Below are positions 1-64,000 of a DNA stretch of 64,000 nt, piece by piece. The notes beneath the pieces are model-generated. The model was not told where the DNA came from. It searched no databases and was given only the letters and a program-made list of their open reading frames with translations. A program made the translations under genes and the position numbers. Source of the stretch: Gammaproteobacteria bacterium (GTDB lineage Bacteria; Pseudomonadota; Gammaproteobacteria; Steroidobacterales; JABDKV01); contig JABDJB010000017.1 of NCBI GenBank assembly GCA_013003425.1, positions 2,794 to 66,793 on the forward strand. Direction: 5' to 3'. Within the stretch, counting starts at the first letter, position 1. Every line of letters begins with the position of its first letter.

Positions 1-958
1 CGCCATGATGATCGTTGCGGCCGATCTTCTGACCCACACGGGCCATGATTGCCGAGTTTATTCCCAGCGGAATCATGAACGCAGTCGATGCATAGTTAAT
101 TGCCACCTGGTGCGCACCGGCAGTCGCGCTGCCCATGCGCCCCATCAGCAGTGCCGCCGCGCTGAACAGGCCGACCTCTGCCAGCACGCCGATACCAATC
201 GGCAGCCCCAGCCGCACCAGCTCATTCAATCGTGCAAAGTCGGGCCACTCAAAGCGCTCGAACAGCCGCAGGGGCGCGTACAGCGCGCGGTTACCGCGAG
301 TCATGTACCACAACATGATCAGCAGCATGACCCACTGCGTCAGCGCGGTAGCGTAACCGCAGCCGACCGCGCCCATAGCGGGAAAACCAAACTTGCCGAA
401 CATGAATACCCAGTCGCCGAATGCATTCAGCATCAGCCCCAGGATTGCCACCAGCGCAATCGGCCGGGTATGGCCGATGCCCTCGCTGGTAAAGCGCAGG
501 GCCAGGTACGCGTAAATGGCCGGCAGCCCCCATGCCACTGCCTTGACGTAGTCACGTGCCAGCGGGCGGAACTCTTCCGCGATGCCGATCGCACTCATGA
601 GCGCGCCGGCCTTCATCAATAAAGCGATGCCAGCCAGCGCCAGCGCCTGGCTCAGCCACAGGCTCTGGCGCAGGTAACTGCCGACCTGTGCGCTGCGACC
701 ACTGCCAAGCGACTGGGCGGTCATCGGGCTCATCGCCATCAGGATGCCCAGCCCGAACAGAAACACGACAAACCAGGTGGCGTTACCCACGCCGACAGCA
801 GCCAGGTCGCGGGCGCTGATATTGCCGGCAAACACAGTGTCGACAAAAGACATCCCGGCCAGCGCCAGGTTGTTGGCAATGATCGGCGAAGCCAGCAGCA
901 GCAGGTCGACGACCTCGGTGCGGATACGCTGCGGGCGGGTTTGGCCGGAGTCGTTCAT
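1..958 (-). CDS. MATE family efflux transporter (N-terminal ~319 codons; 3' end lies beyond window start)
   Basis: Not in the ORF track because there is no stop in the window. Manual reverse translation from the ATG at 958-956 gives MNDSGQTRPQRIRTEVVDLLLLASPIIANNLALAGMSFVDTVFAGNISARDLAAVGVGN... and a continuous multi-TM frame to position 1, a typical MATE/NorM N-terminus. The listed + ORF 5..622 is its antisense shadow. Confidence 0.8.
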   Translation of the reverse strand, partial: MNDSGQTRPQRIRTEVVDLLLLASPIIANNLALAGMSFVDTVFAGNISARDLAAVGVGNATWFVVFLFGLGILMAMSPMTAQSLGSGRSAQVGSYLRQSLWLSQALALAGIALLMKAGALMSAIGIAEEFRPLARDYVKAVAWGLPAIYAYLALRFTSEGIGHTRPIALVAILGLMLNAFGDWVFMFGKFGFPAMGAVGCGYATALTQWVMLLIMLWYMTRGNRALYAPLRLFERFEWPDFARLNELVRLGLPIGIGVLAEVGLFSAAALLMGRMGSATAGAHQVAINYASTAFMIPLGINSAIMARVGQKIGRNDHHG

Positions 959-1018
959 AATGAGCCGAGCAAGTTAGCATAAGCCGACTCGCCCGTGACT
1001 CCGGAGATCAGAAACGAT

Positions 1019-2296
1019 ATGAACACGCCCAGACGCATCGCCATCATTGGCGCCAATCGCATCCCTTTTTGCCGCGCGCACACCGCTTACGCCAAGCTGT
1101 CCAACCAGGACATGATGACCGCTGCAATGCAGGGGCTGGTGGATCGCTACGGGCTGAAGGGCGAAAAACTCGGCGACGTGTCGCTCGGTGCAGTCATCAA
1201 GCACACCGCACAATGGAACCTGGCGAGGGAGTCAACGCTAGGCTCGGGGCTTGCTGCCGAAACACCGGCTTTCGATATCCAGCGGGCCTGCGGCACCAGC
1301 CTGGAGTCGGCCGTTCTCATCGGCAACAAGATTGCCATGGGCCAGATCGACGCCGGTATCGCCGGCGGCGTAGATACGATCAGTGACGCACCAATTGTCT
1401 ATCCGGATGATTACCGTTCGCTGTTGATGAAAAGTTACCGTGCGCGCAGCACCGTCGACCGGTTGAAACCGTTCCTCGGCGTACGGCCGCGGCATTTCAA
1501 ACCGGTTACACCGGGCGTGACCGAACCAAGAACTGGTTTGTCGATGGGTGAGAGTTGCGAATTGATGGCAAAAGAATGGAACATCAGCCGTGAAGCACAG
1601 GACCAGCTCGCGTTGTCCAGCCACAAGAATCTCGCCCGCGCGTATGAGGCCGGTTTCTACGATGGCCTGGTCACACCGTTCATGGGCATCGAGCAGGACA
1701 ACAACCTGCGTCGTGACACGTCAATGGAGCGGCTGGCAAAACTGAAGCCCGTGTTCGATCGCAGTGAAAGCGGTACGCTGACCGCGGGCAACAGTACGCC
1801 GCTGACGGATGGCGCCGGCTGCGTGCTTATGGCGTCAGAAGACTGGGCGCGCGAGCGCGGGCTCGAAGTCCAGGCATATATGACCTACGCCAGGGTAGCC
1901 GCGGTGGATTTCGTCGGCGGCGAAGGATTGTTGATGGCGCCAGCCTATGCGGTATCGGAAATGCTGAAAGACGCCAACCTGTCGCTGCAGGATTTTGACC
2001 TCTATGAAATCCACGAAGCTTTTGCGGCGCAGGTGCTGTGCACGCTGGCAGCCTGGGAATCGTCTGAATTCTGTCGTGATCGCCTCGGCCGGCCCGAGGC
2101 ACTGGGCAACATCGATCGCGACAAGATGAATGTCTATGGCGGCAGTGTCGCGTCGGGGCATCCTTTTGGCGCCACTGGATCGCGGCTGATCGGCATCCTC
2201 GCAAAAGCGCTGCATGGCACCGCTGCGCGGCGCGGCCTTATCTCCGTTTGCACCGGCGGCGGCATGGGTGTAACGGCGATACTCGAAGCTGCCTGA
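1019..2296 (+). CDS. thiolase family acetyl-CoA C-acyl/acetyltransferase
   Basis: ORF 995..2296. Active-site Cys context IQRACGTSLESA and C-terminal CTGGGMGVTAILE are thiolase hallmarks. Start placed at ATG 1019 (MNTPRRIAIIGANRIPF); GTG 995 is also possible. Confidence 0.85.
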   Translation: MNTPRRIAIIGANRIPFCRAHTAYAKLSNQDMMTAAMQGLVDRYGLKGEKLGDVSLGAVIKHTAQWNLARESTLGSGLAAETPAFDIQRACGTSLESAVLIGNKIAMGQIDAGIAGGVDTISDAPIVYPDDYRSLLMKSYRARSTVDRLKPFLGVRPRHFKPVTPGVTEPRTGLSMGESCELMAKEWNISREAQDQLALSSHKNLARAYEAGFYDGLVTPFMGIEQDNNLRRDTSMERLAKLKPVFDRSESGTLTAGNSTPLTDGAGCVLMASEDWARERGLEVQAYMTYARVAAVDFVGGEGLLMAPAYAVSEMLKDANLSLQDFDLYEIHEAFAAQVLCTLAAWESSEFCRDRLGRPEALGNIDRDKMNVYGGSVASGHPFGATGSRLIGILAKALHGTAARRGLISVCTGGGMGVTAILEAA

Positions 2297-2401
2297 CCGG
2301 CTGATTAACTCCTGCTGCAGTGCGGCGCCGCTTGCACGGCGTACGCACCGGCTGACATTATTGCCCGACGGCAGCAGAACCAGTCCGCAAGGGGGAATAC
2401 A

Positions 2402-4129
2402 GTGGAACAATTCAACGCCATCCTGGCCGCAATCGGCTCAGTGCTGTGGCACGAGTACGTGCTGTATTTGCTGCTGCTTACCGGTGTCGTGCTCACCTTC
2501 TGGAGCGGTTTCTGCCAGTACCGCGCCCTGACCCACGGCACAAAGGTATTGCGCGGCGTCTACGACGACCCCGACGATCCCGGCGCCATCAACCACTTTC
2601 AGGCGCTGTCTGCTGCACTCTCTGCCACCGTGGGCCTCGGCAATATTGGTGGTGTCGCACTGGCAATTGCGCTGGGCGGGCCCGGCGCCGTGTTCTGGAT
2701 GTGGGTCGTCGGTTTCTTCGGCATGTCGATCAAGCTTACCGAAGTTACGCTGTCGATGATCTACCGCAACACCGACGACCCGGATAATCCTCATGGCGGG
2801 CCGATGTGGGTCGTCGACAAAGGGTTAAAAAGACTCAAGCCGGAACTGGCCGGTCTCGGCCGCGCGCTCGGTGTCATTTTCTGCTGCACGCTGCTGGTAT
2901 CAACGGTTACCGGCGGCAATATGTTCCAGGCCTGGAACGTCGCCGGTCTGACAGAAACCTATTTCGGTGTTCCCGGTGTTGCGACAGGCATTTTCCTCGC
3001 GGCTATCGTCGCGATGGTAATCATCGGCGGTATCAAGCGCATCGGTGCAGTAGCCGGTCGGCTGGTGCCGCTGATGGTCGGTATGTACCTGACCGCCGGC
3101 ATTTACGTACTCATACTTCATGCAGGCGCAATTCCGGAGACGCTTGCCTTGATAGTTCGCTCCGCTTTTTCCTCAACCGAGGCGACCGGGGCTTTCCTCG
3201 GTGGAACCGCGGGTTATGCGTTCCTGTTCGGTATGAAGCGCGCGCTGTTCTCCAATGAAGCGGGCCAGGGATCCTCGCCCATCGCGCATTCCGCGGCCAA
3301 GACTGATGAACCAGTCCGCGAAGCGGTGGTTGCCGGCCTCGAGCCTTTCATCGACACGCTGGTTGTCTGCACGTTCACCGCTTTGATCATCCTGGTAACC
3401 GGGGTATGGAATCGCGGCGCAGAAGGGCAGTTCATCACGCCCCCGGCCATCGTGCCGGTCGAAGCCGGCCAATGGAGCATCGAAGAAACCGAACTGCCGA
3501 AGCGCAGCGTTGGTGAGTGGATCGAAGGCGAAGATATTTTCATGCTGATACAGGGCGATGACAATGCCAACACCGGTAACAACCTGCACCGCATAAACGG
3601 CACCGTGCTCGCCGGAGCAGACGGCAGCATGATCGCCAGCTGGCGTGATCATGCAAGCACCACGCGACCAAGGCTGCACGAAAACGGGGTTTATGCCGAC
3701 TATGTCGGGGCGCCGTTGACGGCGCGCGCGTTTGACAGCGTGGTTGATGGCCTGGGCAAGTGGCTGGTCACCATTGCCGCCTGGTTGTTCGCGATCTCGA
3801 CGATGATTTCGTGGAGTTACTATGGCGAACAGGGCATCGTTTACCTGTTTGGCGAAAGAGCGGTGCTTGCCTACAAAGTTGTCTTCTGCATGCTGATAGT
3901 TGTTGCAACGCTGGGTATCGTTACGACTTCAGAAGAGCTCGATAACCTGTCGAGCCTTGGTACCGGTGTGATGCTGGTGGTCAACGTCCCGATCCTGTGG
4001 ATATTCGGCTACCAGGCGATGCGTGCCTACAAGCACTACATCCACCGGCTCAAGAACGACCAGCTCGGGCCCGAGCATGAAGCGCCCAGCATTGAAGACA
4101 TCATCACCGGCCGCGATCTGAAGAAGTAG
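2402..4129 (+). CDS. alanine/glycine:cation symporter (AGCS) family transporter
   Basis: 575 aa. FQALSAALSATVGLGNIGGVALAIALGGPGAVFWMW and ALFSNEAGQGSSPIAHSAAKT are AGCS signatures. Carries a ~100-aa hydrophilic insertion (WNRGAEGQF...ARAFDSV) between TM segments. Confidence 0.85.
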   Translation: MEQFNAILAAIGSVLWHEYVLYLLLLTGVVLTFWSGFCQYRALTHGTKVLRGVYDDPDDPGAINHFQALSAALSATVGLGNIGGVALAIALGGPGAVFWMWVVGFFGMSIKLTEVTLSMIYRNTDDPDNPHGGPMWVVDKGLKRLKPELAGLGRALGVIFCCTLLVSTVTGGNMFQAWNVAGLTETYFGVPGVATGIFLAAIVAMVIIGGIKRIGAVAGRLVPLMVGMYLTAGIYVLILHAGAIPETLALIVRSAFSSTEATGAFLGGTAGYAFLFGMKRALFSNEAGQGSSPIAHSAAKTDEPVREAVVAGLEPFIDTLVVCTFTALIILVTGVWNRGAEGQFITPPAIVPVEAGQWSIEETELPKRSVGEWIEGEDIFMLIQGDDNANTGNNLHRINGTVLAGADGSMIASWRDHASTTRPRLHENGVYADYVGAPLTARAFDSVVDGLGKWLVTIAAWLFAISTMISWSYYGEQGIVYLFGERAVLAYKVVFCMLIVVATLGIVTTSEELDNLSSLGTGVMLVVNVPILWIFGYQAMRAYKHYIHRLKNDQLGPEHEAPSIEDIITGRDLKK

Positions 4130-4148
4130 AAACATCCGGGCGGCTGTA

Positions 4149-4170
4149 TTCGCGGCTGAAGCTGCTCCGA
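4149..4170. repeat. degenerate REP copy (TTCGCGGCTGAAGCTGCTCCGA)
   Basis: Matches the window-wide REP TTCGCGGCTGAAGCCGCTCCTAC with 3 mismatches. Sits 20 nt after the AGCS stop codon. Confidence 0.5.
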
Positions 4171-4243
4171 TAAGCGGCGGTGTCCACGCATTCGTGCGCC
4201 ATTTGCAGGTAACCCGTTGTTTTTGATACCACGACAGGGTTCC

Positions 4244-4284
4244 TTGACTTTAGTATTACAACATACATACTGGTCGGTATGTTG
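4244..4284 (+). promoter_or_regulatory. putative sigma70 promoter (TTGACT-N16-CATACT) overlapped by a TetR-type operator palindrome
   Basis: TTGACT at 4244-4249 and CATACT at 4266-4271. Perfect 8-bp inverted repeat CAACATAC (4259-4266) / GTATGTTG (4277-4284) with a 10-nt spacer, 64 nt upstream of the TetR gene start. Confidence 0.45.
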
Positions 4285-4347
4285 GCGCAGCCGCTCTGCC
4301 GCCAACGGTATTCACCGGGCCTGTTTCAGGCCGATACATCGTGAGCA

Positions 4348-4971
4348 ATGAGCCGGCACACAATGAACGAGACTGCACGTAACCCCGACCAGACCCGCGA
4401 AAGCATCCTGCTCGCTGCCTTCGAAGAGATCTACCAGCAGGGTTTTCGCAAGGCCAGTATCGACAACATCCTGCGACGCACCGGGATGACCAAGGGTGCG
4501 CTGTATCACCACTTCCCCAACAAGATGGCGCTTGGCTACGCCGTGGTCGACGAGATCATAGTGCCGCACGGGCAAAGTCGCTGGCAGCGGCTGCAACAGG
4601 AAGACCTCAATCCCATCGACACGTTGCTGGAAATTGGTGAAGAGTCAGCGTTTCCCATCGAGCGCGATGTTTCGCTCGGCTGCCCGATCAACAACCTTGC
4701 GCAGGAAATGTCCGGTCTGGACGAAGGCTTTCGCCAGCGACTGAACGGCTTCCTGGATCGCTGGCGTAACGTCATTGAAAACGCATTGCGCCGTGGCCAG
4801 CGTAATGGCCAGGTACGAACGGATATCAAGCCGCACGAAGTAGCGGCCTTCATGGTTGCAGCGTTCGAAGGCGCTTACGGGCTGGCGAAATGCGCCGGCT
4901 GCCAGGATGTACTCGATACCTGCCTCGACGGGCTCAACTCATACGTTAATTCATTACGGGCTGCTTCATGA
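4348..4971 (+). CDS. TetR/AcrR family transcriptional regulator
   Basis: N-terminal HTH FRKASIDNILRRTGMTKGALYHHFPNKMAL is the TetR signature. The stop overlaps the start of the next gene (ATGA at 4968-4971). Confidence 0.9.
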   Translation: MSRHTMNETARNPDQTRESILLAAFEEIYQQGFRKASIDNILRRTGMTKGALYHHFPNKMALGYAVVDEIIVPHGQSRWQRLQQEDLNPIDTLLEIGEESAFPIERDVSLGCPINNLAQEMSGLDEGFRQRLNGFLDRWRNVIENALRRGQRNGQVRTDIKPHEVAAFMVAAFEGAYGLAKCAGCQDVLDTCLDGLNSYVNSLRAAS

Positions 4972-7337
4972 CCGCAAACTGGACCCGATCCGATCACGCC
5001 GTCGTCGCTTATGCTCAAGGTTTGCTGCGCTGGCGCTGGCCGGTAATCATCGCAATGCTGATGCTGGTTGCCGCCGCCGGTTATGGCACGCAGCACCTCA
5101 GTTTCAACAACAACTATCGCGTGTTTTTCAGCGAAGATAACCCGCAGCGTCAGGCTTTCGACCGCATCCAGGATACTTACACCCGTAACGACACGCTGTT
5201 CATTACGGTGGCGCCGGACAATGAAAACGTTTTCGATCGAGAAACACTGACAGCAGTCGCCGAACTGACAGACGCCGGCTGGCAGCTACCGTTTGCGCTG
5301 CGCGTTGACTCGATTACAAACTTTCAGCACACGCGCGCCGAACTTGACGACCTGATTGTCGCTGACCTGTTCGCCGACCCCGCGGGTATGAGCGATGCCG
5401 AGATCGCGGCTGCGCGTGAAGTTGCGCTGGCCGAGCCGGTGCTGCGCGATCGGCTGGTGGCGCCGGACGGCCGTACTACGGCGGTTTTTGTCAGCTTTCA
5501 GCTGCCCGACCCGGAGGAAGACGCCGCACAGGCGCAGGCTGCCGTAACTGAACTGGCCAGTCTCGCGCGTGGCCTTATTAGCGACTACGAGGCGAAATAC
5601 CCGGGTATAGACCTGCGTATGACCGGCTCGGTGGCGATGAACAACGCCTTTTTTGAGGCTGCAATCAATGACCTGAGAACGCTCGTGCCACTGATGTACC
5701 TCGGCATCATCATTGCGATGCTGCTGCTGGTGCGCTGTATCAGCTCGACCCTTGCCACGGTAATTGTCATTGCCGTCTCTATCGTCACGGGCATGGGGCT
5801 GGCCGGCTGGCTGGGCATCAAGCTCACCAGCCCGTCCGCATCGGCACCTACCGTCATCATGACGCTGGCGGTTGCCGACGCGATTCACGTTATCGTCTCC
5901 ATGTTCAACGCCATGCGACGCGGCATGAACAAGCAGCAGGCAATTGTCGAGTCGCTGCGTATCAACATGCAGCCGGTTTTCCTCACCAGCGCGACGACTG
6001 CGATCGGCTTTCTCACCATGAATTTCAGCGATGTGCCACCGTTTCGCGACCTTGGCAATATCGCCGCAATGGGCGTCATGGCGGCCTTCGTGTTTTCAGT
6101 AGTGCTGCTGCCACCGATGCTGTCGCTACTGCCCTGCCGCAAGACTCCGGCCGAGCACGCCACCACGGTGTGGATCGATCGCTTCGCCGACTTTGTGGTT
6201 GAGCGCAGTAACGCGCTACTGGTAGTAATGGCGCTCGCAAGCCTGACAGTGCTGGCATTTATTCCTGCTAACGAGCTCGACGATGAGTTCGTCAAGTATT
6301 TCGGTGAAGAAATCGAGTTCCGCCGTGATACCGATTTCACCCTGGAAAACCTCACCGGCATCAGCCAGGTGCACTACTCGCTCGCCACCGGGGAGAGCAA
6401 TGGCGTGAGTGACCCGCAGTTCCTGCTCAAGCTCGATGGATTTGCCGACTGGTACCGCGCACAGCCCGGCGTCGTGCATGTCAACACGCTCAGCGACACG
6501 TTCAGGCGCCTCAACCGCGTGCTCCACGGTGACGACCCGGCCTGGTACCGGCTGCCGGATAATCGTGAGCTGGCCGCGCAGTACCTGCTACTGTACGAGC
6601 TGTCGCTGCCATTCGGGCTGGACCTCAACAACCAGCTCAATATCGACAAGTCGGCGACGCAGTTTATAGCCACGACGGAAAACCTCAGTTCAGTCAAGCT
6701 GCGCGCACTGATCGCCGACAGCGAACAATGGTTCGCCGACAATGCGCCTGAGCTGGCCACGACCGGCATCGGCATCTCGGTGATGTTTGCCCATATTTCA
6801 GAGCGCAATATCCGCAGCATGCTCGGCGGCGCGATACTGGGCCTGGTGCTGATCTCGGGCCTGCTGCTCATCGCATTGCGCAGCGTGCGGATCGGGCTGC
6901 TGAGCCTGCTGCCAAACCTGCTGCCGATCGGGCTGGCATTTGGAGCGTGGGGAATATTTGTCGGCCAGGTAAACGTCGCGGCGTCGGTGGTGTCGGGCAT
7001 GATCCTGGGCATTATTGTCGACGACACCGTGCATTTTCTGTCCAAGTACCTGCGCGCGCGCCGCGAACGCAATCTCGACCCGTCCGGCGCGGTACGTTAT
7101 GCCTTCCATACCGTGGGCCTGGCGCTGACCGTAACCACGCTTATCCTGATTGCCGGCTTTGGTGTGCTCAGCCTGTCCGAATTCGTGATCAACGGCACCA
7201 TGGGTGCGCTGACCGCAATCGGTATCGGTATTGCGCTGATTGTCGACTTCCTGCTATTGCCGCCGCTGTTGATCAAGCTCGACCGGCGTCGCACTCCCAA
7301 ATCAGAAAGCTCAGAGGAACCTGTTTATGCTTCGTAA
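4968..7337 (+). CDS. RND superfamily transporter, HAE3/MMPL-like (two 6-TM bundles, no MFP partner)
   Basis: 789 aa with an N-terminal TM, a large soluble loop and two hydrophobic bundles. RND-type motif ILGIIVDDTVHFLSKY. Translationally coupled to TetR upstream and overlaps the LolA-like gene downstream. Confidence 0.8.
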   Translation: MTANWTRSDHAVVAYAQGLLRWRWPVIIAMLMLVAAAGYGTQHLSFNNNYRVFFSEDNPQRQAFDRIQDTYTRNDTLFITVAPDNENVFDRETLTAVAELTDAGWQLPFALRVDSITNFQHTRAELDDLIVADLFADPAGMSDAEIAAAREVALAEPVLRDRLVAPDGRTTAVFVSFQLPDPEEDAAQAQAAVTELASLARGLISDYEAKYPGIDLRMTGSVAMNNAFFEAAINDLRTLVPLMYLGIIIAMLLLVRCISSTLATVIVIAVSIVTGMGLAGWLGIKLTSPSASAPTVIMTLAVADAIHVIVSMFNAMRRGMNKQQAIVESLRINMQPVFLTSATTAIGFLTMNFSDVPPFRDLGNIAAMGVMAAFVFSVVLLPPMLSLLPCRKTPAEHATTVWIDRFADFVVERSNALLVVMALASLTVLAFIPANELDDEFVKYFGEEIEFRRDTDFTLENLTGISQVHYSLATGESNGVSDPQFLLKLDGFADWYRAQPGVVHVNTLSDTFRRLNRVLHGDDPAWYRLPDNRELAAQYLLLYELSLPFGLDLNNQLNIDKSATQFIATTENLSSVKLRALIADSEQWFADNAPELATTGIGISVMFAHISERNIRSMLGGAILGLVLISGLLLIALRSVRIGLLSLLPNLLPIGLAFGAWGIFVGQVNVAASVVSGMILGIIVDDTVHFLSKYLRARRERNLDPSGAVRYAFHTVGLALTVTTLILIAGFGVLSLSEFVINGTMGALTAIGIGIALIVDFLLLPPLLIKLDRRRTPKSESSEEPVYAS

Positions 7338-8130
7338 TTCTGTCCTGTTGTCTGTCCTGTTGTCTGTCCTGACGGTCATGCTGGCCGCAGGTGGTGCCGC
7401 GGCTGCCGAAGAGGCGGTCGACAAAGGGCTCGCCATTGCCATCGAGGCGGATCAGCGCGATATAGGCTTCGGCGATGCCAGCGCCACGCTGCAAATGATC
7501 CTGCGTAACCGTCACGGTGACCAGACTACGCGGCAAATGCGCAGTCGCTCGCTGGAAGTGGCCGACGACGGCGACAAGAGCCTGATGATTTTCGACGACC
7601 CGGCTGACGTCAAAGGCACTGCATTTCTGAGTTTTTCGCACAAGACTGGTGATGACGACCAGTGGCTGTACCTGCCGGCGCTCAAACGCGTAAAGCGGAT
7701 TTCTTCCAGTAACAAGTCGGGCCCGTTCATGGGCAGCGAGTTTTCCTATGAAGACCTGTCGTCGCAGGAAGTGGAGAAGTACACCTACCGATACCTGCGT
7801 GATGAGGCTTTTGATGGCCGCGATCACTTTGTGCTCGAACGGGTGCCGGTCGATAAAAAATCCGGCTATCGGCGCCAGGTCGTGTGGATGGATAAAGACG
7901 CATACCGGGTCTGGAAGGTCGAGTTTTATGACCGCAAGGATGCCCTGCTGAAAACACTCGTATTCAGCGGTTACCAGCAGTACCTCGACAGGCACTGGCG
8001 AGCCGGACGGATGGACATGGAAAACCATCAGACCGGCAAAAGCACAACACTGCTCTTCGAAGACTACGTTTTCGGCAATGGCCTTACTGATGCCGATTTC
8101 AATCGCAACAGCCTTGCGAAAGCTCGCTAA
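7327..8130 (+). CDS. outer-membrane lipoprotein-sorting (LolA-like fold) periplasmic protein
   Basis: Signal peptide MLRNSVLLSVLLSVLTVMLAAGGAAAA. The motif DDQWLYLPALKRVKRISSSNKSGPFMGSEFSYEDL is typical of the LolA-like family that usually follows HAE3/MMPL RND genes (recalled from memory). Confidence 0.7.
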   Translation: MLRNSVLLSVLLSVLTVMLAAGGAAAAEEAVDKGLAIAIEADQRDIGFGDASATLQMILRNRHGDQTTRQMRSRSLEVADDGDKSLMIFDDPADVKGTAFLSFSHKTGDDDQWLYLPALKRVKRISSSNKSGPFMGSEFSYEDLSSQEVEKYTYRYLRDEAFDGRDHFVLERVPVDKKSGYRRQVVWMDKDAYRVWKVEFYDRKDALLKTLVFSGYQQYLDRHWRAGRMDMENHQTGKSTTLLFEDYVFGNGLTDADFNRNSLAKAR

Positions 8131-8142
8131 GAATCGGCAGCT

Positions 8143-9348
8143 GTGCTTTTCCGAATCAGGCTGCTATCCGTGTTTCGACTGCTTGGCGCGGCTGTGTTTG
8201 TCATTTCCGCCAACCCGGTCGCGGCTGGCGACTGGGGCGGTGATGCCGGCGTGGAGCTGCGCGCTTTTACCAGTAACGCGACGGACCCGGCACAGCACGA
8301 CAACAATGCATCGGTTTACCTGCAGCCGGAGTATTACCATGACTGGGACGATGGCGATCAGCGCTTTGTAATAACGCCGTTCGTGCGCATCGACCAGGGT
8401 GATCCGGAACGCTCGCACTTTGACCTGCGCGAGCTGTACTGGCGCAAGAGTTTTGCCAGCGCAGAATTATCGGTCGGCCTGAAGAAAGTTTTCTGGGGCG
8501 TTACCGAGTCGGCCCACACTATCGATGTCATCAACCAGACTGACGCGGTGGAAAACGTCGATACCGAAGACAAACTGGGCCAGCCGATGGTCAATGTCAC
8601 CCTGCTGCGCGAGTGGGGCACGCTCGATATCTATGTCATGCCGTGGTTTCGCGAACGCACTTATCCCGGTCGCGAAGGCCGGCTGCGGCCGCCGCTTTAT
8701 GTCGATGAGAGTGGCGCACGCTATGAGTCTTCCGCTGCCGAGAAACACATCGACGTAGCGTTGCGCTGGAGTCACTACTTTGGTGACTGGGACATTGGCA
8801 TCGCCCATTTCTCCGGCACCAGCCGTGAGCCGCGGCTGATGTTCTTTGCACCGGGCCCGCTACCGGTATTTGTTCCTTTTTACGACCTGATTGAGCAAAC
8901 CAGCATTGATCTGCAGGCCACCAAGGGCAGCTGGCTGTGGAAGCTGGAGGCCTTCAATCGCAGCGGCCAGGGTCAATCCTTCCAGGCGCTGGCGGGTGGC
9001 TTTGAGTACACCCTCGTTGGCCTGTTCAACACATCGGTCGATATCGGCCTGATTGCCGAGTACCTGCACGACAACCGCGCCGGCCAGGCTACGCTGGGCG
9101 ATGACGATATAGCGGTCGGCTTCCGCGTTGCCTTCAACGATGTGCAGAGTACCGAGCTGCTGGCCTTCAGTGGCATCGACCGCAAAACGAATGAGAGGTT
9201 TTCGTCGGTCGAAGGCAGCAGACGCATCGGCCAGAGCTGGAAGCTGGAACTCGAAGCGCGCTTTTTCAGCAACACCCGGCCTGACAGCACCCTTTACACC
9301 CTGCGTGATGAAGATTATCTGCAGCTGTCGCTGGCGAAGTTTTTTTAA
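8143..9348 (+). CDS. putative outer-membrane beta-barrel protein (uncharacterized family)
   Basis: GTG start and signal peptide (...VISANPVAA/GD). Alternating amphipathic strand pattern, aromatic-rich, with the C-terminal ...LQLSLAKFF (terminal Phe) typical of OMP barrels. Confidence 0.6.
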   Translation: MLFRIRLLSVFRLLGAAVFVISANPVAAGDWGGDAGVELRAFTSNATDPAQHDNNASVYLQPEYYHDWDDGDQRFVITPFVRIDQGDPERSHFDLRELYWRKSFASAELSVGLKKVFWGVTESAHTIDVINQTDAVENVDTEDKLGQPMVNVTLLREWGTLDIYVMPWFRERTYPGREGRLRPPLYVDESGARYESSAAEKHIDVALRWSHYFGDWDIGIAHFSGTSREPRLMFFAPGPLPVFVPFYDLIEQTSIDLQATKGSWLWKLEAFNRSGQGQSFQALAGGFEYTLVGLFNTSVDIGLIAEYLHDNRAGQATLGDDDIAVGFRVAFNDVQSTELLAFSGIDRKTNERFSSVEGSRRIGQSWKLELEARFFSNTRPDSTLYTLRDEDYLQLSLAKFF

Positions 9349-9583
9349 ACAGCTGGGGCAAAAAAACACATTTACAGTTATAGCGTGTAAATTTTCGTTT
9401 CGGCTGTAGGCACCGCCCTACAGCAGTGCATAAGTTACTTGTACAACGAGCAGTTACGGTCGCGTTTAGTAATGCCGGGAATTTGCTTGACGATTTGCAA
9501 TCATCTAGTCTCATGCATGTGCTGGCATAACTACTCTTAAAGAAGCGCGTCACAGACTCGCAGGCACCAGCACGCGGAGGTCT

Positions 9584-10918
9584 ATGGCTATCCTGGCTCA
9601 ACACTGGCTCGTAATCACTGCCATTTTCATAATGGGAGGCGGGCTGGGGGCATTTCTCACACACCGCATCCAGCGCACGCATAATCGCAATGGACTGGTC
9701 CGCTGGGAGAGGCGGCTGCGCGAGACACAACACGAGCATGAAAAAGAGCTCACCCGCTTCAGCCAGACGCTCAGCGCCGCTGAGAAAAAAGAATTAAATC
9801 TGCGCAACGCACTGAGGGAGAGTGAAGAAACAGTGCGGTTGCTCAGCGAAGAAAACGTACCGGCGTACGAAAATGAGATCAGGCAACGAAACGAACGCCT
9901 GGCCGAGTTGCAGCGCAAGTTATCGCACCAGCGGGCGGAACTGGCAGATGCCAAAGACCAGGAAGCCACTGACCGACGCGAAGTTGACAGACTGCGGGCA
10001 GAACTTGCCGCGAAAGACACCCGGATAGACGAGCTGCTGATGCGTAACGCCGAGTTCTCGGGCCTGAAAGAGCTCAACGCCGAACAGGAACGGCGCTACG
10101 CCGGCTTGTCCGGCCAACTGGAGACCGAGAGGCAGCAGCGCCAGGCCATGGAAACGGCATTCCGCGAGCGCCTGGAGCAGGAAACGCTGGCTTTGCGAGA
10201 AGCACAAAAGGAACTGGAGCGCCTGCACACAAGGGAGCGGGCAGCAGAGCAGAATGCGCCCGACTACCGGGCCGAGCTGGCGGCGCGCGATGCGCGCATC
10301 GCAACGATAAGCCTTGAGTTCGATGAGATGCGCCGCAGACTTCCTGCGCTCAACGACGCACTGCGGGAACGCGAAGCCTCGATCGAGGACCTGATCGCCG
10401 AACTTTCCAGGGAACGCAAGAAGAACAGGCAGCTACAGCAGGAACGCACCCAAAATGACGCAGCGCCCGAGATATCTCCTCCTGTACGGCACGCCAAGGT
10501 AATCAACCTGCGCCCGCACTTAAGAACCGACGCCGTGGCGCGCCATCTCGGCCGCCATGATAGTGCCGCGCAACGTATCTCGGCGGTAGAGAACGAACCC
10601 GATGACTGGAAACAGCGGGCTACAACGCGTGCACAGCCCGATAACAACCCGGCCAGCCGGCCAGCCGCAACGAGTCAGCAACACAGCAGCGGTGCAACCG
10701 CGCCAGCCCGGCAGGATGACCTGAAGCAGGTTCGGGGAATAGGCCCGGTGCTTGAAAGCACGCTGAATGAGCTGGGGATCGTCTGTTTCGATCAGCTGGC
10801 GACGCTCAGCGAAGACGAAGTCGCCGCTCTCGGCAGGTATGACAAATCACTGCCACAAAGGCTGAAGCGCGATCGATGGATCGAACAGGCTCGCAGTTTC
10901 ATTGCCCCGGATGCCTGA
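9584..10918 (+). CDS. membrane-anchored long coiled-coil protein with C-terminal helix-hairpin-helix-like domain
   Basis: GGAGG SD 5 nt upstream of the ATG. N-terminal TM (WLVITAIFIMGGGLGAFL), ~270 aa of heptad-rich E/R/L/Q sequence, a low-complexity linker, then DDLKQVRGIGPVLESTLNELGIVCFDQLATLSEDEV. Confidence 0.6.
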   Translation: MAILAQHWLVITAIFIMGGGLGAFLTHRIQRTHNRNGLVRWERRLRETQHEHEKELTRFSQTLSAAEKKELNLRNALRESEETVRLLSEENVPAYENEIRQRNERLAELQRKLSHQRAELADAKDQEATDRREVDRLRAELAAKDTRIDELLMRNAEFSGLKELNAEQERRYAGLSGQLETERQQRQAMETAFRERLEQETLALREAQKELERLHTRERAAEQNAPDYRAELAARDARIATISLEFDEMRRRLPALNDALREREASIEDLIAELSRERKKNRQLQQERTQNDAAPEISPPVRHAKVINLRPHLRTDAVARHLGRHDSAAQRISAVENEPDDWKQRATTRAQPDNNPASRPAATSQQHSSGATAPARQDDLKQVRGIGPVLESTLNELGIVCFDQLATLSEDEVAALGRYDKSLPQRLKRDRWIEQARSFIAPDA

Positions 10919-11354
10919 TCGCCAGCTGGCGCAGGTAAATATCGGGCGCATGCGCGCCCCGCTCGAAGATCCGCTGATGCATGGCTTCAGCAGCCGCCTT
11001 GACGAGATCAATGCTCTGGCCGACCGCAGCCCCGGTTTCATCTGGCGGCTGCAGACCGACGACGGCGACGCAACCGCATTACGCGTATTCAACGACCCGC
11101 TGGTGCTGATCAATCTCTCGGTCTGGCGCGATGTCGACTCTCTCCGCTCCTTTGTATATCGCAGTGACCACCGCCAGCTGCTGCAGGGCCGGCGCGACTG
11201 GTTCCTCCCCTCATCCGGACCGCATCTGGCCTTATGGTGGCTGGATGCCGGCCATCGGCCCGATGCCGACGAGGCGAAAGAGCGTCTCGAAAAGCTGGCA
11301 AGTGCCGGCCCGTCCGCCGAGGCATTTACTTTCGGCACTTTGCCCGCTGGTTGA
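10911..11354 (+). CDS. DUF3291 domain protein
   Basis: LAQVNIGRMRAPLEDPLMHGFSSRLDEINALADRSPGFIWRLQ matches my memory of the DUF3291 N-terminus. Start at ATG 10911 (TTG 10902 in the ORF track). Confidence 0.65.
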   Translation: MPDRQLAQVNIGRMRAPLEDPLMHGFSSRLDEINALADRSPGFIWRLQTDDGDATALRVFNDPLVLINLSVWRDVDSLRSFVYRSDHRQLLQGRRDWFLPSSGPHLALWWLDAGHRPDADEAKERLEKLASAGPSAEAFTFGTLPAG

Positions 11355-11389
11355 TATCATGCAGCCAGGCATACACTCCAGAGGTCGCC

Positions 11390-11815
11390 ATGCGGCTCTA
11401 CCTGTTACTCCTGCTGCTGGCATGCGCCAACGCTAACGCCAGCGACGAAGATGCCATCGCGCTGACCGCATTCGACTACATGCAAGGCTGGTACACTGGT
11501 AATGCAGCGCAGATGGAGCGCTCACTGCATCCGGACCTGGCAAAAAGACACATAAGCACTGACGAGCATGGTCGCGCACGAGTCAGGCACATGGGTGCCA
11601 TGCGCCTGGTCCAGCTGACCCGCTCGGGTGTCGGCACCCGCACACCGAAAGAAAAGCAGGCGAAAGAAATAATTATCCTCGACGTTCATGGAGATACGGC
11701 CAGCGTGAAGGCGATCATGCACGGCTGGATCGACTACCTGCACATGGTTCGTATCGACGGGCGCTGGCTGATAGTCAACGTGCTGTGGGACCTGAAAGAC
11801 GGCAGTTCGCTTTAA
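11390..11815 (+). CDS. secreted NTF2/SnoaL-like (putative lumazine-binding type) protein
   Basis: Internal Met of ORF 11234..11815 followed by signal peptide MRLYLLLLLLACANANA. Ends with ...IDGRWLIVNVLWD, typical of the NTF2-like fold. Confidence 0.6.
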   Translation: MRLYLLLLLLACANANASDEDAIALTAFDYMQGWYTGNAAQMERSLHPDLAKRHISTDEHGRARVRHMGAMRLVQLTRSGVGTRTPKEKQAKEIIILDVHGDTASVKAIMHGWIDYLHMVRIDGRWLIVNVLWDLKDGSSL

Positions 11816-11819
11816 GCTC

Positions 11820-12896
11820 ATGTCACGATATCGCGGCCAGCCAGATTACCGTCACGACAGCACACCGACGACCGGCGTGCTGCTCAACAACCTTGGCACA
11901 CCGGTGGCGCCAACCACAGCGGCTGTGCGACGCTACCTCGCCGAGTTCCTGTGGGATCCGCGAGTCGTCGAGGTACCGCGACCACTGTGGTGGCTGGTGC
12001 TGCACGGAATCATTCTACGCACCAGGCCGGCCCGCTCGGCCGCAGCCTATCGCAAGGTCTGGAGCGATGCCGGCTCGCCGCTGCTGGTCAATACACTCAA
12101 ACAACGTGACGCACTGCAGAAGTTGCTGCCCGCTGATGTCAACGTCGTTGTCGGCATGCGTTACGGACAGCCCTCCATAGCCAGCGCCCTGGCAAAGCTG
12201 GAAGAGCTCAACTGCAGCCGGCTGCTGGTGTTGCCGCTCTATCCGCAGTACAGCGCGACTACCACAGCTTCGACCTTCGACGAGCTGGCCGCTCAGCTGC
12301 AGCGCATGCGCAAGATACCGGCGCTGCACTTTGTCGACAGCTATCATGACAACCCCGCCTATATCAATGCGCTGGCCAACAGCATCCGCGAACACTGGGA
12401 TACGCGTGGACGCCAGGTCCGGCTACTGTTCAGCTATCACGGCATCCCACAGCGTTACCGCCTGGCCGGGGATCCTTACCCGTGTTTCTGCCACAAGACG
12501 ACGCGTCTGGTTGTAGAGCAACTGGGGCTCGCTGACGATGAGTGGGGCATCGCCTTCCAGTCACGCCTCGGGCGCGAGGAATGGCTGCGGCCCTATACCG
12601 ACGAAGTGCTGGAGCAGTGGGCACAATCCGGCACCAGCGATGTCGATGTCGTTTGCCCCGGCTTTGCCGCGGACTGCCTGGAGACACTGGAAGAAGTCGG
12701 TATCCAGTATCGCAACCTTTTTGTCGACAAGGGTGGCAACACTCTCAGCTATATTCCGGCGCTCAACTATCGCGACGATCACATGCGCTGCCTGCACGAC
12801 ATTGTCGCTGCCGGTCTGCACGGCTTCGGTGAAAGCCCCGCTGCTGACCCGCAGTTCACTCTGGAACGGGCACGCAGCCAGGGAGCACCAGGATGA
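11820..12896 (+). CDS. hemH: ferrochelatase
   Basis: GVLLNNLGTP..., LLVLPLYPQYSATTTAS and LLFSYHGIP are ferrochelatase motifs; 358 aa. Confidence 0.93.
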   Translation: MSRYRGQPDYRHDSTPTTGVLLNNLGTPVAPTTAAVRRYLAEFLWDPRVVEVPRPLWWLVLHGIILRTRPARSAAAYRKVWSDAGSPLLVNTLKQRDALQKLLPADVNVVVGMRYGQPSIASALAKLEELNCSRLLVLPLYPQYSATTTASTFDELAAQLQRMRKIPALHFVDSYHDNPAYINALANSIREHWDTRGRQVRLLFSYHGIPQRYRLAGDPYPCFCHKTTRLVVEQLGLADDEWGIAFQSRLGREEWLRPYTDEVLEQWAQSGTSDVDVVCPGFAADCLETLEEVGIQYRNLFVDKGGNTLSYIPALNYRDDHMRCLHDIVAAGLHGFGESPAADPQFTLERARSQGAPG

Positions 12897-13588
12897 TCGG
12901 CCGTTTTCTCGAGCTTGGGCTGCCCAGCGCCAGCGTTCTCGACTCCATCGGATTCTACGAGGAGCTCGGCTTTCGCCAGCTCAATACCGGTGATATCTGG
13001 CAGTACCCTTATGCGGTGTTGAGTGACGGCCGGATCAACATCGGCCTGCACGACGCGCCGCTGGCGGCACCGATGCTGACCTTTGTTCTGCCGGATCTGG
13101 CCAGTGAAATCATCGAATTTCGCTCTCGCGGAATTGACTTCATCACCGCCCAAACCAGTGACGATCAGTTCAATGAGCTGGTTTTTGCCGACCCCGACGG
13201 CAACCACGTGCGTATCATCGAGGCGCGGACTTTTTCCCCGGCTCACTTCGAACAGGTCGAGTCCAAATGTGGCCGCTTTCGTGAAATCACCCTGCCGGTC
13301 CGCGACCTGGAAATGGCAGCCGCCTACTGGCAACGGCTGGGGCTGGATGAGCTCGGCTCGGCCGACGAGCCGCACCCGCACGTCTGGTTGCGCGGCGACG
13401 GAATTGTTATCGGCCTGCACCAGTCTGCTGCGATGAAGCAGCCGGCACTGAGTTTCCAGTCTGAAAACCTGTCAAAACAGCTCGCAGCGCTACGCCATAT
13501 TGGCATCGAAACCACGACTGATGCGCCGATCGGCGTCGCTGCCCTGGCAACACCCGAGGCAGTGGCAATCTATCTGCACGGCCTGTGA
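12893..13588 (+). CDS. VOC (glyoxalase/bleomycin-resistance/dioxygenase) family protein, two-module
   Basis: Two beta-alpha-beta-beta-beta-like halves (FLELGLPSASVLDSIGFYEELGF...; FREITLPVRDLEMAAAYWQRLGL...). ATGA overlap with the hemH stop. Confidence 0.65.
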   Translation: MIGRFLELGLPSASVLDSIGFYEELGFRQLNTGDIWQYPYAVLSDGRINIGLHDAPLAAPMLTFVLPDLASEIIEFRSRGIDFITAQTSDDQFNELVFADPDGNHVRIIEARTFSPAHFEQVESKCGRFREITLPVRDLEMAAAYWQRLGLDELGSADEPHPHVWLRGDGIVIGLHQSAAMKQPALSFQSENLSKQLAALRHIGIETTTDAPIGVAALATPEAVAIYLHGL

Positions 13589-14226
13589 CCGCAACCGTCA
13601 TTGATTCCGGTCGGATGATTCGCAAAAGCGTGTGGCTGGGTATTTTTTTCGTGACGCTGGTGTGGTCGGGGATAAACCCGAAGGACTATGTCACCTGGGG
13701 ACTGGAAGTCGCGCCCGCCGTCATCGGCCTGGTTGTCCTCGCGCTGACGGCAGGAAAATTCCCGCTCACGCCGCTGGTTTACACCCTGATACTTATCCAT
13801 GCGGTAATCCTGATGGTCGGCGGGCACTACACCTACGCGGAAGTGCCTCTGTTTGACTACTTCAGGGACTGGTTCGGTTTCGAGCGCAACAACTACGACA
13901 AGCTTGGTCATTTTGCCCAGGGATTCGTGCCGGCGCTGATTGCCCGTGAAATTGTCCTGCGGCTGCAGGTAATCAATGGCCGGAGCTGGATGGTGTTCCT
14001 GATCCTGTGCGTCTGCCTGGCGATCAGCGCGGCTTACGAACTGCTCGAATGGGGGGTTGCCCTGCTGAGCGATGAGGCCGCCGATGCTTTCCTGGGCACC
14101 CAGGGGTATGTGTGGGACACCCAGTCCGACATGGGTTTCGCGTTACTCGGCGCGAGTATTGCACTGCTGACATTATCGCGCTGGCACGACCGCATGCTCG
14201 AGCGCCTGCCGGAACCGCCAAACTGA
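13585..14226 (+). CDS. DUF2238 (YjdF-like) inner-membrane protein
   Basis: GTG start overlapping the upstream stop (GTGA). Multi-TM, with YDKLGHFAQGFVPALIAREI and AAYELLEWGVAL motifs recalled for DUF2238. Confidence 0.65.
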   Translation: MTATVIDSGRMIRKSVWLGIFFVTLVWSGINPKDYVTWGLEVAPAVIGLVVLALTAGKFPLTPLVYTLILIHAVILMVGGHYTYAEVPLFDYFRDWFGFERNNYDKLGHFAQGFVPALIAREIVLRLQVINGRSWMVFLILCVCLAISAAYELLEWGVALLSDEAADAFLGTQGYVWDTQSDMGFALLGASIALLTLSRWHDRMLERLPEPPN

Positions 14227-14245
14227 CCAATCCGTAGCGGCCAGG

Positions 14246-15337
14246 CTAACTGCTGTCTTTCAGCAGCTCTTCCATGCGGCGTGCAAAGTAGTCGTACTTG
14301 AATTTTGGTATCTCGTACACCCAGCCGCCCAACCGCTGGTTTATCGCCTCGGCTTCCCCGGCAATAGCGCTGACGTCAGGCGCGGGTGGCAACGGTGGCG
14401 GTTCCTCACCCTCGGCGGCTTCCGGCTGCGACTGATAGCGCCGCGCCAGCTCGGCGTCTGCCGCCGCTGACAAATTCACGTAGTGCTTGTCGTCGCGAGC
14501 CTCGACCGCAGTGTTGATTACCAGGCCGTCGAAAGTGCGGAATATTGCCTGTATCGCAGCAGCCGGAGCTTCGCCAGCCTCAGCAGCCGGTGACACATCG
14601 TCAAAACGCAGGTCTTGAATGACGCTGCCGACGGGATTGGCGATATTGTCCCGCTCCAGCTCCCTGCCCGACGGTATTTCAGCCACCTCGAAGTCTGGCT
14701 GGCCGAAAGTCGATTTGTAAATTCTCAGCCGGTCGCCGTCCGGGTGGATGATCTCGACTTCGGCGATGCGGGCAGCATTGATGTCTATGAGCTGCTTGTC
14801 GAGCCACTGATCGGTTTCGTCGGCGATCGTGATGTCACCGCTGGCCAGCCAGCTGGTCGCTTCGCCGGCCTGGCGCGCGTAGACACCCTGACGGCTGCCT
14901 GCCTGGTTGCCGATGATCAGCGCCGGCGCCTCGACACCTTCCAGCTCGATCAGCACACCACCGGCATCTGCAGACTCTATGTCCTGCACACCGAGACGGT
15001 CGTAGTACTCGGCATTGGAGGTCTTTTCTTCCACCAGTTCGGACTGCGCCAGTTTCAGCAGTAATTCACGCAAGCCGGCGACGTCAGCGTAATAGCCATG
15101 CTTTTCCGCCAGCGTCCAGTGCTCACCTGCCCTGCTCAACGTCGCGATGCTCTGGCCGCCCGGGCCGGTCAGGCGCACCGTGGTTACGTCATTCAGGCTG
15201 TCTGCCAGACCAGGCACCAGTTGCGCTCCGGCAGAAGCGGCCATGCCGGACGGTTCGCGAATACTGCTGGTCCACAACGCAGCGACAATCGCGACCACGG
15301 CAACAACAACCAGCACACTGAGATGATGCCCCTTCAT
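14246..15337 (-). CDS. DUF4340 domain protein (accessory to GldG-type ABC system)
   Basis: N-terminal TM anchor. Last gene of the 4-gene minus-strand operon and overlaps the GldG-like gene stop. This is the usual partner of GldG-like genes (recalled). Confidence 0.6.
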   Translation of the reverse strand: MKGHHLSVLVVVAVVAIVAALWTSSIREPSGMAASAGAQLVPGLADSLNDVTTVRLTGPGGQSIATLSRAGEHWTLAEKHGYYADVAGLRELLLKLAQSELVEEKTSNAEYYDRLGVQDIESADAGGVLIELEGVEAPALIIGNQAGSRQGVYARQAGEATSWLASGDITIADETDQWLDKQLIDINAARIAEVEIIHPDGDRLRIYKSTFGQPDFEVAEIPSGRELERDNIANPVGSVIQDLRFDDVSPAAEAGEAPAAAIQAIFRTFDGLVINTAVEARDDKHYVNLSAAADAELARRYQSQPEAAEGEEPPPLPPAPDVSAIAGEAEAINQRLGGWVYEIPKFKYDYFARRMEELLKDSS

Positions 15338-17205
15338 GCAGCGCCTGCCTTGCGGCGACGAGCAACTGCGGCCGCTACTGCAAATATCACTATAACTGCC
15401 GGAACCAGCCCGATATTGATCACCTTGACCATCGTGCCCAGTCGCTCAATGTCCTTGTCGAGGTCACGCCGGACGCGGCGCAGTTCCTTGCGCACGCGTA
15501 CACGCTCGTCGAGAAAGCGCTGGATCTCCGCGCTTTGCTCGTCGGTCATGATGAGCACGTTGTCGTCGGTGCGGCCGGACTGCAGTTCGGCCAGCTTGTC
15601 TTCGGTTACAGTCAGCTGGTCCTGCAGCTCCTGCTCTTTGGCGCGAAACCGCTCGTCGGCCCTGCGCTCCAGTTCTTCAACGCGGTCAAACGGCCGGCGA
15701 TACGTAGCGCGACTGCGGATGCCGATCAGGTCGCTGCTGCCGGTGAGGTTGTCCAGCGCGTTGATTACGAAATCACCGTTGCCGGCCCATGCCGTTATGA
15801 TGCGCTGGCCAAAGAAGCTCTGTACGCGCGCCCAGAACTGGTCCCCAAGCAAGTCGACGTCGGCAACAACAACGACATTGATCGGGCCATCAGATGCAGC
15901 AAGATGGCCTTCGGTATCACCGTCTCCCGGGGCGCCATCGGCGAACGCGCTTGGCACAGTGCCGGAAACGCGCGCGGCAATGGTGTATTTCTCACCGCTG
16001 ATACTGAATGCATCGCGCAGCGTTCCGGGGTCGGCGAGGAAACGTACGCGGTCAACCGGGATCGTGCCGGCCTGGTCGGTTGTCTGCATCAGTGGCAGCA
16101 ACTCCACCGGCGCATCCTCGCGGGCGCTTATATAACCGGCCAGGCCCAGGTTAACGCTGGTCATCCCGCTGGTTACCACATCGTCCTGGTTCAGCTCGTC
16201 GGTCGTAAGACCAAGCAGCGCCAGGTGCCGCGCCGGCGGCATGCCGGGCCGGGTGCTGACCTGCAATGCCAGAACGTCGTCGCCGAGCACTTCAGCTGCC
16301 GGCACCGCAATGCCCCAGGCGCCGAACAGCCGCTCCAGCGATGAGCTGCGGCTGGCAGCAAACGCTGCGGCGGGGTTGTTCGGGTCCTGCGCCGGCTGAT
16401 CGATCTCGGCATGCGGGTCGACAAAAACAAGTGCTTTTCCACCGCGCAGGATGAACTGGTCGATACCGTAAAGCGTCTCGTCGCTCAGCCCTTTGGGATG
16501 CACCAGCATCAGGACGTCAATCTCTTCGTCGATCGCCGTTACCGTCGGGCTCAGGTCACGCATTTCGAACAGCGAATCGATTTGCTCGTCAATCACCCAG
16601 GGCGGGCTGGGCTGACGCGTCTGCGGATTGAAATCGCCGCCCATCGGCAGGCTGCTCATCAGGCCGACAACCGGTTTTTTCGGATTCGCCAGCGTGTAGA
16701 TTAGCTTGGCCAGATCGTATTCGAGTGTGGCCTCCTTGCTCGGATCAAAGAACGGAATAATCTGTTCGTCACCAACCGAATTGGTTGCGGCAAGGCCCAT
16801 ATAGATGGAAGCACCGCTGGCGGTTGGCAACGCCTGCAGACCGAATTGCGAAGCCTCGTCTTCTTCTTCACTGAACGGCAACGGATCAATCACCCGCAGC
16901 CGCAGCTTGTCGCCCGCGTGCTGCGAAAACTCTTCCAGCATTTCACGCACTCTTACCGCGTAGGGTCGCAGCGACGGTGCTGCGCGCGCTTCAGTCTCGG
17001 AATAGAAAAAATATACGTTGATGGGCTCATCGATCTTGCGCAGGACATTGCGGGTGCCCTCGCTGATTGTGTACAGCCTGTTTTCGGTCAAATCGAGCCG
17101 CTGGCCCCGCAGCAGCACGTTGCTCAACGTTACGAGCGCGATAAAGAGCACGGCGAGCATGGCCAGGCCGGATACGCTGAACAGTTTGTTACGCCAGTCG
17201 CCCAT
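15334..17205 (-). CDS. GldG-family ABC-transport auxiliary protein
   Basis: 623 aa with N- and C-terminal TM anchors. LDLTENRLYTISEGTRNVL and VYFFYSE motifs are typical of the GldG / 'ABC-type uncharacterized transport system' family. Confidence 0.7.
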   Translation of the reverse strand: MGDWRNKLFSVSGLAMLAVLFIALVTLSNVLLRGQRLDLTENRLYTISEGTRNVLRKIDEPINVYFFYSETEARAAPSLRPYAVRVREMLEEFSQHAGDKLRLRVIDPLPFSEEEDEASQFGLQALPTASGASIYMGLAATNSVGDEQIIPFFDPSKEATLEYDLAKLIYTLANPKKPVVGLMSSLPMGGDFNPQTRQPSPPWVIDEQIDSLFEMRDLSPTVTAIDEEIDVLMLVHPKGLSDETLYGIDQFILRGGKALVFVDPHAEIDQPAQDPNNPAAAFAASRSSSLERLFGAWGIAVPAAEVLGDDVLALQVSTRPGMPPARHLALLGLTTDELNQDDVVTSGMTSVNLGLAGYISAREDAPVELLPLMQTTDQAGTIPVDRVRFLADPGTLRDAFSISGEKYTIAARVSGTVPSAFADGAPGDGDTEGHLAASDGPINVVVVADVDLLGDQFWARVQSFFGQRIITAWAGNGDFVINALDNLTGSSDLIGIRSRATYRRPFDRVEELERRADERFRAKEQELQDQLTVTEDKLAELQSGRTDDNVLIMTDEQSAEIQRFLDERVRVRKELRRVRRDLDKDIERLGTMVKVINIGLVPAVIVIFAVAAAVARRRKAGAA

Positions 17206-17939
17206 CAGCTCGCCTTCTTCATATCAAGCACAACGGCGTTTGCCACCAGGAAAAAGGCTATGACCATGGCGAAATAGACCAGGTCACGCAGGTCGATCAC
17301 GCCCTTGACGATCGATGAGTAGTGAGTGAGAAAACTCAGCGATGCGACAGCATCGACCAGCGGCTGCGGCAACCAGCCCTGCACAGCGTTGAGCACCAGG
17401 TCGTAGCCGGACAGCAGGAACAGGAAGCAAACCGTCACGGTAATAATGAATGCGATAACCTGGTTGCGCGTTACTGCCGAAAGACAGGCACCGATTGCCA
17501 GAAACCCGCCGGCCAGCAGGAACGAACCAAAATAGGCCGCCACAATGACGCCGTTATCCGGATTGCCCAGGTAGTTGACCGTCAGCCAGACCGGGAAGGT
17601 CAGTGCCAGCGCGATGCCGGTAAAACACCAGGCCGCAAGGAACTTGCCAAGCACCGCCTGCCACAGGGTCACCGGCAGCGTCATCAGCAGCTCGATGGTT
17701 CCGGTCTTGCGTTCTTCAGCCCACAGCCGCATCGACAGGGCCGGTACCAGGAACAGGTACAACCAGGGGTGAAAAGTAAAAAACGGCACCAGGTCAGCCT
17801 GGCCTCGCTCGTAAAGATTCCCGATCTGGAAGGTAAACGCCCCGGTCAGCACCAGGAAAATAACGATGAACACGTAAGCGACCGGTGTCGAAAAATAACT
17901 GGCCAGCTCACGGCGAAAAATTGTCCGCACCTGGTTCAT
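17205..17939 (-). CDS. ABC-2 type transporter permease (GldF-like)
   Basis: 244 aa, 6 predicted TM, N-terminal FRRELASYFSTPVAYVFIVIFL typical of ABC-2 permeases. Overlaps both neighbouring genes. Confidence 0.8.
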   Translation of the reverse strand: MNQVRTIFRRELASYFSTPVAYVFIVIFLVLTGAFTFQIGNLYERGQADLVPFFTFHPWLYLFLVPALSMRLWAEERKTGTIELLMTLPVTLWQAVLGKFLAAWCFTGIALALTFPVWLTVNYLGNPDNGVIVAAYFGSFLLAGGFLAIGACLSAVTRNQVIAFIITVTVCFLFLLSGYDLVLNAVQGWLPQPLVDAVASLSFLTHYSSIVKGVIDLRDLVYFAMVIAFFLVANAVVLDMKKAS

Positions 17940-18868
17940 TCCTGTACCCCGCCGGCGGTAATATCGCGGAAGACCTCATCGAGTCGCCCGCTTTCGAGAT
18001 GCAGCTCGTCAAGCTTCCAGCCGTGCTCATTAGCCAACCCGGTTATTCGTGGTAACAGCAGGGCACCGTCGGCTGGAAATGCGGTGATCGAGTCGCCTTC
18101 ACCCTCGATTCGCGCAACCTGTTGCTGGCCACGCAAAATATCGCGCACGGCATCAGCCGCGGTACCGGCAGCAACACGCAGCGACACTGCGTTGTGATAA
18201 CGCGAGCGTGCTTCGAGTGACTGCGGCGTATCATCAGCCAGCAGCTTGCCGTGGGCGATGATGATCGCGCGACTGCAGACCGCATGCACTTCTTCGAGAA
18301 TGTGCGTGGAAATTACAATGATCTTGTCCGACGCCATCCTGCGAATAAGCTCGCGCACCTCAAACTTCTGGTTGGGGTCGAGGCCGTCGGTCGGCTCGTC
18401 GAGAATCAGCACCTGCGGGTCGTGCATGATTGCCTGCGCCAGCCCGACCCGTCGCTTGAAACCCTTGGACAAGGTATCGATTGGCTGGTGTAGCACCGGC
18501 TCGAGGTGCAGGCGCGCAATAACATCGTCGAGGCGGGCACGACGGGTGGCGCCCCCGAGCTGGCGCACATCCGCGATAAATTCGAGAAACTTGCGACAAG
18601 TCATCTCGGGATAGTTTGGCGCGCCTTCCGGCAGATAGCCGATCACCTGCTTGGCCGCAATGGGCTCCGCCTGGATATCGTGCCCGCAAATGCTGGCGCT
18701 GCCCGCCGACGGGGTCAGGAATCCGGCGATCATTCTCATGGTCGTGGACTTGCCCGCGCCGTTCGGGCCGAGAAAGCCCAGCACCTCGCCCGGCCTGACC
18801 TCAAACGACAGGTTATCCACCGCCGTGAGATTGCCGTAATGTTTTGACAGTCCGTTGGCCTTTATCAC
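17936..18868 (-). CDS. ABC transporter ATP-binding protein (GldA-like)
   Basis: Walker A GPNGAGKST, signature LSKGFKRRVGLA, Walker B LILDEPTDGLD. Start moved to GTG 18868 (VIKANGLSKHYG). The 42-codon extension in ORF 17936..18994 is Arg/Pro-rich and overlaps the divergent EF-hand gene. Confidence 0.9.
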   Translation of the reverse strand: MIKANGLSKHYGNLTAVDNLSFEVRPGEVLGFLGPNGAGKSTTMRMIAGFLTPSAGSASICGHDIQAEPIAAKQVIGYLPEGAPNYPEMTCRKFLEFIADVRQLGGATRRARLDDVIARLHLEPVLHQPIDTLSKGFKRRVGLAQAIMHDPQVLILDEPTDGLDPNQKFEVRELIRRMASDKIIVISTHILEEVHAVCSRAIIIAHGKLLADDTPQSLEARSRYHNAVSLRVAAGTAADAVRDILRGQQQVARIEGEGDSITAFPADGALLLPRITGLANEHGWKLDELHLESGRLDEVFRDITAGGVQE

Positions 18869-18983
18869 CGCTTTTTTCCGCTGTTGCTGCAGTTGCCGAG
18901 GATCGCGAGGGGGCTTTTTATACCGGGTGGAATAGCGATTTTCAAGATCGTCGCACTGTCTCCGGCCGCCGCTCGGCCGTATA

Positions 18984-19232
18984 ATGCCCGGCATGAATCA
19001 AATGCCTGCCGACAAGCTACGCGAAATCCGTGAAAGCTTCGAATATTTCGACCGTGACAACAACGGCCATATCGATTTCGACGAGTTCACCGAGCTGCTG
19101 AAAGTGATCTCCCCGGAATCAACCGTAAAGCAGGCTGCCGAGGGGTTCTCGATTATCGACACCAACAGCGATGGTCACGTCGATCTCGAAGAGTTCGTCG
19201 AATGGTGGCAAACCACCTGGTGGGAGTTCTAG
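18984..19232 (+). CDS. small EF-hand calcium-binding protein (two EF loops)
   Basis: DRDNNGHIDFDEF and DTNSDGHVDLEEF are canonical 12-residue EF-hand loops. Its stop TAG shares the palindrome CTAG (19229-19232) with the stop of the convergent kinase gene. Confidence 0.75.
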   Translation: MPGMNQMPADKLREIRESFEYFDRDNNGHIDFDEFTELLKVISPESTVKQAAEGFSIIDTNSDGHVDLEEFVEWWQTTWWEF

Positions 19233-20092
19233 GCCACCGTCAGGGCCTCGATCATCCCCCCGGCCTGGGCGCCATAGCCGCCGCCGAACAGGTTGTAGTG
19301 ATTCAGCACGTGATAAAGCCGGTATAGCTCGCGCCGCTGTGCCCCGCCGGGCTGGTCCGGCCGCTGCTGCCGGTACGCCGCGTAGAACTCGCGCGGGAAT
19401 CCTCCGAATAACTCCGTCATGGCGATGTCGCTCTCGGCGTCACCGTAAAATACCGCCGGGTCGAACAGCACCGGCTCATCACCGCAGGCGCCCCAGTTGC
19501 CACCCCACAGGTCGCCGTGCAGCAGCGCAGGCCGAATGGTCGCGCCGTCAAAAAAACGCTCCAGCTGCGCGCTCAGGCGGGCGCCGGATTGTGCCAGCCG
19601 CGTTGCCCCGCGCCGTGCCGCCAGCTGCAGCTGAAAATCCAGCCGGTGGCGGCGGAAAAATTCGACCCAGTCGGTGCATCGCGTATTGATCTGCGGGGTG
19701 CTGCCGATGGTGTTGTCGCGATGCCAGCCGAAGTAGTCGCGTTGCAGGTTGTGCAGTTGCGCCAGCGCACCGCCCAGGCGGGTCGCAGCAGCGTTATTGC
19801 CGCCGCTCAGCTCGACAAATTCCAGCGCGAGAAATGCGCGATCCTGATCACGGCCGCTGCATTCCACCCGCGGCACCCGCACCGCATTGGCCTCGTGCAG
19901 CTCCGCCATGCCCTCGGCCTCGGCAAGAAACATGTCGTAGCGATCGGCAGTGTTGAACTTGACGAACCACCACCCGGCGCTGGTATCGATGCGCCATGCT
20001 TCGTTTATGCTGCCGCCCGCCACGCGGCGTGCGCTGCCGGGGTGGACCTCAATGCCACGCTGGCCCGCCGCGTGCCGCACACCGGCCCACAT
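19229..20092 (-). CDS. fructosamine/ketosamine-3-kinase family phosphotransferase
   Basis: GGSINEAWRI..., FLALEFVE, LLHGDLWGGNW and YYNLYHVLNH-like (YRLYHVLNHYNLFG) motifs of the fructosamine kinase family. Confidence 0.85.
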   Translation of the reverse strand: MWAGVRHAAGQRGIEVHPGSARRVAGGSINEAWRIDTSAGWWFVKFNTADRYDMFLAEAEGMAELHEANAVRVPRVECSGRDQDRAFLALEFVELSGGNNAAATRLGGALAQLHNLQRDYFGWHRDNTIGSTPQINTRCTDWVEFFRRHRLDFQLQLAARRGATRLAQSGARLSAQLERFFDGATIRPALLHGDLWGGNWGACGDEPVLFDPAVFYGDAESDIAMTELFGGFPREFYAAYRQQRPDQPGGAQRRELYRLYHVLNHYNLFGGGYGAQAGGMIEALTVA

Positions 20093-20093
20093 T

Positions 20094-20993
20094 TCAGCCG
20101 TTCACCAACCGCTTTGCCTGCAGTCGCAGCGCGTCGCCTATATCCAGTTCGTCGTAAAGAGACTCGAGCATCGCCAGATCCGGCTTGCTCCAGCGCATGC
20201 TGCGCATCGTATTCTCGACCGGTGCGTCGCGCGCTACGCCGGTAAGCTGGCGCGACAAACGCGCCTTTTCCTCGTGTTGCGCCAGCCGTGCGCCGAGTTT
20301 TTTCGCGCCGCGCACCGGCACTTTCGCCACCTCGTCGAGGTTTTCATAAACCGAATCGAGCGTATCGAAGTATTGCAGCAGTGCAATTGCCGTCTTCGGC
20401 CCCACTCCGGGCACACCCGGGATATTGTCGACACTGTCGCCGGCAAGCGCTAGAAAATCAGGAATCTGCTCGGCCCGCACCCCGATCTTGTCGACGATAT
20501 CGTCGTATCCATAGCGGCGGTTTGCGGCGTAATCCCAGTATTCGTCGCCGCTGCGAATCAGCTGGGCCAGGTCCTTGTCGCGGGTAACCACAACAAAGTT
20601 TTTTGCGCGCTCTCGCAGGCTGTACGCCAGGGTGCCAATGATGTCATCGGCCTCAAAGCGCTCATCTGCATAGCTGGTAACACCCATCGCTGCCGTGACC
20701 CGCTTGCACTGGCGAAACTGCCACATCAGGTCTTCCGGCGGGTCCTCCCGGTTAGCCTTGTACTCCGGGTAAATATCGTTGCGAAAGGACGTGTTGATGC
20801 TTTCGTCGAACGCGACGACGATATGCGTCGGCTGTGCCCGTTCCAGCAGGTCACCCAGGAACCGCGCGTAGCCATACACCGCATTGATCAGGTTTCCGGC
20901 GCCATCAACCATGTCGGCAGGGATCGAGTAGTACGCCCGGAACACATAAACGCTGGCATCGACTAGATAGATCACGGTGGCAGGATGCGGCAT
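20094..20993 (-). CDS. stand-alone 5'-3' exonuclease / flap endonuclease (Pol I N-terminal-domain family)
   Basis: VIYLVDASVYVFRAYYS, FEADDIIGTLA, VVTRDKDLAQL and H3TH DNIPGVPGVGPKTA. Start placed at Met-50 of ORF 20094..21140 (MPHPATV), because the upstream extension overlaps the HNH gene. Confidence 0.85.
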   Translation of the reverse strand: MPHPATVIYLVDASVYVFRAYYSIPADMVDGAGNLINAVYGYARFLGDLLERAQPTHIVVAFDESINTSFRNDIYPEYKANREDPPEDLMWQFRQCKRVTAAMGVTSYADERFEADDIIGTLAYSLRERAKNFVVVTRDKDLAQLIRSGDEYWDYAANRRYGYDDIVDKIGVRAEQIPDFLALAGDSVDNIPGVPGVGPKTAIALLQYFDTLDSVYENLDEVAKVPVRGAKKLGARLAQHEEKARLSRQLTGVARDAPVENTMRSMRWSKPDLAMLESLYDELDIGDALRLQAKRLVNG

Positions 20994-21012
20994 CACTGCC
21001 GCTGCGGCAAGC

Positions 21013-21621
21013 TCAGACCAGCGCGGCGACTTTTTCCAGGATACGGGCGCGCAACGGGCTGCGCCGCGGGATGTGGGCCAGCAGATATTCCATCTGGTCG
21101 GCCAGCACCCGCCGGCCCTTGAGATAGATGTACTCGGCATAGCTGGGGGTAAACGGCACAGCCAGCAGTTTCATGTTGGCCTGCTCCGGTGTACGCCCGG
21201 CCTTGTGGTTGTTGCAGCGGCGGCACGCCGTAACAACATTGGTCCAGGTATCCCGGCCTCCGGCAATCAAGGGTGTCACGTGATCGCGTGACAGCTTTGA
21301 CGACAGGAAATGCTCGCCACAGTACATGCACAGGTAGGCGTCACGCTTGAACAGCGTGTGGTTATTCAGTGGCGGTGTGTAGTTGCTGCGTGCTTTGCCC
21401 AGCACGTGCGTATTGCCCTGGGTGGCAATGATGGAGTTGACGTCGATGGTGCTGCGGCGGCCGGTGTTGGCGTTGACGCCGCCACGCAGGCGATAGAGCA
21501 GCGACCCACAGGAGTAGGCAACCTGCCGCGTGTGATAGAGACGCACGGCATCGCGGTAATCGATCCATTCCAGCGGCATGCCGGATATGTCGAGTCGCAG
21601 AACCTGCTGTCCGAGATCCAT
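21013..21621 (-). CDS. HNH endonuclease family protein
   Basis: CMYCG...SRDHVTPLIAGGRDTWTNVVTACRRCNNHKAGRTPEQA is an HNH/CCHH zinc-nuclease motif; 202 aa. Confidence 0.85.
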   Translation of the reverse strand: MDLGQQVLRLDISGMPLEWIDYRDAVRLYHTRQVAYSCGSLLYRLRGGVNANTGRRSTIDVNSIIATQGNTHVLGKARSNYTPPLNNHTLFKRDAYLCMYCGEHFLSSKLSRDHVTPLIAGGRDTWTNVVTACRRCNNHKAGRTPEQANMKLLAVPFTPSYAEYIYLKGRRVLADQMEYLLAHIPRRSPLRARILEKVAALV

Positions 21622-21736
21622 TAATCGTTCTCTGCGCCGGTCATAGGACCGACGACAGGCTTATGTTCCTGAAATCTCGTCAGAAAATCAAACAGGCACC
21701 GCGTCCGGCCGGTAGTTATGTCGCACCCTCAGGCTA

Positions 21737-22333
21737 TTACCGCTCCGGGAGGTCTGGCGGTGGCCGGCGGTCGCCGCGGTCCATTTGCCGACGGCGCTCA
21801 AGTTGCCTTTGTCGCTCGATCTGGCGGCGACGATCCAGCTGCCGGCGCCGTTCCAGCTGCCGGCGCCGTTCCAGTTCACGGCGTTGCTGTAGCTCGCGCA
21901 TGAACTTGCGCCGCTCTTCGGGCGACATGCCCTGGTACTGGTCGCGCAGCCGGCGGCGCTGTTCGGGATTCATTGCCTTGAATTTGCGGAAATTCTGTTT
22001 CAGTTTTTCCTGCTGCTCCGGAGTGAGATCACGAAATTCCCGGAACCGGTCACGAATCCTCTTGCGCTGCTCGGGTGTCAGTCTGCGCCATTTGTTGAAC
22101 CGCTTGCGTGCCTGGCGTTTTTCATCCGCTGTCATCCCGGACCAGCGACGTGCTCCGGCCAGCAGGCGGTCGCGCTGCTCGTCGGCCATGTCATCCCAGG
22201 TATCTGCATGCCGCTTCAGCACCTGCTGCTCCGGGTGCTCCAGGTCGTCCCAGTCGGGCGCGGCATGAACTGCCGCTGCCAGCAGCAGTGCTGACACCAG
22301 ACAAACTGTCGCCAGCATGCGCCTAATCTTCAT
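21737..22333 (-). CDS. DUF3106 domain periplasmic protein (repeated W/F..L(T/S)PEQR helices, Arg-rich tail)
   Basis: Signal peptide MKIRRMLATVCLVSALLLAAAVHA. Repeats RWSGMTADEKRQARKRF / WRRLTPEQRKRIRDRF / FRDLTPEQQEKLKQNF / FKAMNPEQRRRLRDQY / GMSPEERRKF. C-terminal (E/D)RRRQL heptads. Start chosen at internal Met 22333. Confidence 0.7.
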   Translation of the reverse strand: MKIRRMLATVCLVSALLLAAAVHAAPDWDDLEHPEQQVLKRHADTWDDMADEQRDRLLAGARRWSGMTADEKRQARKRFNKWRRLTPEQRKRIRDRFREFRDLTPEQQEKLKQNFRKFKAMNPEQRRRLRDQYQGMSPEERRKFMRELQQRRELERRRQLERRRQLDRRRQIERQRQLERRRQMDRGDRRPPPDLPER

Positions 22334-22547
22334 TGCCATCGTCTCGTTGCTCGTCTTCATCTGTTTCACACGCGTCGTCGCCCGGCAGACCCCCTTCCGG
22401 ATCACAGGCCTCGCTCCATGCCTCATCCCAGGCGCCGAGGAACTCCAGGAACTCGTCATCCGGCAAGTCCTCGTCTGCCACCAGCCCGGCCGGCAACAGC
22501 ACGACGCAGGCGACAATCGCTATTGCGGCGAGGCTGTTAGCCCGCAT
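22323..22547 (-). CDS. small membrane-anchored/secreted acidic protein (hypothetical)
   Basis: Internal Met of ORF 22323..22838: MRANSLAAIAIVACVVLLPAGLVA followed by a 50-aa D/E-rich tail with 2 Cys. Fits exactly between the DUF3619 and DUF3106 genes, with overlaps at both ends. Confidence 0.45.
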   Translation of the reverse strand: MRANSLAAIAIVACVVLLPAGLVADEDLPDDEFLEFLGAWDEAWSEACDPEGGLPGDDACETDEDEQRDDGNED

Positions 22548-22881
22548 CACCAGCGGCATCCAGCCATTGGTAAAACTCCAGCTCTTCGTACAGCTCGAAA
22601 CTCTCCTCCGCCAGCAGGATTTCCATGTCCAGCTCGCTGTCATCCGCTGCCGCGACCGGCAATGCGCCATCGCCCGGCAGCTGCTGCAGCAGCAACACGG
22701 CTGCCAGCAGCGCCGCCGCTGCGCCTGTGGCCGGCAACCAGTAACTCCGCCCGCCGCCATGCTCCGCCGCATCCAGTACGGCACGGCGCCGGCGCGCCAG
22801 CTCGTTACGTGTCTGCTGATCGACCTGTGTTGTGCCACGCTTCAGTTTCTTGCTGAGGTCTTGTTCAAACCTGTCTGTCAC
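22537..22881 (-). CDS. DUF3619-like single-pass membrane protein (probable anti-sigma partner)
   Basis: GTG start overlapping the sigma-factor stop (GTGA). N-terminal cytoplasmic region, one TM (AAAALLAAVLLLQQL) and an acidic periplasmic tail. It occupies the position DUF3619 holds in sigma-DUF3619-DUF3106 clusters (recalled). Confidence 0.55.
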   Translation of the reverse strand: MTDRFEQDLSKKLKRGTTQVDQQTRNELARRRRAVLDAAEHGGGRSYWLPATGAAAALLAAVLLLQQLPGDGALPVAAADDSELDMEILLAEESFELYEELEFYQWLDAAGDAG

Positions 22882-23417
22882 GGCCAGTGTTCTCCGAGTT
22901 GTTCGCGCAATGCATGCACTGCGCGTGAATAATGCGTCTTGACGCTGCCCTGCGAACAGCCCATCGCGGCCGCCGTAGCAGCGACACTCAGCCCTTCGAC
23001 CATACGCAACAGCAGTGCTTCGGCCTGTCGCGGCGCCAGCGTCATTATTGCAGCATCCAGAGCGTCCATGGCCCGATCCAGCGCCACCTCTTCTTCAGGG
23101 CGACGTGATGCCGGATCGGCCAACGCCGCCATCGGTTCTTCGCGCGAATCATCGTCGTTCTGCTGCAGCCACGACAGGAAGCGGTTGCGCACGGTGCTGC
23201 GACGCTGCACGTCACGCACCCTGTTTGTAAGAACACGGTAAAACAGCGGCTGCCATTGCTCGGCAGGCTTGTCAGCGTAACGACGTACCAGCTGCATCAT
23301 CGCATCCTGCACCACGTCGAGCGCATCATCGCGATTACCGAGTCGGTACAAGGCAATGCGGTAGGCACGGGTCTCGACTCCCGCAAGAAATCGCTCCAGT
23401 TCGGCTCGGTTGTCCAG
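22878..23417 (-). CDS. ECF (sigma-70 group IV) RNA polymerase sigma factor; apparent CTG start
   Basis: Region 2 DALDVVQDAMMQLVRRY...FYRVLTNRVRDVQRR and region 4 EALLLRMVEGLSVAATAAAMGCSQGSVKTHYSRAVHALR. The family-conserved N-terminus DNRAELERFLAGVETRAYRIA lies upstream of the track's TTG start. See the separate finding on the start codon. Confidence 0.85.
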   Translation of the reverse strand: MDNRAELERFLAGVETRAYRIALYRLGNRDDALDVVQDAMMQLVRRYADKPAEQWQPLFYRVLTNRVRDVQRRSTVRNRFLSWLQQNDDDSREEPMAALADPASRRPEEEVALDRAMDALDAAIMTLAPRQAEALLLRMVEGLSVAATAAAMGCSQGSVKTHYSRAVHALREQLGEHWP

Positions 23418-23471
23418 TCACGCCTCCCTTGCGCGGCCCTGTTCCCCGCAGGCCGCATCATTCTAGCCCGC

Positions 23472-23837
23472 TCACTGCTGCCGGCGGCTGTGGCGATCGA
23501 GCCGCTGGTTAATGCGGTCCCCGCGCCGGTCCAGGCGACGCTCGGCGCGATGCCCGCGCCGGTCCAGTTGCCGGTCGATGCGGTCGCCGCGACGGTCCAG
23601 CTGCTTGGCCAGGTGCGGACGATCGTTGCGCTCGGCGCGATTGGCGGCCCGGTCCAGTCGCCGGTCGATACGATCGCCACGGCGGTCCGCGTGATGCTCG
23701 ATACGATCACCACGCCGGTCGAGCTTGCGGTCAATCCTGTCGCCAAGCCGGTCCAGGTCGGGACCCTCATGTGCTGCAGCGGTACCGACGGCCAGAAGCG
23801 CGACCGCAGCGGCGGCTAAAATCCAGTTGCTTTTCAT
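23472..23837 (-). CDS. secreted 11-residue-repeat Arg/Asp-rich protein (LDRRGDRIDRx)n, hypothetical
   Basis: SD GGGAG 7 nt before ATG 23837 and signal peptide MKSNWILAAAAVALLAVGTAAA. About 8 tandem 11-aa units follow (LDRLGDRIDRK, LDRRGDRIEHH, ADRRGDRIDRR, ...), encoded by 33-bp DNA periodicity. First gene of the ECF operon. Confidence 0.65.
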   Translation of the reverse strand: MKSNWILAAAAVALLAVGTAAAHEGPDLDRLGDRIDRKLDRRGDRIEHHADRRGDRIDRRLDRAANRAERNDRPHLAKQLDRRGDRIDRQLDRRGHRAERRLDRRGDRINQRLDRHSRRQQ

Positions 23838-23870
23838 TGCTAAACTCCCGTTTTCAAACGTCGTGTGGGT

Positions 23871-23898
23871 ATAACGCACGGGCAGCAAATGCGTTGAC
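23871..23898 (-). promoter_or_regulatory. candidate ECF-type promoter (GTCAAC-N16-CGTTAT) upstream of the repeat-protein/ECF operon
   Basis: On the minus strand, ..GTGTCAAC gcatttgctgcccgtg CGTTAT.. has the AAC (-35) and CGT (-10) elements typical of ECF promoters at 16-nt spacing, about 35 nt upstream of the ATG. Confidence 0.3.
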
Positions 23899-24076
23899 AC
23901 GCGCGCTTTATGCACAACGCCAGCGTTTACATGGCATTACGCTGATTGCCTCAGTCGTTATGTCTGGTAATGATCTCTAACTATCTGATTCTTAATCACA
24001 AGCCGGGCAGATCAAAAATTGAGCAAGTCGTACAAAGTACCCCGTGAGCACCGCTCGCAGGGCCCTTTGCCCCAGA

Positions 24077-24111
24077 TAATCCACAGCGCTATCCACAGCT
24101 ATTGTGGAAAA
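24077..24111. promoter_or_regulatory. cluster of three DnaA-box-like 9-mers upstream of priA
   Basis: TAATCCACA (24077-24085), CTATCCACA (24089-24097) and inverted TGTGGAAAA (24103-24111, = TTTTCCACA). Each is within one mismatch of TTATCCACA, with 3- and 5-nt spacers. Confidence 0.35.
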
Positions 24112-24122
24112 GTCGGCGGCAC

Positions 24123-26318
24123 ATGACGCGACCAAACCACATTGTGCGGGTGGCATTAAAGACGCCTGTCGATCACTTGTTCGATTACACGGCACCAGCA
24201 AGCGGGCCAACGGCAGCGGGCACCCGCGTACGCGTGCCGTTTGGCCGTGGCAACAGCATCGGTGTCGTCGTCGAGACTGACGCCCACAGCAGCGTCGCGC
24301 CTGAAAAGCTGCGGCCAGTCACTGCGGTGCTGGACGAAAAACCCCTTCTTGATGAGACGCTGATCAGCCTGCTGCGCTGGGCGGCGGACTACTACCAGCA
24401 CCCGCCGGGCGAAGTATTCGCTGCCGCTCTGCCCGCCCTGTTGCGACAGGGCCGCGCCCTGGACGAAACCACCGATGCATGGCGCTGCAGCGAGGCCGGC
24501 CCGGATATCGACCACGATGCCCTGCAACGCCGCGCGCCGCGGCAGGCTGCCGCGCTGACCCTGCTGGGAGCAATCGACAGGCCGGTAACTGCCGCAACGC
24601 TCGACGCTGAGCTCGGTCGCGGCTGGCGACCGATTGTCAGGAACCTGGAAAAAAAAGGCTGGGTGCGGCGCGTCGAGGTACCAATTGCCAATACGCTGGC
24701 TGCCATCCCGGCCAGCGAAACGGGGCGGAAGCTCACCCGGCACCAGCAGACCGCCGTCAACGAGATCCGCGCTGCCAATGGTTTTGCAGCGTTTCTGTTG
24801 TACGGCGTAACCGGCAGTGGCAAGACTGAAGTCTATTTGCAGTTAATCGATGAACTGGTTGGCGCCGGCGGCCAGGCTCTGGTGCTGGTGCCGGAGATCG
24901 GCCTGACGCCACAGCTGGTCGAGCGCTTCCGCCGACGGCTCGGCGGCACGATTGCGGTAATGCATTCGGGGCTTAACGAGTCCGAGCGGCTGGCGGCGTG
25001 GCGTGCGGCCGCCGACGGCAGTGCCGATGTCGTGGTAGGCACACGCTCGGCAGTATTCGTGCCGCTGGCCAGGCCAAAGCTGATCGTGGTCGATGAAGAA
25101 CACGATACGTCTTACAAGCAACAGGAGGGGTTTCGTTATTCGGCCCGTGACCTGGCCGTGTTGCGCGCGCAGCGCCATGGCATCCGGGTTGTGCTCGGCT
25201 CGGCAACGCCGTCACTGGAAAGTCTGCACAACGTCAGCCAGGACCGCTATCGCCAGCTTGAGCTTCCAGCGCGACCCGGCGCCGTGGCCATGCCAAAGAT
25301 GCGGCTGATCGACATGCGACGCGAACCGGTCGACGCCGGCTTTTCGGCATCGCTGGTCGCCGCAATGCGCGAACACCTGGCCGCGGGAGACCAGGTGCTG
25401 CTGTTCCTCAACAGGCGTGGTTTTGCACCCGCCTGGTTTTGCCCTGAATGCGGCTGGATATCGGATTGCCGGCGTTGCGATGCGCGCATGACCCTGCACC
25501 GCGCCATCAACCGGCTGCGTTGCCATCACTGTGGCAGCGAAAGAGCGCCCGAAAAAACGTGCCCCGAATGCGACAGCGAACCCCAGCCGGTCGGGCTCGG
25601 CACGCAGCGCGTGGAGGAGACAATGGCGCGCCTGTTTCCCGAACACGCTATTGCGCGCATCGATCGTGACAGCACACGACGCCGTGGCACGCTCGAGCAG
25701 ATGCTCGGCGAAATCCATGCCGGCCAGCGACAGATACTCATCGGCACACAGATGCTCACAAAGGGGCATCATTTTCCCGGCGTGACGCTGGTCGGCATTG
25801 TCGACGCTGACCAGGGGCTGTTTGGCACGGACCCACGCAGCAACGAGCGGCTGGCGCAGCTTGTAATCCAGGTTGCCGGTCGTGCCGGGCGCGCGGAAAA
25901 ACCAGGCGAGGTCCTGGTCCAGACGCAATACCCGGAACACCCGCTGCTGAACATGCTGGCTACGGAGGGTTACACGTGTTTCGCCGCTGCCGCCCTGGCT
26001 GAACGCGAAGCCACCGGCTGGCCACCGTATGCAGCGCTGGCATTGCTGCGCGCCGACGCCAGTGATGAGCAGCTTCCGCTTCGCTTCCTGGCAGCCGCCC
26101 GTGAGCTGGCTAACCCGCCTGCAGGTGTGCGCCTGCTCGGCCCTGCTGCCGCACCGATGCCCCGTCGCGCGGGGCGTTACCGGTCGCAACTGCTGATCCA
26201 GGGCGCGCGCAAGCCGCTGCACATTTTTTTGCAGGGTTGGAAAACAAAGCTCACCGGGCTTCCTGATGCGCGCCGGATCCGCTGGTCGCTGGATATTGAC
26301 CCGGTTGAGCTGTTCTAA
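24123..26318 (+). CDS. priA: primosomal replication-restart helicase PriA
   Basis: LLYGVTGSGKTEVY (Walker A), VVDEEHD (DEXH), Cys-rich zinc motif CPECGWISDCRRCDARMTLH...LRCHHCG...CPECDS, and LIGTQMLTKGHHFPGVTLVGIV. Confidence 0.95.
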   Translation: MTRPNHIVRVALKTPVDHLFDYTAPASGPTAAGTRVRVPFGRGNSIGVVVETDAHSSVAPEKLRPVTAVLDEKPLLDETLISLLRWAADYYQHPPGEVFAAALPALLRQGRALDETTDAWRCSEAGPDIDHDALQRRAPRQAAALTLLGAIDRPVTAATLDAELGRGWRPIVRNLEKKGWVRRVEVPIANTLAAIPASETGRKLTRHQQTAVNEIRAANGFAAFLLYGVTGSGKTEVYLQLIDELVGAGGQALVLVPEIGLTPQLVERFRRRLGGTIAVMHSGLNESERLAAWRAAADGSADVVVGTRSAVFVPLARPKLIVVDEEHDTSYKQQEGFRYSARDLAVLRAQRHGIRVVLGSATPSLESLHNVSQDRYRQLELPARPGAVAMPKMRLIDMRREPVDAGFSASLVAAMREHLAAGDQVLLFLNRRGFAPAWFCPECGWISDCRRCDARMTLHRAINRLRCHHCGSERAPEKTCPECDSEPQPVGLGTQRVEETMARLFPEHAIARIDRDSTRRRGTLEQMLGEIHAGQRQILIGTQMLTKGHHFPGVTLVGIVDADQGLFGTDPRSNERLAQLVIQVAGRAGRAEKPGEVLVQTQYPEHPLLNMLATEGYTCFAAAALAEREATGWPPYAALALLRADASDEQLPLRFLAAARELANPPAGVRLLGPAAAPMPRRAGRYRSQLLIQGARKPLHIFLQGWKTKLTGLPDARRIRWSLDIDPVELF

Positions 26319-26374
26319 AACGTAACCTTTCGACCCCGCTGCATATGCACGCTTGGTGATAGACTTCCGTCGCC

Positions 26375-28135
26375 ATGAAAGACCACATCGCACAACTGGT
26401 TACGACCGCGCTGCAGGCACTGGTTGCTGATGACAGCCTGCCCGCCGATACGGAATTGCCTGCCATAAACATCGAACGAGCGCGCGATGCCCGGCATGGC
26501 GACTTTGCCAGCAATATTGCGATGGTCATGGCCAGGGCGGCACGCAGCAATCCGCGCCAGCTGGCCGAGCGCCTGGTGGCTGCATTACCTGCGTCGGAGC
26601 TGGTGGATCGCATCGAGATTGCCGGACCAGGTTTTATTAATTTTCACCTGAGCCGTGATGCGAGGTTCGCAGTAATCCGGCGCATCGTCGAGCGGGGCGA
26701 ACAGTTTGGCTGCAGTGACATCGGCAACGGTCGACCGGTGCTGGTCGAGTTCATCTCGGCCAACCCGACCGGCCCATTACATGTTGGTCATGGTCGCCAC
26801 GCAGCATACGGGGACAGCATCGCAAACCTACTGACGGCCACCGGCCATGACGTTCACCGTGAGTACTACGTGAACGACGCGGGCCGCCAGATTGATATCC
26901 TGACGGTCAGCCTGTGGCTGCGTTACCTTGAGCAGGCCGGTGAGCAGCTGGACTTTCCCGGCAACGGTTATCGCGGCGACTACCTGCTGGATATTGCCGG
27001 CGTCCTCGCACGTGAGCATGGGAATGACTTCGTGCGCCCGGCTGCTGACGTATTCAATGACGTTCCGGCTGACGGCGACGGCGATGCCAGGGAACGCCAT
27101 ATCGATGCGCTGATTGCGCGGACAAAAGACCTGCTCGGCGATGACTATGCCCTCGTGGCCGGCGTTGCGCTCGACGCGGTGCTCGACGATATCCGCGACG
27201 ACCTTGCAGAATTCGGCGTCGAGTTCGACAACTGGTTTTCGGAACGTCAGCTGGTTGAGCAGGGAATGGTCGAACAGGCGCTGGAGCAGCTGCAAAAGCA
27301 CGGTGACCTGTACGAGAAAGATGGCGCCACCTGGTTTCGTTCCAGTGCTTATGGGGACGAAAAAGATCGCGTTGTAATCCGCGAGAACGGGCAGCGCACA
27401 TATGTTACCCCGGACATCGCATACCACCTCAACAAGAGACAACGCGGCAGTGACTTGCTGCTTGATGTGCTCGGCGCCGATCATCATGGCTATGTGGCCC
27501 GCGTTCGCGCCGGGCTGGAAGCACTCGACCAACCCGCCGATTCGCTGGAGGTCCGGCTGGTGCAGTTCGTTTCCCTGTATCGCGGCGGGGAGAAAGTGCA
27601 GATGTCGACTCGCTCGGGGCAATTCATAACGCTGCGCGAGCTGCGCCGTGAAGTAGGCAATGATGCGGCACGGCTGTTCTATGTCATGCGCTCGAACGAT
27701 CAGCATCTGAACTTTGACCTTGACCTTGCCAAATCAAAAACAGAAGAGAATCCGGTCTATTACATCCAGTACGCCAACGCGCGGGTATGCAGTGTCCTGC
27801 GCACGCTGGCAGAACGTGACTACGAAATTGATATGCAGATGGGGCTGGACAGCCTTGCAAAGCTGGAAAGCAAGCAGGAAACCGAGCTGATCGCAGAGCT
27901 CGATCGTTACGCCGATGTTGTCGAGCTGGCAGCAGCAAACCGTGCGCCGCACCATCTGGTGCACTACCTGCGTTCACTCGCCAACCTGTTCCACACCTGG
28001 TACAACGCCGCAAGGTTCATTGTCGATGATGATGCCGGGTTGCGTAACGCACGCCTGGTGCTGGCGTGTGCGGCACAGCGTGTCATTTGCAACGGGCTTG
28101 CGCTGCTCGGCGTCAGCGCGCCGGAAACCATGTAA
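26375..28135 (+). CDS. argS: arginine--tRNA ligase
   Basis: FISANPTGPLHVGHGRHAAYGD (HIGH region), MSTRSG (KMSKS-like), C-terminal anticodon-binding DALR-type region; 586 aa. Confidence 0.95.
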   Translation: MKDHIAQLVTTALQALVADDSLPADTELPAINIERARDARHGDFASNIAMVMARAARSNPRQLAERLVAALPASELVDRIEIAGPGFINFHLSRDARFAVIRRIVERGEQFGCSDIGNGRPVLVEFISANPTGPLHVGHGRHAAYGDSIANLLTATGHDVHREYYVNDAGRQIDILTVSLWLRYLEQAGEQLDFPGNGYRGDYLLDIAGVLAREHGNDFVRPAADVFNDVPADGDGDARERHIDALIARTKDLLGDDYALVAGVALDAVLDDIRDDLAEFGVEFDNWFSERQLVEQGMVEQALEQLQKHGDLYEKDGATWFRSSAYGDEKDRVVIRENGQRTYVTPDIAYHLNKRQRGSDLLLDVLGADHHGYVARVRAGLEALDQPADSLEVRLVQFVSLYRGGEKVQMSTRSGQFITLRELRREVGNDAARLFYVMRSNDQHLNFDLDLAKSKTEENPVYYIQYANARVCSVLRTLAERDYEIDMQMGLDSLAKLESKQETELIAELDRYADVVELAAANRAPHHLVHYLRSLANLFHTWYNAARFIVDDDAGLRNARLVLACAAQRVICNGLALLGVSAPETM

Positions 28136-28137
28136 CG

Positions 28138-28695
28138 ATGACCCGCGACTACAAAAATCGGCGCAGTCGCAAGAAAGACGCCACGCCCGGATGGGTCTGG
28201 GGTCTCGGTGGGCTGGCTGTAGGCCTGGCGGTAGCGCTGGCGGTACACCTGCAGGATCGGCGGCAAATGCGACCTGCCGCGCCGGTGGCAAACACGTCGG
28301 CCATTCCCTCGTCAGCCAGCGAAGCGGCCATGGCCGAAGAAGAAGAACCAGCATCGCGCTTCGATTTTTACGAGATGCTGAAAAACTTCGAGGTCGTAAT
28401 ACCCGAAACGGAGAGCACGGTCAGCAAAACCGGTAACAACCCTGCACCGGTGGCAAAAGCCGGTATCTACGTGCTGCAGGCCGGCTCGTTCCAGGCTTTC
28501 GAAGATGCTGATCGCATGAAAGCACGACTGGCGCTGCAGGGGCTGCAATCGCAGATTCAGCGCGTAACTATCGATGACAAGCGCTGGCACCGCGTGCGGC
28601 TGGGACCGTTTACCGACCTGGACGAACTGCAAACGACGCGGCGCCAGCTGCGCGAAGCCGATGTCGAAGTGCTGGTATTGAGAGTCGGGGAATAA
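28138..28695 (+). CDS. SPOR domain-containing cell-division protein (FtsN/DedD-like)
   Basis: Internal Met: MTRDYKNRRSRKKDATPGWVWGLGGLAVGLAV (basic N-terminus plus one TM). C-terminal SPOR YVLQAGSFQAFEDADRMKARLALQGL...RVRLGPFTDLDEL. Confidence 0.8.
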   Translation: MTRDYKNRRSRKKDATPGWVWGLGGLAVGLAVALAVHLQDRRQMRPAAPVANTSAIPSSASEAAMAEEEEPASRFDFYEMLKNFEVVIPETESTVSKTGNNPAPVAKAGIYVLQAGSFQAFEDADRMKARLALQGLQSQIQRVTIDDKRWHRVRLGPFTDLDELQTTRRQLREADVEVLVLRVGE

Positions 28696-29501
28696 TGCCG
28701 CTAGCCAGAATAAATGGCACGGAGATCTTCTACGAAGAGCACGGTACCGGTAAGCAAACCGTGTTTCTCGCCCACGGGCTGACGCTGAGCGGCCGCATGT
28801 ACCACCACCAGGTATTGCCGTTACGCGAACGTTTTCGCTGTATCACTATGGACTTCCGCGGTCAGGGCCGCAGCGCAACAGCCAGGACCGGCTATGACAT
28901 GAACACGCTGGGTCGTGACGTCAAGGCGCTGCTGCGTAAGCTTGATGCCGCGCCCTGCCACTATGTCGGCCTGTCGATGGGCGGGTTTGTAGGCCTGCGG
29001 CTGGCGCTGCAGGAGCCGCAATTCATCCGGTCGCTGACGCTGATAAATACCGGCGCCGCAGCCGACGGTCCTGCTGACCGGCTGCGCAGCATGTCGATGA
29101 CGGCGGTGGTGCGGTTGTTCGGTGTGCGCCCGGTTGCGGGTCGCGCCATGCGGCTGATCTTCAGTCGCCGGTTCCTCAACGACCCGCAGCGCCGCGAGGA
29201 GCGCCGCATCTGGCGCAAGGAGTTGCTGGCCAACCGTCGCAGCGGCATTGTGCGCGCCGCAATCGGCGTGCGTCGGCGGCCCGCCGTTCTGGACCAAATC
29301 CACGCGGTGCAGGTGCCAACACTGATTATCGCCGGCGCCGAAGACGAAGCTGTGCCGGCAGAACATTCACGCCAGATGCACGAACGCATCGATGGCTCGA
29401 AACTGGTCGTCATCCCGGAGGTCGGCCACAACTGTTGCCTCGAGGCGCCGGATGTAGTCAACCGACAGCTTGTTTCTTTTCTCGACGCGGTCAGTCGCTG
29501 A
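28695..29501 (+). CDS. alpha/beta-fold hydrolase
   Basis: HGLTLSG, nucleophile elbow GLSMGG, C-terminal GHNCCLEAPD (catalytic His); 268 aa. Confidence 0.85.
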   Translation: MPLARINGTEIFYEEHGTGKQTVFLAHGLTLSGRMYHHQVLPLRERFRCITMDFRGQGRSATARTGYDMNTLGRDVKALLRKLDAAPCHYVGLSMGGFVGLRLALQEPQFIRSLTLINTGAAADGPADRLRSMSMTAVVRLFGVRPVAGRAMRLIFSRRFLNDPQRREERRIWRKELLANRRSGIVRAAIGVRRRPAVLDQIHAVQVPTLIIAGAEDEAVPAEHSRQMHERIDGSKLVVIPEVGHNCCLEAPDVVNRQLVSFLDAVSR

Positions 29502-29509
29502 AGCGCCCG

Positions 29510-30871
29510 TCAATCATCCGCCGCGCTGCTGCTGCCAAACTCCACCCCCAGTGAACGCAGCTTGCGATACAGGTGGGTGCGCTCCATGCCGACACGCTTT
29601 GCCAGGAGCCCTACTTTTCCGCCGCAGATGTCGAGCTGCTGCTGCAGGTAGGCGCGCTCAAATTGCTCGCGCGCTTCACGCAGCGGCAGCGCCAGCAAGT
29701 CCTGCTTGACCAGTGACTCCGCGGGTGCTGATTCAACTTCCAGCGCCTGCTCTACTTCGGCCAGTGAAATATCTTCGGCACCGCCAAGCACAAGCAGGCG
29801 ATGCACCATATTTTTCAGATCGTTGATATTGCCCGGCCAGGGATAGTTGCGCAGCCGGTTCTGCGCGGCAACACTGAAACGGCGCAGTGGCAGGCCCTGC
29901 TTGTCGACCAGTTTGTCGACGTAATAACGCAACAGGTCTGGCACGTCTTCACTGTAATCGCGCAGTGGCGGGATGCGTAACCGGATTACATTCAGATGGG
30001 CCAGCAAATCACGTCGCAGCTTGCCACGCTGCATGCTGGACTCTACGCCGGTTCCGGACGAGGTAATGATGCGGACTTCCAGCGGTGTTACATCGCTGCT
30101 GCCGTGCTGGCGGTAGCCGCCTGACTCGAGTGCGCTCAGCAGCAGTGTCTGCGCATGTGGTGGCAGGTCTTCTATTTCGTTCAGGAACAGCGTCCCGCCA
30201 CGCGCCTGCTCGAGGTAACCGGGCTTGGAGTCGCCATCTTTGATGCTGCCAAACAGCAGCTCTTCGGCATTGTCCTCGGTAAGCGAACCGGCTACTACAG
30301 TTACCATCGGCTCACCGGCGCGATCGCTTAACGAATGCAGAAAGCGGGCAAAGGCTTCACGACCGGTGCCGACCTCCCCGACCAGCAGCACGTTACTGTC
30401 ATGCCCGGCAATGCGCTTTATCTGCTCGCGCAGGTCCTGCATGACCTGGCTTTTGCCTAGCGGCGCGACCATTTTCGGTACGATGCCGCGGCTGACCTTG
30501 CGTGGCTGCCGGGTCAGCGCCCGCTCCACCGTCTTCAGCAGCTTTGCCAGCGAGACGGGTTTCTCGATGAAATCCAGCGCTCCCAGCCGGGTTGCCTCGA
30601 CGGCCGTTTCAACCGTGCCGTGACCGGACATCATCACGACGTTTGACGGATTTCCTGACTCTGCCCACTCGCGCAGCAAGGTAATGCCATCGGTATCGGG
30701 CATCCAGATATCCAGCAGCACCAGGTCAGGTTCGTGCTGTTTACGCCGTTCGCGCGCTGCCGCAGCGTCTGCCGCGATACTGACCGTGTAACCCTCCTCG
30801 CGCAGGATCTCCTCGAGCAGCTCACGGATATCCGCTTCGTCGTCAACTACCAATATGTGTGCAGCACTCAT
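29510..30871 (-). CDS. ntrX: NtrX-like response regulator (REC + degenerate AAA+ + Fis-type HTH)
   Basis: REC ILVVDDEADIRELL...LDIWMPDTDG. AAA+ domain with GEVGTGRE (Walker A Lys to Arg), FLNEIEDL (Walker B Asp to Asn) and no GAFTGA loop. C-terminal HTH LLAKRVGMERTHLYRKLRSLG. Confidence 0.8.
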   Translation of the reverse strand: MSAAHILVVDDEADIRELLEEILREEGYTVSIAADAAAARERRKQHEPDLVLLDIWMPDTDGITLLREWAESGNPSNVVMMSGHGTVETAVEATRLGALDFIEKPVSLAKLLKTVERALTRQPRKVSRGIVPKMVAPLGKSQVMQDLREQIKRIAGHDSNVLLVGEVGTGREAFARFLHSLSDRAGEPMVTVVAGSLTEDNAEELLFGSIKDGDSKPGYLEQARGGTLFLNEIEDLPPHAQTLLLSALESGGYRQHGSSDVTPLEVRIITSSGTGVESSMQRGKLRRDLLAHLNVIRLRIPPLRDYSEDVPDLLRYYVDKLVDKQGLPLRRFSVAAQNRLRNYPWPGNINDLKNMVHRLLVLGGAEDISLAEVEQALEVESAPAESLVKQDLLALPLREAREQFERAYLQQQLDICGGKVGLLAKRVGMERTHLYRKLRSLGVEFGSSSAADD

Positions 30872-33099
30872 GCGATGCCTCCGCCAGATGCAAACGACGA
30901 TGTCCGGCCATGCGCCAGCAATGCGCGACCCTCTTCATCAACCGGCAACAAAACCGTCACCCGGGCGCCGCCCGATGCGGGATTCTCCGCGGTGATACGG
31001 CCGCCGTGTTCTTCGACCAGCTTCTTGACGATAGCCAGGCCAAGCCCGGTACCCTTACTTTTGCTGGTTACGTACGGTTCAAAAATTTGTTCTGCCGGCA
31101 TTGCAAACCCCGGACCGTTGTCCTCAACGACTATCTCGGCCAGCTCAGCACCTTCATCGCGACGCCGCCGCGTGAACAGGCTGACTTTGCCATCATCGGT
31201 AAGCGCTTCACCGGCATTGCGCAACAGGTTGTGCAGCATCTGCCGCATGCGACCAGCATCGGCCTCGATGGTGCCGAGCGACTGATCCAGCTGGAGAGAC
31301 AAATCCATCCTGAGCTCGCGGCTGCGGTACAGCTCCGCAACTTCTGTAACGATGCGATTCAGATCAATGTGGTCAATCTCCAGCGCAGGGGCACGGGCGT
31401 ATTCGCTGAATGCATCGACCATTGCCTTCATAGCCTCGACCTGCTGCACGATGGTGTGGGTCGATCGGTCAAGCACCTTTGCATCGGTGTCATTCATGGT
31501 GTCGAGATAGCGCCGCCGCATGCGCTCGGCCGACAGCTGGATTGGCGTGAGCGGGTTTTTTATTTCGTGCGCCAGGCGGCGTGCCACCTCGCCCCAGGCA
31601 GCGTCACGCTGCGCCTGCAGCAGCTCGGTGACGTCGTCGAACACCACGACATATCCCAGCGGAATTTCGTCTTCACCAGGCAAGGCAGTGCACGCTGTAT
31701 TCAGCACGGTTCGGCCGCCCGGTCCGCGCAGCACCACTTCGTCACGCCAGTCCGGTTCGCCATCCTCGATGTGCTTGCGGATAACGGCAGCAAACTGATC
31801 CAGCAGCGGTGCATTGAGACCGGTCATGGTCAGCGGCGCGCCCACATGCGACTGCAGGTCAGCACCGAGTATTGCTGCCGCCGCGCGGTTGGTTACACGC
31901 AACGTGAGATCCGGCTCCAGTGCAATTACGCCACTGGACAGCCCTGCCAGCACCGCCGCGAGATTGGCACGTTCATTCTCCACCGCCTGCTGACTGCGAC
32001 GGGCACTCTCACGGGCTTCAGCCAGGCGCCGGGTCATGTCATTAAAGGAGTTAACAAGAAAACCAATCTCGTCGCGGTTACGGGTCTGCAGCCGCGTGTC
32101 GAAATCGCCTTCAGCAACGGCGCGGGTGCCGGCAACCAGCGACTGGATTGGCGCTACCAGCCGTCTTGACCACAGGAACGCACCCCACACGGCGGCCAGC
32201 AGCGAAACCAGCAGGATCAGTGTAAGCGTCAGCGTCAGGCTGTATTTGAGTGGCTTGCGCAGATAGGCGGCCTCGCCATAGCGGGTGTAGGCCTGCTGCA
32301 CCGATTCGGCCAGCCCGCTGAGACGGCCGGTAACCGGGTAAAGCCCCTGCAGCATACGTACTTCATCGGCGGGACTGCGCCGCGGTACAGACACGGCAGT
32401 GCGAACCATAAATCCACCACCACCAAGCGGATCGAGGCCGACGAATGCGTTTCCCTGGCGCAGCTGCAACTGCACTTCATCGCCGGGCAGCGACGGCAGC
32501 GTGATCGAGTCTCCCTCTGTGCTGGTCGCGATGATGCGGCTGTTCTGGCCGATCACGGTCAGCTCGCTGGCGCCGCTGCTGCGGCGCAGCCGGCTCAGCG
32601 TCGCCACCAGTTCAACCTGCTCTGCGCTCGCAACTGCATCGACCATGTTCCTGGTTTGTTCCAGGTAATCATTCATGCGCAGATCCAGCGCACCGCGGCT
32701 GAGCCGCAACGCATCATCGAGACCGGTCTCGATCTGCACATCGAAATAGCTGTCGATACCCTGCTGCAGGAACTGCAGCGAAAAGTAATAGACCACAACC
32801 ACGGGCAGCACTGCCAGCACGACAAACATGGCAACCATGCGTGCCTTGAGCCGCGAACCTGGCAGGTGACGGCGGTATTCCCGTGCCAGCCGGATCATGT
32901 TGCCGATTACCAGCAGCAGCAGGACCGCAACGCCGGCAACGTTCATGATCAGGATGGTCTCGTGCATCTGGTTAAAGCTGCTTGCGTCACTGGTGCTGCG
33001 TATCAGCAGCCCGAGCGAGATCAGCATCAGAACTGCACCCGCGATTCCCAGCAGCGTATATACCAGGCGCATCAGTGCGGCAGCCTCCAGTCGTACCAT
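30868..33099 (-). CDS. ntrY: NtrY-like membrane sensor histidine kinase (TM-HAMP-PAS-HisKA-HATPase)
   Basis: 743 aa with an N-terminal 4-TM region, HAMP (VAEGDFDTRL), PAS, H-box EVARRLAHEIKNPLTPIQL, N/G boxes NLLRNAGEA and DNGPGF...GTGLGLAIV. Overlaps ntrX. Confidence 0.8.
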   Translation of the reverse strand: MVRLEAAALMRLVYTLLGIAGAVLMLISLGLLIRSTSDASSFNQMHETILIMNVAGVAVLLLLVIGNMIRLAREYRRHLPGSRLKARMVAMFVVLAVLPVVVVYYFSLQFLQQGIDSYFDVQIETGLDDALRLSRGALDLRMNDYLEQTRNMVDAVASAEQVELVATLSRLRRSSGASELTVIGQNSRIIATSTEGDSITLPSLPGDEVQLQLRQGNAFVGLDPLGGGGFMVRTAVSVPRRSPADEVRMLQGLYPVTGRLSGLAESVQQAYTRYGEAAYLRKPLKYSLTLTLTLILLVSLLAAVWGAFLWSRRLVAPIQSLVAGTRAVAEGDFDTRLQTRNRDEIGFLVNSFNDMTRRLAEARESARRSQQAVENERANLAAVLAGLSSGVIALEPDLTLRVTNRAAAAILGADLQSHVGAPLTMTGLNAPLLDQFAAVIRKHIEDGEPDWRDEVVLRGPGGRTVLNTACTALPGEDEIPLGYVVVFDDVTELLQAQRDAAWGEVARRLAHEIKNPLTPIQLSAERMRRRYLDTMNDTDAKVLDRSTHTIVQQVEAMKAMVDAFSEYARAPALEIDHIDLNRIVTEVAELYRSRELRMDLSLQLDQSLGTIEADAGRMRQMLHNLLRNAGEALTDDGKVSLFTRRRRDEGAELAEIVVEDNGPGFAMPAEQIFEPYVTSKSKGTGLGLAIVKKLVEEHGGRITAENPASGGARVTVLLPVDEEGRALLAHGRTSSFASGGGIA

Positions 33100-33668
33100 T
33101 CACTGGCGAGACGCCAGTCACCAAAGAACACATCGAGTACGCGCAACGGGCCCGGGAACGAGCGAATGTCCAGAACCGTTTTCAGGCGTAGCACGTATTC
33201 GCGCTCATCCCGCAGCAGTGCACTGTCGAGCACCGGCAACTCGCGCACTTCACCGAGCCGCAACAGTGCCGCAGCGAGCGTCAGGAAGGACTCCTGTTCG
33301 CCACTGTTAAGATTCCGCACAATGTAGCGTTCGCTCAGGGCGTGATACCGCAGCTCGTACAACTGCAGCAGCTCGGCGACGTTTTTATCCGGTCGCCACT
33401 TCAGCGTGCGACGCACGTCGATGCGGAGCTCGAAAGTAAGCGCGACACCGCGCGCCAGCGCTTCCAGCGCAACATCGTTCAGGTCGTAATCAATCGTCGC
33501 GTTGAGATAGTAAACGCCGTCAATTTCGTCGGCGTATGCCGCCACGATGACAAAGTCGCCGTTCTTGATCGCGTGAACGTCTGTGGCGAGCAAGCTCAGG
33601 GCTGCTGCCAGGCTGGCCAAAAGCCACCCGGTGCGCTGCCGCCAGTCTGTTGCCGCCGCTTTAATCAT
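33072..33668 (-). CDS. DUF4390 domain protein
   Basis: Signal peptide, then YYLNATIDYDLNDVALEALARGVALTF. It holds the conserved position between rsmB and ntrY that I recall for DUF4390. Confidence 0.6.
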   Translation of the reverse strand: MIKAAATDWRQRTGWLLASLAAALSLLATDVHAIKNGDFVIVAAYADEIDGVYYLNATIDYDLNDVALEALARGVALTFELRIDVRRTLKWRPDKNVAELLQLYELRYHALSERYIVRNLNSGEQESFLTLAAALLRLGEVRELPVLDSALLRDEREYVLRLKTVLDIRSFPGPLRVLDVFFGDWRLASEWYDWRLPH

Positions 33669-33684
33669 TAATTAATCCGGCCCG

Positions 33685-34989
33685 TCAGGCCGCTTCCAGA
33701 CAAGAATAATAGAAGCCGTCCATCCCTGCCTCTCCGGTGAGTATCTGTACGCCGAAGCCGCCCGCCAGGCCACAGCCGGGAGTGAGAACGCGCGTCTGTG
33801 CGCCGGATTCACGCGCCATGAAGGCCTCAACGACGCGTGAGTTTTCCGCTGCCAGCAACGAGCAGGTGGCGTACAGCAGGCGCCCGCCAGGCGCCAGCAA
33901 CGGCCAGGTTGCAACCAGCATCGCCAGCTGGCGGGCCGCGAAAGCGTCGATATCGCCGGCACGGCGCAACAGCTTTATGTCGGGGTGCCGGCGGATAACC
34001 CCGGTAGCCGAGCACGGTACATCGAGCAGAATGCGGTCAAAAGGCCGACCGTCCCACCATTGCTCCGGCATCGCGGCATCGCCGACGGTAACGCTTGCCT
34101 CCAGCCCGAGCCGCTCCAGGTTTTGCTGTACTTTTCCCAGTCGCCGCTCATCGTGGTCGACAGCCGTTACCTGCACATCCGCGCTCTCAAGAATATGGCA
34201 GGTCTTGCCGCCCGGTGCGGCGCACGCATCGAGCACGCGCATACCATCACGCAGGTCGAGCATGGTCGCGGCGAGTTGCGCGCCGGCATCCTGGACCGAA
34301 ACCTCGCCGGCAGTGAAACCGGGGATCTGTTCCACCGGCAACGGCTGCGGTAACGCCACGGCATCGGCGGCCCACTGCGACCGCTGCGGCTCTGCATCGT
34401 GCTGATCAACGAACGCCGCGCACCAGCTGTCGATATCGCTGCGCCGCCGGTTTACACGCAACCACATCGGCGGTCGCTCGTTGCCGGCCTGCAACAGACC
34501 GGTTGCCTCAGGCCAGTCAGCGGCGAGCCGGTCGACCAGCCATTGCGGATAAGCGTGGCGGGTCGCCGCAGTGCCAGCCAGTTTTTCATCAATCTTGTCC
34601 GTCTCACGCTGGTAACGCCGCAATACTGCATTGACCATGCCGGCACCACGCGGGCGGCCGACGCGTCGCACTGTATTGACGCTTTCCGAAATCGCCGCAT
34701 GCGGTGGTACCCGCATGAAACGCAACTGGTACAGGCCTGCCAGCAGTACTGCCAACATGAGCTTGTCCTTCACCGGGCGGTCGACTAACTCGTCGACAAT
34801 TGCGGCGAGCTGAAAATACCAGCGCGCGACGCCAAAGCTGATTTCGCCGGCCAGGCCACGCTCCCGTTCGTCTGCCAGCGAACCCTGCAGCGGCGGCAGC
34901 ACGCTGTCGAGCGTCGCGCCACCAAGCATTCTGGCAATAGCGCGCGCCGCCGCTGTCCTTGCTGTATCAGGCATCACAACCATCGCCAA
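33685..34989 (-). CDS. rsmB: 16S rRNA (cytosine967-C5)-methyltransferase
   Basis: N-terminal NusB-like region, VLDACAAPGGKT (SAM motif), FDRILLDVPCSATGVIRRHPD, LLYATCS. The start may be a few codons downstream, since it overlaps the fmt stop by 23 nt. Confidence 0.92.
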   Translation of the reverse strand: MAMVVMPDTARTAAARAIARMLGGATLDSVLPPLQGSLADERERGLAGEISFGVARWYFQLAAIVDELVDRPVKDKLMLAVLLAGLYQLRFMRVPPHAAISESVNTVRRVGRPRGAGMVNAVLRRYQRETDKIDEKLAGTAATRHAYPQWLVDRLAADWPEATGLLQAGNERPPMWLRVNRRRSDIDSWCAAFVDQHDAEPQRSQWAADAVALPQPLPVEQIPGFTAGEVSVQDAGAQLAATMLDLRDGMRVLDACAAPGGKTCHILESADVQVTAVDHDERRLGKVQQNLERLGLEASVTVGDAAMPEQWWDGRPFDRILLDVPCSATGVIRRHPDIKLLRRAGDIDAFAARQLAMLVATWPLLAPGGRLLYATCSLLAAENSRVVEAFMARESGAQTRVLTPGCGLAGGFGVQILTGEAGMDGFYYSCLEAA

Positions 34990-35947
34990 GCACGGCGCCA
35001 GCCATTTCGTGGGCGTTGAGAAATGCCGCAGCCGGCATCACTCGTTTGCCCGCCGGCTGCAGCTCGGTGACCTGCAGCGTGCCAGCGCCGGTGGCAACCT
35101 TCAGCGCCGGCCCGGTCACGCTGACCGTCCCGGGCACACCCGATGCAGCTTCATCGAGCGCCTGCGCAGTCCACAGGCGCAGCTGGCGGCCACGCCAGCG
35201 CGTCTCGGCAACCGGCCATGGGTTGAACGCGCGAACCTGAGATGCAATCTGTGCTGCGGCTTGCTGCCAATCGATTCGTGCTTCGCTTTTTTTCAGCTTC
35301 GGTGCATAGGTTGCCTGGCTGTCGTCCTGTGGCACCGCGGTCAACGCACCGGCGGCAATGTCTGCAAGCCGGGCAAGCAACAGTTCCGCACCGAGCGTGG
35401 CCAGCCGGTCGGTCAGCTCACCGCCGGTCTCGTCAGCGCCGATGAGCGTCTCGCTTTTTGCCAGCATGGCGCCGGTATCGAGCCCCGCATCCATCTGCAT
35501 CAGGGTGACACCGGTCACCGGGTCACCGGCGAGCATGGCCCGCTGCACCGGGGCGGCGCCGCGCCAGCGTGGCAATAATGACGCGTGCACATTGACACAA
35601 CCCAGGCGCGGAATGTCGAGCACGGCCTGCGGCAGGATCAGACCATAGGCCGCGACGATCATCAGGTCCGGATCGAGCTGGCGCAGGGTTTCCTGTGCCT
35701 GGTCATCACGCAACGATTCCGGCTGCTGCAAAGGCAGCCCGAGGTGCAACGCCAGCTGCTTGATGTCGCTGTAACGGACACGCCGTCCACGACCCGCCGG
35801 CCGATCCGGCTGGGTATACACCGCGATAATCTCGCACGCCGGGCTGCCGGCATCAGCCAGCGCACGCAGCGACGGCACGGCGAAATCCGGGGTGCCGGCA
35901 AAAACTACGCGGAGGGTTTTGTTGTCAGTGGTCGTGGCGGCGCTCAA
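34967..35947 (-). CDS. fmt: methionyl-tRNA formyltransferase
   Basis: [35 protein letters not shown]-terminal formyltransferase domain. Confidence 0.95.
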
Positions 35948-36480
35948 ATCACCGGTACGTTTGACGGCACCGGATGATCGACACGCAGCCGCCGCGATTT
36001 TTCCAATTGTTTGCGGATGCGCTGACGCTTCAGCTCTGACAGGTAATCGACAAACAGCTTGCCTTCGAGGTGATCCATTTCATGCTGGATGCACACCGCC
36101 AGGATACCTTCTGCGTCCATCTCGAACTGCTCGCCATCGCGGTTGAGTGCCGTGACGCGAATCTGCTCGGATCGCTCGACCTTTGCGAATATATCGGGCA
36201 CGGACAGACAGCCCTCCTCGGTGATAACGGTGCCTGCACGCTCGAGGATTTCAGGATTAATAAAACACAGCGGCTCACTCTGATCGGACGACACATCGGT
36301 GACCAGGAGGCGCTTGTGGACATCGACCTGGGTGGCGGCAAGACCGATTCCGGGGGCCTCGTACATGGTCACGAGCATGGCGTCGATCAGGGCCCGCAGG
36401 TCGTCATCCACGGCCGATACCGGCTCGGCACGGGTCCGAAGCCTCGAATCAGGAAATTCCAATATTGTGAGCTTGTTCAT
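35944..36480 (-). CDS. def: peptide deformylase
   Basis: [14 protein letters not shown] and HEMDHL metal-binding motifs. Start at [11 protein letters not shown] (Met-7 of the track ORF). Confidence 0.95.
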
Positions 36481-36698
36481 GTGTGAACTGTGCCGCAATT
36501 TAGCAAGCTACTTCGTGCAAAATGACACAAGAAGCTGATAAAGTTATGACAAGTCGAGAAACAGGGCCTCCGGCGCCGGGAAACAGGTCACTGATAGTGA
36601 CCCGCTGCACTGCACAAATGTTCCCTTCGGTCCGGCTTCTCGAGCACCTGAAACCAGTATACCGCGCAAAACGGCATTTTTAGCGGAGCACATCGCAC

Positions 36699-37931
36699 AT
36701 GGCATACCCAATTTCCGCCCGACTGGCAGTTCTGAGCCTGGTCGCCCTTACCGGCGCCTGCTCCACGATCAAGTCCTACATGCCCCAATCGGGTGAGGCT
36801 GCAGAGCAGACTGCTGCCAGCGCGCCGTCGGTGTACAGCCCGGCTCCCGCTGCCCCGGCGCCGCAATCGCATCCGCAGCTGCGGCCTGCCACAGACAGCA
36901 ATCGCGGCTATGGCACCGAATATGACAGCAACCCTGTTGCCGTGCCGATCAAGCCCGGCGCTCCGGATCGTTACACCGTCGTCAGGGGCGACACGCTGTG
37001 GGACATCTCCGGGTTGTTTCTCGAGGATCCCTGGTTGTGGCCGGAGATCTGGTATGTCAATCCGCAAATCGATAACCCGCACCTGATTTATCCCGGTGAT
37101 GTGCTCAGCCTGGTCTGGGTCGATGGCCGACCGCAGATCCGCATCGACCGTGGCGGGGTCTCGGCCGATGTGCGCCTTTCGCCGGAAGTCCGCTACCAGT
37201 CACTGGAAGATGCGATACCGACCATTCCCTACGACGCGATTGCCGGCTTTTTGTCAAAGCCCACTGTCCTCGACAAGAAAACAGTGCGGCGTTCGCCCTA
37301 CATCGTGGATATACGCGAAAGCCACCTGATTGCCGGCTCCGGTTTTCATGTCTACGTGCGTGGCACTGATGCGCCGGCCGGCACACGTTTTCATGTTTAC
37401 AACGTCGGTGACGAGCTGTTCGACCCGGACAGCGGCAGGCTGCTCGGTTTCGAAGGGCTGTATGTCGGCGAAGGCCGTATCGAAGAAACCGGCGACCCGT
37501 CGACGCTGTTCCTGACCGAAACACGACGTGAAGCGCTGAAAGGCGACATCCTGATCCTGGAAGATCCAAAGCTGCCGCTGAGCTTTTTTCCGCGCGCTCC
37601 CGAGCAGCCGGTCGAGGGCCGCATCATCTCCGTAGTAGACGGCGTTTCCCTGATCGGCACCTACCAGATCGTGTCAATAAATCGCGGATCCAATCACGGT
37701 ATAGCCACAGGCCACGTGCTGTCGGTGTACGAAACCGGCGAGGTCATACACGACCGTTTCGCACAAGCCGGTGGCTTCAGCAGCCTGTTCCGCCGCAAGA
37801 AATTGCAGCTGCCAGACAAGCATGCCGGCGAAATGATGGTATTTCGTGTGGCTGAGGAGATCAGCTACGGCCTGATAATGCACGCGACCAGCGAAATCAA
37901 CGTGCTCGATACCGTGCGCAACCCGGAATAG
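36699..37931 (+). CDS. LysM peptidoglycan-binding domain protein (conserved dprA-upstream gene)
   Basis: Lipoprotein-like signal (LVALTGAC) and LysM YTVVRGDTLWDISGLFLEDPWLWPEIWYVNPQIDNPHLIYPGDVLSL. Confidence 0.85.
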   Translation: MAYPISARLAVLSLVALTGACSTIKSYMPQSGEAAEQTAASAPSVYSPAPAAPAPQSHPQLRPATDSNRGYGTEYDSNPVAVPIKPGAPDRYTVVRGDTLWDISGLFLEDPWLWPEIWYVNPQIDNPHLIYPGDVLSLVWVDGRPQIRIDRGGVSADVRLSPEVRYQSLEDAIPTIPYDAIAGFLSKPTVLDKKTVRRSPYIVDIRESHLIAGSGFHVYVRGTDAPAGTRFHVYNVGDELFDPDSGRLLGFEGLYVGEGRIEETGDPSTLFLTETRREALKGDILILEDPKLPLSFFPRAPEQPVEGRIISVVDGVSLIGTYQIVSINRGSNHGIATGHVLSVYETGEVIHDRFAQAGGFSSLFRRKKLQLPDKHAGEMMVFRVAEEISYGLIMHATSEINVLDTVRNPE

Positions 37932-37939
37932 CCTGGCAC

Positions 37940-38341
37940 TCAGGCTGGATTTCTTATTACCCGCGTCATGAACAGCACGACGTAACGCAGCACGAAGAAA
38001 AACGCCAGCGCCGTTGCGGTGGCCAACGTGCCATTCAGTAGACCGGACTTCACGAGGTAGCCGATTATCAGGCTGGCTGCCAACGTTATCAGGATGTTGA
38101 CCAAACAATAACGCCAGAACCCCGGGTTAACGATATCGGTCATCCGGTAAACCTGGTATTTGGCGATAAACAACACGCCGAGCACCACCAGTGAAGAGAT
38201 GGTGGAGTCAAAACCAGCGACATCAATCGCATAGGCATTGAGCAACACGGCAGCAATATAGAAAATACCGCCAACTGCGGCGAAGCGCGTAAACAACCGG
38301 GCGTGATCAGTGGCCATCGTGCTATGGCCGCTCCATTTCAA
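37940..38341 (-). CDS. GtrA-like small membrane protein
   Basis: 133 aa, 4 TM, N-terminal FTRFAAVGGIFYIAAVLLNAY resembles the GtrA family. Overlaps the upstream methyltransferase gene by 20 nt. Confidence 0.5.
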   Translation of the reverse strand: MKWSGHSTMATDHARLFTRFAAVGGIFYIAAVLLNAYAIDVAGFDSTISSLVVLGVLFIAKYQVYRMTDIVNPGFWRYCLVNILITLAASLIIGYLVKSGLLNGTLATATALAFFFVLRYVVLFMTRVIRNPA

Positions 38342-38873
38342 TGACGAACGTCGGAGACAGCAACCCGATGGCCCTGGTTATCCTGAATCGGAAAATTGCG
38401 TAAGGGAAAAAGCCGTAGATATGCGCGGCGGGAAACAGCTGCCTGATGTCCCGCAGCGAAAAGAAATGCAGGTGTCCGTCATGCTGCAGATCGCGCGGCG
38501 TCTTGCCGAACAGCCTGGCAAGTGGATACAACCAGAACGCGCTGTTAGGCGTTGTCAGAATAAGCTTCCCGCCCGGTTTCAGCACCCGCTCACATTCGGC
38601 AACGAACTGCTCCGGTGATTGCAGGTGCTCGATGACTTCGCTGCACCAGACCAGATCATACGACGCGTCTGCGAACGGCAGGCCGTCATTTACATCGGCG
38701 ATCAGGGCATTCTCATAGTGCTTCTCGATATCGATCGACGCGACATGGTAACCGTGCCGCTCAAGCCAGCGGCTCTGGGTACCTTCGCGACAGCCAACAT
38801 CCAGCGCACTGTGGCCGTCACCTTCCGGCACCAGCTCGAGCGCAATCAGCTTGCCCTTGGTGGTGTTGCGCAA
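38322..38873 (-). CDS. class I SAM-dependent methyltransferase
   Basis: Motif I ALDVGCREG, post-I DIEKH, motif II/III DLVWCSEVIEHL and LKPGGKLILTTPN. Confidence 0.75.
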   Translation of the reverse strand: MRNTTKGKLIALELVPEGDGHSALDVGCREGTQSRWLERHGYHVASIDIEKHYENALIADVNDGLPFADASYDLVWCSEVIEHLQSPEQFVAECERVLKPGGKLILTTPNSAFWLYPLARLFGKTPRDLQHDGHLHFFSLRDIRQLFPAAHIYGFFPYAIFRFRITRAIGLLSPTFVIEMERP

Positions 38874-39055
38874 CTCTCCCTGGCCAAGGTCGATTGGTAG
38901 TTTTTTGAGGAATTTGACGATGCTGTTACTTGAAATACCAACAGTTCAAAACAGCATAACATCAGCGCAACATATAGCGGCGCAGCAAGAAAGCTTACTT
39001 TTTGACACATTATCCTGGCTTGCCGAATAATCGCTGGCGCGTAGCATGGGTGTCG

Positions 39056-40171
39056 ATGACTGATTTACGCAGCTGGCTGATCCTGCTCCGGGCACCTGGC
39101 CTGAACAGCACTATTGTCGATCAGCTGCTCGAAACATACGGCGACGCCGCAACAGTCATTGCCTCTGGCCGCTCCGGCCTGCGGCAGGCCGGTCTGCAAG
39201 AAAAGACTATCAGCGCATTACTACACCCTGATAATGCGCTTGTTGACGCTGATCTTGCGTGGCTGGCAAAACCCGGCCGTGAACTGATCCCGCGTGGAGC
39301 CGACAACTATCCCGTTTTGCTCGCTGCTACACCCGGTGCTCCGCTAGCCCTGTTTGTCGATGGCGATCCGCTGACTTTGGCGCTGCCGCAGCTGGCAATA
39401 GTCGGCAGCCGTAACCCGACGGCGACCGGCCGCGACAACGCAACTGCATTCGCCCGTCACCTGGCCGGCTGCGGCCTGGCGATCACCAGCGGACTGGCGA
39501 CCGGCATCGACTCCTGCGCCCACGCCGGCGCGCTGGACGGAACGGGCCGGACTATCGCCGTCTGCGGCACCGGGCTGGACCAGGTCTATCCGGCCGACCG
39601 TGCCGGCCTGGCCGATCGCATCCGCCAGAACGGTGCCCTGGTCAGCGAATTCCCACCCGGAACACCCCCGCGTCGTGCACATTTCCCGCAGCGCAACCGG
39701 ATAATCGCGGGCATGGCGATGGGTACGCTGGTGGTCGAGGCAGCACACCGCAGTGGCTCGCTGATTACGGCACATCGCGCCATCGAATTTGGCCGCGAAG
39801 TGTTTGCCATCCCCGGGTCCATTCACAATCCGCTGTCACGCGGCTGCCACCGCCTTATTCGCGAAGGCGCCAAGCTGGTCGAATCGTCAACCGACATCCT
39901 CGACGAGCTCGCGCCAGTGTTTCAGGCTGCACACGAAATCGAGCCCGCTCAGAGCGCCGTTGCGGACCATGACAGGCTCGATGAGGATTACGCCAAGTTA
40001 TTGGATTGTATCGGTTATGAGCCTACGCAAATCGACACAATGGTCCAACGCAGCGGATTGACGGCGAATGAGGTTTCATCCATGCTGCTGATCCTGGAGC
40101 TCCGCGGCTATGTAAGCCAGGTCGCCGGTGGCGGTTTCTCCAGGACAGGAAAAAAGAGATCTACTGAATGA
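39056..40171 (+). CDS. dprA: DNA-processing protein DprA
   Basis: LAIVGSRNPTATGRDNA..., ITSGLATGIDSCAHAGAL, FPQRNRIIAGMAMGTLVVEAAHRSGSLITA. Start at ATG 39056 (the track uses TTG 39002). Confidence 0.93.
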   Translation: MTDLRSWLILLRAPGLNSTIVDQLLETYGDAATVIASGRSGLRQAGLQEKTISALLHPDNALVDADLAWLAKPGRELIPRGADNYPVLLAATPGAPLALFVDGDPLTLALPQLAIVGSRNPTATGRDNATAFARHLAGCGLAITSGLATGIDSCAHAGALDGTGRTIAVCGTGLDQVYPADRAGLADRIRQNGALVSEFPPGTPPRRAHFPQRNRIIAGMAMGTLVVEAAHRSGSLITAHRAIEFGREVFAIPGSIHNPLSRGCHRLIREGAKLVESSTDILDELAPVFQAAHEIEPAQSAVADHDRLDEDYAKLLDCIGYEPTQIDTMVQRSGLTANEVSSMLLILELRGYVSQVAGGGFSRTGKKRSTE

Positions 40172-40635
40172 AAGAAAGCGTGCTCGACGTACTGATGTAC
40201 CTGTTCGAAGCATTTGCCGACGCTGATATCGAGCCCGAGTCGGACCGCAACGTGTTGCGCGGGGAGTTATTGCAGGCCGGTTTTGACGAGCCCAACGTCG
40301 ACCGCGCATTCGCATGGCTCGACGAACTGAACGACACCGACTCCTCCGATACGCCAGACGCCGATGCCCTGCGGGTATTTTCCGGCGCCGAGACCGCGCA
40401 GCTTGGCGTGGATGCGGTCGGCTACCTGATGCACCTGCAGCACATCGGCATCCTGCGGGCGGCTCAGCTGGAAATCGTCATGGACCGCCTGATGGCGCTG
40501 GGCGACACCGACATTGATATGGAACAAATCAAGTGGATTGTGCTCATAGTGCTTTACAGCCAGTCCGACCAGCATGAAGAATATGCGCGCATGGAGAACC
40601 TGGTATTCGAGGACGGCCCTGCCGTACTCCACTGA
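40168..40635 (+). CDS. smg: Smg protein (DUF494)
   Basis: MKESVLDVLMYLFEAF...LQAGFDEPNVDRAFAWLDEL is the conserved Smg N-terminus. ATGA overlap with dprA. Confidence 0.9.
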   Translation: MKESVLDVLMYLFEAFADADIEPESDRNVLRGELLQAGFDEPNVDRAFAWLDELNDTDSSDTPDADALRVFSGAETAQLGVDAVGYLMHLQHIGILRAAQLEIVMDRLMALGDTDIDMEQIKWIVLIVLYSQSDQHEEYARMENLVFEDGPAVLH

Positions 40636-40662
40636 CCCCCACCAGCGGCGCAAGCTATATAA

Positions 40663-43188
40663 ATGAGTAAAAACCTCGTCATCGTGGAATCGCCGGCCAA
40701 GGCGAAAACCATCGAGAAGTATCTTGGCAAGGAATTCCAGGTACTGGCCTCGTATGGTCACGTGCGTGACCTCGTGCCAAAGGAAGGTGCTGTCGATCCG
40801 GAAAACAACTTCGCGATGAAGTACGACGTGATCGACAAAAACAGCAAGCACGTTGATGCCATTTCCCGAGCGCTGAAAAAAGCCGATGCGCTGTACCTGG
40901 CCACTGACCCCGACCGTGAAGGCGAGGCTATTTCGTGGCACCTGACCGAGCTGTTGCGCGAACGCAAAGCGCTTAACGGCAAACCGGTCTACCGCGTCGT
41001 GTTTTACGAGATCACAAAAAACGCGGTGCGCGAGGCGATAGCGAATCCCAAGGATTTGTCCGACCACCTGGTCAATGCACAGCAGGCACGCCGTGCGCTG
41101 GATTACCTGGTCGGCTTTAACCTGTCGCCGCTGCTGTGGAAGAAGATCCGCCGCGGATTGTCGGCCGGCCGGGTGCAGAGCCCGGCTTTACGCCTTATTG
41201 TCGAGCGCGAACTCGAAATCGAAGCGTTCAATCCACGCGAATACTGGACCGTCGACGCCCAGGTTGAAAAAGACAAGACCGAATTCACCGCCCGGCTGGC
41301 AGAATTTGACGGCGAGAAGATCGAGCAGTTCACCATTGGCGATGAAGACCATGCCAACCGCGTCGAAAAGACGCTCAAAGATGCGGCCAAAGGCAAGTTG
41401 CTCGTTGCCAAAATCACCAAGAAACAACGCCGGCGTAACCCGACGGCACCATTCACTACATCGACGCTGCAGCAGGAAGCTTCACGCAAGCTTGGCTTTG
41501 GCGCTCAGCGCACGATGCGTACAGCACAAAAACTGTACGAAGGCCTGGATACCGGGTCCGGGCCAGTTGGTCTCATTACTTATATGCGAACCGACTCAGT
41601 CTCGCTGGCGGCCGATGCCATCGAGGAAATTCGCGCTGTCATTGTCGACCGCTACGGCAAGGACAAGCTCCCCGATGAGCCCCGTGCCTACAAGACAAAG
41701 GCCAAAAACGCACAGGAGGCGCATGAAGCCATCCGCCCAACCTCCGTGGAGCGAACGCCGGATTCTCTAAAAGGGTCACTCGACAGCGATCAGCTAAAGC
41801 TTTATGGACTGATCTGGAAACGCACCATGGCGTGCCAGATGACCAGTGCGATATTCGATACCGTCGCCGCTGATCTGGTCGCGGGCGAGGATGGCCCGAA
41901 ACGTCACCGCTTCCGCGCCAATGGCTCGGTGCTGGTTGAGCCCGGCTTCATGAGCGTCTACCAGGAAGGCCAGGACGACAAGAAAACCGACGACAAGGAC
42001 CGCATCCTGCCGCCAATGGAAGAAGGCGATCGTGTCAATCTGAAGGAAGTTCTGCCGGACCAGCACTTCACCGAGCCGCCGCCGCGCTACACCGAAGCCA
42101 GTCTGGTCAAGGCGCTGGAAGAATTTGGCATCGGCCGGCCGTCCACCTACGCCAGCATTATCTCGACGCTGGTCAATCGCGAGTATGTCGAGCTGGACCG
42201 CAAGCGGTTCACGCCAACCGACATCGGCCGCGTGGTGAACAACTTCCTGACCAACTTCTTTACCCAGTACGTCGACTACGACTTCACCGCCAACATGGAA
42301 GACGAGCTGGACGCCGTATCACGTGGCGAGGAAGACTGGCAGCCTCTGCTGGAAAGATTCTGGGGCCCGTTCGCCAAACTGGTCGCCCACACCGAAGAAA
42401 ACGTCTCGCGCGACGAAGCCGTAAATGCACGCGAGCTTGGCACTGACCCGAAATCCGGTAAACCAATGTCGGTGCGCATGGGCCGCTACGGGCCATTTGT
42501 GCAGATCGGCACCCGTGACGATGAGGACAAGCCGAAGTTTGCCGGGCTGCGTCCCGGCCAGCGCATGGATTCGATTACTTTTGAAGAAGCCATAGACCTG
42601 TTCAAGCTGCCACGCAAGCTGGGCGAAACTGCCGACGGTGATCCGGTCTCGGCTTCGATTGGCCGCTTCGGGCCGTATGTTCGCTATGGCAACAAGTTTG
42701 TGTCGATACGCGGCGAAGACGACCCTTACACAATCCAGCTCAAGCGCGCCCTCGAGCTTATCGAAGAGAAAAAGATTGAGGACGCCAACCGGCTGATAAA
42801 GGATTTTCCCGACGAGGGCATCCAGATACTGCGTGGCCGTTACGGCCCCTACGTAACCAACAAGGAAAAGAACGCCCGCGTACCTAAAGATCGTGAGCCG
42901 GAGAGCCTGACGCTGGCAGAGTGCCAGGAGCTGCTGGAGAAAGCACCGGTACGCGGCCGCCGGAAGAAAAAGAAAAAGAAAACCGGCAAGGCCGAGAGCA
43001 CGACCGAACTGAAACAGGCAGCGAAGAAGGTGCCACGGAAGAAAGCTGCCGCGAAAAAGAAGAAAAAGAAAAAGAAGAAAAAGGCCGCGAAGAAAAAAAC
43101 GGCTAAAAAGAAAACAGCCAAAAAGAAGACGACGCGCAAAAAGACCGCGAAGAAGACCGGCAGCACTGCCGCTTCTGACAAGGGCTGA
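40663..43188 (+). CDS. topA: DNA topoisomerase I (Cys-less C-terminal repeat type with poly-Lys tail)
   Basis: Toprim LVIVESPAKAKTIEKYLG and active-site region ITYMRTDS. C-terminal GR(Y/F)GPY(V) repeats x4 with no Zn-ribbon cysteines. Final ~75 aa are Lys/Ala-rich. Confidence 0.95.
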   Translation: MSKNLVIVESPAKAKTIEKYLGKEFQVLASYGHVRDLVPKEGAVDPENNFAMKYDVIDKNSKHVDAISRALKKADALYLATDPDREGEAISWHLTELLRERKALNGKPVYRVVFYEITKNAVREAIANPKDLSDHLVNAQQARRALDYLVGFNLSPLLWKKIRRGLSAGRVQSPALRLIVERELEIEAFNPREYWTVDAQVEKDKTEFTARLAEFDGEKIEQFTIGDEDHANRVEKTLKDAAKGKLLVAKITKKQRRRNPTAPFTTSTLQQEASRKLGFGAQRTMRTAQKLYEGLDTGSGPVGLITYMRTDSVSLAADAIEEIRAVIVDRYGKDKLPDEPRAYKTKAKNAQEAHEAIRPTSVERTPDSLKGSLDSDQLKLYGLIWKRTMACQMTSAIFDTVAADLVAGEDGPKRHRFRANGSVLVEPGFMSVYQEGQDDKKTDDKDRILPPMEEGDRVNLKEVLPDQHFTEPPPRYTEASLVKALEEFGIGRPSTYASIISTLVNREYVELDRKRFTPTDIGRVVNNFLTNFFTQYVDYDFTANMEDELDAVSRGEEDWQPLLERFWGPFAKLVAHTEENVSRDEAVNARELGTDPKSGKPMSVRMGRYGPFVQIGTRDDEDKPKFAGLRPGQRMDSITFEEAIDLFKLPRKLGETADGDPVSASIGRFGPYVRYGNKFVSIRGEDDPYTIQLKRALELIEEKKIEDANRLIKDFPDEGIQILRGRYGPYVTNKEKNARVPKDREPESLTLAECQELLEKAPVRGRRKKKKKKTGKAESTTELKQAAKKVPRKKAAAKKKKKKKKKKAAKKKTAKKKTAKKKTTRKKTAKKTGSTAASDKG

Positions 43189-43207
43189 TTAAACGGGTCG
43201 TCGTTCC

Positions 43208-43765
43208 ATGCCTGGCTCGTTCCTGATTCGACGCGCCGCTGCAGCCGTTGCGGCGGGTGGTGTTATTGCCTACCCGACCGAAGGTGTTTACGGGCTGGGC
43301 TGTGACCCGGAAAACGAAGACGCCGTTGCGCGACTGCTCGATATCAAACAGCGTCCGGCAGAACAGGGTTTGATACTCATCGCCGCACACATCGATCTGC
43401 TCAACAACTACTTCGCGCCTTTGCCTGAACCGGCGCGTCAGCAGCTGGAGGACAGCTGGCCCGGGCCACAGACGTGGCTGGTGCCGGCGGCTGACAGCGC
43501 GCCTGAGTGGATTACCGGCAGGCACACCACCATCGCGGTACGGGTCACTGACCACCCGGTGGCAAGCGCATTGTGCGCAAGCTGCGGCCACGCGCTGGTC
43601 TCAACCAGCGCCAATATCACCGGCCACCCGCCGGCACGCAGCGCCCATGCCGTTCGTCGGATGATGGGGGAGCAGCTGGACTATATACTCAGCGGCCCGG
43701 TTGGCCGGCTGGGCGGAGCGACGCCCATTCGCGACCTTCGCAGTGGACAATTGATCAGGGCATAG
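43208..43765 (+). CDS. tsaC: L-threonylcarbamoyladenylate synthase type 1
   Basis: GGVIAYPTEGVYGLGCDP...LLDIKQRP...STSANITG are YrdC/TsaC motifs; 185 aa. Confidence 0.9.
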   Translation: MPGSFLIRRAAAAVAAGGVIAYPTEGVYGLGCDPENEDAVARLLDIKQRPAEQGLILIAAHIDLLNNYFAPLPEPARQQLEDSWPGPQTWLVPAADSAPEWITGRHTTIAVRVTDHPVASALCASCGHALVSTSANITGHPPARSAHAVRRMMGEQLDYILSGPVGRLGGATPIRDLRSGQLIRA

Positions 43766-44689
43766 ATGACGGCAGGTGAAAAACAGGTTGCGGCAGTGGA
43801 GCAATGGCTTTGTTCCCTGCACGACGACATTACCGCCACGCTGGAACAGCTGGACGGCGGCGCGAAATTCCACCGCGACAGCTGGCAACGGCCAGCCGGC
43901 GGCGGCGGTGACAGCCGGGTTCTGACTGACGGGGCGCTGTTCGAAAAGGCCGGCATCAATTACTCCAAGGTTACCGGCGATTCTCTGCCGGCTTCGGCTA
44001 CAGCCCACCGTCAGGAGCTGGCCGGTCGCAGCTTCCAGGCCATGGGGGTTTCGCTGGTAATGCATCCGCGCAATCCGTATGTACCCACCTCACATGCCAA
44101 CGTTCGTTTTTTTGTTGCGGAGAAAGAAAACGCCGATCCGGTCTGGTGGTTTGGCGGCGGCTTTGACCTGACGCCCTACTACGGCTTTGCTGAAGACGCC
44201 CGGCACTGGCACGAAACGGCACACGCAGCGTGTGCACCGTTTGGTGAACAGGTCTACCCGCAGCTCAAGGACTGGTGCGACAGGTACTTCTATCTGCGTC
44301 ACCGGGATGAGCCACGCGGTATCGGCGGTCTTTTTTTCGATGACTGGAACGAGCCCGATTTTGAGACGGCGTTTGCCTTCACGCGCTCTGTCGGTGAGCA
44401 CTACCTGCCTGCCTACGTTCCGATATGCGAACGCCGCCGCCACCACGACTATGGCGAGCGCGAGCGGCAGTTCCAGCTTTATCGTCGCGGCCGGTATGTG
44501 GAGTTCAACCTGGTTTACGATCGCGGCACGCTGTTTGGCCTGCAGTCCGGCGGGCGCACAGAGTCCATCCTGATGAGCCTGCCGCCGCTGGTACGCTGGG
44601 AATACGATTACCATCCCGAGGCAGGTAGCGCCGAAGCGGCGCTGTACGATGAGTTTCTCAAACCAAAGGACTGGCTGCCGCAGAGTTAA
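43766..44689 (+). CDS. hemF: oxygen-dependent coproporphyrinogen III oxidase
   Basis: [56 protein letters not shown]. Confidence 0.95.
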
Positions 44690-44694
44690 CGCCA

Positions 44695-45111
44695 GTGACG
44701 CCTTTCCATCTCGCATTCCCCGTCACCGACCTCAAGCAGGCGCGAGATTTTTATAACGGCCTGTTGCGCTGCCCGATCGGCCGGCAGTCGAAACGCTGGA
44801 TTGACTTCGACTTCTTCGGTCACCAGATAACGGCGCACCTGACCGAGTCTGCCGGGGCAGTCGCAACCAACCCGGTCGATGGTGAATCTGTTCCGGTACG
44901 TCATTTTGGCGCCATTCTGGAACTGCCGGTGTGGCGCGAACTGGCCCAGCGACTGGAACAGGCCGGCGTGAATTTTCTGATCCGGCCGCAAACCCGTTTT
45001 GCAGGTCAGGCCGGCGAGCAGGCCACAATGTTTATACGCGACCCGAGTGGCAACGCGCTTGAATTCAAGGCTTTTGCTGATCCGGGCCGCATTTTTGCCA
45101 CCGAGGGCTAA
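44695..45111 (+). CDS. VOC/glyoxalase-family protein
   Basis: GTG start. [23 protein letters not shown]-like N-terminus and [14 protein letters not shown]-terminal strand. Confidence 0.7.
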
Positions 45112-45115
45112 GCGA

Positions 45116-45670
45116 ATGGCATGGATAGAAGAAATAGAACCGCAGGAAGCGACCGACGAACTGAAGGAAGTCTACGAGCAGCTGACAAAGCAGCGCGGCA
45201 AGGTCGCCAACATAATGAAGGTGCACAGCCTCAACCCGGGCGCGATGCAAAAGCATCTGGATTTATACATGCACCTGATGTTTGGCAAGTCCGGGCTGAG
45301 TCGGGCCGATCGTGAAGCCATAGCGGTAGCGGTTTCGGCGGCCAATGATTGTGCCTACTGTGTTACGCATCATGCCGAGGCGCTGGCCCGTTACGAAAAA
45401 GACGCGAAGATCAGCGACATGCTGAAAGGCCTGCGTTTCCTCGACCTGCCGGACAGGACCGCGCGTATCCTCAGCTATGCCGTCAAGCTGACCTACAAGC
45501 CCAGCAACGTCGGCACCACGGACATCGACGAGCTGCGTGATGCCGGGCTAAGCGATCGTGACATACTCGACGTAAACCTCATTGCCGCTTACTTCAATTT
45601 CGTCAACCGCATTGCGCTGGGGCTTGGCGTGACTTTCTCCTCTGATGAGATGACGGGCTACAAGACATGA
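45116..45670 (+). CDS. carboxymuconolactone-decarboxylase/AhpD-like peroxidase-related protein
   Basis: Internal Met MAWIEEIEPQEATDELKEVY. CxxC-type motif SAANDCAYCVTHH. LIAAYFNFVNRIALGLGV is typical of 'peroxidase-related enzyme' CMD family members. Confidence 0.75.
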   Translation: MAWIEEIEPQEATDELKEVYEQLTKQRGKVANIMKVHSLNPGAMQKHLDLYMHLMFGKSGLSRADREAIAVAVSAANDCAYCVTHHAEALARYEKDAKISDMLKGLRFLDLPDRTARILSYAVKLTYKPSNVGTTDIDELRDAGLSDRDILDVNLIAAYFNFVNRIALGLGVTFSSDEMTGYKT

Positions 45671-45675
45671 TCTTA

Positions 45676-46228
45676 TCGCGCCTGGAAGGCGCTCCTACGG
45701 GAAGGCCGCGTGGGAGCGGCATCCTGCCGCGATTCTTCCAGGCCGCAACCCTGCTTCGTGGGAGCTGCATCCTGCCGCGATTCTTCCAGGCCGCAACCCT
45801 GCTTCGTGGGAGCGGCATCCTGCCGCGATTTTCCAGGCCGCAACCATGCTTCGTAGGAGCGGCATCCTGCCGCGATTCTTCCAGGCCGCAACCCTGCTTC
45901 GTAGGAGCGGCATCCTGCCGCGATTTTCCAGGCCGCGACCATGCTTCGTGGGAGCGGCATCCTGCCGCGATTCTTCCAGGCCGCAACCCTGCTTCGTGGG
46001 AGCGGCATCCTGCCGCGATTCTTCCAGGCCGCGACCCTGCTTCGTGGGAGCGGCATCCTGCCGCGATTTTCCAGGCCGAAACCATGCTTCGTAGGAGCGG
46101 CATCCTGCCGCGATTCTTCCAAATGATCTCTGCGGGTGATTTTGTCGCGCCTGGAAGGCGCTCCCACGGTTTTTCCCGCTTCGTAGGAGCGGCATCCTGC
46201 CGCGATTTTCCAGGCCGCTACCATGCTT
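45676..46228. repeat. REP array: ~9 tandem 47/48-bp units (REP variant GT(G/A)GGAGCGGCATCCTGCCGCGAT + 27-nt spacer) flanked by two GCGCCT/AGGCGC-stem REPs, plus one terminal unit
   Basis: Direct reading finds GGAGCGGCATCCTGCCGCGATT at ~45713, 45761 (one variant), 45809, 45856, 45904, 45951, 45999, 46047, 46094 and 46187. TCGCGCCTGGAAGGCGCTCC(T/C)AC occurs at 45676-45698 and 46145-46167. Fills the whole gap between the AhpD-like stop and the tag start. Confidence 0.9.
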
Positions 46229-46231
46229 CGC

Positions 46232-46816
46232 ATGACCACAAACACTGACAAGATAAAACGCTGTAAATGGGCACTGGGTGTAAACCAGGCGTACATCGAC
46301 TATCACGACAAGGAATGGGGCGTACCGGCACGCGACGACTGCACGCAGTTTGAGTTCCTCGTTCTGGAGAGCGCCCAGGCAGGCCTGAGCTGGTCGACGA
46401 TACTCAACAAGCGCGACGGATACCGCAAGGCATTTGCCGGCTTTGATCCCGAAAAGGTTGCGCGCTTCAACAAGCGCAGCGTGGAGCGGCTCGTTAATGA
46501 TGCTTCCATTGTCCGCAACCGGCTGAAAATCGAGAGCGCCATCAACAATGCCAAACGCTGCCTGGAAATACAGGAAGAATTTGGCAGTTTCTGCGACTAC
46601 ATCTGGGGCTTTGTGGACGGCAAGCCGATCCGGAACAAATGGCGCTCCGACAAACAGGTTCCGGCAACGTCAAAAGAATCTGATGCGCTGAGCAAGGATC
46701 TGAAATCACGTGGCTTCAAATTTGTCGGCAGCACCATTATCTATGCTCACATGCAGGCAACCGGTATGGTCAATGACCACGTGGTGAGCTGTTTCCGTTA
46801 CCGCGAAATCGTGTAA
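46232..46816 (+). CDS. tag: DNA-3-methyladenine glycosylase I
   Basis: RCKWALGVNQAYIDYHDKEWGVP, FEFLVLESAQAGLSWSTIL, Zn-site residues HMQATGMVNDHVVSCF. Confidence 0.93.
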   Translation: MTTNTDKIKRCKWALGVNQAYIDYHDKEWGVPARDDCTQFEFLVLESAQAGLSWSTILNKRDGYRKAFAGFDPEKVARFNKRSVERLVNDASIVRNRLKIESAINNAKRCLEIQEEFGSFCDYIWGFVDGKPIRNKWRSDKQVPATSKESDALSKDLKSRGFKFVGSTIIYAHMQATGMVNDHVVSCFRYREIV

Positions 46817-46840
46817 AAAGCGGCTTCAGCCGAAAAAAAT

Positions 46841-46886
46841 AACTGCAAAAAATGAAAAAGGCCCGCAACGTTTCCGCTGCGGACCC
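46841..46886 (-). terminator. Rho-independent terminator candidate for the EGKCG-peptide gene
   Basis: The minus strand reads GGTCCGCAgcggaaacgtTGCGGGCC followed by TTTTTCATTTTTT. A second hairpin TGTGAAGG-N6-CCTTCACA lies at 46909-46930, immediately after the stop. Confidence 0.5.
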
Positions 46887-46944
46887 TGAACCTCACGACA
46901 AGAGGCTGTGTGAAGGAGGCATCCTTCACAGGTAACGAGTCAGA

Positions 46945-47358
46945 TCAGGCAGAACCGCCACACTTGCCTTCGCCGCATTTGCCCTCGGCGTCTTTATCGC
47001 CGCCGCACTTGCCTTCACCGCATTTGCCCTCGGCATCTTTATCGCCGCCGCACTTGCCTTCACCGCATTTGCCCTCGGCATCTTTATCGCCGCCGCATTT
47101 GCCTTCGGCATGTTTGTCGCCGCCGCATTTGCCTTCGCAGTCGCCCTTGTTCTTGTCCTTGCGGTCATGGCCCTTGTCGCCGCCACACTTTCCTTCACCA
47201 CACTTGCCCTCGCCGACATCAACCATGTAGCCGCTCGACAGGGTCGTCATGCTGAACGGTGATGCATCAGCTTTGGCGGCCGCACCAACGGCCATGGACG
47301 CTGCCAGTGCAGCGCCCACTGCCAGGCTCAGGGGTTTTACACTCATTTTATCTGACAT
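46945..47358 (-). CDS. secreted EGKCG-repeat Cys-rich peptide, HvfA / bufferin-2-like RiPP metallophore precursor candidate
   Basis: SD GAGGAGAG 6 nt before the ATG. Signal peptide MSDKMSVKPLSLAVGAALAASMAVGAAAKA and conserved block SPFSMTTLSSGYMV. Then 10 x EGKCG plus 1 x GDCE (11 Cys) with DKDA/DKHA linkers, encoded by 45-bp tandem DNA repeats (46950-47215). Confidence 0.7.
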   Translation of the reverse strand: MSDKMSVKPLSLAVGAALAASMAVGAAAKADASPFSMTTLSSGYMVDVGEGKCGEGKCGGDKGHDRKDKNKGDCEGKCGGDKHAEGKCGGDKDAEGKCGEGKCGGDKDAEGKCGEGKCGGDKDAEGKCGEGKCGGSA

Positions 47359-47412
47359 CTGCTCTCTCCTCAGTGGTTCGTCCCCGAACGGGACCTCATT
47401 AAAGATGGGCGG

Positions 47413-48101
47413 TCAGGTTGACCACTCCACCGCCTCAATAAATTTCTGTTCGACCGGCCGGGGATAAGTCGCGCCCGAACCGATCACGGCAATGCTGCCG
47501 CCCTTTACCGGCACGATCAGCCCAAGAAAACCGTCTTCGTCGATTGGCATGGTCTTGCTGACCTGCTCATCAGGCAGCAGCAGTACGGTTACCGGCCCTT
47601 GTTCGCTGTTGACCACCAGGTGTGACACCAGGTGGCCGCGGAAGTAACAGATACCCGCGTGCACTACGTGATCGATATCCTGCGTCAGGCGGACGCCGGT
47701 TCTCTCCAGCACCTGCACCAACCGCTTGCGCGGCACCAGTTCCGTCTCGCTCGGCACCAGTAGAGCAGCCTCGTGGTAGAGGTGCTTGATTACATGACGT
47801 GGCAGCCGCTCGGGACTGTAGCTATTGAAAACTGTAAACGCCGCTGCGAATACGACGACAACACTGGCAGCGAGCGCTACCCGGCGCCCGCGTCGACGAG
47901 ACTGACCAGTTGCTGCCAGCATGACCCGGGCTTCCAGATCAGCCGGCGTTTCCACCATCATGGCATCGCGCAGGTGGGAATCGAGCTGCTGCGTTTCACG
48001 GGTGAAATCAGCGCAGGCACGACAAGCCATGCGATGACGCATAGCGTCGGCGCCGATATGGGATGGTTCGCTGGTAATCAGTCTGCGATAATCGATGCAG
48101 T

Positions 48102-48105
<4 letters not shown>
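47413..48105 (-). CDS. anti-sigma factor (zinc-finger N-terminus, one TM; DUF3379-like)
   Basis: N-terminal MNCIDYRRLITSEP...HRMACRACADF (H-x3-C-x2-C ZAS-like), TM VALAASVVVVFAAAFTVF, ~140-aa periplasmic domain. ATGA-type overlap with the sigma gene stop. Confidence 0.7.
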
Positions 48106-49705
<1,600 letters not shown>

Positions 49706-49707
49706 AC

Positions 49708-50517
49708 ATGACTGATCGCTACGCTGTAATTGGCCACCCGGTGGCGCACAGCCGTTCGCCCGAGATACACGAACACTTTGCGAAGCAAACCGGTCAGCAG
49801 CTTTCCTACGAATTGATCGACTGCGCTCCAGCGGAACTCAACGCAACAGTGGGCCGGTTTTTTTCCGCCGGCGGCAAGGGCCTGAACATTACTGCGCCGC
49901 ACAAACAGTCAGCCTTCCTGCTGGCAGACCTGATCGCAATGCGCGCGCGGGTTGCCGGCGCCGCAAACACGCTCAAGCTGGAAGCCGACGGCCAGATAAG
50001 CGGTGACAATACCGACGGTACCGGTCTGATACGTGACCTGGCGCAAAACCTCGGTCTGGCGCTGTCGGGTCGGCGCATCCTGCTGCTCGGTGCCGGTGGT
50101 GCCGCACGAGGAATACTGGCGCAGCTGCTGGGGCAGCGCCCGGCCGCGCTGGTCATCGCCAACCGGACGCATGAAAAAGCACTGAAGCTCGCTGAGACCT
50201 TCAGCGGCATGGGAAACGTAAGCGCCGGCCGGCTGGAGCGGCTGACGGAGGGCTTTGACCTGATCCTGAACGCCATTGCCAGCGGCCCGGACGATGCCGG
50301 TCCGGCGATCGATCCGGTTGCGGCAACCTCTGCACACTGCTACGACCTGACCTATACCAGCGAAGACACGCCGTTCATGGCGTGGGCGCGCAACAGCAAC
50401 GCCGCATCAGTGCACGACGGCTGGGGCATGCTGGTAGAACAGGCGGCCGAGTCCTTTTACATCTGGCGCAGAGTCTGGCCGGACACCACCGACCTGCTCA
50501 ACCGCAAGCGCATGTAG
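49708..50517 (+). CDS. aroE: shikimate dehydrogenase
   Basis: YAVIGHPVAHSRSPEIH, GLNITAPHKQ, NTDGTGLIRDL, LLLGAGGAARG. The stop TAG is embedded in the first nucleotides of a REP copy. Confidence 0.93.
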   Translation: MTDRYAVIGHPVAHSRSPEIHEHFAKQTGQQLSYELIDCAPAELNATVGRFFSAGGKGLNITAPHKQSAFLLADLIAMRARVAGAANTLKLEADGQISGDNTDGTGLIRDLAQNLGLALSGRRILLLGAGGAARGILAQLLGQRPAALVIANRTHEKALKLAETFSGMGNVSAGRLERLTEGFDLILNAIASGPDDAGPAIDPVAATSAHCYDLTYTSEDTPFMAWARNSNAASVHDGWGMLVEQAAESFYIWRRVWPDTTDLLNRKRM

Positions 50518-50586
50518 GAGCGGCTTCAGCCGCGAACAAACCCCGCGCCGTCTCAAACCACGTGTAGGAGCGGCTTCAGCCGCGAA
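50514..50586 (+). repeat. two direct REP copies (GTAGGAGCGGCTTCAGCCGCGAA) with 50-bp period
   Basis: Identical 23-mers at 50514-50536 and 50564-50586, both followed by CAAACCC. Confidence 0.9.
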
Positions 50587-50641
50587 CAAACCCAGCGCTA
50601 AAGTCGTTCCCACGAAACACAGTGGAGAACACGCACGATGG

Positions 50642-50711
50642 TGCTGGTGGCACGGTACCCAATGAGTGGCAGATGAGCTGCATCGCCGCAGGCGATGTCT
50701 GCTCCATCTGC
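50642..50711. repeat. second repeat family / compound hairpin (GCTGGTGGC..TACCC..GCAGATGAGCTGC-[inner hairpin]-CCATCTGCA); probable terminator between aroE and the gamma-CA gene
   Basis: Outer stem GCAGATGAGC (50669-) / GCTCCATCTGC (50701-50711) and inner stem ATCGCC-gca-GGCGAT. A homologous copy at 57261-57358 has a different inner hairpin. Confidence 0.55.
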
Positions 50712-50712
50712 A

Positions 50713-51237
50713 TTATTCGCGATAAACCTCTTTTAGCTTGACGTAGTGCCGCGCCGAGTAAGCCAGCATTTCAATCTCCTGCCCGGTCAGCGCGCGCACC
50801 CGTCTTGCCGGGCTGCCGCGATACAACGAGCCGGCCTCCAGCCGTTTACCCGGGCTCACCAGGCTGCCGGCAGCGACCATAACCTCCGGCTCCAGCTCCA
50901 CCCCGTCCATGATGATCGCACCCATACCGATCAGACAGCGATCGCCGATGGTGCACGCATGCAGCGTCACGTTGTGACCCACGGTAACTTCCGCACCGAT
51001 CAGCAGCGGCATGCCACCCGGCGAATACGGGCCATCATGAGTGACATGCAGGACGCAGCCATCCTGGATATTGGTGGCGGCGCCGATGACAATTTCGTTC
51101 ACGTCGCCGCGCGCGACGGCCATCGGCCAGAAAGAAACGTCGTCGCCACACCGTACCCGACCAATTACCCGGGCGCTTTCGTCAATGTAAACGCGCTGGC
51201 CCAGCTGCGGCTGGTGGCTGTCAAATTTTCTGATCAT
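50713..51237 (-). CDS. gamma-class carbonic anhydrase-like hexapeptide-repeat protein (YrdA/PaaY family)
   Basis: Left-handed beta-helix repeats; SVWPMAVARGDVNEIVIG-like, GHNVTLHACTIGDRCLIGMGAIIMDG, and a C-terminal helix. Confidence 0.85.
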   Translation of the reverse strand: MIRKFDSHQPQLGQRVYIDESARVIGRVRCGDDVSFWPMAVARGDVNEIVIGAATNIQDGCVLHVTHDGPYSPGGMPLLIGAEVTVGHNVTLHACTIGDRCLIGMGAIIMDGVELEPEVMVAAGSLVSPGKRLEAGSLYRGSPARRVRALTGQEIEMLAYSARHYVKLKEVYRE

Positions 51238-51340
51238 GGGTGAATTTTACGGGCGTAAGCTATCTGGCGCGAATCACACCCGGATTCTTTTCAGTAAAGT
51301 CGCTCCCGCAAGGGAGATGTTTAAATTTCGCGGGATCTAT

Positions 51341-51558
51341 TCGCGGCTGGAAGCCGCTCCCACAATGCATTGCGAACGACCGCCGCTAATCATCGTTCCA
51401 GGCAGTCGCGGCTGGAAGCCGCTCCCACAATGCATCGCGAACGACCGCCGCTAATCATCGTTCCAGGCAGTCGCGGCTGGAAGCCGCTCCCACAATGCAT
51501 TGCGAACGACCGCCGCTAATCATCGTTCCAGGCAGTCGCGGCTGGAAGCCGCTCCCAC
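51341..51558. repeat. REP array: 4 REP cores (TCGCGGCTGGAAGCCGCTCCCAC) in 3 complete 65-bp tandem units
   Basis: Unit starts at 51341, 51406, 51471 and 51536. Each unit also carries a second hairpin GAACGA-N13-TCGTTC. Units differ by a single T/C substitution. Confidence 0.9.
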
Positions 51559-51685
51559 AGAGTCGTTCCCCAGGATGCATCATCGACAATTGCCGAACCG
51601 GCCCGGCCGGTTCGACTCCTTTTACCCTGCCAACCCACCATCAGTCGCGACGCTGACCGCGTTGACGAAGGATGATTGCACTCCA

Positions 51686-51708
51686 TTCGCGGCTGAAGCC
51701 GCTCCTAC
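51686..51708. repeat. solitary REP copy (TTCGCGGCTGAAGCCGCTCCTAC)
   Basis: Exact reverse complement of the canonical 23-mer, 55 nt upstream of the ATG at 51764. Confidence 0.9.
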
Positions 51709-51763
51709 AGGGGGGCACAAGGGCGTGGTAGGGTTCGCGGCAGGTTTTTTCGGGGTTACAGAT

Positions 51764-52366
51764 ATGGCTGCCGGGTTGCTCTTGTTGCTGGTGTTCTGTG
51801 GTGGTTTCAGCATCATGTCGATCGAACTGCTTGGCGGGCGCATTCTCGCGCCCTATTTTGGCAGCAGTATCTATGTGTGGGGCAGCCTGATCACTGTATT
51901 CATGCTGGCCTTGTCCATCGGCTACCTGCTGGGCGGACGCTTCTCACTCAATAACCCCAGCGTAACGCGCTTTGGCGCGCTGTTCCTGGTGGCTGCGGCA
52001 GCCGTCATGCCGTTGCTGCTGGTCGGGAACCAGCTGATGGATTTTGTGTTCGAATACATCGAAGATCCACGTTACGGTTCACTGGCGGCTTCGATGATGC
52101 TGTTTTTCCTGCCAACTATTGCCCTGGGAATGATTTCTCCGTACGCGGTACGGCTATTGGTGGAGCATCGCGAACACAGCGGTCACATTGCCGGCAAACT
52201 GTACTTTGTTTCAACTATCGGCAGCGCGCTTGGCACATTACTGACCTCGTTTTACCTGGTGTTGCACTTCGAGGTAAACCAGATACTGATTGCTGTGGTT
52301 GCCGCCCTGATTCTTTGTGGGCTGATCGCCCTTGGCAGTGACCAGCGCACACGGGCCACGGCATGA
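51764..52366 (+). CDS. polytopic membrane protein (membrane module of spermidine-synthase-like systems)
   Basis: Start moved to ATG 51764 (MAAGLLLLLVFCGGFSIMSIELLGGRILAPYFGSS). The 88-codon upstream extension of ORF 51500..52366 is REP sequence. About 6 TM. Confidence 0.65.
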   Translation: MAAGLLLLLVFCGGFSIMSIELLGGRILAPYFGSSIYVWGSLITVFMLALSIGYLLGGRFSLNNPSVTRFGALFLVAAAAVMPLLLVGNQLMDFVFEYIEDPRYGSLAASMMLFFLPTIALGMISPYAVRLLVEHREHSGHIAGKLYFVSTIGSALGTLLTSFYLVLHFEVNQILIAVVAALILCGLIALGSDQRTRATA

Positions 52367-53247
52367 GAATCATCGCTATTACTCTTCTTTCACTTTTCGG
52401 CGGCGCCGTCGCGGCCGCCGAAGTGACGCTCCACACGGAAAAATCGCTGTACCAGAATATTTCTGTTGTGGAGGAAGACGGCGTTCGATGCCTGCGCTTT
52501 ACGGTAAAAAGACGCAACAGCCGGCAGTCGTGTATTGACGTAAATAATCCGGATCGGCTGGTGCTGCCCTACACGCACCTGATGTTTGGCGGCCTGCTGG
52601 TAAACCCGGCGCCACAGCGAGTGCTGCTGATCGGTCTGGGTGGCGGCACGCTGGTTGAGGTGTTTACCGGGTTATTTCCGGGCATCGAGATTGACGCCGT
52701 CGAGATCGATCCTGCAGTTGTCGATGTTGCCCGTAAATACTTCAGCTACAGCGACCCAGCCGGCACGGCCGTTCATGTGCGTGACGGCAGGGTATTCGCA
52801 CGGCGGGCAAATCGACGCGGCGAGCGCTACGATTACATCATCATCGACGCCTTTAACGGTGACTATATTCCCGAGCACCTGATGACGCGTGAGTTTCTGC
52901 TGGAATGCAAGGAGTTGCTGGCCGAAAAGGGCGTATTGGTTGCCAACACTTTTTCGTCGAGCCGACTGTACAACAGCGAGTCGGCGACCTACGCCAGCGT
53001 GTTTGGCGAGTACCTGAACCTGCGTCGGCCGCACGGAAACCGCGTGATCGTAGCCGGGCGCGACGGCCTCCCGCCGGCGGACTGGTTGCGTCTGAATATC
53101 AATCGCGTCGATGCCGACCTGGCACGCTTTGGCATCGATCTGCCACGACTACTTTCACTGGACCGCGGGATCGACTGGCGCCGCAAGGCGCGGATACTTA
53201 CCGACCAGTACGCTCCGGCCAACCTGATGCGGGACGCAGCGCGATGA
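52363..53247 (+). CDS. spermidine/spermine synthase-like SAM-dependent transferase with N-terminal signal/anchor
   Basis: VLLIGLGGGTLVEVF, IDAVEIDPAVVDVARKYF, YDYIIIDAFNGDYIPEHL are the aminopropyltransferase fold motifs. ATGA overlap with the upstream gene. Confidence 0.75.
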   Translation: MRIIAITLLSLFGGAVAAAEVTLHTEKSLYQNISVVEEDGVRCLRFTVKRRNSRQSCIDVNNPDRLVLPYTHLMFGGLLVNPAPQRVLLIGLGGGTLVEVFTGLFPGIEIDAVEIDPAVVDVARKYFSYSDPAGTAVHVRDGRVFARRANRRGERYDYIIIDAFNGDYIPEHLMTREFLLECKELLAEKGVLVANTFSSSRLYNSESATYASVFGEYLNLRRPHGNRVIVAGRDGLPPADWLRLNINRVDADLARFGIDLPRLLSLDRGIDWRRKARILTDQYAPANLMRDAAR

Positions 53248-53765
53248 GTGACAGGAAACGCAAAATATTCCGCGGCCGCATTATTGGGCTGGATGTCGAA
53301 AGCGTAACGCTGCCTAATGGCACCGAACTGGAAATGGAGATCGTCAGCCACCCCGGCGGGGCCGCGGTAGTCGCCATTGATGAAAACAGCAGAGTTTGCC
53401 TGCTGAGGCAATACCGTCATGTAGCCGGGGGCTATCTGTGGGAGCTGCCGGCCGGAAAAATTGATGACAACGAGCCGCCACTCGATACCGCCATACGGGA
53501 ACTGGCAGACGAAGCTGGCATCAGGGCAGGCGTGTGGCACTCGCTGGGTAACATGATCAGCTCGCCGGGCGTTTTTACCGAAGTGGTGCATCTTTGGCTC
53601 GCGCGTACGCTGGAATCAGGCGAGGCGAACACCGATGCTGATGAAGTAATTGAAGTGCATTGGGTGGACTATGCCGAGGCGCTGTCCTGGGCGCTCGATG
53701 GAACTATCCGGGATGCCAAGTCCGTAATCGGCCTGCTGCGGGCGCAGAAATACGTTGCAACATGA
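53244..53765 (+). CDS. NUDIX hydrolase (ADP-ribose pyrophosphatase-like)
   Basis: Internal Met MSDRKRKIFRGRI. Nudix box GKIDDNEPPLDTAIRELADEAG. ATGA overlap with the upstream stop. Confidence 0.85.
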   Translation: MSDRKRKIFRGRIIGLDVESVTLPNGTELEMEIVSHPGGAAVVAIDENSRVCLLRQYRHVAGGYLWELPAGKIDDNEPPLDTAIRELADEAGIRAGVWHSLGNMISSPGVFTEVVHLWLARTLESGEANTDADEVIEVHWVDYAEALSWALDGTIRDAKSVIGLLRAQKYVAT

Positions 53766-54181
53766 ACATCAAGTACGACAGAACTGAAAACCCGGCCGAT
53801 GAAGACGTCGCCTGGGTGCGCAAAAACCTGGTCGCCTTTAACCGCTCACAGGCGCCGGAACAACCACAGCAAAAAATCGCCGTTTATGCCCGGGACGAGC
53901 AAGGCACCATTATCGGTGGCGCAACCGGTGAGGTAACCTGGGGCTGGCTATACGTCGAAATGTTGTGGGTGCACGAGGATTATCGCGGCAGCGGCATCGG
54001 CTCACGCCTGCTGGACGATATCGAGCAGCTGGCCCGCAAATACAATGTCGTCGGCTTCCACCTCGGCACCACTGATTTCCAGGCGTTGGATTTTTATCTC
54101 AGGTGCGGCTACGAGGTGTGGGGACAGTTGCCGGATTTTCCGCCAGGGCACACTAACTATTCGCTACGTAAGAAAGCCTAG
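53762..54181 (+). CDS. GNAT family N-acetyltransferase
   Basis: Internal Met MNIKYDRTENPAD. Acetyl-CoA motif VHEDYRGSGIGSRLLDDIEQLARK. ATGA overlap with the NUDIX stop. Confidence 0.85.
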   Translation: MNIKYDRTENPADEDVAWVRKNLVAFNRSQAPEQPQQKIAVYARDEQGTIIGGATGEVTWGWLYVEMLWVHEDYRGSGIGSRLLDDIEQLARKYNVVGFHLGTTDFQALDFYLRCGYEVWGQLPDFPPGHTNYSLRKKA

Positions 54182-54188
54182 AAAACGG

Positions 54189-54304
54189 AAAACGGGGTCA
54201 GACCGAAATTTTTTGTAACAATCGCCGATGCAGAGTCAAGAGAACAGTTCAGACTCAGCGTGCGCTGGCAATTGTTACAGACAATTTCGGTCTGACCCTA
54301 TTTT
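54189..54304. terminator. ~115-bp near-perfect palindromic element between convergent genes (bidirectional terminator or MITE-like)
   Basis: Left arm GGGTCAGACCGAAATTTTTTGTAACAATCGCC (54195-54226) and right arm GGCAATTGTTACAGACAATTTCGGTCTGACCC (54267-54298). The 32-bp arms have 3 mismatches, the loop is 40 nt with its own GAGTC/GACTC mini-stem, and AAAA / TTTT tracts flank the element. Confidence 0.55.
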
Positions 54305-54306
54305 AC

Positions 54307-55470
54307 TTATAGGCTGACGCACCCCCGCTTTTCCTTGGCCCGGTACAGCGCTTCGTCTGCACTGCGCAGTATTTCCTCACGTGGCGTGTTTTTTGCAGCG
54401 TTGGCAATTCCGATCGAGACGCCAGCGTCGGGATGAATGGCCTGCATAGCTGGTTGTGCTGCAGCGAGGATACGTTGAGCGATGCGTTTTGCAGTCTTCT
54501 CGCCGATATGCGGCAGGACTACCCCGAACTCATCGCCGCCAATGCGGGCACACGCACCAGGGTCGGTTGTTCTAAGGCTCGATGCAATTTTCTCTGCCGC
54601 AGTGGCAATAGCCTCATCACCGCGCAGGTGGCCGAGCTCGTCATTTATCGACTTCAGCTTGTCGAGGTCGACAAACAGCAGTGACACCTGGTCACGCGAG
54701 AGTGCCGCAGACAACAGATCATCAAATGCCCTGCGATTGGGCAGACCGGTCGTGGAATCCTCGAGACTTTTCTTCTCGACATCACGCAATTCGGTCAGGT
54801 CGTGCAGAATTCCAGTGAACGCATGGTGCCCGTGCAGGTTCATTTCACCTACCGCCAGGCGCACCGGAAACCTGGTGCCGTCCTTTTTCTTGGCCATGAC
54901 TTCGCGCCCCTGGCCAATTATTCGTTTCTCACCAGACGCAAAGTAACGTGCCAGGTATTCGTCATGCTCTTTGCTCTCCGGTCTGGGCATGAGCAGTGCC
55001 ACATTTTTACCGATCATTTCCTCGGCGCTGTAGCCAAAAAGCCTTTCAGCGGCCTGATTGAAGGTCTCTATCGTTCCGGAGTCGTCGATAACAACAAGAC
55101 CGTCGGGAACGGTATCAAACACTGCCGCCAGCCGGTGGCTACTTAGCATTAGTTCTTTTGTGGTTCGTTTGCGCTGAATCAGCAGGTATGCGGAAATCCA
55201 GATCACGCCGATCGCAAGCCCGCGGTTTACCAGGACCATCCACTGGATACCGGCAGGTTCGGAAGCAAAGTAACCCAAGATCGTTAATGCTGTCGCAATG
55301 ACGGCCGTGGCAACCGTAACCTTCCACTCCGGCGCCCACACGGACACCAGGACTGCAATGACGTAAGGAACACCGGCTGCGACGCCCAGCGGCAGCAGCA
55401 AGTCCAGAGTGAAAACGGCTGCCATGATGAGGCCTATCGCGAGGGACAGGCTGAGACGTGATCCGTTCAC
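54307..55470 (-). CDS. membrane-anchored PAS-GGDEF diguanylate cyclase
   Basis: N-terminal ~5 TM, PAS (FDTVPDGLVVIDDSGTIETFNQAAERLFGY), GGDEF domain with RIGGDEFGVVL active site and upstream RxxD (RRAFDD). Confidence 0.9.
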   Translation of the reverse strand: MNGSRLSLSLAIGLIMAAVFTLDLLLPLGVAAGVPYVIAVLVSVWAPEWKVTVATAVIATALTILGYFASEPAGIQWMVLVNRGLAIGVIWISAYLLIQRKRTTKELMLSSHRLAAVFDTVPDGLVVIDDSGTIETFNQAAERLFGYSAEEMIGKNVALLMPRPESKEHDEYLARYFASGEKRIIGQGREVMAKKKDGTRFPVRLAVGEMNLHGHHAFTGILHDLTELRDVEKKSLEDSTTGLPNRRAFDDLLSAALSRDQVSLLFVDLDKLKSINDELGHLRGDEAIATAAEKIASSLRTTDPGACARIGGDEFGVVLPHIGEKTAKRIAQRILAAAQPAMQAIHPDAGVSIGIANAAKNTPREEILRSADEALYRAKEKRGCVSL

Positions 55471-55669
55471 ATGCTCCTCCCTGGTAGCAGCGCACTATCG
55501 ATCAGTCCTTACCCGAGTTTACTCCCGAAGCAGCGTGATGCGCTATACGGCAATACCGAAAGAGCCAGGAATCGCGCGGGGTCGGACCGGGATGTTCCTG
55601 TAAAAACCAAAGCAGCAAGCGACTATTTCCCGTGCACAGTCTCGTGATCTGACCCTGATTTCTTTGTTT

Positions 55670-56551
55670 TTAAGACGCGGCCATCAACTCGCCGATGAGC
55701 TGGTCCTTCTCCTGCCACAGTTCACGGACCCAGCGCTGGAAGCGCTCGCGAAACTCCGGGTCGTTCAGGTAGTCGCCGCCCAGAAATTCCTGCGGTATCT
55801 CCAGCTGCCGCACCCGCACGATAACCTTGCCGATCTGGCCGGACAGCAGCTCCCAGAATGTGCCACCACCCTGCGGGTAAACGATAGTGACATCGAGTAA
55901 CTTGTGCATGGTTTCGCCCATGGCGGCCAGAGCAAACGCGATGCCGCCCGCCTTGGGGTTCAGCAGGTATTGATACGGTGCGTCCTGTGCCTGGCGCTTT
56001 TCTTCATTGAATCGCGTTCCCTCGACAAAATTTATCAGCGACGTCGGTGTTTCACTGAAGCGGGCACAGGCCTGACGCGTGATCTCCAGGTCCTGACCGC
56101 GCAGTTCCGGGTTCTTGTCGATCTCCGCCCGCGAGTGGCGGTGCATGAAGGGCAGTTCCAGCGCCCACCATGCCAGCCCGAGCAGCGGCACCCAGATCAG
56201 CTGCTTCTTGATAAAAAACTTCAGGAAAGGAATGCGCCGGTTGAAAGTACGTTGCAACACCACGACATCGACCCACGTCTGGTGATTACTGCTTACCAGG
56301 TACCAGTCTCGGCGCCGCAGGTCTTCGTTGCCGGCAATGTCATATTTAATACCGGCCACCGTCGCAATAAAAAAATTATTGCAATCAATCCAGATTTCCC
56401 CAATTGCCTCAAGCCATCGCACGCACAGCCGGCGCCATGCCGCAATTGGAATAATCAGCTTGAGAATGGCAACGACGTAGTAGGGAATGATCCAGAACGT
56501 GAGGTTCAGTACGAACAGGATAAACCCGATGATCCCGCGTATAAGCGTCAC
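55670..56551 (-). CDS. yihG: YihG-like lysophospholipid acyltransferase
   Basis: Collinear with my recollection of E. coli YihG: SNHQTWVDVVVL (HX4D-type), FLKFFIKKQLIWVPLLGLAWWALELPFMHR, NFVEGTRF, WQEKDQLI. Confidence 0.75.
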   Translation of the reverse strand: MTLIRGIIGFILFVLNLTFWIIPYYVVAILKLIIPIAAWRRLCVRWLEAIGEIWIDCNNFFIATVAGIKYDIAGNEDLRRRDWYLVSSNHQTWVDVVVLQRTFNRRIPFLKFFIKKQLIWVPLLGLAWWALELPFMHRHSRAEIDKNPELRGQDLEITRQACARFSETPTSLINFVEGTRFNEEKRQAQDAPYQYLLNPKAGGIAFALAAMGETMHKLLDVTIVYPQGGGTFWELLSGQIGKVIVRVRQLEIPQEFLGGDYLNDPEFRERFQRWVRELWQEKDQLIGELMAAS

Positions 56552-56711
56552 TGCGTTGCACCCTGGCTTCTACTTGTAATCATCCGTCATCCAGGAATCG
56601 CCCACCAGGTAGCAATATTGGGGCCTTGTTGCTGTTTTTCAACACGAGACAGGACCCGGGGGCAAGCACTGTATCCCCCGACTCTGATGCTGCCGTGATG
56701 CTGAAAAAAAT

Positions 56712-57167
56712 TTAAGACTCTGGCGCAACCTTCTGCGCGACGAACGCGAGCGCCACGCTGCCCACAACCGCCATTATTAACATGTCTACCGTCCACCAGA
56801 ACCAGATTTCCCCGGGCAGGTTGAATACACCGGACAAAGACAGGTGATAAACCGCGACGAACAGCGTCAGTGCGACGCCGAAACCGATTCCCTTCTGCCA
56901 CCAGCTGCCGCTGAATGCCGGGCGCAGCCAACTGTAGAGGCCGGCGATAACCAGGGCGCCAATAATCCCGCTGGCAATCCACATTGGCATCAGCGCCGCC
57001 ATGTCCGGCGGCTCGGAAGTCAGCTCGGGGCGCCAGAACTCGGTGGTTTCGTCGTAGGGCGCTTCGAGCACGCCTTCATGAATCACCGGGCCGGTGAATG
57101 CCATCGCAACAACAAACTGCGCGACATACATCGCCAGCCCGCCCAACAGAACGATTTTCCAGTTCAT
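56712..57167 (-). CDS. hypothetical 4-TM membrane protein
   Basis: MNWKIVLLGGLAMYVAQFVVAMAF... with four hydrophobic segments. No family recognised. Confidence 0.45.
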   Translation of the reverse strand: MNWKIVLLGGLAMYVAQFVVAMAFTGPVIHEGVLEAPYDETTEFWRPELTSEPPDMAALMPMWIASGIIGALVIAGLYSWLRPAFSGSWWQKGIGFGVALTLFVAVYHLSLSGVFNLPGEIWFWWTVDMLIMAVVGSVALAFVAQKVAPES

Positions 57168-57229
57168 CTCGATCCCCCCTGCCACTGATTGTGCTCACTA
57201 TAGTGCATCGTCGCGCGTCCGGTTGCGGA

Positions 57230-57628
57230 TTCGCGGCTGAAGCCGCTCCTGCAGGCAGGCGCTGGTGGCTCGTTACCCGGGAAGCAGCAGATGAGCTGCG
57301 CTGCCCCCGGGAAAATGATCCATCAAATGCTGGCGGGCAGCGTCAGCGCCATCTGCAATGTTGGCACCCACCGGTTCGCGGCTGAAGCCGCTCCTACAGG
57401 CGGGGACAGGCAGGTCGCGCGGTACAGGCGGGTACCGTCAGGTCGCGCGGTACAGGCGGGTACCGTCAGGTCGCCCCGGTACAGGCGGGGACAGGCAGGT
57501 CGCCCCGGTACAGGCAGGGACAGGCAGGTCGCCCGGTACAGGCGGGACCGGCTGGTCGCCCGGTTCGCGGCTGAAGCCGCTCCTGCAGGCGGGTACCGGC
57601 AGGTCGTGGCGGCTGAAGCCGCTGCTAC
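57230..57628. repeat. composite repeat region: 4 REP cores, one copy of the GCAGATGAGCTGC hairpin family, and six 27-29-bp REP-less tandem units
   Basis: REP 20-nt cores at 57231-57250, 57376-57395 and 57565-57584, with a degenerate one at 57610-57626. Tandem units ACAGGCGGG..CAGGTCGC..CGGT at 57396, 57424, 57452, 57481, 57510 and 57538. Confidence 0.9.
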
Positions 57629-57662
57629 TGTATATAAGGACAGTATAGGCTATGCTAGGGCG

Positions 57663-60600
57663 GTGAGCCTGGAAGCCTTCCATCCTGCCGTCAGCCAGTG
57701 GTTCAGCGAAACGTTGGGTCGCCCGACCGAGGTACAGCAGCGCGCCTGGCCCAGCATCGGGCTGCGGCGCCATACCCTTCTGGCCGCACCGACCGGTTCG
57801 GGCAAAACGCTGGCAGCGTTTCTGTCAGCCATTGACGACCTGGTACGCGAAGGCCTCGAGCGCGGGCTGCCGGATGAAACCCGTGTGTTGTACATCTCGC
57901 CGTTAAAGGCGCTGTCTAACGATATCCAGAAAAACCTGCAGCAGCCGCTGGAAGGTATCCGCGAAAGGTTGTTCCTGAAATATGCGCCCGGCGATGTGGA
58001 GATTCGCGCCTGGGTACGCACGGGTGACACGCCGGCGCACGAAAGACAAAAGGCAGCGCGCACGCCGCCGCATATTCTTGTTACCACGCCCGAATCGGTT
58101 TACATCCTGCTGACGTCAAAGTCGGGGCGCGAAATGCTGTCGACGGTGCGCACCGTCATTGTCGATGAAATCCACGCGATTGCGGGCAACAAACGTGGCG
58201 CTCACCTGAGCCTGAGCCTTGAACGGCTCGAGGCACTGGTACCGCACCGGCTGGCCCGTGTCGGGCTGTCGGCAACGCAGAAACCGATTGAAGGCATGGC
58301 ACGGTTTCTGGTTGGTAACCGCGATGAGTCGGTGGAAATCATTGACACAACACAGGTGTTTGCCGGCGAGGCCGGGGCACCGGCGCAACGGCCGGACATC
58401 GCCCTTGAAATACCGCGCTCTCCGCTGGCAACCATCATGTCGAACGAGGAGTGGATCGAAACCTACGACCGGCTCACTGAGTTAATCGAAGCACACAAGA
58501 CTACGCTGATTTTTGTTAACACACGGCGGCTGGCGGAACGCGCCGCGCGTCACCTTGCCGAACGAATCGGTGAAGAGTTTGTCACTGCGCACCACGGTTC
58601 ACTGTCGCGCAAGCACCGGCTGCGCGCCGAACAAAAGCTGAAAAACGGCCAGCTCAAGGCACTGGTTGCCACTGCATCACTGGAGTTGGGAATAGATATT
58701 GGCGACGTTGACCTGGTATGCCAGCTGGGCTCGCCGCGCTCGATTTCCGCATTTGTCCAAAGGGTTGGCCGCTCGGGCCACGCCGTGGGCGCAACGCCGA
58801 AGGGCCGACTGTTCCCGCTGTCACAGGACGACCTGGTTGAGTGCACCGCCATCACCGGCTGCGTCGAACGTGGCGAACTCGATCGCATCGCGATCCGCGA
58901 CAAGCCACTGGACGTACTGGCACAGCAAATTGTAGCCGAGGTTGCCGGGAAAGAGTGGGAAACCGAAGCGCTGTGGAAGGCGCTGCGCTGCGCATGGCCG
59001 TACCGCACGTTGAGGCGCGAAGAGTTTGACAACGTGATCAATATGCTGGCGCAGGGCTTTTCTACCCGTCGTGGCCGACGTGGCGCCCATATCCATCACG
59101 ATGCGGTTAACGGCCGGGTGCGGCCACGACGCGGTGCGCGCATTGTGTCGATGACCAATGGCGGCGCCATACCCGACCAGTTCGAGTACGAAGTAATACT
59201 GCAGCCGGAAGATGCGCGCATCGGCACACTGGGTGAGGATTTCGCTTTCGAAAGCCTGCCGGGCGATATCTTCCAGCTCGGCAACATGTCGTACCAGATA
59301 CAAAAAGTTGAAACCGGCCGGGTTTTTGTTACCGATGCGAACGGCCAGCCGCCCAACCTGCCGTTCTGGGTTGGCGAAGCACCGGGACGGTCTGACGAGT
59401 TGTCGCTTGCAGTATCCGATTTGCGCGGCGAAGTTGATGAACAACTGGATAACGGTCATCAGCATACCGTCGGCTGGCTGACTGAAAACTTCGGGCTGCA
59501 GCCGGAAGCGGGCACACAGCTGGTCGATTACCTGGCCAGCGCAAAGGCAGCGCTGGGCCTGGTGCCGACGCAGCAACACATTGTTTTCGAGCGGTTTTTT
59601 GATGATGCCGGCGACATGCATTTCATCATTCATGCACCGTTCGGTTCGCGCGCGAACCGTGCCTGGGGGCTGGCGCTGCGCAAGCGCTTTTGCCGCAAAT
59701 TCAACTTTGAACTGCAGGCAGCCGCGATGGAAGACTCGCTGGTGTTGTCGCTGGGGCCGACACACAGCTTTCCCATGGAAGAAGTTGCCGGTTATCTCAA
59801 AAGCCAGACGGCGCGCAAAGTACTGACGCAGGCCTTGCTCGACGCGCCAATGTTTGGCGCGCGCTGGCGCTGGAATGCAACCATTGCGCTGGCAGTGAGA
59901 CGCAATCGCAACGGCAAACGCGTGCCGCCACAGTGGCAGCGCAGTGATGCCGAAGACCTGGTCGCGCTGGTTTTTCCCGACCAGCTCGCCTGCCTCGAAA
60001 ACATCCCGGGTGAACGTGAGATACCCGATCACCCGCTGGTCAACCAGACCATTGCCGACTGCATGACCGAGACGATGGATATCGAAGCGCTGGAACAAAT
60101 CCTGCAGCGCCTCGAAGATGACGCTATCAGCGTTAAGTGCTGCGACCTGACCGGACCCTCGCCATTGTCGCAGGGCGTGATCAATGCCCGGCCCTATGCC
60201 TTCCTCGACGATGTGCCGGCGGAGGAGCGGCGTACGCTGGCCATCAGCTCGCAACGCTTCAGCGAGCCCGATGAAGCGGCGAAACTGGGCCGGCTCGACG
60301 CAGACGCCATTAAAGAAGTATGCGAACAGGCCTGGCCGGAACCGCGCACGGCGGACGAACTGCATGACGCGCTTTATGTGCTCGGCTTTATTGCGCAAGC
60401 AGAAACTGAACCCGCAAGCGACAACCTGGAATTTGGCTGGCAGCACCTGTTCGAACAGCTGGTCGGCGAAAAGCGTGCCTGCGTGATGTCCACCGGCGGC
60501 GGCGATATCTGGGCCTGCACTGAACGGTTGGCAGAAATGCGCGCAATACTGCCGGACGCAGTCTGCACGCCTGAGCTGCCGCTCGCCACGGTGGAAGTTG

Positions 60601-61739
60601 ATCCGGATACCGCGCTGGTCGATGTAATCCGCAGCCGGCTGGAAGGACTTGGCCCGGTCACTGCTGACTCACTGGCCAGACCGCCTGGCATAGATGTCGC
60701 ACGCATCGACCAGGCATTGCTGGCACTGGAAAACGAAGGCTTCGCCGTGCGTGGCCGCTTCACCGGTACTTCCGGTGACGCGCTGGAATGGTGCGACCGA
60801 CGATTGCTGGCGCGCATCCATCGCTACACCATCAAGAAAGCCCGCAAGGCCGTGCAGCCGGTTTCGAAAGCCGCCCATGCCCGCTTTACCGTGACCTGGC
60901 AGGGTGTCGGCCGCGACCGTGAAGGCCTGGCCGCCTTGCAGGCCGTGCTGGAACAGCTGGAAGGCTTTGCTGCCCCCGCACGCGCCTGGGAAAAAGAAAT
61001 TCTGCCCGCACGCATTGCCGGCTACCGCCCGGAGATGCTCGACCAGCTCTGCTCGGCCGGTCGTTTCACCTGGCTGCGTCTTGGCGCAAAAGCAAAGCCG
61101 GGCAAACGCATCCGGCCGGTACGCACAACACCGATAACCCTGATCGAACGCAGCAACCTGTCACACTGGCGGTTGTTCGGCGCACCACCCGCAGCCGATG
61201 TCATCGAGCTGACTGATAACGCACGCAGCGTGCATGGGATGCTGGCCGATCGTGGCGCATCGTTTTTCAGCGACCTGGTGCTCGACCTCGACCTGAAACA
61301 GCGTGACGTACGCGATGCCATGGCCGAGCTGGTCGCCTGGGGGCTGGTTACTTCAGACAGCTTTGCCGGGATCCGTTCGCTGGCGATGCGCCGTCCGCGA
61401 CTGGCCGACGGCCGCCGGCACTTGTCGCTGGAAGATGCCGGGCGCTGGTCCCTGCTGCGGCCACCGGCTGATGACGACGAGGCCCGCCAGGCCGCGATCG
61501 AGCATATCGGCCGCAAGCTGCTGGACCGCCACGGGGTTCTGTTCCGCAAAACGCTCGACGGCGAGCGTTTCCTGCCGCCATGGCGCGATCTGCTGCGGAT
61601 TTACTGGCGGCTCGAAGCACGAGGCGAGATTCGTGGCGGACGCTTTGTCACCGGCTACTCCGGGGAGCAGTTCGCACTGCCTGCTGCCATCCCGCTGCTA
61701 CGTCAGCAAACTCGCGATGCAACAAGTGACACGGCTTAA
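57663..61739 (+). CDS. lhr: Lhr-type large ATP-dependent DEAD/DEAH-box helicase
   Basis: FHPAVSQWFSETLGRPTEVQQRAWP, AAPTGSGKTLAAFL, VIVDEIHA, GLSATQ, HHGSLSRKHR, VATASLELGIDIG, then a long Lhr C-terminal extension. Start set at in-frame GTG 57663, because the 124 upstream codons of the track ORF are REP and tandem-repeat sequence. Confidence 0.9.
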   Translation: MSLEAFHPAVSQWFSETLGRPTEVQQRAWPSIGLRRHTLLAAPTGSGKTLAAFLSAIDDLVREGLERGLPDETRVLYISPLKALSNDIQKNLQQPLEGIRERLFLKYAPGDVEIRAWVRTGDTPAHERQKAARTPPHILVTTPESVYILLTSKSGREMLSTVRTVIVDEIHAIAGNKRGAHLSLSLERLEALVPHRLARVGLSATQKPIEGMARFLVGNRDESVEIIDTTQVFAGEAGAPAQRPDIALEIPRSPLATIMSNEEWIETYDRLTELIEAHKTTLIFVNTRRLAERAARHLAERIGEEFVTAHHGSLSRKHRLRAEQKLKNGQLKALVATASLELGIDIGDVDLVCQLGSPRSISAFVQRVGRSGHAVGATPKGRLFPLSQDDLVECTAITGCVERGELDRIAIRDKPLDVLAQQIVAEVAGKEWETEALWKALRCAWPYRTLRREEFDNVINMLAQGFSTRRGRRGAHIHHDAVNGRVRPRRGARIVSMTNGGAIPDQFEYEVILQPEDARIGTLGEDFAFESLPGDIFQLGNMSYQIQKVETGRVFVTDANGQPPNLPFWVGEAPGRSDELSLAVSDLRGEVDEQLDNGHQHTVGWLTENFGLQPEAGTQLVDYLASAKAALGLVPTQQHIVFERFFDDAGDMHFIIHAPFGSRANRAWGLALRKRFCRKFNFELQAAAMEDSLVLSLGPTHSFPMEEVAGYLKSQTARKVLTQALLDAPMFGARWRWNATIALAVRRNRNGKRVPPQWQRSDAEDLVALVFPDQLACLENIPGEREIPDHPLVNQTIADCMTETMDIEALEQILQRLEDDAISVKCCDLTGPSPLSQGVINARPYAFLDDVPAEERRTLAISSQRFSEPDEAAKLGRLDADAIKEVCEQAWPEPRTADELHDALYVLGFIAQAETEPASDNLEFGWQHLFEQLVGEKRACVMSTGGGDIWACTERLAEMRAILPDAVCTPELPLATVEVDPDTALVDVIRSRLEGLGPVTADSLARPPGIDVARIDQALLALENEGFAVRGRFTGTSGDALEWCDRRLLARIHRYTIKKARKAVQPVSKAAHARFTVTWQGVGRDREGLAALQAVLEQLEGFAAPARAWEKEILPARIAGYRPEMLDQLCSAGRFTWLRLGAKAKPGKRIRPVRTTPITLIERSNLSHWRLFGAPPAADVIELTDNARSVHGMLADRGASFFSDLVLDLDLKQRDVRDAMAELVAWGLVTSDSFAGIRSLAMRRPRLADGRRHLSLEDAGRWSLLRPPADDDEARQAAIEHIGRKLLDRHGVLFRKTLDGERFLPPWRDLLRIYWRLEARGEIRGGRFVTGYSGEQFALPAAIPLLRQQTRDATSDTA

Positions 61740-61837
61740 AACGTGAATTTGATAACAACAAAGCGTTGTTAAGGATTAAGAGTCGGCAATCCGGGAAACC
61801 CCACACTGCGATTCCGGTGTAGTCGGTGGTCCGATCC

Positions 61838-62110
61838 CTAATCAGTATAGGTCAGGCTGATTTGCTGCCCCTGCTGGCGCACTACACGCATGCACCGCGC
61901 GTTGATGTGTTCCCAGTCTTCTTCTGCAGCGCCCTGCACGGCAACGGTAACCTCGGTACCAACCGCCGGATGCTGGTCACCGTCCACTTCGAGTTGCAGC
62001 CCGGTCGGTGAAACATCCAGCGTGCGGCAGCGCCATTCATTACCTGCGTCATCCCGCAATGTGAACGGCAGCTCCACCTCGATACGGCTGTCGCGTCTTC
62101 GATCTGACAT
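61838..62110 (-). CDS. PilZ domain protein (c-di-GMP receptor candidate)
   Basis: RRRDSR (RxxxR) and DVSPTGL (D/NxSxxG) motifs at the correct spacing; 90 aa. Confidence 0.75.
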   Translation of the reverse strand: MSDRRRDSRIEVELPFTLRDDAGNEWRCRTLDVSPTGLQLEVDGDQHPAVGTEVTVAVQGAAEEDWEHINARCMRVVRQQGQQISLTYTD

Positions 62111-62262
62111 GCTGCCCTCTGTAACTGGAACAAGACGGCATTCTACCGCGCCGGGCGGCAGGTCACTGAGCTAAAGACATGGTTTGCGACAAAAACGCGG
62201 CTCGAAGGCGCTGTCCCGGTAATCGCAGTGGCTACAACCCGGCTATCCCGGCTCGAATTGGC

Positions 62263-63885
62263 TCAGTCAGGTCGGCCGAAAGCGGCGACGCCGGATAGCG
62301 ACACGCCGGCGGCGTCAGTCAGTTCGTACGACAGTCCCGCACCGGTCGGGAACCCATCGGTGCCGCGGTTGCCGAAAAAGCCGGTGAAGCTGCCATCTCC
62401 TTCCGCCTGGCCGCCGATCAACACCGTGGAATAGATGCCGTCGAACAGCAGGTTGTCGCCAATCCTGCCGCTACCACCGGCAACCCAGCTGCGGCCACCA
62501 GCGATCAGCAACAGGCCGCTTTGCACGGTCGCATTACTGAAATTGGCCAGCAGATTGGCATTACCCAGTATTCCCGTGTTGCCGCGGGCATCAGTGGGGT
62601 CAGTGCTGCCGATAAGAACGAAATTTGCAATACCGGTAATCGGCTGAGACGTGCTTACATCCGCGGCCGGTCCGTAGACCCAGTGCAGACTTTGTTCTGC
62701 AAGGCTTGCGGAAACCAGTCTTTCATTTCGCAGCGTAACTGCCGCTGTGCCGGATGCCCAGCGCCCCCAGCCAATCCCTGTTGCGGCGTCAAAGCCGTCA
62801 TCACGAATCAGAGCGGTGCCAATAGCGTACGCGTCGTCGTTCATCTGAAAAGCCGTCAGCGCCGAGTCCCTGAATGCACGCACCCCGCGGTTCGAAACCA
62901 ACGCAAACTGGTCTGCACTGATGTCGGACAGCGGGCCGCTGGACATTGCCACAGGAAAAGTAACCGGCAACCTGCCCTCGGTTACCGGTCCGTCGGTGAC
63001 TTCGATCTGCACCTCCGGTTCGGCCTCGAAGCCGGAATTTGTCCCGTCATTGGGCGGCAACTCGGGGGCCGGCCTGCGATCCGGTTTCCCGGACTCTCCC
63101 GGCCGCTTCGGGGCTTGTGGAGTCGACCGCGGCGGAAACGCCGATGCCGGTTTCACGGCGGCGATGGTCTGGCGGAATTCCTCAACGGCCTCTATGCGCC
63201 CGGGTTCACCCGCAGGAAAGATATCGATCAGCGCCGGCGGTTTTCTAGGTAAGCGCACCGGCTTTGATCGCTTGTCACGGACGTAGACAAATTCACCGGC
63301 GTTAACCAGGTATTCGCCTGTCAGGTTTTCGAGGTGCACGATGCCGTCCGTAACGCCAATGTAGAGGCCGTCCTCGATCGGATCGAGGCTGACGATTCCT
63401 GGCGGCAGCCGGCAGTCACCGGCGCACCAGACCACGCTGTAATGTGTTCCCCGTATTCCCATGGTTGCGGCAGGCGTGTCGACCGTATAGTCCTCGTGAC
63501 TACTCCGGCCGATAGACCCGGTGATTGTTCTGAAGCCGCCCTTTATCAGTTGCGTTACGGCACCGTCATCGGCGGCCACAACGACTGATCCATCCGCCTG
63601 CTCGCGCTGGTCGCCTGCCAGGAAGTATTCCTCGATAAAAAACCGCGTATCCGCGCGTAACGCGTATTTGCTGCCGTCACGCATCAGCAGCTGTCCGCGC
63701 GATCGTGCTGCCGTCACAACCAGGTCCTGTTCGTAGACAGCGTCGTCCTTTTTGAGAATGACGTTCTTGTCACGTTCGGCTGTAACGGTGCCGCTGACGT
63801 ACAGCATCTTACCTGCCTCAGGAGCTGCTGCGACCGGCATGGCTATCGCCGCGAGCATGATCAGCACTGTGACACGCACCGTCAT
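62263..63885 (-). CDS. secreted FecR-domain protein with Pro-rich linker and TbpB-like C-terminal beta-barrel domain
   Basis: Sec signal peptide without lipobox (MTVRVTVLIMLAAIAMPVAAA). FecR motifs (LLMRDGSKYALRADTRF; TVDTPAATMGIRGTHYSV). Pro-rich 60-aa linker. The C-terminus ...LLANFSNATVQSGLLL...WVAGGSGRIGDNLLFDG...GDGSFTGFFGNRG...GVAAFGRPD follows the pattern of TbpB/fHbp-type 8-strand barrels. Confidence 0.6.
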   Translation of the reverse strand: MTVRVTVLIMLAAIAMPVAAAPEAGKMLYVSGTVTAERDKNVILKKDDAVYEQDLVVTAARSRGQLLMRDGSKYALRADTRFFIEEYFLAGDQREQADGSVVVAADDGAVTQLIKGGFRTITGSIGRSSHEDYTVDTPAATMGIRGTHYSVVWCAGDCRLPPGIVSLDPIEDGLYIGVTDGIVHLENLTGEYLVNAGEFVYVRDKRSKPVRLPRKPPALIDIFPAGEPGRIEAVEEFRQTIAAVKPASAFPPRSTPQAPKRPGESGKPDRRPAPELPPNDGTNSGFEAEPEVQIEVTDGPVTEGRLPVTFPVAMSSGPLSDISADQFALVSNRGVRAFRDSALTAFQMNDDAYAIGTALIRDDGFDAATGIGWGRWASGTAAVTLRNERLVSASLAEQSLHWVYGPAADVSTSQPITGIANFVLIGSTDPTDARGNTGILGNANLLANFSNATVQSGLLLIAGGRSWVAGGSGRIGDNLLFDGIYSTVLIGGQAEGDGSFTGFFGNRGTDGFPTGAGLSYELTDAAGVSLSGVAAFGRPD

Positions 63886-64000
63886 CTTGCCACCCGGAAA
63901 GATGCGCCGATCTCAATGCGGTCGTAATCGAAGATAGGAACATTCGAATCGTTATTTGCATAACGAACACTCGGGACGAAACTCCACCCTGGCATCGGCC
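63882..64000 (-). CDS. 3' end of an outer-membrane barrel gene (possible DUF560/Slam-type; 5' part beyond window end)
   Basis: Manual translation gives ...PMPGWSFVPSVRYANNDSNVPIFDYDRIEIGASFRVAR*. The stop overlaps the downstream ATG (ATGA at 63882-63885). The SN-x-P-(I/L)-(F/Y)-x-Y-x-R motif resembles my memory of the Slam C-terminus. Only 38 codons are visible. Confidence 0.35.
   Translation of the reverse strand, partial: PMPGWSFVPSVRYANNDSNVPIFDYDRIEIGASFRVAR

Follow-up and report, generated by a model that had tools for sequence, protein, structure and literature searches.

A minisatellite of REP-less linkers within a GTAG-1 REP cluster upstream of lhr in an uncultured gammaproteobacterium

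The spread and loss of REPs are a matter of debate, with regard both to the unit concerned, REPIN doublets or single REPs, and to the agent, RAYT chemistry or errors of host replication. The 35-bp REP of P. putida belongs with the Pseudomonas/Xanthomonas-type GTAG-1 REPs. REP clusters are usually found downstream of genes, and it is less typical for them to fill the promoter region of two divergent genes. GTAG-1 REPs consist of an unpaired terminal GT[AG]G tag, GW extra bases, a stem, a loop and a 3-bp tail (Table 1 in Di Nocera et al. 2013, PMC3733652), with a G+C-rich palindrome that has a stem of 5-13 bp and a loop of 2-20 nt (PMC3733652), and head-to-tail REP arrays that include flanking DNA are well described (PMC3733652; PMC3116915). 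In P. fluorescens SBW25, the footprint of an excised REPIN is asymmetric and retains ~6 bp of invariant sequence (PMC3116915). In the case of E. coli TnpA-REP, site II of the iREP was mapped at (G/T)NCC^TAC, within CTAC (Ton-Hoang et al. 2012, PMC3333891), and C^T proved to be necessary and sufficient for cleavage (Messing et al. 2012, PMC3479197).

The cluster described here lies in a window of 64,000 nt, by which the whole stretch of DNA that was analyzed is meant, within the 495-nt gap (57168-57662) between the divergent genes for a 151-aa protein and Lhr. Its features are as follows (a slash marks the joint between two linkers):

56712..57167, minus strand: gene for a predicted membrane protein of 151 aa, divergent from lhr, no Pfam match
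57196-57203: conserved CACTATAG motif in the upstream region of the 151-aa-protein gene
57230..57252, minus strand: REP copy 1, GTAG-1, with exact 20-nt core and a GCAG head, not GTAG
57253..57362, plus strand: copy of a second repeat family of ~110 nt, GCTGGTGGC.CG.TACCC-N8-GCAGATGAGCTGC...CCATCTGCA (2 matches in the window, 0 expected)
57375..57397, minus strand: REP copy 2, canonical 23-nt GTAGGAGCGGCTTCAGCCGCGAA, left border of the minisatellite
57396..57564, plus strand: minisatellite of six REP-less linker units of 27-29 bp with five junctions CGGT/ACAGGC
57564..57586, minus strand: REP copy 3, with exact core and variant GCAG head, right border of the minisatellite
57585..57606, plus strand: seventh linker unit GCAGGCGGGTACCGGCAGGTCG, 22 nt (6 nt short), between REP copies 3 and 4
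57606..57628, minus strand: REP copy 4, with a core (57607-57626) carrying 2 mismatches and a CTAC head at 57625-57628
57626..57645, plus strand: predicted LexA (SOS) box TACTGTATATAAGGACAGTA, 17 nt upstream of the lhr start codon, at the right edge of the cluster
57663..61739, plus strand: lhr, 1358 aa, start codon GTG at 57663 (Pfam: DEAD, Helicase_C, WHD_Lhr, DEAD_assoc)

Contig JAHHNS010000067.1 of assembly GCA_018677295.1, an uncultured 'Gammaproteobacteria bacterium' MAG, is identical to the window. Although its REP is Pseudomonas-like, the organism does not belong to Pseudomonas. Look-ups of the exact 151-aa protein and Lhr sequences returned no more than a pair of identical MAG assemblies and two short contigs from Logan, of which one, L002 (run SRR11195981), ends at the first REP, at 57250. 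Because the source is a MAG and this contig ends there, the number of linker units is less certain than the junction between them. The closest homologue of the 151-aa protein among 5.8 billion sequences searched is 71% identical.

Identity and extent of the REP

On the minus strand, the repeat reads GTAG-GA-GCGGC-TTCA-GCCGC-GAA (23 nt) and is thus composed of a GTAG tag, GA as the 'GW' extra bases, a 5-bp stem, a 4-nt loop and a 3-nt tail. The tag is read from the reverse complement of the 20-mer extended by two bases, GTAGGAGCGGC..., the GA stands between GTAG and the stem GCGGC, and the tail GAA is present in 7/7 window copies, its third base being variable in other genomes. On the plus strand, CTAC follows the stem at 57376, 51687, 50516 and 50566, and the variant GCAG is found at 57231 and 57565. 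The stem-loop GCGGC-TTCA-GCCGC folds as single-stranded DNA with -6.0 kcal/mol and an ensemble frequency of 0.97, and its G+C-rich stem and its loop fall within the ranges given for the GTAG-1 family. The repeat upstream of lhr is hence a genuine REP of the RAYT-associated GTAG class (GTAG-1).

The exact 20-mer TCGCGGCTGAAGCCGCTCCT, which the initial annotation had taken for the REP core, occurs at 57376-57395, 57565-57584, 57231, 51687 (plus strand), 50516 and 50566 (both minus strand). Together with variants carrying two mismatches at 57607 and 4150, this makes 8 matches in the window against 0 expected. In total, the 64-kb window holds 8 copies of this REP, type A, and 14 copies of two sister subtypes. 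Among the matches listed, hosts of the 20-mer include Pseudomonas entomophila, Xanthomonas, Lysobacter, Stenotrophomonas, Rhodanobacter, Luteimonas and many MAGs, and the listed copies in other genomes often form inverted doublets.

The 20-mer is 3 nt shorter than the true repeat. This becomes evident from the flanks of 180 copies at at least 120 loci in other genomes (scanned with one genome per species), in which the first base after the 20-mer is A in 91% of the copies (G in 9%) and the second is C in 98%, followed by A or G and then by G. On the head side, the conserved repeat thus reaches 2-4 nt beyond the 20-mer throughout the family. The base preceding the 20-mer is not conserved in these copies, and the tail T is conserved only among those of the window. 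The copies at lhr are identical to unrelated ones at 50.5 and 51.7 kb over 25-26 nt. The 20-nt 'core' therefore splits the GTAG tag in half, and a junction from which it is missing, GGT/ACAGG, still keeps REP bases, namely the tail T and half of the tag, given the A (91%) and the C (98%) that follow the 20-mer family-wide. Since the tag is cut in this way, the locus does not yield the exact boundaries of a dispersed or mobile unit that had been read from it: at 23 nt, and with matches of 25-26 nt inside the window, the conserved repeat exceeds the indel in length.

Two further REP arrays, each of a different GTAG-1 subtype, are present in the window. The first (45.7-46.2 kb, 45709-46205) comprises ten REPs with a GTGG head and an ATCCT loop, placed in or next to an array with a 48-bp period, and the second (51341-51559) four REPs with a GTGG head, a TTCCA loop and a 65-bp period. 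Nearly all REPs in the window are arranged head-to-tail, and inverted REPIN doublets do not dominate. The 48-bp period proposed to connect the first array (45.7-46.1 kb) with the cluster at lhr does recur in both, but the connection itself is lost, as the REPs belong to a different subtype and the array at 45.7 kb runs in the opposite orientation. A shared origin was also rejected on account of the spacers, which are unrelated (their local alignment score was matched by 1188/2000 shuffles). With unrelated spacers and opposite orientation, the matching periods are coincidental.

Several other repeats are worth mentioning. The second repeat family has its other copy at 50643-50712; REPs adjoin both copies, which form a long imperfect hairpin. 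Inverted REPs at 50516-50585 and 51687-51706 bracket a 1.1-kb segment, a possible place for a RAYT, which encodes a 174-aa protein that by eye appears hexapeptide-repeat-like (gamma-carbonic-anhydrase/YrdA-like); the gene lies downstream of a putative aroE. An ORF at 46945-47358 (minus strand) encodes a small protein that consists mostly of GEGKCGGDKDA-type repeats, contains a tandem array at 46955-47137 with 45-nt and 30-nt DNA repeats and adjoins a sigma-factor/anti-sigma-like gene pair. In other genomes, partial REPs repeated three times in tandem directly abut full REPs: three copies of GCCGCTCCTACG, which correspond to right arm plus CTAC head, at L042 3510-3545, and three copies of TCCGTGGGAGCGCCTT, corresponding to head plus left arm, at L094 7077-7123. 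Slippage or processing of partial REPs at REP edges seems to be recurrent.

Copied junctions and the lineage-specific cluster

Tandem Repeats Finder (TRF) reports a single array at 57395-57564 with a period of 28, 6.0 copies and 90% matches. Its units start at 57396, 57424, 57452, 57481, 57510 and 57538 and measure 28, 28, 29, 29, 28 and 27 nt, which, together with the coordinates of the flanking REPs, bears out the anatomy first noted for the locus: six units of 27-29 bp joined as CGGT/ACAGGC, with the 20-nt core splitting the same junction at both ends of the run. The 'empty' linker-linker junctions are of the type CGGTACAGG, and their decamer CGGTACAGGC occurs five times in the window (0.13 expected), each time within this array, so that the dispersed empty sites for which a census had been proposed are absent from the window. 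The 'filled' junctions are CGGT[core]ACAGGCGGG and CGGT[core]GCAGGCGGG. Compared with the empty ones, they contain exactly 20 nt more, the target is not duplicated and microhomology amounts to only 1 nt, and to this extent the formal relation of filled and empty sites stands; the sites compared are, however, paralogous repeat units inside one array and not orthologous sites. Due to a T on both sides, placement of the indel is ambiguous by 1 nt, with GG[TTCGCGGCTGAAGCCGCTCC]TACAGG as the alternative, i.e. either T^[TCGC...CTCCT]^A or G^[TTCGC...GCTCC]^TAC.

Searches for other elements gave no match to an Rfam family over 56500-58200 and no sigma-70 promoter in the lhr intergenic region. The fold of the array as single-stranded DNA is no better than that of shuffled sequences (z = -0.86), and hairpins across the linker-linker junctions are not significant.

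The junctions themselves are repetitive. An exact run of period 28 extends over 64 nt (57411-57474) and an exact run of period 29 over 49 nt (57467-57515), both covering linker-linker junctions. As these runs span the junctions, the five empty sites are not independent of each other. Coded by middle (g, t or x) and tail (a, b or c), the units read (g,a)(t,a)(t,b)(g,b)(g,c)(x,c), a mosaic of the kind predicted for slippage combined with unequal exchange. They differ from each other at 2-5 positions and from two linker-like sequences outside the array at 8-12. Hence, the array combines head-to-tail units, exact runs longer than one unit and mosaic variants, as expected of a slipped-strand minisatellite. 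The A variant of the REP head is found in 5/5 empty junctions and G in 2/3 REP-adjacent heads. With junctions copied by slippage, a single founding loss of a REP hairpin is enough, and the excision of REP cores from five consecutive units that the initial annotation had considered is not needed. Gene conversion could also have homogenized junctions that arose independently.

The linker unit is absent from the rest of the window. A metagenome scan with its pattern (GGTACAGGCGGG-N7-CAGGTCGC) returned 10 single matches and no arrays, in sequence that is apparently unrelated and non-repetitive, and these ten are chance matches. Around 255 REP copies, no further filled/empty pair was found; the locus upstream of lhr alone qualified.

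The origin of the cluster can be narrowed down with the help of four REP-free relatives, in which the corresponding intergenic gap measures 62-214 nt (495 nt here) and contains no REP:

L136, 1401-1462: intergenic region of relative L136/L137 (71% identity)
L145, 203-416: intergenic region of relative L145 (71% identity)
L141, 987-1107: intergenic region of relative L141 (57% identity)
L138, 2374-2500: intergenic region of relative L138-140 (56% identity)

Two blocks are conserved in these relatives, CACTATAG near the small gene and a LexA-type box plus GCTATGCT before lhr. The box TACTGTATATAAGGACAGTA is a strong one and agrees with the E. coli-type LexA consensus at 17/20 positions. Since both the box and GCTATGCT have been kept in all four relatives, lhr is probably under SOS control in this clade via the predicted LexA box. 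At the right edge of the cluster, the box shares its TAC with the CTAC head of the last REP, and this CTAC (57625-57628) coincides with a C-TAC that the two closest REP-free relatives already have at the box (L136, GCCTACTG; L145, GCGCTACTG).

As the relatives hold only 62-214 nt between the two genes, the ~410-nt cluster (~57216 to 57625) is a lineage-specific accretion, made up of four REPs, the ~110-nt copy of the second repeat and the minisatellite. The second repeat shows no homology to the unique intergenic DNA of the closest relatives, and these (L136 and L145, 71% protein identity) contain nothing resembling the 28-bp linker. This argues against a minisatellite that was already in place and later received REPs. 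A unique stretch of L138, ACACGCAAATCGCCCGGGGTAGGCAGGA, matches the sequence across the linker-linker junction at 21/28 positions, with 15/1000 shuffles as good (p ~0.015); the match is marginal after multiple comparisons and is treated here as due to chance.

A probable founding deletion and its alternatives

A history that we consider probable, with some reserve, is that of four ordinary GTAG-1 REPs in head-to-tail order, whose linker turned into a REP-less minisatellite after the loss of a single REP hairpin. Only in this lineage would REPs have built up in the non-transcribed stretch that separates the promoters of two divergent genes, the one for the membrane protein and the putatively SOS-regulated lhr. 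The cluster would have grown by tandem amplification of a REP-plus-linker unit of ~48 bp, like the two other REP arrays in the window. With the exception of the last (57607), every REP of the cluster, including the copy at 57231 outside the array, is followed by a linker-like head (directly after REP copy 1 by a diverged version, GCAGGCAGGCGCTGGTGGCTCG), which fits such a co-amplification. Then, one junction may have lost its REP hairpin once, the missing 20 nt corresponding to the 14-nt stem-loop and the 3 nt that flank it at either end, and two 28-bp linkers would have become neighbors. Direct repeats that adjoin each other are prone to replication slippage and unequal exchange, by which the number of linkers may have risen to six and their variants been shuffled. 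While the anatomy, the full length of the REP, the copying by slippage and the lineage-specific origin of the cluster are shown, it is this order of events, with one founding deletion, that we infer from the array, and parsimony leads us to infer loss rather than gain of a REP.

How the founding deletion came about is less clear-cut. A replication or repair error at the hairpin appears somewhat the likelier source, with cleavage by a RAYT at CC^TAC and subsequent strand transfer to a 3'-OH not far behind. This near balance reflects the weakness of the boundary coincidences on which a RAYT origin relies, the near lack of microhomology, the weak hairpin and the fact that excision of singlets was not found by Bertels and Rainey. 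A plain slippage origin is strained by a microhomology of only 1 nt, which would be unusual, and a 5-bp hairpin (-6 kcal/mol) is a weak obstacle to a polymerase.

Conceivably, a RAYT founded the junction, although as a full account of the locus this is rather unlikely. The CTAC-bearing strand of one REP, for which the plus-strand sequence ...CCCGGTTCGCGGCTGAAGCCGCTCCTACAGGCGGG... is the putative substrate, would have been cut at CC^TAC, and the resulting 5'-phosphotyrosine end (TACAGG...) would have joined the upstream 3'-OH ending in ...CCCGG, whereby the hairpin was removed precisely. RAYT chemistry may afterwards have multiplied the linker in the manner of the 'amplification' model by Ton-Hoang et al., with slippage acting later. 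Indeed, one of the two placements of the indel has CC^TAC as its right boundary, which equals iREP site II of E. coli TnpA-REP (PMC3333891), the periodic array starts at the T of CC^TAC (TRF start 57395), and the target is not duplicated, with homology limited to 1 nt. The cluster likewise has its right edge on the C-TAC that is already present in the two closest REP-free relatives, and any free 3'-OH was proposed to resolve the covalent intermediate (Messing et al., PMC3479197). The left boundary is, however, G^T or T^T and not the C^T that the E. coli enzyme requires (PMC3333891, PMC3479197), and ~56 million reads revealed excisions of REPIN doublets but none of a REP singlet (Bertels and Rainey, PMC3116915). 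Moreover, coincidences of this type carry little weight, as any REP edge lies near CTAC. Neither motif regexes nor tblastn with E. coli RayT detected a RAYT in the window or in the at least 120 related loci that were fetched, and inspection of the ORFs adjoining the REP clusters at 45-48 kb, 50-52 kb, L045 and L060 likewise gave none.

An extended version, which is quite unlikely, would interpret the linker-linker junction as the donor joint left when a RAYT, cutting at CC^TAC, removed a single REP hairpin, and would have the entire cluster enter the lhr operator by strand transfer at the ancestral C^TAC of the LexA box. If true, it would provide in-genome evidence that a GTAG-1 RAYT processes REP singlets, and not only REPIN doublets, at the site known from E. 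coli in vitro.

The reverse sequence of events, in which a 28-bp minisatellite came first and served as a target for 20-nt REP cores inserting at GGT^(A/G)CAGG, as had been suggested for the locus, appears improbable. The lack of a target duplication would agree with insertion of the IS200/IS605 type, and the L138 stretch does resemble a linker-linker junction; as noted above, however, that match is marginal, and the REP-free relatives have neither the array nor the target, the two closest being free of linker-like sequence altogether. Furthermore, the AC that follows the core is part of the REP in 98% of the copies in other genomes. At REPs 57231 and 57607, the proposed target is missing from one side, and all REPs of the cluster share one orientation and one phase.

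It is very improbable that the array or its REP-less junctions arose by short-read misassembly in a repeat-rich region of a MAG. Such an artefact would be in line with the source and with the Logan contig that stops at the first REP (57250), and the agreement of the two MAG assemblies may stem from shared reads and methods. De Bruijn assemblers, however, do not invent k-mers, and those of the junction must thus exist in reads; the units also differ by variants along which the array can be traversed, and the two assemblies are identical over the region, even though the copy number could still be wrong. Had the 20-nt core been precisely excised from five consecutive units of REP plus linker in five independent events, this would account for five junctions that all read CGGTACAGGC, exactly one 20-mer away from the filled ones, but such events are scarcely credible given the exact 28-/29-bp periodic runs that make the junctions copies of each other, the A variant in 5/5 of them against G in 2/3 flanking REPs, the unit mosaic expected from slippage and unequal exchange, and the poor parsimony of five identical rare events in a row.

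Comparison with known REP systems

The preferred history, with one hairpin lost and its junction multiplied by slippage, leaves the cluster close to what has been described. Like other GTAG-1 REPs (PMC3733652), those of the window have an unpaired GTAG tag, GA extra bases, a 5-bp G+C stem, a 4-nt loop and a 3-nt tail, and they occur as singletons, dimers and tandem clusters. Unlike in the other genomes listed, where inverted doublets are frequent, nearly all window copies are head-to-tail, and this cluster lies between divergent genes, whereas REPs are mostly found downstream of genes. It represents a recent, lineage-specific filling of a divergent promoter region, by which the conserved LexA box of lhr in this clade came to be abutted by a REP.

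The precise loss of a palindrome with asymmetric retention of a few conserved REP bases is reminiscent of REPIN excision in P. fluorescens SBW25 (Bertels and Rainey 2011, PMC3116915). There, however, inverted doublets were removed and the events were observed as such, whereas here a single REP hairpin is missing and one fixed junction was copied by slippage. With regard to E. coli TnpA-REP in vitro (PMC3333891, PMC3479197), the C^T cut inside CTAC on the iREP strand corresponds to the permitted right boundary of the indel and to the edge of the cluster at the LexA box, but the left boundary is not C^T. Loss of a single REP hairpin, possibly RAYT-mediated, is therefore a reasonable but unproven founding event. 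A junction that is one REP hairpin apart from its neighbors, and whose boundary can be placed at a RAYT cut site, is a useful anecdote for the debate on REPs, even if a single fixed event, copied by slippage and known from one MAG, settles nothing in it. The practical value is modest and consists in corrected repeat boundaries.

The closest counterparts are tandem REP clusters with flanks, for which the window itself offers a 48-bp and a 65-bp example. With these the cluster shares REPs of one orientation and a conserved linker amplified as a unit; it departs from them in that five consecutive units are without a REP and the linker alone is repeated, an arrangement for which no description was found in the papers on REPs cited here. 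The cluster upstream of lhr is thus a minor variant of known REP clusters, and not evidence for five REP excisions.

What the first reader, a model, noticed from the sequence alone, without database searches (positions are those of the whole stretch)
62263..64000. Possible type XI (Slam/DUF560) secretion pair with an unusual non-lipoprotein cargo: FecR domain fused to a TbpB-like barrel
Seen in sequence: the 540-aa protein has a Sec signal peptide with no lipobox Cys, followed by an N-terminal ~230-aa FecR-type domain and a Pro-rich linker. The C-terminal ~200 aa have a strand pattern (ANF...V..G....W.A.G.I....F.G......G.G.F.G.FFG......G....GVAAFGR) that copies the 8-strand barrel of TbpB/fHbp/hemophilin-type proteins. 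Its ATG overlaps (ATGA) the stop of an upstream barrel-like gene, of which only the last 38 codons are in the window (...SVRYANNDSNVPIFDYDRIEIGASFRVAR).

Established knowledge: DUF560/Slam outer-membrane proteins translocate cargo that carries exactly this C-terminal barrel. Their cargo genes are usually adjacent. Soluble, non-lipidated cargo (hemophilins) is known.

Inference: I do not know of a FecR-domain cargo. It would place a FecR-type sensing or binding module on or outside the cell surface, possibly feeding a signalling or uptake pathway.
Basis: partly seen in the sequence, partly recalled or inferred. Interest (0 to 1): 0.65.

Follow-up and report, generated by a model that had tools for sequence, protein, structure and literature searches.

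The report
Slam-type secretion pair with FecR cargo
A divergent Slam/type 11 secretion outer-membrane protein is paired here with a non-lipidated partner that joins a FecR sensing domain to a transferrin-binding-protein-like barrel; this partner type is missing from published cargo lists and is often encoded next to cyclic-nucleotide signalling enzymes, so the pair may carry signals from the cell surface.

Summary
The 540-aa ORF (62263-63885, minus strand) has a Sec signal without a lipobox, a Pfam FecR domain and a Pro-rich linker. Its C-terminal ~240 aa fold with high confidence (pLDDT 90) as a handle plus 8-strand barrel. The best PDB matches to that fold are HpuA, the TbpB C-lobe and hemophilin, all known Slam cargoes.

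A longer contig recovers the cut upstream gene: signal peptide, two SH3 domains, a TPR region and a 14-strand barrel. That protein scores below Pfam's SlipAM threshold, but close relatives pass it.

The pairing is conserved. It holds in 13 of 13 distinct loci. In an independent metagenome sample, 23 of 23 lobe-bearing FecR genes have a Slam-like gene directly upstream, and none lacks one (Fisher p = 5e-7). The lobe family is large (1,387 representatives), has 1-8 tandem lobes per protein, and is unannotated. CHASE2 cyclases, PilZ or cNMP-binding proteins and giant adhesin-like proteins recur nearby. Short FecR-only relatives directly abut CHASE2 cyclases with no Slam gene.

I read this as a new type 11 secretion variant that serves as the outer-membrane front end of a cyclic-nucleotide signalling pathway. 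Translocation and topology have not been tested.

The parts
63882..64000 (-). 3' end (last 38 codons plus stop) of the Slam-like outer-membrane protein gene. The full gene is at L001:4616-6436 (606 aa from the first ATG, called as 598 aa = P0032): signal peptide, 2 SH3b domains, a 7-helix TPR and a 14-strand barrel.
62263..63885 (-). Gene for the 540-aa FecR-lobe protein, the putative T11SS cargo or partner. Its ATG overlaps the upstream stop (ATGA).
63823..63885 (-). Sec (SPI-type) signal peptide, residues 1-21, with no lipobox Cys.
   Evidence: Read directly from the sequence; homologs aligned also lack a lipobox; regex check.
63241..63822 (-). FecR-type N-domain, residues ~22-215 (Pfam PF04773 core at residues 55-151), with two conserved Cys (C154, C158).
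   Evidence: own N-domain HMM.
62977..63240 (-). Pro-rich, poorly conserved linker of variable length, residues ~216-303.
   Evidence: relatives have long low-complexity insertions in the alignment columns that span this linker.
62632..62976 (-). Beta 'handle' (pedestal) subdomain of the TbpB-like lobe, residues ~304-418, containing the invariant WGRW motif.
62275..62631 (-). C-terminal 8-strand barrel, residues 419-537, ending ...VSLSGVAAFGRPD. [quoted passage not shown]
   Evidence: 8 strands, pLDDT above 90; HpuA, TbpB C-lobe and hemophilin are the top hits; in most of the 150 representatives the last matched stretch ends within 10 residues of the C-terminus.
61838..62110 (-). 90-aa PilZ-domain gene directly downstream, with the RxxxR and DxSxxG c-di-GMP-binding motifs. 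It is a conserved member of the locus in relatives.
   Evidence: PilZ, E 1.8e-11; 54-57% identity to the PilZ genes of L007 and L009; synteny.

Best explanation
The two overlapping genes encode a dedicated type 11 secretion (Slam/DUF560-like) outer-membrane protein and its cognate non-lipidated partner.

Proposed mechanism. The partner crosses the inner membrane through Sec. The OMP then recognises its C-terminal TbpB-like lobe (handle plus 8-strand barrel) and delivers it to the cell surface, as happens for TbpB, HpuA and hemophilin. In place of the lipid anchor or ligand-binding 'effector' of known cargo, the N-terminus carries a FecR-type domain on a long Pro-rich tether.

The same FecR N-domain occurs alone as short Sec-exported proteins that directly abut CHASE2 adenylate/guanylate cyclases. 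The lobed versions keep that association. I therefore think the FecR end most likely stays in, or reports to, the periplasm and couples the surface-exposed lobe to a CHASE2 cyclase. This would be a cell-surface signalling device with cyclic-nucleotide output (PilZ here; cNMP-binding proteins elsewhere), possibly controlling the giant cadherin-type surface proteins encoded alongside.

Shown in silico: domain architecture, folds, family membership of relatives, and strict gene pairing. Inferred: translocation, topology, and the FecR-CHASE2 contact.
For: Cargo side. A FecR domain is present. AF2 predicts a handle plus 8-strand barrel at pLDDT 90.1. The top Foldseek PDB hits are HpuA 9mr0, TbpB C-lobe 5kkx (TM 0.50/0.52), hemophilin 6om5 and TbpB 9clt/3ve1, all at probability 1.00.

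OMP side. The model shows TPR plus exactly 14 strands. The best PDB barrel matches are the 14-stranded OmpG (TMt up to 0.63) and CymA. SlipAM scores exceed Pfam's cut-off in relatives: P0042, P0043, P0048, P0051, P0057, P0059 and the OMPs of L006 and L013 score 25.7-39.6 bits. P0032 is homologous to the six relatives in its own family (P0042-P0059) at E 1.8e-72 to 3.8e-26.

Pairing. A Slam-like gene lies directly upstream on the same strand, often with a 4-bp overlap, in 16 of 16 loci, 13 of them distinct. In 49 evaluable metagenome loci found with peptide patterns from the FecR N-domain, the counts were lobe+/Slam+ 23, lobe+/Slam- 0, lobe-/Slam+ 9 and lobe-/Slam- 17 (Fisher p = 5e-7).

Family. 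The lobe profile finds 1,387 representatives at E <= 1e-3. About 116 of the top 150 have the FecR N-domain right after the signal peptide, followed by 1-8 tandem lobes. In most of them the last matched stretch ends within 10 residues of the C-terminus.

Signalling link. CHASE2-Guanylate_cyc genes are present in L003, L005, L007, L010, L012 and L014 and within 8 kb of 10 of the 23 lobe-positive metagenome loci. Short FecR-only homologs with signal peptides lie within about 100 bp of CHASE2 cyclases with no Slam gene. PilZ or cNMP-binding genes are also in the loci. The same kind of cluster (CHASE2 cyclase, FecR 'outer membrane protein', TPR protein) was independently noted in Campylobacterota (PMC9239204).
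Against: No experiment bears on translocation. The window's own OMP scores only 11.1 bits on SlipAM and 20.6 on TPR_Slam, both below threshold. The lobe has no sequence-level match to TbpB_B_D or any other Pfam family, and a profile search finds no PDB sequence match. The Foldseek E-values are moderate (about 3e-4) and TM is only about 0.5. Every characterised T11SS cargo is fully surface-exposed or released, so a periplasmic N-terminal domain would be unprecedented. This window contains no CHASE2 cyclase, so its presence further along the contig is inferred from synteny with L007/L009. PilZ binds c-di-GMP, whereas PF00211 cyclases make cAMP or cGMP, so the output logic is unclear.
Confidence: 0.55

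Rival explanations
1. Classical soluble T11SS cargo. The whole 540-aa protein, FecR domain included, is translocated and displayed or released like hemophilin. The FecR domain would act outside the cell as a binding or effector module.
For: All characterised T11SS cargoes are fully exported, and soluble non-lipidated cargo is well documented (PMC12282271). The architecture 'variable N-terminal effector, pedestal, C-terminal barrel' fits. Multi-lobe giants of up to 3351 aa look like surface fibres.
Against: PF04773 domains are periplasmic in the characterised cases (FecR; COG4254 LysM-FecR proteins). FecR-only homologs with Sec signals abut CHASE2 cyclases with no export gene, and the lobed proteins keep the CHASE2 linkage. 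That linkage is hard to explain if the domain leaves the cell. Two conserved Cys suggest the domain folds in the periplasm.
Confidence: 0.25
2. No translocation at all. The Slam-like barrel acts as an outer-membrane receptor or anchor. The FecR-lobe protein is a wholly periplasmic adaptor that docks on the OMP's TPR or barrel through its lobe and on the CHASE2 domain through FecR, analogous to FecA-FecR.
For: The FecR-CHASE2 gene linkage. There is precedent for an outer-membrane protein feeding CHASE2 cyclases: NsrA with CyaK (PMC7529298). In this branch, SH3b domains on the OMP point into the periplasm.
Against: The lobe fold matches proteins whose barrel is the Slam translocation signal. In most of the family the final lobe sits at the extreme C-terminus, as in T11SS cargo. 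Eight tandem lobes (3351 aa) would be an odd periplasmic adaptor.
Confidence: 0.1
3. [quoted passage not shown]
For: PMC9239204 calls the Campylobacterota protein an outer membrane protein. Weaker Foldseek hits include a designed transmembrane barrel and KdgM.
Against: The best matches are soluble TbpB-type lobes that include the handle. Tandem arrays of 2-8 lobes are incompatible with membrane barrels. The family does not end in an aromatic residue (...AAFGRPD...VFGQPTP). The 'TPR protein' itself carries the 14-strand barrel.
Confidence: 0.05
4. The Slam-like OMP exports the neighbouring giant cadherin/FG-GAP protein, and the FecR-lobe protein is only a regulator.
For: Giant repeat proteins flank the pair in the extension of this window (L001) and in L007, L009, L010, L011, L012 and L014, and they are homologous across loci.
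Against: The giants lack the lobe (no hit to the lobe HMM). They are absent from L003, L005, L006, L013, L015 and L016, where the pair persists.
Confidence: 0.05

Closest known systems
Slam/T11SS with soluble hemophilin-type cargo (Hpl/HphA; Slam = DUF560, Pfam PF04575)
   Same: An outer-membrane protein with a periplasmic TPR and a 14-strand barrel, encoded next to a Sec-exported, non-lipidated protein whose C-terminus is a handle plus 8-strand barrel. Hemophilin 6om5 is among the top structural hits.
   Different: The N-terminal module is a FecR domain on a long Pro-rich tether, not a haem-binding clamp. There is no TonB-dependent receptor partner in the operon. The OMP carries two extra SH3b domains and is below Pfam's threshold. 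The neighbourhood is cyclic-nucleotide signalling rather than iron uptake.
TbpB / HpuA / LbpB bilobed surface lipoproteins (Slam1/Slam2 cargo)
   Same: The lobe fold matches: TbpB C-lobe 5kkx at TM 0.50/0.52, and HpuA 9mr0 is the top hit. Tandem duplication of lobes also occurs in this family, with 1-8 copies.
   Different: No lipobox, no Pfam TbpB_B_D match, and a FecR domain at the N-terminus.
FecA-FecR-FecI cell-surface signalling
   Same: It uses a PF04773 FecR domain and links an outer-membrane beta-barrel protein to an inner-membrane signalling output.
   Different: There is no cytoplasmic anti-sigma domain or transmembrane helix: the signal peptide is followed directly by the FecR domain. 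No ECF sigma factor or TonB-dependent transducer lies in the operon. The OMP is Slam-like, and the output is a CHASE2 cyclase in relatives.
CHASE2 cyclase / FecR 'outer membrane protein' / TPR protein / phosphodiesterase cluster in Campylobacterota (PMC9239204)
   Same: From the description it appears to be the same kind of gene cluster, and the authors also proposed a single signalling pathway.
   Different: That paper did not identify the TPR protein as a DUF560/Slam barrel or the FecR protein's C-terminus as a TbpB-like lobe. I could not fetch those sequences to confirm identity.
COG4254 LysM-FecR proteins next to CHASE2 histidine kinases ('BiofilmReg' operon, PMC5192318)
   Same: A FecR domain protein with a signal peptide is genetically coupled to a CHASE2 sensor. 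The distant members P0022/P0023 of this family have a marginal N-terminal LysM hit (20.7 bits against 20.9).
   Different: The paper describes no lobe or Slam-like gene in those operons, and the output is a two-component system rather than a cyclase.
NsrA-CyaK/CyaD (Sinorhizobium meliloti)
   Same: An outer-membrane beta-barrel protein is required for signal perception by CHASE2 adenylate cyclases.
   Different: NsrA is a ~1200-aa protein with a different barrel. Those papers describe no link to FecR-lobe proteins or T11SS.

Membership tests
T11SS outer-membrane protein (Slam / DUF560, Pfam PF04575 SlipAM) | Pfam PF04575 match above the gathering score (22 bits) in the protein itself | tested here: not met
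   P0032 / L001:4616-6433 scores 11.1 bits (E 0.28), matching only residues 542-598 to profile positions 220-280.
T11SS outer-membrane protein (Slam / DUF560, Pfam PF04575 SlipAM) | Clear homology to proteins that do pass PF04575 | tested here: met
   P0032 matches P0042, P0043, P0048, P0051, P0057 and P0059 at E 1.8e-72 to 3.8e-26 over 66-71% of its length. Those score 25.7-37.4 bits on SlipAM across most of the profile. The OMPs next to distant cargo genes score 39.6 (L006) and 29.4 (L013). 14 of 28 family members hit SlipAM.
T11SS outer-membrane protein (Slam / DUF560, Pfam PF04575 SlipAM) | N-terminal periplasmic TPR domain | tested here: met
   TPR_19 scores 50.3 bits. TPR_Slam (PF24575) is sub-threshold at 20.6 bits against 35.2, but 21 of 28 relatives hit it. 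AF2 predicts 7 helices at residues 190-303.
T11SS outer-membrane protein (Slam / DUF560, Pfam PF04575 SlipAM) | 14-stranded C-terminal beta-barrel | tested here: met
   AF2 (pLDDT 87) predicts exactly 14 strands between residues 314 and 597. The best PDB barrel matches are the 14-stranded OmpG (TMt up to 0.63) and CymA. The PDB holds no solved Slam for direct comparison.
T11SS outer-membrane protein (Slam / DUF560, Pfam PF04575 SlipAM) | Adjacent gene encodes a protein with a C-terminal 8-strand barrel (cargo) | tested here: met
   13 of 13 distinct loci. In the metagenome sample, 23 of 23 lobe-positive genes have a Slam-like gene upstream.
T11SS outer-membrane protein (Slam / DUF560, Pfam PF04575 SlipAM) | OMP-dependent translocation of the cargo to the surface or medium | not testable with these tools
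   Requires reconstitution or mutant experiments.
T11SS cargo (TbpB / hemophilin / fHbp type) | Sec or lipoprotein signal peptide | tested here: met
   A Sec-type signal, MTVRVTVLIMLAAIAMPVAAA|PEAG, with no Cys. Soluble cargo is an accepted class (PMC12282271).
T11SS cargo (TbpB / hemophilin / fHbp type) | C-terminal 8-strand barrel preceded by a beta handle/pedestal, at fold level | tested here: met
   AF2 at pLDDT 90.1 predicts 11 handle strands plus 8 barrel strands. Foldseek's top hits are HpuA, TbpB C-lobe, hemophilin and TbpB, all at probability 1.00 with TM up to 0.52.
T11SS cargo (TbpB / hemophilin / fHbp type) | Sequence match to TbpB_B_D (PF01298) or the lipoprotein C domain | tested here: not met
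   No Pfam hit in the protein at E <= 1 or in any of 19 lobe sequences at E <= 10. One weak hint appears in relative P0065 (E 0.025). The lobe profile finds no PDB sequence match.
FecR-type anti-sigma regulators (cell-surface signalling) | PF04773 FecR domain | tested here: met
   30.9 bits against a cut-off of 24, residues 55-151. All 10 scanned family representatives also pass.
FecR-type anti-sigma regulators (cell-surface signalling) | Cytoplasmic anti-sigma domain plus transmembrane helix, with ECF sigma and TonB-dependent transducer partner genes | tested here: not met
   The FecR domain begins right after a cleavable signal peptide. The neighbours are the Slam-like OMP, PilZ, an Lhr helicase and a giant adhesin-like protein.
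FecR-domain partners of CHASE2 sensors (COG4254-like association) | Encoded next to a CHASE2-domain sensor protein | tested here: inconclusive
   Met in relatives: L003, L005, L007, L010, L012 and L014, plus 10 of 23 metagenome loci. No CHASE2 cyclase lies in this 64-kb window. Synteny with L007/L009 suggests one lies beyond the window end.

The most novel reading that the evidence does not exclude
A previously unrecognised trans-envelope signalling device. A Slam/T11SS barrel displays one to eight TbpB-like lobes on the cell surface. The same polypeptide is held by its N-terminal FecR domain in the periplasm, threaded through or tethered to the barrel by the Pro-rich linker. There the FecR domain gates the CHASE2 domain of an inner-membrane adenylate/guanylate cyclase. 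Under this reading, type 11 secretion would be used to build a sensor, and the long-unknown input of many CHASE2 domains would be a protein partner rather than a small ligand.
Probability: 0.3. Interest if true: 0.88.

Novelty: new variant of a known kind. Interest (0 to 1): 0.72.

Why it matters
Type 11 secretion has been verified experimentally only for a few animal-associated systems that move nutrient-scavenging or adhesin proteins. The latest cargo catalogue (PMC12282271) lists about ten architectures and found few cargoes for environmental clusters.

This locus points to a large lobe family (1,387 representatives at 50% identity). Most of the top-scoring members are FecR-lobe proteins, and every such gene I could evaluate sits directly downstream of a divergent Slam-like gene. 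Databases call these proteins only 'FecR family protein' and 'tetratricopeptide repeat protein'.

The family also ties T11SS to CHASE2 cyclases, whose ligands are unknown. That gives a concrete, testable hypothesis for how CHASE2 sensors receive signals from outside the outer membrane.

A cultured carrier exists: Pseudoalteromonas ulvae (WP_086742137.1), which has the OMP, a giant repeat protein and a CHASE2 cyclase in one cluster. The hypothesis can therefore be tested directly.

Tried and rejected
- The lobe profile found nothing against PDB sequences. Pfam at E <= 10 on 19 lobe sequences found no TbpB-type family. The resemblance is therefore structural only.
- NCBIfam gave no significant hit for either protein. 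A weak LapA retention-module hit (E 0.031) is not evidence.
- The OMP profile against PDB sequences found only TPR proteins, and the PDB holds no solved Slam.
- A barrel-only profile search (A4) did not reach any protein named as Slam. It found only more unannotated relatives, four of them with SlipAM hits.
- The search for related loci with the lobe alignment failed for lack of a conserved stretch. The genome scan with the single protein found only one locus, a third paralog in the same MAG.
- The NsrA paper (PMC5952392) is not held. From PMC7529298, NsrA is a ~1200-aa protein of a different kind, so I rejected it as a relative.
- ShlB/FhaC/POTRA and porin identities for the upstream gene are rejected: no such Pfam hits appeared and the topology is a 14-strand barrel plus TPR.
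- A canonical FecR anti-sigma factor is rejected: there is no transmembrane or anti-sigma part and no sigma or TonB-dependent transducer neighbours.
- I rejected the giant cadherin protein as the true cargo: it lacks the lobe and is absent from many loci.
Full report
**Observation.** The minus-strand ORF at 62263-63885 encodes 540 aa. Its ATG overlaps the stop of the upstream gene...GCA AGA TGA overlaps ATG ACG. The N-terminus MTVRVTVLIMLAAIAMPVAAA|PEAG is a Sec signal without a lipobox Cys. Pfam FecR (PF04773) matches residues 55-151 at 30.9 bits against a cut-off of 24. No Pfam or NCBIfam family matches the C-terminal half.

**Recovering the upstream gene.** The identical protein occurs on a Logan contig (L001, 8.5 kb) that runs past the window end. 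The upstream gene is complete there at L001:4616-6436. It is 606 aa from the first ATG, which gives a proper signal peptide, and 598 aa as called (P0032).
- Pfam finds two SH3b domains and a TPR region. The hits to TPR_Slam (20.6 bits against 35.2) and SlipAM/DUF560 (11.1 bits against 22) are sub-threshold.
- Its homologs form one family, A1. In that family 14 of 28 members hit SlipAM and 21 of 28 hit TPR_Slam.
- Individually, P0042, P0043, P0048, P0051, P0057 and P0059 score 25.7-37.4 bits across most of the SlipAM profile. The OMPs next to distant cargo genes score 39.6 (L006) and 29.4 (L013).
- AlphaFold2 on A1 (pLDDT 87) gives two SH3 folds, seven TPR helices and exactly 14 beta-strands.
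- The PDB has no solved Slam. The best barrel matches are the 14-stranded OmpG (TMt up to 0.63) and CymA, and BcsC matches the TPR-plus-barrel architecture.

The upstream gene is therefore a divergent member of the Slam/DUF560 lineage with added SH3 domains. It is not a TpsB-type protein or a porin.

**The C-terminal domain.** Homologs of the 540-aa protein share a conserved C-terminal ~240 aa with an invariant WGRW motif and the tail 'G.FSGFF...GAGLTY.L...VSGAA.FG.P'.
- AlphaFold2 on this region (A3) gives pLDDT 90.1 and pTM 0.89. It predicts an 11-strand handle (protein residues 304-404) followed by an 8-strand barrel (residues 419-537).
- Foldseek against the PDB ranks HpuA (9mr0, E 2.7e-4), the TbpB C-lobe (5kkx, E 3.3e-4, TM 0.50/0.52), hemophilin (6om5, E 3.6e-4) and full TbpB (9clt, 3ve1) at the top. 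All have probability 1.00 and all are established Slam cargoes.
- Sequence methods do not see the relationship, so the similarity is at fold level only.

**Conservation of the pair.** I built HMMs from my own alignments and searched every fetched locus. The lobe-bearing FecR gene is directly preceded on the same strand by a Slam-like gene, often with a 4-bp overlap, in 16 of 16 loci, 13 of them distinct. These include the cultured Pseudoalteromonas ulvae.

As a control I used a metagenome scan whose peptide patterns came from conserved stretches of the FecR N-domain. Of its 80 loci, 49 had a complete ORF and at least 1 kb of upstream sequence:

| | Slam-like gene upstream | No Slam-like gene upstream |
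|---|---|---|
| Lobe present | 23 | 0 |
| Lobe absent | 9 | 17 |

Fisher p = 5e-7. In an unfiltered HMM run restricted to 13 Slam-adjacent ORFs, two of the nine lobe-absent, Slam-adjacent proteins (L095, L096) scored as divergent lobes (E 1.5e-3 and 4.2e-3). Two more (L055, L070) have lobe-like C-terminal tails such as '...GVFTMDKQ'. The loci are not phylogenetically independent, so the p-value is only indicative.

**Size and shape of the family.** An exhaustive profile search with the lobe finds 1,387 representatives at 50% identity with E <= 1e-3, and 340 with E <= 1e-30.
- About 116 of the top 150 have the FecR N-domain immediately after the signal peptide; most of the rest look like fragments.
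- They carry 1 to 8 tandem lobes, in proteins of up to 3351 aa. In most, the last matched stretch ends within 10 residues of the C-terminus.
- A loose lipobox regex matched only 5 of the 150.
- Sources name them only 'FecR family protein' or 'hypothetical', and Pfam sees only FecR.

**Neighbourhood.** In relatives the pair is embedded with a CHASE2-Guanylate_cyc gene (L003, L005, L007, L010, L012, L014). Those cyclases are 42-72% identical to one another. Also present are PilZ or cNMP-binding proteins and giant cadherin, Big_9 or beta-propeller proteins.

One 144.8-kb contig has this order: cytochromes, CHASE2 cyclase, PilZ, OMP, FecR-lobe, 3455-aa cadherin protein, OMP, FecR-lobe, 1219-aa cadherin protein, PilZ, Lhr. 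Its far end is syntenic with this window: giant FG-GAP/cadherin protein, OMP, FecR-lobe, PilZ at 61838-62110, and Lhr on the other strand. The window itself holds no CHASE2 cyclase.

Short FecR-only homologs (175-320 aa, with signal peptides) lie within about 100 bp of CHASE2 cyclases with no Slam gene. This suggests that the FecR N-domain is the CHASE2-linked periplasmic module and that lobe plus Slam is an added outer-membrane module.

**Mechanism.**
- Shown in silico: the architectures, the folds, family-level membership and the strict pairing.
- Inferred: the OMP translocates the lobe as Slam does for TbpB or hemophilin.
- More speculative: the FecR end stays periplasmic on its Pro-rich tether and couples surface events to the CHASE2 cyclase.
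The tandem lobes, the extreme C-terminal position of the barrel and the absence of giants from many loci argue against the last two.

**Comparison with the literature.**
- The T11SS cargo catalogue lists about ten architectures, none with a FecR effector. It found few cargoes outside cluster 1 (PMC12282271).
- No held paper contains both FecR and DUF560. The T11SS papers do not mention cyclases, CHASE, SH3 or PilZ.
- FecR-CHASE2 adjacency is also known for COG4254 LysM-FecR proteins (PMC5192318).
- An outer-membrane protein feeding CHASE2 cyclases has a precedent in NsrA.

**Verdict.** This is a new variant of a known kind: a T11SS-type pair with an uncatalogued FecR-lobe partner tied to cyclic-nucleotide signalling. 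Secretion and topology remain to be tested.

Noticed in passing
window 57395-57564: A 28-bp tandem repeat, 6 copies at 90% match (consensus TACAGGCGGGGACAGGCAGGTCGCCCGG). It lies inside the 5' extension of the 1482-aa Lhr helicase ORF (57291-61739, plus strand). It explains the repetitive 'RQVARYRR' N-terminus, so the true Lhr start is probably about 100 codons downstream; orthologs are 1373-1375 aa.
   Followed up: partly
window 61838-62110 (minus strand); L007:9647-9964; L009:17119-17391: The small PilZ proteins in these loci keep the canonical c-di-GMP-binding motifs (RxxxR and DxSxxG). The associated cyclase, however, is a PF00211 adenylate/guanylate cyclase, not a GGDEF enzyme. The second-messenger logic of the locus is unexplained.
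   Followed up: partly
L007, L009 and L011 (= L017, L025), MAG GCA_029862165.1: One Gammaproteobacteria MAG carries three paralogous triplets of Slam-like OMP, FecR-lobe protein and giant cadherin protein. Two are in tandem on one contig and the third is on another scaffold.
   Followed up: partly
L003:14954-21641, L005:14877-21635, L007:1134-7194, L010:421-5684: Multihaem cytochrome and LVIVD-repeat genes flank the module in several relatives. Some of these cytochromes carry an SH3_3 domain like the one on the Slam-like OMP. A cNMP-binding Pyr_redox/Fer4 protein follows the pair in L003 and L005. This hints at a link to extracellular electron transfer.
   Followed up: no
window 63568-63798 (residues 30-106 of the 540-aa protein): A weak NCBIfam hit to the LapA N-terminal retention module (NF033682, E 0.031, 14.5 bits against a cut-off of 50). 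It is not significant. It is conceptually interesting because LapA is held at the surface by a periplasmic N-terminal plug under c-di-GMP control.
   Followed up: no
P0021-P0023; L006:10001-11983: A distant branch of the family has an N-terminal extension with a marginal LysM hit (20.7 bits against a cut-off of 20.9) before the FecR domain. This resembles the COG4254 LysM-FecR proteins that partner CHASE2 kinases.
   Followed up: partly
L052, L053, L054, L059, L068, L080: Short (175-320 aa) Sec-exported FecR-only proteins of the same N-domain family sit within about 100 bp of CHASE2 cyclases, with no Slam-like gene and no lobe. This looks like a simpler two-gene version of the system.
   Followed up: partly
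P0073 (3351 aa, L015:7001-17056); P0138 (2098 aa, L013:8001-14297): Giant family members carry 5-8 tandem handle-barrel lobes after a single FecR domain. L015 also encodes a cNMP-binding Ser/Thr kinase next to the pair.
   Followed up: no
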